The notes under the pieces: generated by a model
Told to the model about the DNA's origin: nothing
Seen by the model: the letters and a program-made list of their open reading frames with translations, nothing else
The model's database searches: none
Source: Promethearchaeota archaeon
Lineage (GTDB): Archaea > Asgardarchaeota > Hermodarchaeia > Hermodarchaeales > Hermodarchaeaceae
Reading direction: 5' to 3'
DNA length: 42,110 nucleotides
NCBI GenBank assembly: GCA_048939245.1
Contig: JBHLPR010000017.1
Span: forward strand, 1 to 42,110
Program-made: the position numbers and the translations under genes
In this document: positions 1-42,110 of the stretch, one piece after another
Layout: each line of letters begins with the position of its first letter
How positions within the stretch are numbered: position 1 is the stretch's first letter

Positions 1-645
1 TTCCTGGATGATTATGCCTTCATGATTTGGGGACTCCTCGAACTCTATGAAACGACCCTTGATCCAGAATATCTCGAAAAAGCCATAGCCCTGAATGATA
101 CGTTACTCTCCCATTTTTGGGATGAGAAAGGAGAGGCGTTTTTCTTTACCGCCGATGATGCTGAAAATCTTCTCATCCGGAAAAAGGATGCCTATGATGG
201 TGCTATCCCATCAGGAAATTCGGTGGCAATGTTAAACTTACTTCGTTTAGGTCGAATTACCACAGAAACCGAGTTAGAATCCAAAGCCACGAAAATTGGA
301 AGGGCATTTTCCGGAGAGGTCCTTGGGACTCCCACGGCATTTACGTTCATGATCAGTGCAGTTGATTATGCGGTAGGACCTTGCTACGAAATCGTCATTG
401 TTGGCGATCCAACGAAACCTAAGACCCAAATGTTGCTGAGTGCTATCAATGATCGATTCATTCCGAACAAAATTCTCCTTCTCATTTCAACCGATGAAAC
501 CGCAGAGCGCATAACAAGGCTAGCACCCTTCACAAAGAATTACAAAGCAACTAATGCTCTACCAACTGCATATGTTTGCAAAAATTACATGTGCCAAAAT
601 CCCACCACGGATGTCAAAATCTTGCGTAATCTCTTGGATTCATAA
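1..645 (+). CDS. YyaL/SPATA20-like thioredoxin-domain protein, C-terminal part (5'-truncated by window edge)
   Basis: Frame is open from base 1 (FLDDYAFMIWGLLELYE). It contains the DGAIPSGNS and AYVCKNYMCQNP motifs typical of YyaL/DUF255 proteins. Confidence 0.85.
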   Translation, partial: FLDDYAFMIWGLLELYETTLDPEYLEKAIALNDTLLSHFWDEKGEAFFFTADDAENLLIRKKDAYDGAIPSGNSVAMLNLLRLGRITTETELESKATKIGRAFSGEVLGTPTAFTFMISAVDYAVGPCYEIVIVGDPTKPKTQMLLSAINDRFIPNKILLLISTDETAERITRLAPFTKNYKATNALPTAYVCKNYMCQNPTTDVKILRNLLDS

Positions 646-1389
646 ACGTTTTCGCGCACGAATACAGAGAAAAGTAGGATTTCGACGGACTTTGTCCCAA
701 TCCTCAGGGTTTTGCTGTTGGAAGCCCTTTGTCGGTTGAGCTTCGATGAATTTGTCGAGGTAAAAACCTGCATTGTGTAGACACTCAAAAAAGGCACCTA
801 ATGGGCGACGATAGGAGGACACACGAACAGGCTTCCCAAAGCCTGTCCAAAGGAAATCGACTTCTTCAAGTTTGAAGTAATTTTCAGGGCGTTTTATTCT
901 CTTTGGATTGTCCTTGTTCGCCCATTTGGCATGTGGATGTTCTGTTGAGAAAATGAAAAAGCCATCATCCCTTAGAACACGATAAAATTCTGAAAACAGG
1001 AAATTCCAATCCTTAACATAATCCAAAACCAGAGAAGAGAATACGATATCAATTGACACATCAGGCAAGAAAACCAATGGCTCTTCGATATTCGCAAGGC
1101 GTATTTGGGCCCGATTCCCTATGCGTTGTTTAGTAAATTCGATCATTTTGGGACTAACATCAATAGCAGTAACCGTTGCACCTCGTGTGAGAAGAATTTC
1201 TGTATAGAGCCCGGGTCCACAACCTGCATCAAGGACATGCTTATCTTTAACATCAGGGAGAAGTGATAACGTAGCGGGGCGTTCCAGGTAAGCATTATAA
1301 TCTTTGGTTTCGATTCGAGCATTAAATTCTTCAGCCATGGTTTCGTAGGCATCTAAGGCGATAGGTCTTTCTTTTTTTCGTTTACTCAT
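640..1389 (-). CDS. Class I SAM-dependent methyltransferase
   Basis: Motif I VLDAGCGPG, acidic AIDVS and DIVFSSLVLDY. ATG at 1389 (MSKRKK) is preferred over the track start at 1422. Confidence 0.85.
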   Translation of the reverse strand: MSKRKKERPIALDAYETMAEEFNARIETKDYNAYLERPATLSLLPDVKDKHVLDAGCGPGLYTEILLTRGATVTAIDVSPKMIEFTKQRIGNRAQIRLANIEEPLVFLPDVSIDIVFSSLVLDYVKDWNFLFSEFYRVLRDDGFFIFSTEHPHAKWANKDNPKRIKRPENYFKLEEVDFLWTGFGKPVRVSSYRRPLGAFFECLHNAGFYLDKFIEAQPTKGFQQQNPEDWDKVRRNPTFLCIRARKRL

Positions 1390-1638
1390 TTTCCTAATCC
1401 CGATATCAGGAGAGGTGAACAATTCAATAACATTTCGGTGAAAAATGACACAAGCACCCGTCTTTTTGGCTATTTTCTTTTAGCCTGGTAGTCCAGGTTA
1501 ATACCATTCATTTGATATTGGTGATGCCAATAGATGAGAAGTTGCGGCCATGGTCGGTGGTGAGCACGCTCTGATGTTCGCATACTATGTTACGAAAGAC
1601 GTTGATGACTTCGCTAAATCGAAGTTGGATTGATAGTG

Positions 1639-2032
1639 ATGGTTGAAATTTTCAAAAAGAAATTAGATATGGATTTTGACAAAGCCGTCGAACACGTGAC
1701 GAAACATTTTGAAGAAGCAGGATTTAGCGTTTTGTAAGTAAAAGCTTTCGATGAAATCTTTACCAAGAAACTGTGTGCTACAAATCATCCATAGTTTACA
1801 ATAATTCTTGTTTGTGGATCCAAATTCGCTAAGGCGGCGCTGGACGTATCATTATAGAGGGTTGCTCTTTTCGTGTAGTTTTGTGGTCTATGAAGAGGAA
1901 GGCGAAGTGTATGTCTCGCATAGTTTGATCATGCAGATGGCTGCAAACCTTGGCTTTGCTCCAGCCGAGGAAATGCAACCTGTAATTTAGATGACCAGGA
2001 AAACAATTCAAAAGGCATAGTCTGCATTTTAA
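1639..2032 (+). pseudogene. DUF302-family pseudogene
   Basis: Reads MVEIFKKKLDMDFDKAVEHVTKHFEEAGFSVL*...FTIILVCGSKFAKAALDVSL, then frameshifts to GLLFSCSFVVYEEEGEVYVS...AF*. Internal stops at 1735, 1792, 1855, 1988 and 2018, plus a frameshift near 1855. Confidence 0.7.
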
Positions 2033-2254
2033 TTCATCTTGATGGTTGAAGTAGAGTTATGTCCTTAGCCACTTGGTTAAGGAAAATCTCGGGGTAATAG
2101 TATTACATTCTTCAGTAAATGGTTTGAAGCTCCAATGCTTATCTGAGACATATGCCGACTTGTATTTTTCACATTTCTGAAACGAACTACAATATCCAGT
2201 GACTTTAATCGTAACATTTATCCTCCGCAGTTAAAGAACGTAGACGGAGGTGAA

Positions 2255-2554
2255 ATGATGGGAGACTCAGGTAAATATAAATCACGATCGGGTTGGTATC
2301 GTGGTCTCATCAATTGTGGTATAATTTTAGTTTTAGGAGCGATTATACATTACTTATTGCTAGAAGCCGCACGTATTTTTTATTCACAGCAAAACCCGCC
2401 AGTTCTCATTGACCATTATGGTGCGTCTGTGCTCATTATAGTAGTCCCAATCGGAGTTGTACTAATCATTGTGGGATTGTATATGAGACAAAAAGCTAGA
2501 ACAGAACGCACGAAACCCGAGACTTACTGGACTCAAGTGGACAAAGAGCCATAA
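2255..2554 (+). CDS. Small two-TM membrane protein, unknown function
   Basis: GGAGGTGA RBS just upstream; two hydrophobic segments. Confidence 0.65.
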   Translation: MMGDSGKYKSRSGWYRGLINCGIILVLGAIIHYLLLEAARIFYSQQNPPVLIDHYGASVLIIVVPIGVVLIIVGLYMRQKARTERTKPETYWTQVDKEP

Positions 2555-2731
2555 GATCGTTAGTCCTCGATGTCGCCTTCCACATCATCTTCAGCTTTCA
2601 TCTCATCGCTATCCTCATTTTCCTGCTTGTCGTCCTCAGCTTTGATGTTCTACACAATTATTCTTTAAAGTAGAATGTAACTCGGTTACCTTGGGATATT
2701 GGGATGTGCCTAAACCGAAGCATTTGAAAAG

Positions 2732-3172
2732 CTAATGCGAATGCTCACCCGTTGCTTGGCCCTCTTCCATCATACTGGTTACTTTGAGTTGATGAATGCC
2801 CCGTAAGCTCTGCAATTGAGTTGCTAGCTCCTTAATTTGTGCAGCTTTTCCTTTCACTACGATTACTAGAAGGCAATGATGCGCGTCCAGATGGATATGC
2901 GTTGTAGAAGTAATGAGATCAGTATACTGATGCTGAACCCGTGTTAGTTCGCCCTCGAGCCCCGGGATATCATGATCGAAAATTATGGTAATGGTTCCTA
3001 CTGCGACGGCTAAGGAATCATAACCCCATCGATATTCTGAAACAAAATCCCGCATCGCCTGTTGAATCGCCTTAGAGCGATCATAACCAATATTCGAAGT
3101 TATCTGATCAAACTCCTTCAGTAATTTTGGAGGAAGGGAGATACTGATACGGGCAACACCTGACTTCTTCAT
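2732..3172 (-). CDS. nikR: Nickel-responsive transcriptional regulator NikR
   Basis: N-terminal ribbon-helix-helix (RISISLP..LL..FD...RSKAIQQAMRDF) and metal site QH...HIHLDAHHC. Confidence 0.92.
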   Translation of the reverse strand: MKKSGVARISISLPPKLLKEFDQITSNIGYDRSKAIQQAMRDFVSEYRWGYDSLAVAVGTITIIFDHDIPGLEGELTRVQHQYTDLITSTTHIHLDAHHCLLVIVVKGKAAQIKELATQLQSLRGIHQLKVTSMMEEGQATGEHSH

Positions 3173-3232
3173 AGGTCATCACTTCTGCTGAAGATTTAAT
3201 CGTAATGAAGCTCTATTGTTTATATTAAGATA

Positions 3233-3260
3233 GTATTTCTTTTTCTATTGTATGTAATAC
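3233..3260. promoter_or_regulatory. Candidate NikR operator 1 (GTATTTC-N14-GTAATAC)
   Basis: Imperfect inverted repeat with a 14-nt spacer, beside the TATA-like element (TTAATATAAA on the - strand) upstream of nikR. Confidence 0.55.
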
Positions 3261-3356
3261 TCTTTGACCCGTTTTGTTAAAAAATCGGTATACAAGTAAT
3301 CTTCAAAAATCATAGTCCATGCGATCGATAAGAGGTCAGTTAGATTTATATAATCA

Positions 3357-3384
3357 GTATTACTAAAGAACGAAAAAGTATTAC
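3357..3384. promoter_or_regulatory. Candidate NikR operator 2 (GTATTAC-N14-GTATTAC)
   Basis: Same half-site and 14-nt spacing, between the TATA-like TTTATATAA (~3345-3353) and the nikM start. Confidence 0.55.
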
Positions 3385-3402
3385 CAAGCTAGGTGTATCA
3401 CC

Positions 3403-4092
3403 ATGCATATCCCTGACGGATTCCTTACAATTATCATTTGTGCGATTATGTGGGCTATTGCTATCAGCCTATTAACCATCGCTTTTTGGCGTCTTAGAAA
3501 AGACTTGAATGAGAAACAAATTCCATTGATGGCAATTTTAACGGCTATGTTTTTCGCAGCCCAAATGATGAACTACCCCATAATTGGTGGAACGACCGCC
3601 CACCTATTGGGTGGACCTATTCTTGCCATTACCCTTGGACCCTACGCTGCACTCGTATCAATCACTGTCATTTTAGTGATTCAAGCATTTTTCTTTGGTG
3701 ATGGCGGAATCCTTACGCTAGGGGCCAATATCGTCAATATGGGTATTGTGGGTGTCTTCATTCCATGGATTGTATTCATTCTCATTTATCGGTTGTTACC
3801 AAACCGCAATGGCATGATTATTGGCGGATTTCTATCAGCATTTTGTGGCGATCTTATCGCTGCACTATCAGCAGGTATTATGTTAGGATTATCATATCCC
3901 CTATTTCCCTACTCTATGTTCATAGCAACGGTTGCAATGAGCATTCACCATTCCATTATCGGTATTATCGAAGGCTTTGCGACTGTTATTATTTTATTAG
4001 TAATCAATGGAGTGCGTCCTGATCTCCTCACAATTGATCGTGTGGTTCCAATCATCACAGGAGATTGGTCTCCCGAACTTCAGGGGGTATAG
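3403..4092 (+). CDS. nikM: ECF Ni/Co transporter substrate-binding component (NikM/CbiM family)
   Basis: N-terminal MHIPDGFL metal-binding motif, GTTAHLLG, FFGDGGILTLGAN; multiple TM helices. Confidence 0.88.
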   Translation: MHIPDGFLTIIICAIMWAIAISLLTIAFWRLRKDLNEKQIPLMAILTAMFFAAQMMNYPIIGGTTAHLLGGPILAITLGPYAALVSITVILVIQAFFFGDGGILTLGANIVNMGIVGVFIPWIVFILIYRLLPNRNGMIIGGFLSAFCGDLIAALSAGIMLGLSYPLFPYSMFIATVAMSIHHSIIGIIEGFATVIILLVINGVRPDLLTIDRVVPIITGDWSPELQGV

Positions 4093-4097
4093 TAGAG

Positions 4098-4394
4098 ATG
4101 GAACAGAAACATAAACTAATACTCGGTGGATTTATTATCGCGGTCATATTCGTAGCCATTGGTGTTATCTGGCTGGGTTTTGCCAATGAAACCCTTGATG
4201 TTATCGCTGAACTATTTGGGGCCCCCGAATTGGAATTTTGGATTCCTCCCTTCCCCGACTATGAAATCCCTGGATTCGAAGGAGTTATGTTATCAAACTT
4301 TCTACTGGGTATTGCCTTCGTCGCGCTTATCCTTTTTATTACATTTGGGCTCATGTGGATACTAGTGCGGCTAAGATCTCGAGAACAACTTTAA
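4098..4394 (+). CDS. ECF Ni/Co transporter auxiliary component (NikN/PDGLE-like)
   Basis: Two TM helices flanking a PFPDYEIPG loop; lies between the M and Q genes; ATG at 4098. Confidence 0.7.
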   Translation: MEQKHKLILGGFIIAVIFVAIGVIWLGFANETLDVIAELFGAPELEFWIPPFPDYEIPGFEGVMLSNFLLGIAFVALILFITFGLMWILVRLRSREQL

Positions 4395-4418
4395 TGCGGT
4401 TCAAGGAATAGATAGCCA

Positions 4419-5252
4419 GTGTTTAAAGAGCTGTTGAAGGTTCTCGGTGAGAGCCTTAATGTCGAAAAGTATGCAAGTCGCAACGGTGTGCTTCAAAGAA
4501 TTGATCCACGAGTCAAACTAATAGGTTTTACTTGTTTAATCATCTTTGCTGTGCTTATGCAAAATATTCAGCAGTTTGCCATTTTACTCATCTTTCTCAC
4601 ATTGCTTAGCATTGCGTCTCGAATTCCCCTCCGGGCTTTTTTTGGTCGTCAACTCATGGTCGTGTTCTTTTCGCTAGTAATAGTCATTCCTTTGCCATTT
4701 ATTATCCCAGGTACACCCCTCCTTGTTTTTCCTTTAGGACCATGGTTAATATCGGTAAGCCTTGAAGGTCTTTATCGGGCAGCTATTTTTGGTATGCGAA
4801 TATGGGTTTGTGTTGCTGCATTAAGTTTACTGACTTTGTCAACCAGATTTCCTGTGTTACTTCACGGGATGCAACGGCTTCGATTACCTAGCCTTTTCAT
4901 CTCATTAACTGCTTTAACTTATCGCTACATTTTCCTATTTAGTGATGAAGCTTATCGAATGGGACTTGCGCGAGAAGCACGAATGGTTAAAAAAGAACGA
5001 ATTGCCCGACCCCGAACGTGGCGGATAATTTCAAGCATGATCGGTACTTTGTTCATTCGTGCATATGAACGAGGAGAAAAAGTATATCAAACGATGTTGG
5101 CCCGAGGTTTTACGGGAGAGTTCCATTTACTAACACGGCTTAAAATAGGATTCACCGATTATAGCTTTGCTGTCGGCCTACTGGCTATCATTGTGCTTAC
5201 TTATTTCGCACCCTTTCTGTTTCCAGTTACCTTGTTAGGAGGTTGGTTTTAG
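4419..5252 (+). CDS. ECF transporter transmembrane T component (NikQ/CbiQ)
   Basis: IDPRVKL, YRYIFLF, AREAR and MLARGF coupling motifs, RAYERGE. Confidence 0.88.
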   Translation: MFKELLKVLGESLNVEKYASRNGVLQRIDPRVKLIGFTCLIIFAVLMQNIQQFAILLIFLTLLSIASRIPLRAFFGRQLMVVFFSLVIVIPLPFIIPGTPLLVFPLGPWLISVSLEGLYRAAIFGMRIWVCVAALSLLTLSTRFPVLLHGMQRLRLPSLFISLTALTYRYIFLFSDEAYRMGLAREARMVKKERIARPRTWRIISSMIGTLFIRAYERGEKVYQTMLARGFTGEFHLLTRLKIGFTDYSFAVGLLAIIVLTYFAPFLFPVTLLGGWF

Positions 5253-5254
5253 AG

Positions 5255-6103
5255 ATGGTTCATTGTGCAGTAGATATGAAGAATATAAGATATCAATATC
5301 CTGATGGACATATTGCTCTTGAAGGCATTAATTTTCAGGTTGGCTTACATGAACGGGCAGTTATACTTGGAGCAAATGGAGCTGGCAAGTCCACACTGCT
5401 TTCAGTGATGTGTGGAATTATCGAAGCAAATAAGGGCACTATCAGCATTCTCAGTAAAGAGCTTACTTCAAAAAACGTCAATGAATTTCGTGCAACGATT
5501 GGGTTAGTGTTTCAGGAACCAGATAATCAGCTTTTCATGCCAACCTTGTGGGAAGATGTTGCATTTGGTCCTTTGAATATGGGACTTTCTGAAGATGAAG
5601 TTACAGCACGTGTTGATGAAGCGCTGCAAGTTGTGGGACTTTCACAATTGAAAGAGAAACCACCACATCACCTAAGTGTGGGCGAAAAGAAACGAGCAGC
5701 TATTGCTACAGTCTTAGCAATGCGTCCTAGAATTCTTGTGTTCGATGAACCAACAGCACATATGGACCCAAAAAGTCGTAATGAGTTTGCTAAATTCCTA
5801 TCGAAACTTCACTCTGAAGGCGATTTAACAATTATTACTGCTACGCATGATGTCAATATTGTTCCGTATATCGCAGAACGTGCTTATGTGCTTAGTGAAG
5901 GAAGATTTATTGGAGCAGGATCCGTCTACGAAATTTTTTCCAATACAACGATGTTGAACCAAGCTAATCTTGAACCACCAATTATTGCCCAGCTATTTCA
6001 AGAAGCCCCCACTTTTAGTGGTAAAATTAATGATGCTGCGCTTCCAATGACATTAACTGACGCAATCTCCATTCTTAGAAAATTCCGAATTTCACACAAA
6101 TAA
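5255..6103 (+). CDS. ECF transporter ATPase (NikO/CbiO)
   Basis: Walker A GANGAGKST, FQEPDNQLF Q-loop, LSVGEKKR signature, VFDEP Walker B, TH switch. Confidence 0.9.
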   Translation: MVHCAVDMKNIRYQYPDGHIALEGINFQVGLHERAVILGANGAGKSTLLSVMCGIIEANKGTISILSKELTSKNVNEFRATIGLVFQEPDNQLFMPTLWEDVAFGPLNMGLSEDEVTARVDEALQVVGLSQLKEKPPHHLSVGEKKRAAIATVLAMRPRILVFDEPTAHMDPKSRNEFAKFLSKLHSEGDLTIITATHDVNIVPYIAERAYVLSEGRFIGAGSVYEIFSNTTMLNQANLEPPIIAQLFQEAPTFSGKINDAALPMTLTDAISILRKFRISHK

Positions 6104-6227
6104 GATGTCAAGGAAATTCAGCAAAACAGCCTTAACTGCAGCTCAGGCTCTTTTTAATGCAGTAAGAGGCAAAGGATGCTATTAAATCCCTTTTTTCAAA
6201 GATAGTAGATCATTAGTTTGTGTGTGC

Positions 6228-6383
6228 CTAGCAGTCATTGGGAATTTCCAGTGGGTTGACGACGAGATATTGGAAGCCGTGTTCTTCTGGATCTTTAATG
6301 AGTGGAATAAGGGGAGTGTCACATATTGGACACTTCTCAACGTTTTGGGGGAGCTTCCTTTCACAATTTGGGCATTGAATCAT
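6228..6383 (-). CDS. Small zinc-ribbon protein (51 aa)
   Basis: MIQCPNCERKLPQNVEKCPICDTPL has two CxxC pairs with zinc-ribbon spacing. Confidence 0.6.
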   Translation of the reverse strand: MIQCPNCERKLPQNVEKCPICDTPLIPLIKDPEEHGFQYLVVNPLEIPNDC

Positions 6384-6519
6384 GTCAGTTACCCATAGGT
6401 AAGGCGGTAAGTTCATCCCTAAAAACTTCGGTAAACAGGAAGGTACCGAAAAAGCTGGATATTATTTGAAATCAGGCTAGATCAGAAGACCCCAGCATAG
6501 ATTTCTGCAGCTACGATTC

Positions 6520-7323
6520 TTAGATTCCTAAGTAATCGCCTTCAATGAATTGCCGTGTAAACCAGGCGACAATCGCATCCATGGTCATTTCAAACGCGGT
6601 TGGATTGCTGAGATTGTGATCAGCCCCAGGTATCACAACCATTTCTTTCGGTTCATTCGCCTTACTGAAAAGGCGTTGAACTCCAGCCAAATCAATTCCT
6701 TTGTCCGCATCCCCGGTGATAATGAACAAGGGAGTGGGTGAGAGTTTGTGGATTTCGTTCATCACATTGTATTTCTCAGCATCTCGAACCATACTCTCAA
6801 GCACTGCGTGACGAAAATCCGGATTAGTAAGTTCGTGGACAACATTGGGGGCCGTTCGTAAGAGATCTTCAATAGTAAACGGCATTAAAGGTGATTTGGC
6901 AAAGGCGAGGGGATTATAGACTGGAGCACGAAGGGCTACCGCGGTTACCAGTGGATTTCGTATAGCTTCTATCACTGCAGGGGTTGCTCCGTAGCTTGGC
7001 GCATAAATACCAAGCCATTCCGGTGATACATACTCTGAATGAATTAGATGTTGAGTAGCGGCTTGGGCATCTTTGATTTCACCAGCTAGGCTAAAGTACC
7101 CTTCACTGGATCGGAATCCTCGAAAATCAAATGTCAGCACACAGAATTCAGCTTCAGCAAGGCGTGTAGCTGCGCCTCCAATCTGGTCCGAAGAGCCTGG
7201 GAAGCCATGGAACTTGCAGATACCAGCAAATACGCCTTCTTGGTCAGGGAGAACAAAGTTCCCTCGGATTGTTTCTCCCTCGGATTGGAACTCAGTGGGT
7301 ATGACCTTGATTTTCATACGCAA
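6520..7323 (-). CDS. Alpha/beta-fold hydrolase
   Basis: HGFPG oxyanion loop, FDFRGFRSSEG, nucleophile elbow APSYG, Asp in GDAD, His in GADH. Confidence 0.85.
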   Translation of the reverse strand: MRMKIKVIPTEFQSEGETIRGNFVLPDQEGVFAGICKFHGFPGSSDQIGGAATRLAEAEFCVLTFDFRGFRSSEGYFSLAGEIKDAQAATQHLIHSEYVSPEWLGIYAPSYGATPAVIEAIRNPLVTAVALRAPVYNPLAFAKSPLMPFTIEDLLRTAPNVVHELTNPDFRHAVLESMVRDAEKYNVMNEIHKLSPTPLFIITGDADKGIDLAGVQRLFSKANEPKEMVVIPGADHNLSNPTAFEMTMDAIVAWFTRQFIEGDYLGI

Positions 7324-7378
7324 CTCTCCAAATTAACTGAAGCATCAGTCGTTTGAAGAGGTATTGTATCCTTCTAGG

Positions 7379-8218
7379 CTATTTACGTATCCTGTAAAAG
7401 AGAACCGCGGATGCGAGAGCAGCAGGTTCTGCAGCAAATATCAAAAACATCGTGAATAGCATATTATAGGCGTATATGGTGTAAGGACTTCCTACAAAAA
7501 GAGGGAAAAAAGGCATTTGAGCCAAGTAGAAATGCCCAAGAATAAGCCAGAAACAAGCGGCAACAATAATAAGAGTTGATCCAGGCAAAAAGTGTCTAGT
7601 TCTGAGAAATACAATAGCCCAGATAATGAAAGTGAGTCCCCATAATAAAAGACCCGTGAGTGAAGCAAATAGATAAAGTGGGAAAAGAGGACCAGGAGAG
7701 AACTCCCACGAATAAGTGCCAGGCATTAAGACATTGGGGTTGTAGAGAAGCAAATCTGACAACACCATAGGCCAACCTGAAAGCAGAGAGAAGAGTGACA
7801 CGCTCAGAGCAAAAAATGAATCATAATAACGATAAAAGCCAAAGAAGGTGATTCCGGTTAATGTGATGCCTAGGGCTATTAAAATCAAGGCCCAGATTCT
7901 AAATGGAGTAAAATAAGAATAATAGGGGGCCCAAATTGGATAATAGAAGAACACATAAAATCCAACAATTAGGAAAGCCATGGCAATTATGCCAACAATA
8001 AACACTTGACGAGTAGAGGGAGTAAGATATCCAGGAGGAACTTGTTGAGTGCCTCCTCGCGGTCCTTTGCTCAAGGGTGGACGATACCGTCCAGCATCCA
8101 AACAAGATAAACAATAGAAAATGCCACCAATACGTTGTGAACATTGGTGGCAGACTCCAGCACCACACGAATGACAGATGCCGATGGCATCCTGATCAGT
8201 GTGTATTGCACATTTCAA
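7379..8218 (-). CDS. Membrane protein with N-terminal B-box-like zinc finger
   Basis: CxxH...CxxC...CxxC...CxxC N-terminus followed by about 6 hydrophobic segments. Confidence 0.7.
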   Translation of the reverse strand: MKCAIHTDQDAIGICHSCGAGVCHQCSQRIGGIFYCLSCLDAGRYRPPLSKGPRGGTQQVPPGYLTPSTRQVFIVGIIAMAFLIVGFYVFFYYPIWAPYYSYFTPFRIWALILIALGITLTGITFFGFYRYYDSFFALSVSLFSLLSGWPMVLSDLLLYNPNVLMPGTYSWEFSPGPLFPLYLFASLTGLLLWGLTFIIWAIVFLRTRHFLPGSTLIIVAACFWLILGHFYLAQMPFFPLFVGSPYTIYAYNMLFTMFLIFAAEPAALASAVLFYRIRK

Positions 8219-8387
8219 AGACGCTCCACTCCATTTCGGTTATAGTAGGTGTGGCTTTAAATTCATGCTGGTAGTGACATTCTTCCTTTGGGTGCTATGA
8301 GAAGCGTGGAGGAAAGGGTAGCGATGGATGAGAATTCGCAAAGAGTTTTGAACTAAGACCGTTGACTATCGGAGTGGAGCGAGATTA

Positions 8388-10142
8388 ATGACACAAACCA
8401 AGGAAGTTTCAATCTTAATCGGCGGTGAAGCCGGAGCAGGTATCTCTGCTGCAGGTGTATCATTGGGTAAAGCTTTCATGCGAGGCGGATTCCATGTCTT
8501 TGGCACAGTAGATTATCCATCCCTTATTCGAGGGGGACACAACTTCTACACCGTCCGTGCAAGCAAAGACCCTATCTATAACCAGTGGGACCGTCATGAT
8601 CTAATTATCGCATTGGATGCTAATACCATTCACCGCCATTGGAAGCAACTCAAATCGAACGGTGGCATCCTCTACGACGAGGATGATAATTCTTTAGAGA
8701 ACCTCGACATGCCCAATAATGTGAAGAACTTCTTTCCAGTCCCACTTGAAACCATAGTCAAAGAAATTGAAGGTCGAGACGTGGTTCGTAACACCGTTGC
8801 TCTTGGAGCCACTCTTGGCATTTTGGGGTACAACGTCGAAATCCTGGAAACGATACTTCAAGATTTCTTCACCGAGAAAGGTGACAAAGTCGTTACTATG
8901 AATGTAGACGCAGCGCGTGCAGGATACAATTATGCTCAGGAACACCACGCGAAGAAATTAGGAGTTCAAATTGAGCCGGAAAAAGAAATTCGAAAAGAAC
9001 GGATTTTGCTCACAGGCAATGAAGCAGTTGCACTCGGTGCCGTCGCAGCAGGCTGTCAATTCTATGCAGCATATCCTATGACACCGGCATCACCGCTTCT
9101 CCATTTTCTAATTGCCTTCGCTGAACGGTTTAACATGGTTACTATTCAAGCTGAAAGTGAAATTGCTGCCATCAACATGGCCATCGGAGCATCCTATGCG
9201 GGCGTGCGGGCTATGACCGGCACCTCAGGCGGTGGCTTCTGCCTAATGAATGAAGCATTAAGCCTGGCAGGTATGACGGAAACTCCCCTAGTCATCATGC
9301 TCGGACAACGAACCGGGCCTAGCACCGGGCTTCCAACTTATACTGCACAAAGTGATCTCAAATTTGCCATCAATGCAGCACATGGTGAATTTCCCCGTTT
9401 GGTCATTGCACCTGGTGATGTACAGGAGTGTTTTGAGTTCACGATTGATGCCTTCAATTTGGCTGATGAATTTCAAATTCCGGTCATCTTGCTCACTGAT
9501 AAACATCTGATTGAGAGTCATACCTCCACCGATGCTTTCGCCCTAAAAGGCGTAGAGATCAATCGTGGTAAACTCCTACCCTTACAGCCCTATTCTGAGA
9601 AGGAGCCTTATCTTCGCCATAAACTAACATCTGATGGAATTTCACCCAGACTGATTCCAGGAACCCCTGGCGCTTTGACTCATACGGATTCAGCAGTCCA
9701 CAAGCAAAGTGGGTTTCAAGGAGACGACTGTGCAATCGCCACCAAAATGGCTAATAAACGCTATCAGAAACTCCCCAAATTACTCAAACGCCTTCAGAAG
9801 CAATCCGTCACAAAGATGCACGGTCCTAAAAAGGCTGATGTGACTCTTGTTGGTTGGGGATCAACCAAAGGAGTTGCCCTTGAAGCACTCCGTCTTCTTA
9901 AACAAGACGATATTTCTGCAAACTTCTTGCAGGTCATATATCTTGCACCCTTTCCTGGAAAAGAAGTGAAAGGGGCGCTCAACGGACAAAACCCAATTAT
10001 AGTTGAGGAAAATCAAACCGCGCAACTTGGAAACCTGATTAAGGAACACACGTGCATTGAGATTACCAAAAAGGTTCTTCGATATGATGGAAGAGCCTTC
10101 AACCCCCTTCAGCTTGCCAAGCGAATCAAAGAGGAGCTCTGA
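8388..10142 (+). CDS. korA: 2-oxoacid:ferredoxin oxidoreductase alpha subunit (fused gamma-alpha)
   Basis: GGEAGAG, IRGGHN, YPMTP, ESEIAA, TSGGG and RTGPSTGLPT motifs. Confidence 0.9.
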   Translation: MTQTKEVSILIGGEAGAGISAAGVSLGKAFMRGGFHVFGTVDYPSLIRGGHNFYTVRASKDPIYNQWDRHDLIIALDANTIHRHWKQLKSNGGILYDEDDNSLENLDMPNNVKNFFPVPLETIVKEIEGRDVVRNTVALGATLGILGYNVEILETILQDFFTEKGDKVVTMNVDAARAGYNYAQEHHAKKLGVQIEPEKEIRKERILLTGNEAVALGAVAAGCQFYAAYPMTPASPLLHFLIAFAERFNMVTIQAESEIAAINMAIGASYAGVRAMTGTSGGGFCLMNEALSLAGMTETPLVIMLGQRTGPSTGLPTYTAQSDLKFAINAAHGEFPRLVIAPGDVQECFEFTIDAFNLADEFQIPVILLTDKHLIESHTSTDAFALKGVEINRGKLLPLQPYSEKEPYLRHKLTSDGISPRLIPGTPGALTHTDSAVHKQSGFQGDDCAIATKMANKRYQKLPKLLKRLQKQSVTKMHGPKKADVTLVGWGSTKGVALEALRLLKQDDISANFLQVIYLAPFPGKEVKGALNGQNPIIVEENQTAQLGNLIKEHTCIEITKKVLRYDGRAFNPLQLAKRIKEEL

Positions 10143-10213
10143 CAATGCTAAACCATAGAAATTCTCATCACCCCGAAGGTCACAGCAACAAAATAAGTTG
10201 AGAGGAAAGAAAA

Positions 10214-11080
10214 ATGATGGAAAAAGCAACCCGAGAAAACATCAAAACCCAAGAAACAAACACCTGGTGCCCAGGCTGTGGCAATTTTGGAATTCTACGA
10301 GCCTTACAGAACGCAATCGTAGACCTTGAACTCCCACGCGAACAAGTTCTGCTTGTAACGGGAATTGGCTGCCACGGGAAAATGCACAACTATGTAAATG
10401 TGAATGGATTCCATGGTATTCACGGACGAGTCCTCCCCGTCATGACCGGTATTAAATTAGCAAACCACGAGTTAACCGTCATTGGTCATGCTGGAGACGG
10501 TGACCAATTTGATGAAGGACTAGGACATTTCCCCCATGCCGCCCGTCGCAATATCGATGTCAAGCTATTTACCCACAACAATAAGGTCTATGGCCTCACC
10601 ACGGGACAGACCTCCCCCACCAGCATCCAGGGCTATGTAAGTAAAACCACACCCCATGGCTCTTTTCCCCCACGAATTGAACCCCTAAGAATCGCTTTAG
10701 CTAGCAATGCCACTTTTGTAGCCCGAGGGTGGGTAGGAGATGTGAATCACCTCAAGGAGCTCATGAAAGCGGCTATTCAACACAAGGGCTTTGCCTTTGT
10801 GGATATACTCCAGGTATGCTTTACCTTTAATCGTGTCCAAAATTACCAGTTCTACCGTGATCGAGTCTATAAGCTCGATGAAGAAGAACATGACCCTTCA
10901 GATCTCTATGCGGCGATGAAACGGGCGGAAGAATGGGGCAATAAGATCCCCATTGGTATTTTCTATCAAGAAGAACGGCCAATATTTCGCAGTTCTCTCC
11001 CACAAATCAAAAAAACGCCGCTAGTTAGACAGCCTATTCCGCCATCTAATTTTGCTGAAGGACTTCAAGCACTCAAGTAA
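10214..11080 (+). CDS. korB: 2-oxoacid:ferredoxin oxidoreductase beta subunit
   Basis: WCPGCG, GIGC, HGR, TPP motif GDGD...NN, YGLTTGQTSPT. Confidence 0.9.
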   Translation: MMEKATRENIKTQETNTWCPGCGNFGILRALQNAIVDLELPREQVLLVTGIGCHGKMHNYVNVNGFHGIHGRVLPVMTGIKLANHELTVIGHAGDGDQFDEGLGHFPHAARRNIDVKLFTHNNKVYGLTTGQTSPTSIQGYVSKTTPHGSFPPRIEPLRIALASNATFVARGWVGDVNHLKELMKAAIQHKGFAFVDILQVCFTFNRVQNYQFYRDRVYKLDEEEHDPSDLYAAMKRAEEWGNKIPIGIFYQEERPIFRSSLPQIKKTPLVRQPIPPSNFAEGLQALK

Positions 11081-11124
11081 TTTTGAGAAGCAGCAAATAG
11101 ATCAAAGAGTCAAAAAGGCGATTA

Positions 11125-11152
11125 ATGCAGCTAGAAAAAAAGAGAGAAGAGG
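11125..11152 (-). terminator. Pyrimidine/T-rich archaeal terminator-like tract after the DUF35 gene
   Basis: TCTTCTCTCTTTTTTT on the - strand just after the stop, between convergent genes. Confidence 0.4.
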
Positions 11153-11167
11153 GCCTGCTAGCAGAAG

Positions 11168-11605
11168 CTAGGCAGGCTTGATGAAGTATGCCAGGTCGCC
11201 ACCTTCGAGTTCTTGTGGTGCAATTTTAACTTTCATGCCCACTTTGGGTTTACTAGATAAACCTTTCATGTGACCGGCGAGCAGCAAATTATCTTCGAAC
11301 TCGATGACACCCACCACATACGGAACATTGGTTTTCCTAGCGATACCTTCAGGAGCAAAATGCACAATCGACCAGGTATAAAGCGTGCCTTCAGGATTCA
11401 CTTCAAACCATTCGAGGTCCTTGCTACCGCAAGGACACCTAAACCGAGGTGGCATGAATTTCTTTCCACAGGACTTACACTCAGTGGCCAGGAATTTACC
11501 TTCCTTCAGTCCATCAATGAACCTTCGAAATTCAGCGGTCATTCGTTGACGATGCTTCACATCCGTTGACAATTCTTGTACTAAACCTAGTTGGGGTTCA
11601 CTCAT
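11168..11605 (-). CDS. DUF35-family Zn-ribbon/OB-fold protein (thiolase partner)
   Basis: CKSCG..FMPPR.RCPCG, GTLYTWSIVH, PYVVGVIEF; adjacent to the thiolase. Confidence 0.88.
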   Translation of the reverse strand: MSEPQLGLVQELSTDVKHRQRMTAEFRRFIDGLKEGKFLATECKSCGKKFMPPRFRCPCGSKDLEWFEVNPEGTLYTWSIVHFAPEGIARKTNVPYVVGVIEFEDNLLLAGHMKGLSSKPKVGMKVKIAPQELEGGDLAYFIKPA

Positions 11606-11616
11606 TTCATTTCACC

Positions 11617-12828
11617 TCAGGGCTCTAAAACGAAAACATTCACAAATTGGCCATGCTGACCAACGTTGTGAGTGAGTGCAATCTCAACATCTGGAACTTG
11701 ACGTTCTTTTTCTGCTGTACCGAAGACTTGTTTGTAGGCGTCGACGACCTGTCCGATACCAGTAGCACCTAATGGGTGGCCCTTGGATTTGAGACCTCCA
11801 TCAACATTCACGGGAACTCCTGGTCCATCAATATAGGGTCCACGTTCTTCAGCCCATTTGCCTCCTTGACCCCTTTCACAGAAACCAAGGTCTTCATAAG
11901 CCATGACTTCTGCAACGCTAAAGCAGTCGTGAACGTATGCGACATCAATATCCTTAGCAGAGCGACCCGACGATTTATACGCCATCTCTGCGGCTCTAAC
12001 CGACCCGCTCAAATTCGTAAGATTAGGACGATCAGTAACACGCATCGTGTCCGAAGAACAGCCAAGACCAGTAATCCAGAGTGGTTCACTTGACATCTCT
12101 TTCGCCTTTTCTTCATTTGCTAGAATGACGGTGGCGGCACCATCGCTAATCAAGCAACAGTCATAGAGTCGAAGAGGTAAGGCAATGGGGACTGCACCAT
12201 TAGCATCTTCAATCGAAACTTTTCGACGCAGATGTGCTAACTTGTTATAGTAGCCATAGTAATGGCTTTTCACTGAAACTGCAGAAAGCTGGTCACGCGT
12301 AAGTCCATCAACAGCCATTTTTCGTGCAGCGTACAGGGAGTAGAAGGTTGGAAAACTAATTCCATACGGATACTCCCACCTGTGATCTCCTGCCACTGAC
12401 ATTAGTTCAGTTGCATAAGCGGTAGACACCCAGGTCATAGTCTCAACGCCAACGGCTGCCATAACATCGAATTGCCCAGAAGCAATTTGTGCCCAGGCAG
12501 TTCTGATGGCGGTGGAGCCAGTAGCGCATGCCGTTTCAACGCGCATTGTGGGTTTGCCAATAATACCGACTTCATCGGCAATGAGTGCTGCAGCAGCACC
12601 TTGACCTGCAAAAGCTTCTGCGGCAATGCCGATAACGCTGGCTTCGACGTCATCATTTGTGATTCCTGCGTGTTCGAGAGCAGGGAAGTACGATTCGTGT
12701 GCCAGTTCCCGGATTGTGACAGCGGGATAGGTGGCTTTCTGGCCTTCGATGTCTTCTTGGATGACTTTGCCGCGTTTGCCGTATTTGCTGTGACCAACGC
12801 CCACAATGGCGACTTTTGGAAGTGCCAC
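11617..12828 (-). CDS. Acetyl-CoA acetyltransferase (archaeal/SCP2-type thiolase)
   Basis: ETACATG catalytic Cys, HDCF and GHPLGATG motifs. Confidence 0.9.
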   Translation of the reverse strand: MALPKVAIVGVGHSKYGKRGKVIQEDIEGQKATYPAVTIRELAHESYFPALEHAGITNDDVEASVIGIAAEAFAGQGAAAALIADEVGIIGKPTMRVETACATGSTAIRTAWAQIASGQFDVMAAVGVETMTWVSTAYATELMSVAGDHRWEYPYGISFPTFYSLYAARKMAVDGLTRDQLSAVSVKSHYYGYYNKLAHLRRKVSIEDANGAVPIALPLRLYDCCLISDGAATVILANEEKAKEMSSEPLWITGLGCSSDTMRVTDRPNLTNLSGSVRAAEMAYKSSGRSAKDIDVAYVHDCFSVAEVMAYEDLGFCERGQGGKWAEERGPYIDGPGVPVNVDGGLKSKGHPLGATGIGQVVDAYKQVFGTAEKERQVPDVEIALTHNVGQHGQFVNVFVLEP

Positions 12829-12919
12829 TTATTTTTCACCTATGTATAGTTCTTTTCGTGATTCTTCTATCGCGGTTTTCGCTAATAGAATCTTTTGTTG
12901 TATTAGTTTAGCTGTGTGC

Positions 12920-13738
12920 TTATTTACCCTTAAATTTGGGTTTGGATTTGGAGAACACCGCAGCGATTCCGGTTGAAAGATCTTCAGTATCGAAGGTAGC
13001 TAGCATGCCTTCTAGTTCGGTGACATTGCCTTTCTCTACGGGAACGTCGAAGGAGTGGTTTATTGCAGCTTTAGCGAGTTTGAGAGCGATTGGGGCATTA
13101 TCAGCAAGTGATTGAGCCATGAATAGAGCTTCACCATGGAGTTCATCGCTGGGGACCACTTTGTTTACTAAACCCATTTCGAGGGCTTCGTCAGCAGGGA
13201 CGTCGCGACCGGTCAGAACGATTTCTTTGGCTCTTCCCATACCAACGGTGCGTGGTAGGCGTTGAGTTCCACCCCAACCAGGGATAAGCCCAAGTTTTAC
13301 TTCGGGATTGCTGAATTTCGTCTCCTTCGAAGCGATGCGTAAATCACAGGCTAGGCTCATTTCTAATCCTCCGCCCATACATAGGCCGTGGATTTCAGCA
13401 ATAAAGGGTTTAGGAAAGGCTTCTATACGCCGGAATAGCTTTTGTCCAGATTCCATGAATTCTTTCGCCATTTTCCGATCTTGAGCCATTTGTGCCGCTG
13501 CTGTGAGATCAGCTCCTACGGAGAATGCTTTCTCGGAAGCGGATCGGATGATGACGGCACGAACGTTGTTGTCTTTTTCGATTTTATCCAGAACATCATT
13601 CATTTCTTTAATGAGCTCTGGTCCGATTGCGTTGAGTTTTCCAGGACGGTTAAGGGTGATGACCCCGATTTGTTCTTCTTCGGCGAGGAAGTGCCCTTCA
13701 ACCGCATAGGTTATGGTTTCATAATCTGCCATTTTCAT
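12920..13738 (-). CDS. Enoyl-CoA hydratase (crotonase family)
   Basis: LNRP.KLNA, AFSVGADL, and GGGLE plus PEVKLG carrying both catalytic glutamates. Confidence 0.9.
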   Translation of the reverse strand: MKMADYETITYAVEGHFLAEEEQIGVITLNRPGKLNAIGPELIKEMNDVLDKIEKDNNVRAVIIRSASEKAFSVGADLTAAAQMAQDRKMAKEFMESGQKLFRRIEAFPKPFIAEIHGLCMGGGLEMSLACDLRIASKETKFSNPEVKLGLIPGWGGTQRLPRTVGMGRAKEIVLTGRDVPADEALEMGLVNKVVPSDELHGEALFMAQSLADNAPIALKLAKAAINHSFDVPVEKGNVTELEGMLATFDTEDLSTGIAAVFSKSKPKFKGK

Positions 13739-13762
13739 AAGTTCCTCCTATTATGTTGGTTT

Positions 13763-14623
13763 TTATTTGTATTCGTAAAATCCTTTACCGGATTTCATAC
13801 CGAGCTCGCCTTTATCCACTTTTTCCACGAGCAACTTTGGTGGGGCATAACAGCCACCAAGTCCACGTTCTAGTGTTTCAGCGGTAGCACGAGCAATATC
13901 AAGACCTACAAAGTCAGCGAGCTGTAAAGGTCCGGCTGGAAAGTTTGCTCCGAGAGACATAGCAGTATCAATATCTTCAGCTGTGGCTAAACCTTCTTGG
14001 AGTATCTTTACTGCTTCGGTAAGCACAGGGATTAGGATCCGATTGACAATGAAACCAGGTGAATCTTTCACTCGTACTGGAGTCTTGTCTAACTTCTTAC
14101 TGAAGGCAGTCGCCGTTTCAATGGTATCCTCTGACGTTTTTTCTCCAACCACGATCTCAACCAATTTCATCGTGTATACAGGATTGAAGAAATGTGTCCC
14201 AACGACTTTCTCTGGACGTTTAGTAGCTGATGCAATTTCTGTAATACTTAGGGATGAAGTATTCGTTGCTAAAATGGTGTCAGGCTTTGCGGCCTTATCC
14301 ATTTTCTCAAAGAGTTCCTTCTTGACCTTCATATTTTCAAAAATGGCTTCTACTACCAAGTCGACATCCTTGACCGCTTCTTCGAGGTCAAGGACAGGTT
14401 TAATCCCATCCACAATGGTTTTGGCATCCTTGAGGTCTAATTTGCCCTTATCGACACCTGTTTTGACCATGGATTTGATTTTATTTATTCCGTTTGTAAT
14501 GAATTCTTGTTTTATATCGTTAAGGTTGACTTCGATGCCGAATCGGGCGGCTTGGTAGGCAATGCCTGTGCCCATAGCGCCAGCACCGATGACAGCGATA
14601 CGATTGATTTCCATTTTTTTCAC
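13763..14623 (-). CDS. hbd: 3-hydroxyacyl(butyryl)-CoA dehydrogenase
   Basis: GAGAMGTG Rossmann motif, EAIFE, NTSSLS, HFFNP..M.LVE, PGFIVNR. Confidence 0.9.
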   Translation of the reverse strand: MKKMEINRIAVIGAGAMGTGIAYQAARFGIEVNLNDIKQEFITNGINKIKSMVKTGVDKGKLDLKDAKTIVDGIKPVLDLEEAVKDVDLVVEAIFENMKVKKELFEKMDKAAKPDTILATNTSSLSITEIASATKRPEKVVGTHFFNPVYTMKLVEIVVGEKTSEDTIETATAFSKKLDKTPVRVKDSPGFIVNRILIPVLTEAVKILQEGLATAEDIDTAMSLGANFPAGPLQLADFVGLDIARATAETLERGLGGCYAPPKLLVEKVDKGELGMKSGKGFYEYK

Positions 14624-14742
14624 CTTAATGGTATTCGACAGTAATCTGCGTATGCGAAACTTAGAGGTTCTATTTTAATACAACTCTAAGTCCAAATTCG
14701 CAAGTCAAAGAGGAAAAGGGAAAGGGGACCAAAAAAAGCCAG

Positions 14743-16125
14743 CTAGAGGGTTTCTTGAGTTCTAATTCGCCGGAGTTGAAGTTTGAGTCGAACGAATCTT
14801 CGATCGTATTCGGCTTCACTGATGGTGCCCGAACTGAGTGCGGATTCGAGTTGTCTCAAATGCTCGATGAGTCGTGCTTCATCGCCAATGGCTATGTGTT
14901 CTAAAGATTCAGTTGGAGAAGATGGTGGATGAGTCAGTTCGGCAGGAATCGAAGCAGGGGCAGGAGATGGTGAAAAACCTCCGGCTTCTTCAAGTGTGGT
15001 TGGTTCGGAAGCAAGTTGGGGAGTAGCAAGAGGCACTGGAGTTAAGGAAGGCGGTTCCACTTGGGCTTTCTTCGTTTGTTTAATGTCTGTGAGCTCTTTC
15101 GTTTTCAAGCCTGGTTTGGCGAGGAGAAATTCCAGCTCAGAGATGAGCGCAGGGTTGAGTACGTATTTTTTAAGAACAGTGATACCCGCGTTTTCGGGCT
15201 CGGTGACGTTATGGCAGGAGTGGCATACAAAGATCATTTGGGGATTTTTAAATGAGGAGTTGCATTGAGGGCATTGGTAGCCGCGGAAGACCCGGAATTC
15301 ATGTTGGTTTTTGCTGCGAATGCCGCAATGATTGCAATATACGTCCTGTTCGTCGGTGAGTTTGACGCTGATGGTTCCGCAGGTGAGATGTTCGAAGAGT
15401 TCAACGGGTTGAGCAGGCGTTTGACAACTGGGGCAGAGGATGTGAGGGTGGAGGTGAAGCGAATTACATTTGGGACAGGCAAGGGAGCTATTCGTGGGCT
15501 CTGTGAGTAAGACGCCATAATCGGCAAGGCGGTCCAGGAGTTTCATGGCTTGTTCATCCTCGAGGCCTGTGATAGAAGAAGCAAGAGGATAGGAATACCC
15601 TATTTTGGTTGTCGCAAGTTCGGGAACTAATTCTGCTTGTTGACGAGAAAGCAGGGCTTCAACGAGTGTTCGGGCTTCCTTTTCCTGTAAAATCGCGAGT
15701 TCTGCTAAGTTCGCAGGCGCTTTGCGAGTGGAGAAATGTTCTAGTTCATTGCTGATAACATCGAGCAACTGCTTTCGAAATTCAATGGTGACAACTTTGA
15801 ACCCATCCGGTTCGCGATGCATTTGTGATAAAACGGGGTCAATTTTCGCTTCGATGTTTGTGAAAAATTGATCGTATCGAGCTTCGGGATCTCTGGCACC
15901 TACAGCAAGGACTTTCATCAATACGCGACCACGTCGAATGAGGAGTTTGAAATTGCCCATGGCGATGGTGTTGAGTTTGCCACCGGAGGTTTCTTGGGCA
16001 AAGTCGTGACTTGCTGCAATAAATCCTGAGAAAAGGTCGGGATTGAAGGAGAAGCCTGGAACGGTGATATGGGTAAGAAGGAGTCCACTATTCGCATCGA
16101 TGAGCCAGATGCCGTAGAGAACCAT
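14743..16125 (-). CDS. Multidomain protein: longin-like N-terminus, TackOD1-like Cys-rich domain, Pro-rich linker, SHOCT-like tail
   Basis: GIWLIDANSGLLL...PDLFSGFIAA..F..E longin-like pattern; five CxxC plus one HxxC; GAGGTG RBS before ATG 16125. Confidence 0.7.
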   Translation of the reverse strand: MVLYGIWLIDANSGLLLTHITVPGFSFNPDLFSGFIAASHDFAQETSGGKLNTIAMGNFKLLIRRGRVLMKVLAVGARDPEARYDQFFTNIEAKIDPVLSQMHREPDGFKVVTIEFRKQLLDVISNELEHFSTRKAPANLAELAILQEKEARTLVEALLSRQQAELVPELATTKIGYSYPLASSITGLEDEQAMKLLDRLADYGVLLTEPTNSSLACPKCNSLHLHPHILCPSCQTPAQPVELFEHLTCGTISVKLTDEQDVYCNHCGIRSKNQHEFRVFRGYQCPQCNSSFKNPQMIFVCHSCHNVTEPENAGITVLKKYVLNPALISELEFLLAKPGLKTKELTDIKQTKKAQVEPPSLTPVPLATPQLASEPTTLEEAGGFSPSPAPASIPAELTHPPSSPTESLEHIAIGDEARLIEHLRQLESALSSGTISEAEYDRRFVRLKLQLRRIRTQETL

Positions 16126-16315
16126 GTAGGCGTACACCTCGTACTTGAAAATACTCCAATCGGTGTGAGTATCTTTCAATTCCCGCAGATAGCCAAAGGG
16201 TGAACAAAGCCGCAGTCTATTCCGCCTCTGGCAAATTTGCCTGTGTCTAATATCCCATTTAATACTGTTCCTTCCAAATGATTTCTGCTGAAAAAATGAA
16301 GTTTCACTTAATCTC

Positions 16316-17128
16316 TTAGATTTGACATTGCCGGCAGAAGTTCGCGACTCGTAACCCAGATTTCACAGAGGAAAGGGTAGTAGTGCAAACCGGACAGGGT
16401 TCACCACCCTTCCCATGCACTTGAAGAAAGTCTCGGATCTCGAATTGCAGCTCGTCTCCAACTCGATTAGCAATAGTTGAGATGGCATGCTTTAAAACCG
16501 AGTGAGTTGCTGAATACAAAGCATCAATTTCTGTGGTAGTGAGAGTGGACCGTTTACGAAAGGGTAAAACATGAGCGGCAAAGAGGATTTCGTCCGCGTA
16601 AGCGTTGCCAAGTCCCGCAATAAAGCGCTGGTTAACCAGCACATGCTTAATGGCTCCGTTAAATTTACGGATTCGTTGACGAAATACCTCTAATGTCAGC
16701 GTGGGATCCAAAGCATCTGGACCCTGTGTATCGTAGTTCGGGATAAGGGATGTGGGCTCATCTTCGAAGAGGAGATAGATCTTGCCCATGTTTTTCGCAT
16801 CCAAATAGCGTAGATCCCATCCAGTATCAAGGTGGAAGCGGAAGCCCATTTTCTTCTGCTTCTTGGTAGATGGTGATTGTAGTTTGAGCCGACCAGCGAG
16901 CATGAAATTGATGAATAATCGCGCTTCTGGTTCAAAGTGAAAAATGAGAATTTTACCATATCGCGAAAAATCCTGGATAACCCGGTTTGTTAGCCCCTGG
17001 ATGAATTGCTGGGCTGTGGGACGTCGGAGAAGGATGGGACTTCCGACTTCTGCCTGTTCGATTCGTTTTCCGATCAGTGTTCGTTTGAGAACCGTTTTGG
17101 CAACTTCTAAATCGGGTAACTCGGGCAT
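16316..17128 (-). CDS. mutM: Fpg/Nei family DNA glycosylase
   Basis: N-terminal MPELP, RYGK, H2TH AGLGNAYADEILF, C-terminal CxxC...CxxC zinc finger. Confidence 0.85.
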   Translation of the reverse strand: MPELPDLEVAKTVLKRTLIGKRIEQAEVGSPILLRRPTAQQFIQGLTNRVIQDFSRYGKILIFHFEPEARLFINFMLAGRLKLQSPSTKKQKKMGFRFHLDTGWDLRYLDAKNMGKIYLLFEDEPTSLIPNYDTQGPDALDPTLTLEVFRQRIRKFNGAIKHVLVNQRFIAGLGNAYADEILFAAHVLPFRKRSTLTTTEIDALYSATHSVLKHAISTIANRVGDELQFEIRDFLQVHGKGGEPCPVCTTTLSSVKSGLRVANFCRQCQI

Positions 17129-17204
17129 GGTACTTCGCTCGCAGGCTTTTCCTGTACGTCAAGGTTTATGTGATTTTTGCCGTGGGGTCAACTACCTCTT
17201 TGTG

Positions 17205-17960
17205 TCATGGTGGTCCGCCTTCCCGTTTCCAGAGCCAGTAAGAAATGACAACAAAGATGATGGCAAAGACTGCGAAAATGCATTCCACCAATATACTGGC
17301 AGTATATGGGTCTAGGAACGGGTAGAGGAGGAATTGCAGGAGTATCATGGGAATGAAGTCGAACAGGAAGTGGAATAGAATCGCCAGCACCGCAAAAATA
17401 TACCGGCGATGCCATACTGCTAGAGCCACAAGTATTGTTGCAGATACATGGAAGGCAATTGCGATATTTCGTTCAACAGCCCCGAGTAAGAAACTGAAAA
17501 TGAATTCCGATTCAGTTGGCAATGTGATAATTGTGATTAACCATTCGTATAGGAACCCGTATGTGAGCACGGTAAGGACATACAGCAGGAGAGCCTCACA
17601 GAGTCCCCAACCTAGCCCGAAGCATAGAGCATGTTTGAGAGTTTTAACGAATTGCGGAAATTTGTATAAAAACCCATATTTGATTCCTTCTTCAAATAAT
17701 CCTGCCAGCAATGCACCTGTGAAAATTAGAATGGCGGCTAAGAGGACATTAAATAGGGGAGGAACGGTAATCGCCCAAAGTTCAAGAGCTAGGAGAATGG
17801 GCGTTCGGGCTAGCAAGGCCAATAGCCAAAAAATACCACCGAGTAGCGCAGATATCCACATGCTTCCTTTAAACCGAGCGATATACAGAAAGAGGATTAA
17901 CGCAGGGAATATCGCGAGTAAAGTTCCAGCAATGGAAACCAGAATGAGAAAAAGGCTCAT
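17205..17960 (-). CDS. YhfC/PrsW-like intramembrane glutamic/metallo-protease
   Basis: AGLFEEGIK, FGLGWGLCEA, ERNIAIAFH and HFLFD motifs; polytopic. Confidence 0.78.
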   Translation of the reverse strand: MSLFLILVSIAGTLLAIFPALILFLYIARFKGSMWISALLGGIFWLLALLARTPILLALELWAITVPPLFNVLLAAILIFTGALLAGLFEEGIKYGFLYKFPQFVKTLKHALCFGLGWGLCEALLLYVLTVLTYGFLYEWLITIITLPTESEFIFSFLLGAVERNIAIAFHVSATILVALAVWHRRYIFAVLAILFHFLFDFIPMILLQFLLYPFLDPYTASILVECIFAVFAIIFVVISYWLWKREGGPP

Positions 17961-18099
17961 CGTACCACCAATTTGCTATTATTCTGAACTTACATAAAAA
18001 CCCGTACTGATGTTCTGAGAGTCACCCTTTTACTACTCTAAGAAGTGGTGAAATCCTTAAAGGAAAGTTAAGGCTCAAGACATGAACAGGTGTTTATTC

Positions 18100-19356
18100 A
18101 TGGTAGACTATAAAATTCGAGATCTAGTCCTGGCAGAACAAGGCCGTAAAAAAATCGATTGGGCAGAATCTCAAATGCCCGTCTTAATGGGAATCCGCAA
18201 ACAATTCGCCAAATCCAAGCCCCTCGACGGTATGCGCATTTCTGGTTGCTTACATGTAACCAAAGAAACCGCTGTTCTGGTTGAAACCTTTGTTGCAGCA
18301 GGAGCTGAAGTCGCCTGGTCGGGGTGTAATCCCTTATCCACCCAAGATGATGTGGCCGCAGCCTTGGTCGCCAACGACGTCCCTGTGTTTGCCTGGCATA
18401 ACCTGAACAAGGAAGAATATTACTGGTGTATTGACCAAACCCTCAAGATTAATCCCCAATTAACCCTTGACGATGGCGCCGACCTCATTTTCACCGTCCA
18501 TACTAAACAACCCAAATTAGCCAAACAAATCCTTGGTGCCTCGGAGGAAACTACGACAGGCGTTCACCGGTTACGTGCGATGGCTGCTGATGGAAAACTT
18601 CGATATCCGGTTATAGCGGCGAATGATTCGGTAACCAAACACGAAATGGATAATGTCTTTGGAACAGGCCAATCTGCACTAGATGGAGTGCTACGAGCGA
18701 CCAATATTCTATTCTCAGGAAGCACTGTTGTTATTGGAGGATTCGGTCACTGTGGACGCGGTCTAGCTTTACGTGCACGTGGTATGGGAGCAGATGTCAT
18801 TGTTACCGAAGTCGACTATCTCCAAGCACTGAAAGCCAGGATGGAAGGCTACCGGGTCATGCCTATGCTTGAAGCCGCCGCCCTTGGAGACGTCTTCATC
18901 ACCTCAACGGGCATGCGTGATGTCATAACGAAAGAACACTTTGAGGTCATGAAAGATCGCGCGATTCTAGCTAACGCGGGTCACTTCAATGTCGAAGTGA
19001 ATGCCGAAGAATTAGCGAAAATGGCTAAAAAGGAACGAGTGATCCGAGAAAATAACCGCGAATACACATTGAAAGATGGACGCCGTATTTACCTACTTGG
19101 CGAAGGACGACTGGTGAACCTTGCAGCAGCAGAAGGGCATCCTTCATCCGTGATGGATTTGTCATTTTCCAACCAGTTCTACGCCATGCTCTACCTGAAA
19201 GACCATCACAAAGAACTCGCTAATGAAGTCTACGTCCTTCCCCGCGAAATTGACGAGACGATTGCCCGACTGAAACTGGAATCTATGGGTATCAGTATTG
19301 ACAAGCTAACTCCCGAGCAACATCGTTACCAGACCGATTATGCTGAGGGAACATAG
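18100..19356 (+). CDS. ahcY: S-adenosylhomocysteine hydrolase
   Basis: GCLHVTKET, CNPLSTQDD, DDGAD, EETTTG, NAGHF, GRLVNLAAAEGHP; AGGTG RBS before ATG 18100. Confidence 0.95.
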   Translation: MVDYKIRDLVLAEQGRKKIDWAESQMPVLMGIRKQFAKSKPLDGMRISGCLHVTKETAVLVETFVAAGAEVAWSGCNPLSTQDDVAAALVANDVPVFAWHNLNKEEYYWCIDQTLKINPQLTLDDGADLIFTVHTKQPKLAKQILGASEETTTGVHRLRAMAADGKLRYPVIAANDSVTKHEMDNVFGTGQSALDGVLRATNILFSGSTVVIGGFGHCGRGLALRARGMGADVIVTEVDYLQALKARMEGYRVMPMLEAAALGDVFITSTGMRDVITKEHFEVMKDRAILANAGHFNVEVNAEELAKMAKKERVIRENNREYTLKDGRRIYLLGEGRLVNLAAAEGHPSSVMDLSFSNQFYAMLYLKDHHKELANEVYVLPREIDETIARLKLESMGISIDKLTPEQHRYQTDYAEGT

Positions 19357-19441
19357 CCGCCTAAAACCTGCCCAACACTAGGACTTTTCAATCAGTCCCC
19401 GAGTACTCTAATCCTTCAGTAATAATTGAAGGTGAATTCAG

Positions 19442-20218
19442 TTGGCAGATATTAAACCGTTCGACCTCGCTAAACTAACCTGGCAGGAAGCAAAAGACCT
19501 CTTCCAAATAACTGACATAGCTATGATCCCCGTCGGGTCCCAAGAACAACATGGCCCAGCCCTCCCACTCGATAATGACGCGTTCCAAGCCCAAGAATTC
19601 GCGCATCTTGTGGCAGATCGGCTCTGGCCAAAAATCAAACTCGCCGTAGCGCCCCTCATCTCCTATGGCGTCTCTCCCCATCATATGCCCTTCTCTGGAA
19701 CCATTACTCTCCGTCATGAAACATTCATTGACCTTATTTTTGATATAGGAAAAAGTCTAGCACAGCACGGGACGAAAAAAATCATCGTTATGAACAGCCA
19801 TGGCGGTAATACATCAGCCCTGTCCATTGCCCTCCGAAAACTCTACGATGAATTGGGTCTATGGTGCGTGGGAATTGAATGGTGGAAGATTACTAGCGAC
19901 CTCGTGAAAGAGACCTTCGATCCACCACACTTCCATGCCGATGAAATGGAAACCTCAGTCGCTTGGGCATTAGGCCAACGTGTCCTCGAGGACAAACGAG
20001 TAGACGAACCAGGCCGTGAACCCGTTCCTGGCTTTTCTAAACCAACAATGTTTCCGCCTCAGCCAAACATTATGCCAGTTTGGGATACCACAGACTTTAC
20101 TGATTCAGGTACAATTGGCTATGCAACACGTGCAGACCCCAAGAAAGGTAAAAAGATTGTAGAAGCAGCCATCGATCGAATCGTGGCGTTCATTGAACAG
20201 GTAACATCTCTCACTTAA
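19442..20218 (+). CDS. Creatininase-family amidohydrolase
   Basis: PVGSQEQHGP.LP..D, NSHGGN, HADEMETS. Confidence 0.85.
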   Translation: MADIKPFDLAKLTWQEAKDLFQITDIAMIPVGSQEQHGPALPLDNDAFQAQEFAHLVADRLWPKIKLAVAPLISYGVSPHHMPFSGTITLRHETFIDLIFDIGKSLAQHGTKKIIVMNSHGGNTSALSIALRKLYDELGLWCVGIEWWKITSDLVKETFDPPHFHADEMETSVAWALGQRVLEDKRVDEPGREPVPGFSKPTMFPPQPNIMPVWDTTDFTDSGTIGYATRADPKKGKKIVEAAIDRIVAFIEQVTSLT

Positions 20219-20277
20219 TCTAGTTACCATAGAGTTGAATCACAATTAAAACACCAGTTTATTCGGAGAGAAAAGTG

Positions 20278-20769
20278 CTAGATTACTTCAATCGCATCTC
20301 GTTCGTGGATTTCACGTTTACTCCGTATACCCAGCGCCCCGGCTAGTATTCCTAGCAGGGAACCAATAATTAGGCTAAACCCGCCAAAACTGAGGGCGAT
20401 GAAGCTAATTAATAACGTGAAGATCGAAAATACTAAGATAACTGCAGCTCCTGCCCTCCGATTCAGAAACCGCATAATTGCAGCTCCAAGAAGCAACATA
20501 AGAGAGTAGAAGATGGCAGCCCCAATTAGGGTATTCATCATCATCATAATCATCGAGAGATAGGACAAATACCAAGGATCACCCCCTGGATCAAACCAAA
20601 GAAGCATTTGTCGAAGGATTTCGGTGACTTGGTAGATAGCAAAGAGGTTAAACATAATGGCAAAAAGTGCAATGGCAGGTTCCCGGAGAGGTTTTTCTGG
20701 ATCCCCCTTGACGAGTTCACTTATGGGTGCTTGTTTTTCTGAAAACACTTCCCAGCCTCCATAAAGCAT
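20278..20769 (-). CDS. Hypothetical 4-TM membrane protein
   Basis: Long hydrophobic ORF with C-terminal GG..IIGSLLGILAGALG; start uncertain. Confidence 0.6.
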   Translation of the reverse strand: MLYGGWEVFSEKQAPISELVKGDPEKPLREPAIALFAIMFNLFAIYQVTEILRQMLLWFDPGGDPWYLSYLSMIMMMMNTLIGAAIFYSLMLLLGAAIMRFLNRRAGAAVILVFSIFTLLISFIALSFGGFSLIIGSLLGILAGALGIRSKREIHERDAIEVI

Positions 20770-20881
20770 TTACTATGGGTCGTTTATGTCCGGTAAGTAA
20801 AAGCTTTTAGGTATCGGCTTCTGATGAAGGCACAATAGGATTCGGAAGGGAACAGGGCTGTATCGATATTCCTTCAAACGA

Positions 20882-23635
20882 ATGCAGCGGAACTGGAAAC
20901 TAACCCTTGCCATTCTAATCGGCATACTGATTGGAACCACCCTTTTCGCAAGCGCCAACCTTGCTAGTGCAGCCACCTTGAATTACATGCTAGAAGAAAT
21001 CCTCCAAAATGTTCCAATAGATATGAGTTACTATCCACAAGGCAGCGACATTCATGGATATCCAAATAGTACCAATCTTATTCTGTATCAAAACACCATA
21101 GAAAGTGTAGAAGAGGTTCTTAGTACACAGGTTATAGGGCGATATACTAATTTTACTTGGAGTTTTGAGGATGATACAGCAACTATGCAAGAAATAATCG
21201 GAATAGAATCGGATTCACCAGCGTGGAACGGGGCGAATCTCATCGCTGGTACAACTAGCCTTGGCGTGAATGAAACCTTCATTGTGCTAGGCTCGAGTCA
21301 GCAGAGCCAATTTCCTGTAGGAACCAGTTTTAACAGCTCTATACAAGTAGATCGATGGCCTCAAGAGCCCTACCTCATCAACGTAACACTTGATGTCGTA
21401 GGAATTATTGAACTAACAGAAGAAGCCTTTGGCCACTTAGACACAGCCTTCTACGATTCTCCTTATTATCTACAAAGCATATTTCTTGTGGACCTTGACC
21501 TCACGATGTTACCGCTCTTGGATGTGGCCTATGGAATTCCATCTGTTGAGTGGGTAAATATTGACACCCAAATTAACATCTACTTACACCGAATTGGACT
21601 CGTTAACCCGTTTGATGTAACCACTTCGATTCAACAGATTGGCCTGATTAGACAACAATTGCAAAACCGATTAGGGTATGATGTCTATATTGATGATCGC
21701 ATTTCCCTAAGTTTGATTTTCTTTAGTTCTTTTGCTGAAACCCAGAAACTAACGTTTCTGTTAATCTCGATGCCCATTTTCTTCATCGCATTGTATGTGG
21801 GAATCACTCTGAATGATGTATCCTTCTCGCTTCGCCGCCGAGAGGTAGGCTTGTATTTAACGAAGGGCCAAACACGCGGAGGTATCACCAGTATGTTTGT
21901 TACCGAAGGATTCCTCATTGGCATCCTTTCAAGTATATTGGGCTTTGCCCTAGCCTTTGTTCTAGTACCCTTCTTTATGGGTTCAGGAACCTATAAGCCG
22001 CTTAACCCCTTCTTGGTAGGAGTCGATACGATTTTCCTAACCCTCGCCTTTGGTGTGGGACTCGCCCTAGTTGCAACCTATTTACCAGCACGAAAAGCCG
22101 TCCAAATACCTACAACCGAAGCCATTCGTGAATACACTCTTGCTGGTGAACCCAGTGGATATAACAGATTTCTTGCCTGGACGTGTCTCATACTTGGTAC
22201 TTATAAACTCATAGTCTGGAGTTTTGGCATTAACGTTGCAAGCCTGTTACAAAATATAATATATACGAATCCCATCCTAAGTTTTGCTGTAGTCATCTGG
22301 TTGCTAATCGACTCAGTACTCGGCTTTTGGGCACCGTTGCTGTTTTTCTATGGTTTCACAATCATATTAGTGAAAGGCTCGACACGATTCTACGACTATG
22401 CCACAAGATTCATTCGGCGTATTCTGGGAGATCTAGGAGCCTTGGCAGCCCATACGATTCGTCGTCGACCGGGGAGAACCGCTGCTGTCATTTTTATTAC
22501 AGCACTTCTTGTAGGTTATAGCGTGCAAACTATTGGCGTAATTTCCGCTCAACAAGACCTAGTAATTCGAAATGTCTACAAAACTGTGGGAGCGGATCTC
22601 AAGGTGAGAGTTAATCATCCAGATAATATCACGAACATGCTCGACACGATTCGCAGCGTACCTGGTGTACGTGGAGTTACCTTTGAATTTACCATCTCTG
22701 CAATTACAGCAAGTGATAGCGCGAATATTAGAGCGATTAATGTCAGTGAATGGATCGACATAGCCTATTGGGAACCCGAATGGTTCCCCATCCAACCAGC
22801 CCATGTTGCCCTTCAACAATTAGCGGAAAATAATCAATCCATTATCTTGGAACGAATCATAGCCGTGAATTTGAATATCGCGTTAGGCAGTTCCATCTTT
22901 GTAGATATTCCGGGGAACGAAACTCACGGTATGGAGGTCGTAGGATACTTTGGACCGGAGCCAGTTAATTTGGGCAGTATGGGGTATAGTTTCTGGATGG
23001 CTGAAGAGACGTGGTCATATATTTCTTATGAGCATTACCAAGAAATTCATTCTGGAGTGTCTTCGGGGTATATTCTTGTGGCGCTTCAATCCCCAGCAGT
23101 TAATGCAGAGGTGGTTAGTGCAATTGAAGCATTGGATGATGTTACTAGCGTTGATTCTGCCCTTGAAAGACTGGGAGAATTTCGGTCCGATGTTTTTCTA
23201 AATGCTAATATTAACATGATGTATATGGGATTGCTCTTCGCGTATCTCTTGGCATCCTTGGGAACTGTAGTCATCGTTTACTTAACGCTTCGTGAACGTC
23301 GGAGGAGTACGGCGCTCATGAGTGCCCGTGGAATGACTTATAGCCAAACTATTCGGACTTTGATGGCGGAATCCTTAACTCTCATTGGCTTTGCCCTTAT
23401 CGTTGGTCTCGTTGTAGGAATTATTGTTCTTTATGGTCAGGTTCGTGGCGCTGTAGGAAGTGTAGGCTATCTCAACATACCAACCTTACTAACTGCCCGT
23501 TTTCTTCCTGCCCCGTTCCTTGGTCTTATGGCAATGCAATTAACTGCACTTTTAGTAATGCTCCTTTGTGCAACAATTATTCCAATTCTCATCGAGGCAC
23601 ATAGTGCCCGTTATGATACATCCATATTGAGGTGA
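20882..23635 (+). CDS. FtsX/MacB-like ABC transporter permease (duplicated)
   Basis: RRREVGLYLTKG and ERRRSTALMSARG FtsX motifs, two large extracytoplasmic domains. May start at CTG 20858. Confidence 0.85.
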   Translation: MQRNWKLTLAILIGILIGTTLFASANLASAATLNYMLEEILQNVPIDMSYYPQGSDIHGYPNSTNLILYQNTIESVEEVLSTQVIGRYTNFTWSFEDDTATMQEIIGIESDSPAWNGANLIAGTTSLGVNETFIVLGSSQQSQFPVGTSFNSSIQVDRWPQEPYLINVTLDVVGIIELTEEAFGHLDTAFYDSPYYLQSIFLVDLDLTMLPLLDVAYGIPSVEWVNIDTQINIYLHRIGLVNPFDVTTSIQQIGLIRQQLQNRLGYDVYIDDRISLSLIFFSSFAETQKLTFLLISMPIFFIALYVGITLNDVSFSLRRREVGLYLTKGQTRGGITSMFVTEGFLIGILSSILGFALAFVLVPFFMGSGTYKPLNPFLVGVDTIFLTLAFGVGLALVATYLPARKAVQIPTTEAIREYTLAGEPSGYNRFLAWTCLILGTYKLIVWSFGINVASLLQNIIYTNPILSFAVVIWLLIDSVLGFWAPLLFFYGFTIILVKGSTRFYDYATRFIRRILGDLGALAAHTIRRRPGRTAAVIFITALLVGYSVQTIGVISAQQDLVIRNVYKTVGADLKVRVNHPDNITNMLDTIRSVPGVRGVTFEFTISAITASDSANIRAINVSEWIDIAYWEPEWFPIQPAHVALQQLAENNQSIILERIIAVNLNIALGSSIFVDIPGNETHGMEVVGYFGPEPVNLGSMGYSFWMAEETWSYISYEHYQEIHSGVSSGYILVALQSPAVNAEVVSAIEALDDVTSVDSALERLGEFRSDVFLNANINMMYMGLLFAYLLASLGTVVIVYLTLRERRRSTALMSARGMTYSQTIRTLMAESLTLIGFALIVGLVVGIIVLYGQVRGAVGSVGYLNIPTLLTARFLPAPFLGLMAMQLTALLVMLLCATIIPILIEAHSARYDTSILR

Positions 23636-23644
23636 AAAATTACA

Positions 23645-24535
23645 ATGGCTTTCATCGAAGTTGAAGATTTAGTTCGTGTTTATCGCATTGGAGAAGTTGA
23701 GGTACGAGCTCTTCGAGGATTGAATCTCTCCGTGAATGAAGGTGAGCTCATTTCAGTGATGGGGCCCTCTGGTTCAGGAAAGACAACCTTATTGAATATC
23801 CTCGGAGGCTTAGACCGATCCACAGCTGGACAAGCCAAAGTGGGTGATGTCGACCTTACCTTTCTTTCCCGAAAACAACTCGTGATGTATCGCCGTAATG
23901 TCGTCGGACATATCTTCCAAACCCTTAACCTCATTCCCACTCTATCAGCAGCGGAAAATATTTCACTTCCCATGATTGTAGCACAGGTTCCCCGGAGTGA
24001 ACGACGAAATCGCGTCGATGAACTGCTAGATATTGTCCAATTGTCAGATCGGGCACACCACAAGCCCGACGAGTTAAGTGGAGGTGAACAGCAGCGGGTG
24101 GCGATTGCCGCCGCTCTGGCTAATGATCCTCCTGTAGTCTTAGCTGATGAACCCACAGGTGAATTGGATTCGGAAACCTCACGGACCATCGTGGATTTTT
24201 TGGCAAAAATTAATCAAAAATACAATAAGACCATTGTTATGGTCACCCACAACCCCATCGTGGCTGCGGCAACTGAGCGTATTCTTCGCATTGAAGATGG
24301 GGTGATTATTTCCACGTATACACCAGCTGAGCTCGAAGCAGGAGCCGAAGGTCGCCAAGTAAGTTTTGTCGACCAGATGCGACAACGGATACGAAAACTC
24401 GAAGCGGAATTAACAGCACTAGATAAGAAATTCAAGAAGGGAGAAGTAACTGGTGATGAATACGTCGATGAACGTCTTCGATTAAAAGCCGCCATACAGG
24501 GCCTCGAAGATGAAATTCATCGACACGGCGGTTAG
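23645..24535 (+). CDS. LolD/MacB-type ABC ATPase with C-terminal helical extension
   Basis: GPSGSGKT, LSGGEQQRVAIA, ADEPTGELD, MVTH. Confidence 0.9.
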   Translation: MAFIEVEDLVRVYRIGEVEVRALRGLNLSVNEGELISVMGPSGSGKTTLLNILGGLDRSTAGQAKVGDVDLTFLSRKQLVMYRRNVVGHIFQTLNLIPTLSAAENISLPMIVAQVPRSERRNRVDELLDIVQLSDRAHHKPDELSGGEQQRVAIAAALANDPPVVLADEPTGELDSETSRTIVDFLAKINQKYNKTIVMVTHNPIVAAATERILRIEDGVIISTYTPAELEAGAEGRQVSFVDQMRQRIRKLEAELTALDKKFKKGEVTGDEYVDERLRLKAAIQGLEDEIHRHGG

Positions 24536-24641
24536 GACGCTATTGGCTTATCCATTTCAGCGAAAACGGAAGTATTAATTGCACTTTTCCCTCCTGTGAT
24601 GCATAGCAAGTTCATTTAATCTGAACAGGAGTCGTAGAATC

Positions 24642-25160
24642 GTGCCTTTTCGAGATTACATCGCAGCGCCTCATAAACTAGTCTATATTGAAGGAAAAGA
24701 ACGCCACGAAATCCCCTGCATTTTTTGCGCTATTATCAAAGGCAACCCACGGGTCAAAACCAAGATTATCTATCGGAATGCGGAATTCATGGTGCTCCTT
24801 AACATGTTCCCCTTCAACCCCGGTCATCTAATGGTCGTGCCAATTCGACATGTTGAAAAACTTTCGGAGTTGAGCCCAGAAGAGTTGGATGCGTTCTTCC
24901 GGTTAGGTGCAAGAACAGTACGCCTAGTTGAAAGGGCATTCAATCCAACAGGCGTGAATATGGGCTTGAACATCGGATCTGCAGCAGGAGCGAGTATTGA
25001 ACATCTTCATCTCCATATTGTTCCACGATATCCACGGGAATTAGGCTTTATGGAAACCACTGCAGACACGCGAACCTTGGTGATGGATGCAAAAACCACC
25101 TACCAACGACTGCACCCCCACTTGGATATTCTCAAGGAGGAGACGACAAAAGATTCCTGA
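24642..25160 (+). CDS. HIT-family nucleotide hydrolase (Ap4A hydrolase/phosphorylase-like)
   Basis: CIFC, NMFPFNPGH, AGASIEHLHLHIVPR. Confidence 0.88.
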   Translation: MPFRDYIAAPHKLVYIEGKERHEIPCIFCAIIKGNPRVKTKIIYRNAEFMVLLNMFPFNPGHLMVVPIRHVEKLSELSPEELDAFFRLGARTVRLVERAFNPTGVNMGLNIGSAAGASIEHLHLHIVPRYPRELGFMETTADTRTLVMDAKTTYQRLHPHLDILKEETTKDS

Positions 25161-25169
25161 GGGAAACCC

Positions 25170-25715
25170 ATGAATAACAAAAAATCTGACTCTAGCCATC
25201 AGGGTCTGGTGCAACTCTATACGGGAAATGGTAAAGGAAAAACCACAGCCGCCTTGGGGTTAGGACTACGTGCTGCCGGACATGGATTTGAAGTATATAT
25301 GATTCAGTTCATGAAAGGGCAGATCAATTATGGGGAATTGGAAGCAGTGAAACATATCCCGAACTTCACCATTCAACAGTTCGGGCGCCCGGATTTTGTT
25401 GATAAAGCCAATCCAGCTCCCGAAGATATCAAACACGCGAAAAATGCGTTAGAGCGGGCTCGTGAACTTATCAAGGTGGGCAGTGTCGATTTTCTTATTC
25501 TCGATGAGGTGAATGTGGCCTTAGACTTTGGGCTGATTAGCGAGAAAGAGGTTATTGCACTCATCAAATCGCGTCCACCAAATATGGAGCTCATCTTAAC
25601 TGGCCGTTATGCACCTCCATCGCTTATTGAAATCGCTGATCTTGTTAGTGAAATTAATGAGGTCAAGCATCCATACCAAAAGGGTGTTGCAGCACGTAAA
25701 GGCGTTGAAATGTAA
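25170..25715 (+). CDS. cobO: Cob(I)alamin adenosyltransferase (CobO/BtuR)
   Basis: YTGNGKGKTTAA, QFMKG, ILDE, LTGR, KHPY..G..ARKG.E. Confidence 0.92.
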   Translation: MNNKKSDSSHQGLVQLYTGNGKGKTTAALGLGLRAAGHGFEVYMIQFMKGQINYGELEAVKHIPNFTIQQFGRPDFVDKANPAPEDIKHAKNALERARELIKVGSVDFLILDEVNVALDFGLISEKEVIALIKSRPPNMELILTGRYAPPSLIEIADLVSEINEVKHPYQKGVAARKGVEM

Positions 25716-25733
25716 GATAAAGAGAGTGGTCGA

Positions 25734-27407
25734 GTGCCCAAGAAACAGCGTATCAAGAAAGCTTTGCGCCATTGGGAAACCAATGTGCTCAAACCCTATA
25801 CGAAGACTAATCCAGAACAAACTGATGATTTCGTCACCACTTCTAGCAAACCAATAAAACGTCTTTACACACCTGATGACCTTGGCGATTTTGAATATCA
25901 ACGGGCTTTGGGGTTTCCTGGGCAACCGCCCTATACGCGTGGTGTATATCCGACCATGTATCGGGGACGTTTATGGACCATGCGGATGTATTCGGGATTT
26001 GGCAACGCGTTACAAACCAATGCACGTTACCGATACCTCTTGGAACAGGGGCAAACCGGGTTAAGCGTCGCCTTTGATCTTCCAACACAGATTGGCTTTG
26101 ATTCAGACCATCCGATGGCTGCAGGCGAGGTTGGAAAATGTGGGGTGTCCATTCCCACGGTCGAAGATATGGGAATTCTATTCCAAGGAATCCCACTTGA
26201 TAAAGTGAGTACAAGTATGACTATCAATGCACCTGCTGCAGTCTTACTTGCCATGTATCAAGCGATTGCGAAAAGTCAGGGTGTTGATCCCAAGGTGCTG
26301 CGGGGCACGATTCAAAACGATATTCTCAAAGAGTATGTCGCCCGGGGAACCTATATCTATCCTCCAGAGCCGTCCATGCGTTTAATTACAGACACTTTTG
26401 CGTATTGTCGTAAGGAGCTTCCCCGATGGAATACAATCAGCATTAGTGGATATCATATTCGCGAAGCTGGAAGTACTGCTACGCAGGAAGTAGCATTTAC
26501 GTTCGCGAATGGAATCGCATACATAAAAGCTGCCATTGAAGCAGGGTTAAAGATAGACGAGTTTGCTCCGCGTCTCTCATTCTTTTTTGGGGCACAGAAC
26601 GACCTCTTCGAGGAAGTGGCGAAATTCCGAGCGGCACGTCGATTATGGTATAAGATAATGCGCGAACGATTCAATGCAGAAAATCCCCGGTCCTGGTTAC
26701 TTCGTTTTCATACCCAAACAGCTGGGTGTAGTTTAACGGCACAACAACCAGAGAATAATATTGTTCGGGTCACAATGCAAGCCCTTGCGGCGGTGCTCGG
26801 TGGCACTCAATCCTTGCACACCAATTCTATGGATGAAGCCCTCGCACTCCCCACCGAAAAAGCCGCAACAATTGCCTTGCGGACCCAACAAATCCTAGCA
26901 CAAGAAAGTGGTGCGGCGAATACGATAGATCCATTCGCAGGTTCATATTTTCTTGAAACACTTACCGATGAGATTGAAGAAGAAGTCGTGGACTATTTAG
27001 ATCGTATCGACAAAATGGGAGGCGTTCTTCGAGCTATTGAAACCGGATATATTCAACGAGAAATCCATGATAGTGCCTATCGCTACCAACGCGAAATTGA
27101 AACCGGTGAACGCGTTGTCGTGGGTGTCAACCAGTTTGTAATTCCTGAAGAAGAACAAACCATTGAGTATCTGCGCGTTGACCCCTCGATAGAAAAAAGT
27201 CAATCGCAGAAACTGAAGAAACTTCGAAAGAATCGTGATACTAAAAAAGTTGAAAATGCACTGAATCGATTGCATACCACTGCAGAAGGCACGAATAACC
27301 TCTTGTATCCGATACTTTCAGCAGTTGAAGCAAAGGCTACTCTTGGGGAGATATGTGATGTACTCCGGTTAGTCTTTGGAGAATATAAAGCGCCTCAGAT
27401 CTTCTAA
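25734..27407 (+). CDS. Methylmalonyl-CoA mutase, large (substrate-binding) subunit
   Basis: Split-mutase TIM barrel with RMYSGF (Tyr) and KEYVARGT (Arg), matching the MCM specificity residues. Confidence 0.9.
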
Positions 27408-28627
27408 AGCTCCTTTTCAAATTCAGTAATCGAGGGCACTGTCACCAACACTACAGGGATTAACGCCAACGCAATGAGAGCTGCAACCCAATAAACGCCC
27501 TGAAGTGCCCAGCCGGCGAGAACCAGCGCCATGATGAGTGGACCAAGTGTTTGACCTAATCGTAAAACAAGACCGTTCAAGGACATAACCGCTGCACGAT
27601 ATTCCATTGGAGCTAGATTCACAAGGAGATTTTGGGTTGTGGGATTGGCTAAGCCCATTGAAATCCCAAAAAGTCCGACTGGCAAGAAGATTGCCGAAAG
27701 TATTGGAGCAAAAGGGATGAGAAACATTCCCAGAGCCCCAAATGGGAAGGCGACTAGTAAGATTTTCTTCATGGAAAAACGCCGAGTCAAGTAGCCCACA
27801 AAAAACGATGTGAAAGCGGAGGCAACTGAAATGAAGGAAACTACTAATCCTGCAATAAATGAATCCACGGAAAAAACTGAGATTACCAGGAATGGTAAAT
27901 ACGTAATAATCGCCCCATAAAGCATGATGAACATTGCAGTACTTACTATGAACAGTCCTGCCACTTGTTTATCTTGGAGCAGAATGCCAATATGGCTAAA
28001 ATATTCAGATAAAGTAAGCTTTTGGTCAGGTTTGGGGACGCTACTCCATCGGAGTGCTGCTAACCCAATGGGTATGGCTAGAAGTGGAAGATAGAAAGGA
28101 TAAGACCAAGCAAAAAGAGCCAAAAAACCACCAATTGCAGGATAGATTGCAGTAGCAATGCTTTGCACACTTGCATTATAACCCATAATCTGCATGCGTT
28201 GGTTCGGGTGATAGAGGTCACCGATGATTGTTACATTGAGTGACCCTAGGGAAGCAGCTCCTACTCCCTGGAAGAAGCGAAGGATAAGCAATACGATGAA
28301 AGGTGAAAGTCCCAAGAGGGTACCTAAGGGCTCGGAAAAAGCGCAGGTAAATCCCGCGAGACCAAATAGTAACAATGATGGGACTAATACGCGTTTGCGA
28401 CCAAAACGGTCTGCAGCAACGCCTAGAAAAGGTGTAAGAAGCACTCCAGGCAGTGTAAAAATGACGACAACCAGACTGATCATTCCCGGCGGAATACCCA
28501 ATGCTGTACTCATTAGAGGAAAGGCAGGAGTGATACTTGCTACTCCCATGACTGCAATAAGAGTGGTCCCAAAGATAATGAGTAAATTTGCATTTAGCGG
28601 CGGCCTCGCTATTTCATTCTGTTCCAT
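27404..28627 (-). CDS. MFS transporter
   Basis: Motif [20 protein letters not shown], about 12 TM segments. Confidence 0.88.
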
Positions 28628-28748
28628 GAATGCTTCACCGAATTCTATGGTGGGCTCCCACTCCTAACCTTTGATAAAAACATTTGTGGATTATCAACTC
28701 AATGAAACAGAAGTCTTTTGAAGGTCACAGAGTGAAAAGAAAGCGGAG

Positions 28749-29156
28749 TTGTGTCGTTTGCGAATTGCCCATATTGGGATAGCTGTTAAAGATGCTAATG
28801 CAGCTCTTAAATTATATTCAGAGATATTAGGCTTAGAACCCTCGAGTGTTGAAACGGTGGAATCTCAAAAGGTGAAGACTATCCATATTCCAATTGGAGA
28901 TTCCAGCATTGAATTACTAGAGTCAACAAGTTCTGATGGGGCTGTGGGTAAATTTGTTGAAAAACGTGGTGAAGGAATTCATCATATTGCAATTGAAGTA
29001 GATGACATCAAGGCCACTATAGCTCAGATGAAAGCCGCAGGATTTCAGTTGATTGATGAACAACCGCGAAAAGGCGCAGGCAAAATGCTAATTGCATTCA
29101 TTCATCCTAAAAGTACTAATGGAGTCCTCTTAGAACTCTGCCAGCCGATGAAATAG
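28749..29156 (+). CDS. mce: Methylmalonyl-CoA epimerase
   Basis: HIGIAV, IELLE, GEGIHHIA, FIHPKSTNGVLLEL. Confidence 0.9.
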   Translation: MCRLRIAHIGIAVKDANAALKLYSEILGLEPSSVETVESQKVKTIHIPIGDSSIELLESTSSDGAVGKFVEKRGEGIHHIAIEVDDIKATIAQMKAAGFQLIDEQPRKGAGKMLIAFIHPKSTNGVLLELCQPMK

Positions 29157-29159
29157 TAC

Positions 29160-29999
29160 GTGAACCCGATGTCTGAGCCTCCCATTCCGCTTGAACCCCG
29201 CAATGACCCTTTTCAGCACGCACTAAGTAATACCTCAAAGCTCGTGTTTAAACGGCTGCTCCATTTTTCCTCACTGCCTTCCACGAATGCATACTTAAAG
29301 TCCCTAGCAGAGGTGGGAGAACCCGAAGGCCTCATTGTATTAGCAGATGAACAAACTGCAGGGAAGGGGCGACTAGACCGAAGCTGGCATTCACCCCAAG
29401 GAGGCTTATATTTCTCCTTACTTGTTCGCCCCATGACCATTGAAGCCAGCAAAACGCCCCTTATCACATTAACTACAGGCATAGCTCTCGCCCAAGTATT
29501 CCAAAGTGCCTTGGGAGTAAAAGCGGTTTTAAAATGGCCTAATGATGTTCTGTTAGATAACCGTAAAGTAGCCGGAATTTTAGTAGAATCCACTTTCATT
29601 GAAACGGATATCGAATTCGCAGTTATCGGTATCGGTATCAATGTGAACTCAACTCGTACGGATTTCCCTGAAACACTCAGTCCTTTCGCGATAACGCTTC
29701 AAGACAAGCTTAATCGCCCTGTAGATACACCCCGTTTGTTCGGATATCTGATAAGTCAACTTGAGTTTTGGTATATGAAACTTCGTGATAAGGGTTTCAA
29801 GGCAATTGAACCACATTATCAGCAATTATGCATCACACTTGGTAAGACAGTCATAATTGATTTGGGTAATACACAGGTCACAGGGCTTGCAAAAGAGCTG
29901 GCATCTGATGGAGGACTAGTCCTTCAAACTTCAGAAGGTCGCCAGATAATCCGCAGTGGTGACGTGGTTTCCTCAATATCAGCCACTGAGAATGAATAA
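29160..29999 (+). CDS. birA: Biotin-protein ligase (no HTH domain)
   Basis: STN, QTAGKGRLDRSW.SP, KWPND, KVAGIL, GIGIN. Confidence 0.92.
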   Translation: MNPMSEPPIPLEPRNDPFQHALSNTSKLVFKRLLHFSSLPSTNAYLKSLAEVGEPEGLIVLADEQTAGKGRLDRSWHSPQGGLYFSLLVRPMTIEASKTPLITLTTGIALAQVFQSALGVKAVLKWPNDVLLDNRKVAGILVESTFIETDIEFAVIGIGINVNSTRTDFPETLSPFAITLQDKLNRPVDTPRLFGYLISQLEFWYMKLRDKGFKAIEPHYQQLCITLGKTVIIDLGNTQVTGLAKELASDGGLVLQTSEGRQIIRSGDVVSSISATENE

Positions 30000-30051
30000 T
30001 CTCAACAAGCCTTTTAGGGTTCAACTTCTCAGAATCAAGTAGTGAACCATA

Positions 30052-30441
30052 ATGTCACAGCTTGGTATCCAGCTTGCATTACTCTTCTTAGCACAGTTCG
30101 ATTTTGTAGATTCACTATTAAATCTGATTTTTGGTGCCTTTGGCTTGATTTTCGTTCTATTCATCGCTATCTTTGTCGGTGTTTTCATTTTCGCTTTCTA
30201 CATGATCTGTAAGAGTATGCGTGCAGCAACCAAAGGCATGGATATCCCTCAAAGTGTTCACTTTGAGCAACACTCCCAAAACGAACGCCAACTCATCAGA
30301 GAAAGCCTCCCTCCTGTCTGCCCTGAATGCGATGCACCTCTGCGATATAATGAGGTAAAATGGACAGGTCCAAGACAGGCTGAGTGTCCCTATTGTGGTC
30401 ACGTCGTTGAATTAGAGGAAACAATCGTGGGAGACGATTAG
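30052..30441 (+). CDS. Membrane-anchored zinc-ribbon protein
   Basis: Hydrophobic N-terminal half followed by CPEC...CPYC. Confidence 0.65.
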   Translation: MSQLGIQLALLFLAQFDFVDSLLNLIFGAFGLIFVLFIAIFVGVFIFAFYMICKSMRAATKGMDIPQSVHFEQHSQNERQLIRESLPPVCPECDAPLRYNEVKWTGPRQAECPYCGHVVELEETIVGDD

Positions 30442-30476
30442 AAAAAATGCAGGTGACCAGCTCAGGGCTAGTCACC
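30442..30476 (-). terminator. Hairpin plus T-tract after desulfoferrodoxin
   Basis: - strand GGTGACTAGC-CCTGA-GCTGGTCACC (10-bp stem with one G-U) followed by TGCATTTTTT. Confidence 0.5.
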
Positions 30477-30506
30477 AACTCATGTGGTTACTGGTTGCAT
30501 TTGGTC

Positions 30507-30884
30507 CTAGCTAGTCTTCCAGAGTAGGTGAATGTTACAGTATTCACGAGCCATATCGGGTTTATCTTTCATCGGGAAGTCCGCTTCAGGCTTTTGGCCC
30601 GGTTCTAGGAACTGGCGCATGATCGTTCCATCCTTCACTACTTGAATCCATTCAATCCAGTGGGCATCAACCATCGGATGAGGAGTGGAACCGACGACCA
30701 CGTGAATGCCATCCTTAGTCTCTTCCACAATCGGTACGTGTTTTTCTTTTGTGAAATCTGCTGTCTGTTCCTCCATGAGTTTCATGGGTTGGCCACAGCA
30801 GACAAGCGTTCCTGTACCAGTGTGCAGCACTTCGACAATATTGCCACAAACTTCGCATTTGTAGATTTGAAGTAATTCAGTCAT
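30507..30884 (-). CDS. dfx: Desulfoferrodoxin (2Fe superoxide reductase)
   Basis: Centre I CEVC...CC; centre II EKH, HPM...H, CNIH. Confidence 0.92.
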   Translation of the reverse strand: MTELLQIYKCEVCGNIVEVLHTGTGTLVCCGQPMKLMEEQTADFTKEKHVPIVEETKDGIHVVVGSTPHPMVDAHWIEWIQVVKDGTIMRQFLEPGQKPEADFPMKDKPDMAREYCNIHLLWKTS

Positions 30885-30925
30885 TTCATAATCACCAATA
30901 GATTTTCTATGTACATATTTGATGG

Positions 30926-31201
30926 CTACCTTGATGCGCTCTTAGCTTCCCGTTCTTTTTTCCTTTTGACCATTTCTTGTACATCGTTGTAAATCTCTTC
31001 GCCCACGCATTCTTTCGCGTATTCACAATACTCTACGCAGGACATCATATCATTGTAAATTGTAAAACCACAGTTCTCACAATCCATCTTCACATCATTC
31101 GAAAAGAGTTCGATCTCTTCACCACATTGTGGACAGGTTTTGAAGAGGATGGTAGGCCGTTTCAATGGAGCAGCGCCAGGACAGTCATCGATAATCTTCA
31201 T
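30926..31201 (-). CDS. Small Cys-rich protein (probable Zn/Fe-S binding), unknown function
   Basis: CPG...CPQC...CENC...CVEYCEYAKEC; co-oriented within the oxidative-stress block. Confidence 0.75.
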   Translation of the reverse strand: MKIIDDCPGAAPLKRPTILFKTCPQCGEEIELFSNDVKMDCENCGFTIYNDMMSCVEYCEYAKECVGEEIYNDVQEMVKRKKEREAKSASR

Positions 31202-31252
31202 GGTTATCAGAGAGGCGTTAACACTGTTGACCTTAAAATCCGTTCCCTTTTC

Positions 31253-31555
31253 CTAATCCTGTGCCGACTCATCGTCAGTGGATTCATCGGCGTCTGAGAG
31301 TTGTTCCTGCCCTCCTTTCGACTCGTCATTCGCGTCCGGGGCATAACTCGCAACCTTCTCAATAGCCGCAATTAATTCGTCTTTAAGTTCAAGCGAGATA
31401 CGCACACCCTTTTTAGTGGGACGCCAACTCGCCTCGCCCGCCTGATAATAAATTCGAATATCAATACCCAAAAAGCCTTGCCACTCAGAAAGTGACACCC
31501 AGATTTTTTCAGTTTCACTCCGGGGCAATGCTACGGGTTCACCAACAGTTGTCAT
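31253..31555 (-). CDS. PC4/Sub1-like (p15) ssDNA-binding protein with acidic tail
   Basis: VSLSEWQG...IDIRIYY....W.PTKKGV.I PC4 signature. Confidence 0.85.
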   Translation of the reverse strand: MTTVGEPVALPRSETEKIWVSLSEWQGFLGIDIRIYYQAGEASWRPTKKGVRISLELKDELIAAIEKVASYAPDANDESKGGQEQLSDADESTDDESAQD

Positions 31556-31611
31556 AATATGAACACCTTACCCTCCAATGCTTAGAAGCACTCATAAAAA
31601 TAATTGCATTC

Positions 31612-31669
31612 ACAGAAAAACAAAGAAAAGGCGGACTCAGCACTCCACACACGGGGGCCTAGCCCCGCC
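31612..31669 (-). terminator. GC-rich hairpin plus T-tract after rubredoxin
   Basis: - strand GGCGG...CCGCC closing stem (31630-31669) followed by TTTTCTTTGTTTTT. Confidence 0.5.
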
Positions 31670-31685
31670 AAATTCGTTTAACAAG

Positions 31686-31850
31686 CTAATCTGTAGGCTC
31701 GAACATATCTTTGCCTACACCACAAACTGGGCAGACCCAGTCGTCGGGAATATCTTCGAATGCAGTGCCTGGCTCGATACCACCATCTGGATCTCCTTTT
31801 TCAGGATCGTAGATATATCCACAAGATGTACAGACGTATTTTTGTGCCAA
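31686..31850 (-). CDS. Rubredoxin (54 aa, absent from the ORF track)
   Basis: Translated by hand from TTG 31850: [54 protein letters not shown]; AGGTGA RBS upstream. Confidence 0.95.
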
Positions 31851-31920
31851 ATAAGGTCACCTGATTTTGGTGATTTCGTTTTGAGTTATTATTGTTTGGG
31901 TATTATGAGTGAGTCGCTAA

Positions 31921-32505
31921 TTAGTAGGTTTCGCAAAGCACTTGGAAGTATTTGCGTGCATGGAAGCAGGAGGGACATTGTTCGGGTGGTTCATCACCTT
32001 CGTGGATCCAACCGCATTCTCGACACATCCACCGAGTGGGTTTCTTTTTCTTAAAAACGGTGTTAGCCTCGACTTCTTTAAGTAAGGCTGTGTATCGGTC
32101 AGCGTGGTGGACTTCAGCTTTAGCGATGGCACGTACTTGTTTGGCGATGGCTGTGAAACCTTCTTTTTCAGCGATGTCGGCGATTTCGGGGTACATGGTG
32201 GTGTGTTCGTAGGTTTCGCCTTCAATAGCGGCTTTAAGATTGTCAATAGTGTTGCCGACTTTAAGTGGAGCGAGGGCGTCGACAGTGATTTCGGGCATGG
32301 GTTTGCCAGTTTGTTTCATGACATTATGAGCAGCGCGCCAGAAGTTTTTGGCGTGAACTCGTTCATTATCAGCTGTAACATTGAAGATTTCAGAGATTTG
32401 TTCGTATCCCTCATTCCGGGCAATTTTCGAATAGATATTGTAGCGGTTACGGGCTTGGCTTTCGCCGATGAAGGCTTGAACTAGCCCAATTAAGGTTTTT
32501 GACAT
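31921..32505 (-). CDS. rbr: Rubrerythrin
   Basis: AFIGESQARNRY, ERVH, GETYE, AEVHH di-iron ligands; C-terminal CREC...CPSC. Confidence 0.93.
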   Translation of the reverse strand: MSKTLIGLVQAFIGESQARNRYNIYSKIARNEGYEQISEIFNVTADNERVHAKNFWRAAHNVMKQTGKPMPEITVDALAPLKVGNTIDNLKAAIEGETYEHTTMYPEIADIAEKEGFTAIAKQVRAIAKAEVHHADRYTALLKEVEANTVFKKKKPTRWMCRECGWIHEGDEPPEQCPSCFHARKYFQVLCETY

Positions 32506-32650
32506 GCGTATCTAACCTCGAAGTTATCAACTGGGTTGTAGTTAAGAATCTTTGTGATTTCTGAACGCGGAGATTTTATGTAACCAATTGGGTTTAAGAG
32601 GAGTAGCAGCAGTAGAGGAATCATTCCATGTTAGAAGGAGTGCGATAGAA

Positions 32651-34210
32651 TTGCCTTCAGAAATTATGAATAAGAAAATGAAGGAGCTTCAGAAACACCT
32701 GAAGAAAGCCCAACTTGGTGGTGGAAAAGAGCGCATCGAGAAGCAACATAAGGCTGGGAAAATGACCGCCTGGGAAAGAATCAACCGGTTATTAGATCCT
32801 GGCAGTTTCATGGAGTTTGATGCCCTAGTGGAGCATCGGTGTACTGATTTCAAAATGAACAAACAAAAAATCCCTGGTGATGGGGTGGTGACTGGTTATG
32901 GTACCATTGATGGTCGGCTGGTGTTTGTCTTTAGCCAAGATTTCACAGTGTTTGGTGGGGCTCTGGGGGAAATGTTTGGGGAAAAGGTTACAAAAATCAT
33001 GGATCTTGCCCTCGAAGCAGGAGCTCCAGTGATTGGGTTGAATGATTCAGGAGGAGCGCGCATTCAGGAAGGAGTAGCTAGTTTGGGAGCATATGGTGAG
33101 ATCTTCTATCGCAACGTTATTGCTTCAGGCGTCATTCCTCAAATTAGTGCCATTATGGGTCCCTGCGCTGGTGGAGCAGTCTATAGTCCAGCGGTCACTG
33201 ATTTCACCCTTATGGTGAAAAATACGAGCCGCATGTTTATTACTGGACCTAATGTCATCAAATCAGTTACCGGGGAAGTGATTTCCTTTGAGGAACTAGG
33301 CGGGGCAATGGCTCACAACGTCAAAAGTGGTGTTGCTCAATTCGCTGCTGAAAGTGAAGAACATTGTCTCCAACTCATTCGAAATCTATTGTCATATCTT
33401 CCACCGAACAATATGGAGGACCCGCCGTTTGTAGAACCTACAGATGATTCTCAACGAACTGACCCTGCACTGAACGAGTTGCTTCCTGATGATACAACTA
33501 AACCGTATGATATGAAACAGGCGATTCTGAGTGTAGCAGATAACCATGAGTTTTTGGAAGTTCATGAACTCTTTGCGCAAAACATGGTCGTGGGCTTTAT
33601 CCGCTTGAATGGATATCCGGTTGGCATAGTAGCTAACCAGCCCAACTATTTGGCAGGCACCTTGGATATTAACGCTTCTGACAAATGTGCCCGATTTGTC
33701 CGGTTCTGTGATGCATTTAACATTCCAGTGCTCACATTCATGGACGTGCCCGGATTTCTTCCCGGTGTAGACCAAGAACACCGTGGAATTATTCGCCATG
33801 GTGCGAAAATTCTCTTTGCTTATGCTGAAGCAACCGTTCCCAAAGTTACGGTAATCACGCGAAAAGCCATTGGAGGAGCTTACGTGGTGTTAGGATCTAA
33901 GCATTTACGGGCAGATGTGGTGTATGCCTGGCCCACCACGGAAATGGCGGTTATGGGACCAGAAGGTGCGGCTAATATCATTTTCCGACGCGAAATCGAA
34001 AAATCTAAAGATCCTGAAAAAGCGCGGTCAAAGCGGATTGCCGAATACCGCGAACGATTTGCTAATCCATATTCAGGAGCTGTGCGCGGATTCATTGATG
34101 AGGTCATCGAACCCGCCGTAACTCGATCACGAATCATTGCGGCCTTTGATATGCTCCGTACGAAACGGCAAGCACTTCCCAAAAAGAAACATGGCAACTG
34201 TCCCCTTTAG
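32651..34210 (+). CDS. Acyl-CoA carboxyltransferase (PccB/MmdA/transcarboxylase 12S family)
   Basis: [44 protein letters not shown]; AAGGAG RBS before TTG 32651. Confidence 0.92.
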
Positions 34211-34352
34211 CAGATTCCAGACCTGTCGAATAACCTATCTTCGTTTGACGGCTTCATTGAGAGAATAGAGAGGAGCATGGAAAGACAGAAGACTAAAAAC
34301 TGGGAAGATTATACCACCTAGCTCCCAGTTTGACCTTCATGGTGTGAATATC

Positions 34353-35864
34353 ATGGTATCATCGGTTTCCAAACCCATTAAGTTCACTGATACGACCTTT
34401 CGTGATGCCCATCAATCCTTGCTTGCGACGCGGATGCGTACCGAAGATATGTTGCCTATTGCCAAAAAGATGGACCAAGTAGGTTTTAACTCGATGGAGG
34501 TATGGGGAGGAGCCACCTTCGATGCCCCGCTTAGATTCTTGAAAGAGAACCCCTGGGAGCGACTCCGACAACTCCGAGCCGTAATAAAGAAAACCAAGCT
34601 CCAGATGCTTCTTCGTGGGCAGAATATTGTGGGATATCGCCATTACCCTGATGATACCGTTCGGAAATTTGTTGAACTAGCAGCTGCCAATGGAATCGAT
34701 ATTTTTCGAGTCTTTGATGCCTTGAATGACCCTCGGAACATGCAAACAGCCTTAAAAGCAATCCACAAAGCAGGTGCACATGCGCAGCTGAGTTTTAGTT
34801 ATACAATTAGCCCGGTTCATAGCGTGGAAACCTTCGTAGAGCAGGCTAAGAATTTAGAACAGATGGGCGCAGATTCCATCTGTATTAAGGATATGGCGGG
34901 ACTTTTGAGCCCGTTTATTGCTCGCGAACTTGCCACTCGGTTAAAAGAGGAAATCGCAGTCCCCATTCAATTGCATTCTCATTACACCTCTGGGATGGCC
35001 AGCATGGCCTATCTTGAAGCGATTAAAGCAGGTGTGGACATCGTTGATACTGCGATTTCATCGCTGGCACAGTCCACATCGCAGCCACCATTAGAAACAA
35101 TGGTGGCTGTTTTAGAAGGAACACCCTGGGACTCAAAATTAGACTTGGAATTGCTATCTGAAATTGCCAGTTATATCCATGATGTGCGGGAACGCTACGA
35201 AGCCTACGAATGCGGTATGGTGGGAGTGGATACCAACGTTCTCCAATTTCAGGTTCCAGGTGGAATGATGTCAAATCTTATCAATCAACTTCGAGAACAA
35301 AATGCCTTAGATCGGTTACAGGATGTGCTCGACGAGGTGCCCCGTGTTCGTGAAGAATTAGGCTTCCCACCACTAGTTACGCCCTCAAGCCAAATTGTGG
35401 GAACTCAAGCCACTCTTAATGTTCTACTAGGTGAACGCTACAAAACTATTCCCGAAGAAGTGAAGCAATATGTCCGCGGTTACTATGGCCGCCCACCAGC
35501 ACCGATAGATCCCAAAATTCAAAAACGGGTCATCGGAAATGAAGAACCAATAACCTGTCGCCCCGCAGATTTGCTCGAACCAGCGATCCCTAAGGCCCGA
35601 CAAGAATTGAAAGGAATTTCCTCCGATATAGAAGATATCATCGCATACATCTTATTCCCCCAACCCGCCCTTGAATTCTTTGAATATCGCAAGGAACAGG
35701 CTGCATTGGAGAAACTAACTCCTGATGTCCTTGCAGCCATTACCGCTGCACTACTTGAAACACAACCAGCCCAAGCTTCAATACCCAATTTCCGTCGCCC
35801 CAATACAAGAGGGGCAAACCCCTGGGTTCTTGCAGGTCGTCGAGAAGCCATGGGATATGACTGA
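34353..35864 (+). CDS. Pyruvate/oxaloacetate carboxyltransferase (OadA/PycB/transcarboxylase 5S family) without biotinyl domain
   Basis: RDAHQSL, WGGATFD, LRGQN, CIKDMAG, HSH, PGGM, VTPSSQIVG; no AMKM motif. Confidence 0.9.
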   Translation: MVSSVSKPIKFTDTTFRDAHQSLLATRMRTEDMLPIAKKMDQVGFNSMEVWGGATFDAPLRFLKENPWERLRQLRAVIKKTKLQMLLRGQNIVGYRHYPDDTVRKFVELAAANGIDIFRVFDALNDPRNMQTALKAIHKAGAHAQLSFSYTISPVHSVETFVEQAKNLEQMGADSICIKDMAGLLSPFIARELATRLKEEIAVPIQLHSHYTSGMASMAYLEAIKAGVDIVDTAISSLAQSTSQPPLETMVAVLEGTPWDSKLDLELLSEIASYIHDVRERYEAYECGMVGVDTNVLQFQVPGGMMSNLINQLREQNALDRLQDVLDEVPRVREELGFPPLVTPSSQIVGTQATLNVLLGERYKTIPEEVKQYVRGYYGRPPAPIDPKIQKRVIGNEEPITCRPADLLEPAIPKARQELKGISSDIEDIIAYILFPQPALEFFEYRKEQAALEKLTPDVLAAITAALLETQPAQASIPNFRRPNTRGANPWVLAGRREAMGYD

Positions 35865-35888
35865 ACCGTTACCAAGGAGGCAAAATCA

Positions 35889-36470
35889 CTGACCCGGAAA
35901 TACACACTCACCGTCAACAACGCAACCTTTGAGGTTGAAGTTGATGGACCTAGTAACGGTATCCTTACTATCATAATCGGTGAAGCCACATTTCCAGTAC
36001 GGGTAATAGAGGGGGATTCGAGTTCGGGAAAATACGAGATTACCGTAGGTGACTTGAAACACACTGTCCACCTTAAACCGAATCCAGATACCTCCGATTT
36101 CACGATTAAAATGGAAAAGGAAAGGTTCATTGCGGCTTTGAAAGCTGAAACAGAAAGGCCTGTCCAAAGTTTCCAACCAGCATCAATATCCCCTACTCCA
36201 TCAACAATGTTAGTACCCACTCAAGTTCCAACTAAAGCCGCTCAAGTGCAAGCTGCCCTCGGAACTGTGACAGCTCCATTACCAGGACGTGTCTTGGAAG
36301 TTCGAGTCAAAAGTGGAGCCATAGTCAAACATGGTGACGTTTTACTCGTTCTAGAAGCCATGAAAATGGCAAATGAAATACGTGCACCGCAAGACGGAAC
36401 TGTGACGAAAATTCATGTTGAAGCAGGAACAGCTGTGGAAAAGGGGCAACCAATGATAAGCATCCAATAA
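35889..36470 (+). CDS. Biotin carboxyl carrier protein
   Basis: EAMKM biotinylation site. The frame extends 5' of the track start to CTG 35889 (LTRKYTLTVNNATFEVEV), 8 nt after AGGAGG. Confidence 0.88.
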   Translation: MTRKYTLTVNNATFEVEVDGPSNGILTIIIGEATFPVRVIEGDSSSGKYEITVGDLKHTVHLKPNPDTSDFTIKMEKERFIAALKAETERPVQSFQPASISPTPSTMLVPTQVPTKAAQVQAALGTVTAPLPGRVLEVRVKSGAIVKHGDVLLVLEAMKMANEIRAPQDGTVTKIHVEAGTAVEKGQPMISIQ

Positions 36471-36570
36471 GATGCATTGCGATTCTTGTAACCCAATGAG
36501 GAGGAATCTCCATATTGGAGAAGTATTTAATACCAACTCCAATTCAATTCAAAGTGGGGTATCGACAGAT

Positions 36571-36705
36571 ATGGCTTGCCCAATGTATGATGCAGAGAAT
36601 AATATGTGTAAACAACTCCAGCGGAGTTTTCCTGAAGGTGCCCGAACTCCCTGTGAGTTCGTAAACGATCCTGCTCAATGTCCCATCTGTATGATGTCTT
36701 CATAG
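36571..36705 (+). CDS. 44-aa Cys-rich protein, unknown function
   Basis: MACPMYD...C...C...CPIC; TATTTAATA and GGGGT elements upstream; T-rich tract downstream. Confidence 0.5.
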   Translation: MACPMYDAENNMCKQLQRSFPEGARTPCEFVNDPAQCPICMMSS

Positions 36706-36879
36706 TCATCGGGTGGGACTTATTTCCTTTTCAATGAGTGAACTAGCCAGCTTTGTTCTTGTTCAGTTTTGAATCGCTAAGAAGGTCTACTGCCAAAACC
36801 ATTAAAATAAAAGTACCCTAACTGAACAATTATAGGACCATTCACTCCGTTGTATGGCTTCCTCGGATGGCGACGCCCA

Positions 36880-38556
36880 ATGGTAACAAAAGAAAAGGAA
36901 CCCGTTTCACAAATGAAACGTGACTGGGAAAAAACGACGTTAAAGAAGACCCTTGAGCAATCCCCAGAACGAAGAGACCGCTTCATCACTACCTCTAGCC
37001 GTCCCATTGCCCGATTATATACACCAATCGATATTGTGGACCTTGACTATGAAGAGCACCTCGGCTTTCCTGGCCAATATCCCTATACACGTGGCGTCTA
37101 TCCTACGATGTATCGAGGACGATTATGGACAATGCGGATGTTTTCTGGTTTCGGAACTGCAGAACAAACAAACGTCCGATTCCGATACTTATTGGAACAA
37201 GGTCAAACCGGGCTCAGTGTAGCCTTTCACCTACCCACCATCCAAGGACTTGATTCTGATGACCCCATGGCGAACGGGGAAATTGGGGTTTGTGGAGTAG
37301 CCGTCGATTCTCTAGCGGACATGGAGATTTTATTTTCTCAAATACCTCTTGACAAAGTTACCACCTCCATGACCATCAATGCCCCAGCAGCGGTCCTCCT
37401 TTGTCTCTATATTGCAGCAGCCGAAAAGCAGGGAGTACCGTCTACCAAGGTTGGGGGCACCATTCAGAATGATATCTTGAAAGAGTACCAGGCTCAAAAG
37501 ACCTGGATTTTCCCGCCTGATCCGTCCATGCGCATCATAACTGATATCTTACAGTTTTGCACTAAGAAGGTACCCCGGTGGAACACGATAAGCATCAGTG
37601 GTTACCACATCCGGGAAGCTGGGGCTACAGCGGTTCAAGAATTAGCTTTCACTCTTGCCAATGGCTTAGCATATGTGCAAGCTGGTGTTAATGCAGGGTT
37701 GAAAGTTGATGAATTTGCACCACGCCTATCCTTTTTCTTCGATAGCCACCTTGATCTCTTTGAAGAAATTGCGAAATTCCGTGCAGCTCGGCGTATCTGG
37801 GCTCGTGAAATGCAAGAACGCTTCAAGGCGAAGAATCCCCGATCGTATCTATTACGATTCCATACTCAAACAGCCGGAGTGAGCCTCACAGCCCAACAGC
37901 CTGAAAACAACATCATCCGCACCACAATTCAAGCATTAGCAGCGGTTTTAGGTGGAACCCAGTCGTTACACACCAATTCTATGGATGAAGCTTGGGCTCT
38001 ACCAACTGAAAAAGCCGCCACGATTGCGTTGCGAACACAACAGATTCTCGCTCACGAAAGCGGCGTAGCTAATACCATCGACCCCCTAGGGGGATCCTAT
38101 TTCATTGAAGCACTCACCAACGAAATGGAAGAGGAAACCTACAAATATTTTGATCAAATCGAGAAACTTGGGGGAGTTGTGGAATCCATTAAGAAAGGCT
38201 TTTTCCAACGAGAGATAGCAGATTCAGCCTTCCGTTATCAACGTGAAATTGAAGAAAAGGAACGCATCATCGTAGGTGTAAACGATTATATCACCGATGA
38301 TATGCTGGAAATTCCAGTCCTTAGAATCGACCCGGAAGTTGAACGGGTACAACTTAACCGTTTACAAAAGACACGAAAGAGTCGGAATAACCAAAAAGTC
38401 GAACATTTATTGAATCGGTTACGAAAGGCAGCCGAGGGAACAGAGAACCTCCTGCCACATATCTTGGCCGCTGTCCGAGAATACGCAACCATCGGAGAGA
38501 TTTGTAACGCGTTGCGTGATGTGTATGGTGAGTACCAAGAACCAATTATATTCTAA
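36880..38556 (+). CDS. Acyl-CoA mutase large subunit, isobutyryl-CoA-mutase-like
   Basis: Paralogue of 25734..27407 with RMFSGF (Phe) and KEYQAQK (Gln) at the two specificity positions. Confidence 0.85.
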
Positions 38557-38586
38557 AATTAGACGAACGAATAAAGGTAGAAATCT

Positions 38587-38988
38587 ATGACAAAAACCAA
38601 AAAGAAAATTCGAGTATTGATCGCCAAACCTGGGCTGGACGGACATGACCGAGGGGCAAAAGTCGTGGCTCGTGCCTTGCGAGATGCCGGATTTGAAGTC
38701 ATTTACACAGGATTACGCCAGACGCCAGAACAAGTTGCGGAAACAGCACTACAAGAAGACGTGGATGTTGTTGGACTCAGCATTTTATCCGGAGCTCACA
38801 TGCGACTATTTCCCGAAATCATGAAATTGCTCAAGGACCGCGAAATGGATAAAGTATTGGTCATTGCTGGTGGTATAATTCCTGAAGACGATGTTGAACC
38901 TTTAAAGAAACTTGGTATAAAGGCGATTTTTGGTCCGGGAACCCCAACTGGAGAAATCATCGCGTTCATTCGCAAACATACAAAGTAA
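38587..38988 (+). CDS. Acyl-CoA mutase small (cobalamin-binding) subunit
   Basis: [10 protein letters not shown] (DxHxxG), [16 protein letters not shown]. Confidence 0.93.
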
Positions 38989-39005
38989 CCTACGGAGAGC
39001 ATGCT

Positions 39006-39971
39006 ATGGCTCCGGATACAACAGAACTGGTCAAACAGCTGCTGAAGGGTAATCGTCGTGCGGCAGCACGCCTCATGACTCTTGCTGAATCACTATCTCT
39101 AGAAGCCCATGGTGCCATTAAGCAACTATATCCACACACCGGAAAAGCCCACATAATTGGTGTAACAGGCCCACCAGGTTCAGGAAAGAGTACCCTTGTG
39201 GATAAACTCATTGAACAGTATCGAGCCCAAAAGCTCACCGTGGGTGTCGTTGCAGTTGACCCTAGCAGCCCATTTACTGGAGGAGCACTGCTGGGAGATC
39301 GAATTCGGATGAACCGATTCGCAAATGATCATGATGTCTTCATCCGAAGCATGGGATCCCGAGGTAGCCTTGGAGGAATAGCATGGGCCACCCACGATAT
39401 TGTCCATATACTCGATGCACTCGGCAAGGACATTATTTTAGTGGAAACAGTAGGTGCGGGTCAAGCTGAAGTCGACATTATACAAATAGCAGAAACAGTT
39501 GTCCTGCTCTCAATCCCCGGATTAGGAGATGACATACAAACCATCAAAGCAGGCATTATGGAAATTGGCGATATTTTCGTGGTTAATAAAGCAGATATTG
39601 ATGGCGCTGACCGCCGGTATGTCGAACTCCAAACAGCCCTCAATCTTGATCAGGCATCCGAAGGGTGGCAGCCTCCAATCCTGAAAGTTATTTCTACAAC
39701 AGGGGAAGGAGTCGAAGAGCTTGTGAAGGCAATTCGAGACCATCATGAATACCTTATGGAAAGCGGGCAAATCACTCAAAATCGAGAACGACGATGTTGT
39801 GCCCAACTCGAGACCATAGTAGAACATAGTTTCATTCGGAAGCTATTCACCAATCCGGAAGAGCAGGTGCTATTCCAAAAACTGGTCAAAGAAGTGAATG
39901 AGCGAAAAACCGACCCCTATACAGCCGCAGAAAGGTTGATTCTTCACTTGATCAAATCACCGGAAAAATAA
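39006..39971 (+). CDS. meaB: Mutase-associated GTPase chaperone MeaB/ArgK
   Basis: GPPGSGKST, AVDPSSPFTGGALLGDRIRM, ETVGAGQ, KAG, NKAD. Confidence 0.93.
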   Translation: MAPDTTELVKQLLKGNRRAAARLMTLAESLSLEAHGAIKQLYPHTGKAHIIGVTGPPGSGKSTLVDKLIEQYRAQKLTVGVVAVDPSSPFTGGALLGDRIRMNRFANDHDVFIRSMGSRGSLGGIAWATHDIVHILDALGKDIILVETVGAGQAEVDIIQIAETVVLLSIPGLGDDIQTIKAGIMEIGDIFVVNKADIDGADRRYVELQTALNLDQASEGWQPPILKVISTTGEGVEELVKAIRDHHEYLMESGQITQNRERRCCAQLETIVEHSFIRKLFTNPEEQVLFQKLVKEVNERKTDPYTAAERLILHLIKSPEK

Positions 39972-39982
39972 GAGACACAATT

Positions 39983-40870
39983 CTATCTTTTTCGGCCTCG
40001 GGTTGATTCTAGTGGTGTACCCAAGCCAATCGTAGGTTTTCCACCACGTATTTGGTAAGGAACCTTCAGATAGGTGGTAATTTCATCAGGAGCTGTTGTT
40101 TTTAAGATTTGAACGAATTTTGAAGGTTGTTTGAGACCCGGCACATCACCGTATCCCCATCTTAGAACCTGGTCCACCATGCGTTCACAAGCCGTGTGAA
40201 CCTCGGGGACTGTCCCTCGCCACCCCATGAAAAGTATTAGTGTATGCCCAAATTTTCGCATCATATTGATTAAGCGACGAAGATAATTAAGGGCAGGCGT
40301 GGGACCGACGCCATCGATGAAATCATCAACATATGCTAGCATCATTCGAATTGTACCCTTGCCATGAAGGGTGGAGGTGATGTTACTAATTGCCGCAGGT
40401 AGGCCATCAATTGATTGAATTTCATCGGGTTTACGGGGTGACACGAGTAGATTGGGATTCCCGCCCATCTTCTCGATACGATCCTGATAGGAGGTTTTAA
40501 TCAGTTCCCTTTCATGGTCGCCAAAGCCACGATAGGTGAACATATCCACCCAATGAAAGCGATTTATCTTGCTGGTTTCTAAAAAGACATTGAAGGCTTC
40601 GGGTTGTTTTCTTTCACACCACAGTGCAATTGCCACAGGATCAGCATAGGTTGTGACTAAGAGTAGTGTTTCGGAGTCTCGAACACCATTGGTTAACCAA
40701 TCGATGGTGAGACTCACAGGGTCACTAAAGGTCTGATTTTGGACATACATAATGGCCGAGGTGCCCGTCATAATGCCGAAGTATTGATCAAAACTTTTGT
40801 TCCCCGTGTATAAACGCTGACGAGTTTCAATGCCCTCTAAGAGAATACCAGAATCTGCTTTTTCGTTCAT
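39983..40870 (-). CDS. KaiC/RAD55-like RecA-fold protein with degenerate Walker motifs
   Basis: TGNKSFDQYFG start, LLVTT...P, VDMFT and ERMVDQVL...QILK follow the KaiC/RAD55 layout, but there is no GKT. Confidence 0.6.
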   Translation of the reverse strand: MNEKADSGILLEGIETRQRLYTGNKSFDQYFGIMTGTSAIMYVQNQTFSDPVSLTIDWLTNGVRDSETLLLVTTYADPVAIALWCERKQPEAFNVFLETSKINRFHWVDMFTYRGFGDHERELIKTSYQDRIEKMGGNPNLLVSPRKPDEIQSIDGLPAAISNITSTLHGKGTIRMMLAYVDDFIDGVGPTPALNYLRRLINMMRKFGHTLILFMGWRGTVPEVHTACERMVDQVLRWGYGDVPGLKQPSKFVQILKTTAPDEITTYLKVPYQIRGGKPTIGLGTPLESTRGRKR

Positions 40871-41063
40871 TGAAAATATGCTCCCAACGTTATTATACAG
40901 TATCTAGTAGGAGAAAACCATTTAATGAGTTTCCCTCCACTTTGGCGCCTAGTTTTTTTTATCGCGATTTCTGTAATTCTTGCAGAGAACACTTTTAAGC
41001 TGAGCAGTTTCGTGTTAGCGCCAGTCATGGCACCTGTCACCCTGAGTGCCGGGGGCAACCAAC

Positions 41064-41861
41064 ATGAAAATCATTGTTCCAATTAAACAGGTTCCCGAAA
41101 TCGCTGAGGTGAAAATCGACCCTGAGACGAAAACGTTGATTCGTGCAGGGGTTCCCTCGATTCTCAATCCTTTCGATGAATTCGCGGTTGAAGAAGCCGT
41201 TCGTATCAAAGAACAACTCGGTGAAGGTGAAGTGGTGATTATCACCATGGGTCCTCCCCAAGCTGAAGAAGCCCTGAAAAAATGCTTAGCCATGGGTGGG
41301 GACCGCGCCCTGCATCTCTCCGACCGGGCTTTTGCTGGAGCAGATACTTGGGCTACCGCTTATACCATTGCTCAGGCTATCAAAACAGAAGAACCCTACG
41401 ACCTCATTATTTGCGGAAAACAAGCCATCGATGGAGACACCGCCCAGGTTGGCCCAGAAATTGCTGAAGTACTAGGAATTCCGCAGATCACTTATGCCGT
41501 CGATGTAGAACTCGCTGAGAGCAAAAAACGCATCAAAGTGAAACGAGAAACTGATGAAGGCTTTGAAGTTATCGAGTGTCGATTACCAGCGCTGATAACA
41601 GCGACAAAGGGTCTCAACGAACCCCGGTTACCCAGCTTAATGGCAATTATGAAGGCAAGTAAGAAAGAAATCAAACTCGTCACCGCTGAAGCACTCGGCG
41701 GTAATTCCGACCAATATGGTCTTCCAGGGTCACCAACTCAAGTGATCGAAGTGTTTACACCAGAACAACGGACAGGGGGCATCAAAATCGATGGAACAGA
41801 GGACCCCGAAGGCGCAGCCAAAGAATTGGTGGAATGGCTGCTGAAAAAAGGAGTAATCTAG
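41064..41861 (+). CDS. etfB: Electron transfer flavoprotein beta subunit
   Basis: IKQVP, NPFD, MGP, DRAFAGADT, GKQAIDGDTAQVG, NEPR. Confidence 0.93.
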   Translation: MKIIVPIKQVPEIAEVKIDPETKTLIRAGVPSILNPFDEFAVEEAVRIKEQLGEGEVVIITMGPPQAEEALKKCLAMGGDRALHLSDRAFAGADTWATAYTIAQAIKTEEPYDLIICGKQAIDGDTAQVGPEIAEVLGIPQITYAVDVELAESKKRIKVKRETDEGFEVIECRLPALITATKGLNEPRLPSLMAIMKASKKEIKLVTAEALGGNSDQYGLPGSPTQVIEVFTPEQRTGGIKIDGTEDPEGAAKELVEWLLKKGVI

Positions 41862-41874
41862 CAGAAGGTGACGC

Positions 41875-42110
41875 ATGATGCTGAATATTGACAAAGAGAA
41901 ATGTACTGGCTGCGGGTTATGTGTGAAAGTCTGCCCCTTTGATGCCATGCACCTTGTGAACGAGAAAGCTGAAGCTGATGAGAAATGTACTCTTTGTGGG
42001 GCCTGTGTTAAGGTCTGTCCTGTTGATGCCCTTTCAATTGAGCGGAAACGCGTGGATCCTTCGAAGTTCGTTGATTACAAAGGCGTTTGGGTCTGGGCTG
42101 AACAAATCAA
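41875..42110 (+). CDS. etfA: Electron transfer flavoprotein alpha subunit with N-terminal 2x[4Fe-4S] ferredoxin (3'-truncated)
   Basis: Translated by hand: MMLNIDKEKCTGCGLCVKVCP...CTLCGACVKVCP...DYKGVWVWAEQ. Two CxxCxxCxxxCP motifs are followed by the typical EtfA start. Confidence 0.85.
   Translation, partial: MMLNIDKEKCTGCGLCVKVCPFDAMHLVNEKAEADEKCTLCGACVKVCPVDALSIERKRVDPSKFVDYKGVWVWAEQI

Follow-up and report, generated by a model that had tools for sequence, protein, structure and literature searches.

Gene content of the locus

The window (the whole stretch of DNA analysed, 42,110 nt) is positions 1 to 42,110 of contig JBHLPR010000017.1 of assembly GCA_048939245.1, a Promethearchaeota archaeon of the Hermodarchaeota (Asgard; Hermodarchaeaceae) whose genome amounts to 2.52 Mb on 122 contigs and is 88% complete. 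Its central feature is an adjacent plus-strand triad that runs from a 12S-like through a 5S-like gene to a biotin carrier gene, and domain matches for all three confirm the initial annotation, which had described them as consecutive. The features to which we refer are the following.

25170..25715, + strand: corrinoid adenosyltransferase, CobA (TIGR00708, 181 bits)
25734..27407, + strand: second mutase large subunit (TIGR00641, 816 bits)
28749..29156, + strand: methylmalonyl-CoA epimerase (TIGR03081, 150.5 bits, cut-off 115)
29160..29999, + strand: biotin-protein ligase BirA (TIGR00121, 196 bits)
32666..34210, + strand: 12S-like acyl-CoA carboxyltransferase, 514 aa (PF01039, TIGR01117)
34344..35864, + strand: 5S-like pyruvate/oxaloacetate carboxyltransferase, 506 aa (HMGL-like and PYC_OADA domains)
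35700..35861, + strand: C-terminal tail of the 5S-like protein, made up of an AAIxA helix, a linker and a PW..AGR motif (conserved in homologues)
35889..36470, + strand: separate biotin carboxyl carrier protein, 193 aa (Biotin_lipoyl, EAMKM)
36571..36705, + strand: Cys-rich 44-aa peptide between the carrier and mutase genes (tblastn conservation)
36850..38556, + strand: methylmalonyl-CoA mutase large subunit (PF01642, 757 bits; TIGR00641, 810 bits)
38587..38988, + strand: mutase B12-binding subunit (TIGR00640, 185 bits)
39006..39971, + strand: MeaB mutase-associated GTPase (TIGR00750, 372 bits, above cut-off)

The family-model matches bear out the earlier observation that mutase, epimerase and BirA genes lie nearby, and with CbiMQO also present the neighbourhood constitutes a methylmalonyl-CoA/B12 island. 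The second mutase large subunit is 68% identical to the first (36850..38556). Genes of beta-oxidation are likewise found inside the window. No tRNAs were detected in the window, and a search of it against Rfam returned no RNA family, hence no riboswitch ahead of the mutase. The Cys-rich peptide is the conserved part of an ORF of 77 aa, the upstream part of which is not conserved; by tblastn its 44 residues are 61–77% identical in five Hermodarchaeota relatives, and it has neither a family match nor a homologue among proteins of 24–77 aa.

Profile searches of the 88%-complete genome identified no PF01039 carboxyltransferase, no PYC_OADA domain and no biotinyl domain other than those of the triad, which is the single biotin enzyme of this genome. 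As there is a single biotinyl domain, the carrier is also the sole client of BirA.

The three subunits

The 12S-like protein matches PF01039 (Carboxyl_trans) over its full length with 671 bits and the mmdA model TIGR01117 with 869 bits, under the cut-off of 999. Its ORF is open from a TTG at 32588 (32588..34210); the alignment of relatives begins at the residue encoded by the ATG at 32666, which is therefore the likely start. Among solved structures it scores highest against 1vrg of T. maritima (730 bits), followed by ScPccB (690 bits) and the P. shermanii 12S subunit 1on3 (598 bits), and is thus closer by sequence to PccB-type proteins than to P. shermanii 12S. The residue equivalent to D422 of ScPccB is Val in this protein and in Hermodarchaeota; Asp is kept in the Thor, Bathy and Chloroflexi homologues, and the hydrophobic residues Leu and Ile occupy the site in P. 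shermanii 12S and 1vrg, respectively. Hydrophobic residues at this position have been reported to widen the substrate range (PMC7835884).

For the 5S-like protein the PycB model NF006761 gives 770 bits and the '5S' model NF008984 gives 558 bits, under its cut-off of 827, while the scores against solved structures are 540 bits for PycB, 526 for OadA and 460 for P. shermanii 5S. At the metal site, which is intact, the motifs RDAHQS, KDMAG and HSHxTSG can be aligned with those of 1rqb, 2nx9 and 5ks8. The protein is devoid of a biotinyl domain, its ORF ending before the carrier as it does in eight relatives. Its C-terminal tail of about 50 aa is kept in Hermod, Thor, Bathy, Chloroflexi and Acidobacteria homologues, whereas OadB-linked 5S homologues have only about 18 residues at this position. 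Searched against Pfam, NCBIfam and PDB, the tail had no match of significance, and a complex prediction combining the 12S protein with the tail (alignments A1 and A2) scored 0.03, which weighs neither way.

The carrier, already described as separate in the initial annotation, shows a Biotin_lipoyl match of 70 bits and the EAMKM motif, and every relative looked at has it as a gene of its own. The start then assigned to it, TTG 36054, needs correction, since in eight relatives the homologue starts at a GTG or TTG about 25 nt past the 5S stop, behind a GGAGG-like site; homology to these starts places that of the present gene at 35889, where the window has a CTG codon. The resulting 193-aa protein has at its N terminus a further conserved domain, about 70 aa long, for which no family or solved-structure match of significance was obtained. 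Searches with the 5S tail, this domain and the 44-aa peptide also gave weak matches to OadG (E 0.11) and ACCA_BT (E 0.09). In the window the 5S stop codon (TGA, 35862-64) and the carrier ORF share a reading frame. A fusion of the two proteins, or read-through of the TGA, was considered and rejected, as the relatives have different frames or two stops (L100) and GTG or TTG starts of their own; we treat the shared frame as coincidence, read-through remaining conceivable.

ATP-using and Na+-pumping partners

The initial annotation noted that neither a biotin carboxylase nor an OadB/MmdB membrane subunit lies in the window, and this holds when the search is widened to the whole genome. The best TIGR00514 score was 19 bits, PF02785 and PF03977 (OadB/MmdB) found nothing, and PF02786 gave two weak ATP-grasp matches only, one of them SucC. 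Biotin carboxylase and OadB were equally absent from all 18 relatives of the same family (72–91% complete), 16 of which keep the 5S gene. In a wider sample of 41 Asgard genomes, PYC_OADA occurs in 21 and biotin carboxylase in 5, with both in none, and PF03977 exceeded its cut-off in none of the 40 relatives searched; control genomes matched as expected. Four Asgard genomes outside the family that carry a 5S gene, two of them single-contig, likewise have no biotin carboxylase and no OadB. It should be noted that this is absence in incomplete genomes, short of proof.

Phylogeny and gene order

In a tree of 87 5S homologues, with clades labelled by genomic context and without characterized transcarboxylase, OadA or PycB anchors, the 5S-like protein belongs to a clade with an SH-aLRT support of 96, where the order 12S-5S-BCCP or 5S-BCCP is displayed by 24 of 26 rows. 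This clade stands apart from the OadB-linked clade and from the biotin-carboxylase-linked one, in which the carrier is fused. Homologous clusters adjoin biotin carboxylase in Bathyarchaeia (L017, L037) and in a Chloroflexia genome (L007), so that gene order alone is no proof of ATP independence, and Firmicutes clusters of the order CT-BCCP-OadB-5S hold the same three proteins together with OadB.

Metabolic context

Among the proteins encoded elsewhere in the genome are SucCD, malic enzyme, a fumarase of class I, a flavoprotein resembling SdhA/TfrA and at least seven ADP-forming acyl-CoA synthetases. Searches for GTP-PEPCK and archaeal PEPC gave no match, and PEPCK_ATP gave one weak match of 30.7 bits. 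The Wood-Werkman-type cycle that had been invoked for this locus found no support: no malate dehydrogenase of the LDH/MDH type (Ldh_1_C) was found in any of the 19 family genomes, which leaves the classical cycle incomplete, and the present genome has neither an Ldh_2 protein nor a propionyl-CoA:succinate CoA-transferase of the AcetylCoA_hyd_C type (PF13336).

Proposed function and alternatives

We propose that the triad is most likely an ATP-independent transcarboxylase acting between methylmalonyl-CoA and pyruvate. Carboxyl transfer of this kind by a 12S/5S/1.3S-type set was already suggested in the initial annotation, and the sequence data strengthen that suggestion through the status of the triad as sole biotin enzyme and the family-wide absence of partners; the reading is well supported by these two observations, by retention of the 5S gene across the family and by the B12 and mutase neighbours. 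We infer that the three proteins work as one complex, as we do its substrates and the direction of flux. BirA would attach biotin to the carrier. The 12S-like subunit would take the carboxyl group from (S)-methylmalonyl-CoA, leaving propionyl-CoA, and load it onto that biotin, from which the 5S-like subunit, its divalent metal presumably held by Asp, carbamyl-Lys and two His, would hand it on to pyruvate to give oxaloacetate. Overall the reaction would be reversible, and the epimerase, the B12-dependent mutase and MeaB would connect methylmalonyl-CoA with succinyl-CoA. The most likely role, though less certain than the nature of the enzyme, is to tie propionyl-CoA/succinyl-CoA metabolism to the pyruvate/oxaloacetate node. 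Such a link would serve either the formation of propionate, with ATP gained via the ADP-forming acyl-CoA synthetases, or the oxidation of propionyl-CoA derived from beta-oxidation or amino-acid breakdown.

An alkane-related role has been proposed for Hermodarchaeota by Zhang et al. 2021 (PMC8163825), and the transcarboxylase might accordingly act mainly in anaerobic alkane degradation, decarboxylating (2-methylalkyl)malonyl-CoA, the product of the mutase acting on alkylsuccinyl-CoA. The Val at the D422 site, in light of the widened range associated with hydrophobic residues there (PMC7835884), speaks for such a role, as do the two mutase large subunits and the beta-oxidation genes in the window. 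However, the hydrophobic residues of P. shermanii 12S and 1vrg at the same site weaken the first point, a methylmalonyl-CoA epimerase scoring above its cut-off is encoded nearby, and the present genome has no glycyl-radical enzyme; such an enzyme occurs in 8 of the 19 family genomes, yet 9 of the 11 that are without one keep the 5S gene. We therefore regard a mainly alkane-degrading function as improbable. Somewhat less credit still is due to the view that the triad represents parts of a pyruvate or propionyl-CoA carboxylase, or of a Na+-pumping decarboxylase, whose partner is either non-homologous or encoded in the unassembled 12% of the genome. The best family and PDB matches do bear the names PycB, OadA, PccB and MmdA, the genome is incomplete, and there are triads accompanied by OadB in Firmicutes and by biotin carboxylase in some Bathyarchaeia and Chloroflexia, but neither partner was found in 19 family genomes (72–91% complete) or in the four non-family Asgard genomes with a 5S gene, and the 5S-like protein lies outside both partner-linked clades.

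It is also conceivable, albeit very unlikely, that the genes encode two separate soluble decarboxylases, one for methylmalonyl-CoA and one for oxaloacetate, that conserve no energy and lose carboxybiotin as CO2. A physical link between the 12S- and 5S-like proteins is so far presumptive, and with no malate dehydrogenase found oxaloacetate may need another sink. In known enzymes, however, it is the membrane beta subunit that decarboxylates carboxybiotin, and neither this genome nor any of the 40 relatives searched has one. A single carrier within a tight, conserved 12S-5S-BCCP order also fits one coupled enzyme better.

Going beyond a coupled methylmalonyl-CoA:pyruvate transcarboxylase, it is tempting to speculate that the triad typifies a structurally distinct transcarboxylase class common to Asgard archaea, Chloroflexi and Acidobacteria. 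Such a class would be marked by a docking tail on 5S, a large N-terminal domain on the carrier and, alongside in Hermodarchaeota, the 44-aa Cys-rich peptide. In the present lineage, where pyruvate carboxylase, a PEP carboxylase of the archaeal type and a canonical malate dehydrogenase are all missing, the enzyme would be the principal, if not the sole, means of interconverting pyruvate and oxaloacetate without ATP, and the Val at the PccB D422 site might also confer a wider acyl-CoA range. Taken jointly, these propositions are a tentative idea that we think is probably not correct in its entirety.

Precedent and significance

The suggestion that the triad was an undescribed system must be withdrawn, as it has been published by Imachi 2020 and Zhang 2021. 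The former used the transcarboxylase gene set as a marker of propionate metabolism in Asgard archaea and proposed that propionate fermentation is ancestral to them (PMC7015854), and Supplementary Table 9 of the latter lists the Hermodarchaeota orthologue, on contig h03m_104_k127_2026471, as methylmalonyl-CoA carboxyltransferase (PMC8163825). That contig is our locus L004, and its 12S gene is 91% identical to that of the window. What is new here is modest: the ATP and pump modules were found nowhere in the family, the carrier gene has been corrected, a clade is delimited by its common gene order, and malate dehydrogenase is missing. If our reading is correct, all biotin chemistry of this Asgard lineage would be vested in one ATP-free carboxyl shuttle linking the pyruvate/oxaloacetate node with the B12-dependent metabolism of succinyl-CoA and propionyl-CoA. 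Such a shuttle would have a bearing on how these energy-limited relatives of eukaryotes oxidize or ferment organic acids, and likewise on the proposal of Imachi 2020 that fermentation to propionate is ancestral.

Comparison with known systems

The alpha-type carboxyltransferases and the carrier of the Na+-translocating decarboxylases (OadABG, MmdABCDE) are homologous to the Hermodarchaeota set, which differs in that it has no membrane beta subunit (PF03977) and a 5S-like protein outside the OadB-linked clade. The solved structures that score highest against the 5S-like and 12S-like subunits are of the PycA/PycB (5ks8) and PccAB kinds, respectively, but in the Hermodarchaeota no biotin carboxylase subunit was found and the 5S-like protein has no carrier fused to it. 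In overall make-up the triad resembles the three-part transcarboxylase of P. freudenreichii subsp. shermanii (EC 2.1.3.1; 12S, 5S and 1.3S; 1on3, 1rqb and 1dcz), with which it shares a crotonase-fold acyl-CoA carboxyltransferase, a TIM-barrel 5S subunit that has matching metal motifs but lacks a biotinyl domain, and a small EAMKM carrier encoded separately; neither enzyme has an ATP-grasp module. It departs from that enzyme in its archaeal host, in the 5S tail of about 50 aa and in a 193-aa carrier with an N-domain of about 70 aa; moreover, the P. shermanii subunits are not its closest sequences (5S scores 460 bits where PycB scores 540, and 12S scores 598 where 1vrg scores 730), and no malate dehydrogenase was found in the family to close the Wood-Werkman cycle.

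Syntrophic propionate oxidizers of the Pelotomaculum type have mmc clusters that carry the transcarboxylase genes mmcH, I, J and L, together with malate dehydrogenase, succinyl-CoA synthetase and other pathway genes (PMC8892533). Mutase and epimerase genes are grouped there, as in the Hermodarchaeota, with those for the 12S-like subunit ('MMD alpha'), the carrier ('MMD gamma') and 5S (PMC8892533). These clusters also hold a small 'epsilon' subunit (PMC8892533), whereas the present set has no separate epsilon gene, no malate dehydrogenase that we could find, and a tail fused to 5S; this fused tail may be the equivalent of the epsilon subunit.

Gene content and surroundings

Domain matches confirm that three consecutive genes occupy 32588-36470 on the + strand. 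They also bear out two further points of the initial annotation: the 5S-like protein carries only HMGL-like and PYC_OADA domains, and mutase, epimerase and BirA genes lie nearby, as judged from profile matches upstream and downstream. The genes are arranged as follows.

From 32588, +: first gene of the triad, 12S-like acyl-CoA carboxyltransferase, full-length Carboxyl_trans match (PF01039, 671 bits)
Second of the triad, +: 5S-like carboxyltransferase, HMGL-like and PYC_OADA domains, without a biotinyl domain
Third of the triad, to 36470, +: biotin carrier, Biotin_lipoyl domain with the biotinylation motif EAMKM
Downstream, +: mutase large subunit, B12-binding subunit, MeaB
Upstream: corrinoid adenosyltransferase, second mutase large subunit, methylmalonyl-CoA epimerase, BirA
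Farther upstream: 2-oxoacid:ferredoxin oxidoreductase, beta-oxidation genes, CbiMQO cobalt transporter

The 12S-like protein scored 869 bits with the TIGR01117 mmdA model, below the cut-off of 999, while the 5S-like protein reached 770 bits with NF006761 ('PycB') and 558 bits with NF008984 ('5S'; cut-off 827). The upstream epimerase exceeds the TIGR03081 cut-off.

The two mutase large subunits (25734..27407 and 36850..38556) are 68% identical, against single copies of the B12-binding subunit and MeaB in the window. Between the carrier and mutase genes, 36571..36705 (+) encodes a Cys-rich peptide of 44 AA with five Cys and a CPIC motif at its end; its counterparts in five Hermodarchaeota relatives share 61-77% identity with it, the part of the enclosing 77-AA ORF upstream of it is not conserved, and it had no match among families, solved structures or the protein database. 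Two further ORFs lie inside the methylmalonyl-CoA gene island, one of 295 AA (39983..40870, -) with no family match and one of 129 AA (30052..30441, +) with weak zinc-ribbon matches only.

The genome's biotin enzymes

The window's contig belongs to a 2.52-Mb MAG of 122 contigs. Searches of this 88%-complete genome found no OadB/MmdB and no biotin carboxylase (TIGR00514 at best 19 bits; no PF02785 match; two weak PF02786 matches to ATP-grasp proteins, one of them SucC). The absence of both partners, for which the initial annotation had proposed a genome-wide check, is thereby upheld. Incompleteness is offset by the family relatives: 18 further genomes (72-91% complete) yielded neither biotin carboxylase nor OadB, and 16 of them have PYC_OADA. 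Among 41 Asgard genomes, PYC_OADA occurred in 21 and biotin carboxylase in five, never together. Control genomes matched as expected. As the genome holds a single PF01039 protein, a single PYC_OADA protein and a single biotinyl domain, the triad constitutes its entire set of biotin enzymes and the carrier is the only client of BirA.

Placement of the 5S-like protein

The closest 5S homologues are from Hermodarchaeota MAGs (88% and 78% identity), followed by those of Thorarchaeota, Bathyarchaeia, Chloroflexi and Acidobacteria (55-64%). We sorted 87 homologues according to their gene neighbourhoods, which were searched by tblastn with the 12S, carrier and mutase proteins of the window, biotin carboxylases of Asgard archaea and retrieved OadB sequences as queries, and placed all rows in a quick maximum-likelihood tree (LG+G4, SH-aLRT only, midpoint root). 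The window's protein sits in a clade (support 96) in which 24 of 26 rows show the order 12S-5S-BCCP or 5S-BCCP, an unfused downstream carrier and a C-terminal 5S tail of 50-85 AA, with the caution that biotin carboxylase occurs near the same gene order in two Bathyarchaeia and one Chloroflexia cluster. The Firmicutes CT-BCCP-OadB-5S clusters, with an 18-AA tail, form a separate clade, as do the fused-carrier proteins adjoining biotin carboxylase (PycB type).

The Chloroflexia cluster (L007:2417-7972) and the two Bathyarchaeia clusters (L017:2-8090 and L037:1-8108) combine the 12S-5S-BCCP set with biotin carboxylase and a second carrier, and may be hybrids capable of both ATP-dependent carboxylation and transcarboxylation. 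The tail itself, at 35700..35861 in the window, comprises an AAIxA helix, a linker and a PW..AGR motif and is conserved across phyla; it had no family or structure match. Thorarchaeota tails are longer, at about 80 AA past the core (L006:7285-7575; also L008, L009, L019 and L022), and L006, the sole one aligned, has two copies of the W..A[GA]R motif.

The start of the carrier gene

The ORF finder places the carrier start at TTG 36054 (138 AA), but the open frame extends back to 35865. The homologous gene of eight relatives starts at a GTG or TTG about 25 nt past the 5S stop, preceded by a GGAGG-like site, and its product has a conserved N-terminal pattern, K-Y-x-L-x-[VI]-N ... V-[ED]-V. At exactly this start position the window carries CTG (35889), which gives a carrier of 193 AA. 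This CTG could mean that a rare start codon is used, that the assembly or the strain deviates here, that translation in fact begins at 36054, or that the stop is read through. Within 35862..35891, the stretch from the 5S stop to the CTG, the stop codon TGA shares the carrier's frame, apparently by chance, and its read-through would yield an OadA-like fused protein. A 5S-carrier fusion was nevertheless rejected, because the relatives' genes lie in different frames or have a second stop between them, which argues for two genes.

Physiological role

Genes for SucCD, malic enzyme and a fumarase of class I are present in the genome, as are those for an SdhA/TfrA-like flavoprotein and for no fewer than seven acyl-CoA synthetases of the ADP-forming type. 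Malate/lactate dehydrogenase of the Ldh_1_C type was found in none of the 19 family genomes, this one included, and Ldh_2 was not found in this genome; searches likewise found no CoA-transferase of the AcetylCoA_hyd_C type (PF13336), no GTP-PEPCK and no archaeal PEPC, with only a weak PEPCK_ATP match. These gaps leave the textbook Wood-Werkman cycle undemonstrated. Pyruvate and oxaloacetate may be connected mainly through the putative transcarboxylase, with flux in either direction. Alkane degradation, as proposed for Hermodarchaeota (PMC8163825), is probably not the main role of the enzyme in this organism, as this genome has no glycyl-radical enzyme and the 5S gene is kept in nine of the 11 family genomes lacking one.

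Comparison with known carboxyltransferases

The metal-site motifs RDAHQS, KDMAG and HSHxTSG are kept in the 5S-like protein, in columns matching P. shermanii 5S, Vibrio OadA and PycB. Its bit scores with PycB (540) and OadA (526) exceed that with P. shermanii 5S (460). The 12S-like protein likewise scores higher against T. maritima 1vrg (730) and ScPccB (690) than against P. shermanii 12S (598). We therefore infer function from subunit composition and genome content rather than by treating the proteins as orthologues of the Propionibacterium enzyme.

The residue at ScPccB D422 affects acyl-CoA selectivity (PMC7835884). At this position (12S residue 407, 33884..33886), Val is present in the window's protein and in those of two other Hermodarchaeota, Asp in the Thorarchaeota, Bathyarchaeia, Chloroflexi and Acidobacteria homologues, Leu in P. 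shermanii 12S and Ile in 1vrg. Val would be compatible with a 12S role and offers a lead towards broader specificity.

The triad is real, and the core of the initial annotation, a transcarboxylase predicted from the genes, was read correctly. Its proposal of a candidate undescribed system does not stand. Imachi et al. (2020) took this set of genes as the propionate marker for Asgard archaea. Zhang et al. (2021) assign the name methylmalonyl-CoA carboxyltransferase to a gene on contig h03m_104_k127_2026471, and the 12S gene of that contig (our locus L004) is 91% identical to the window's. The system differs from the known enzyme in its subunit build.
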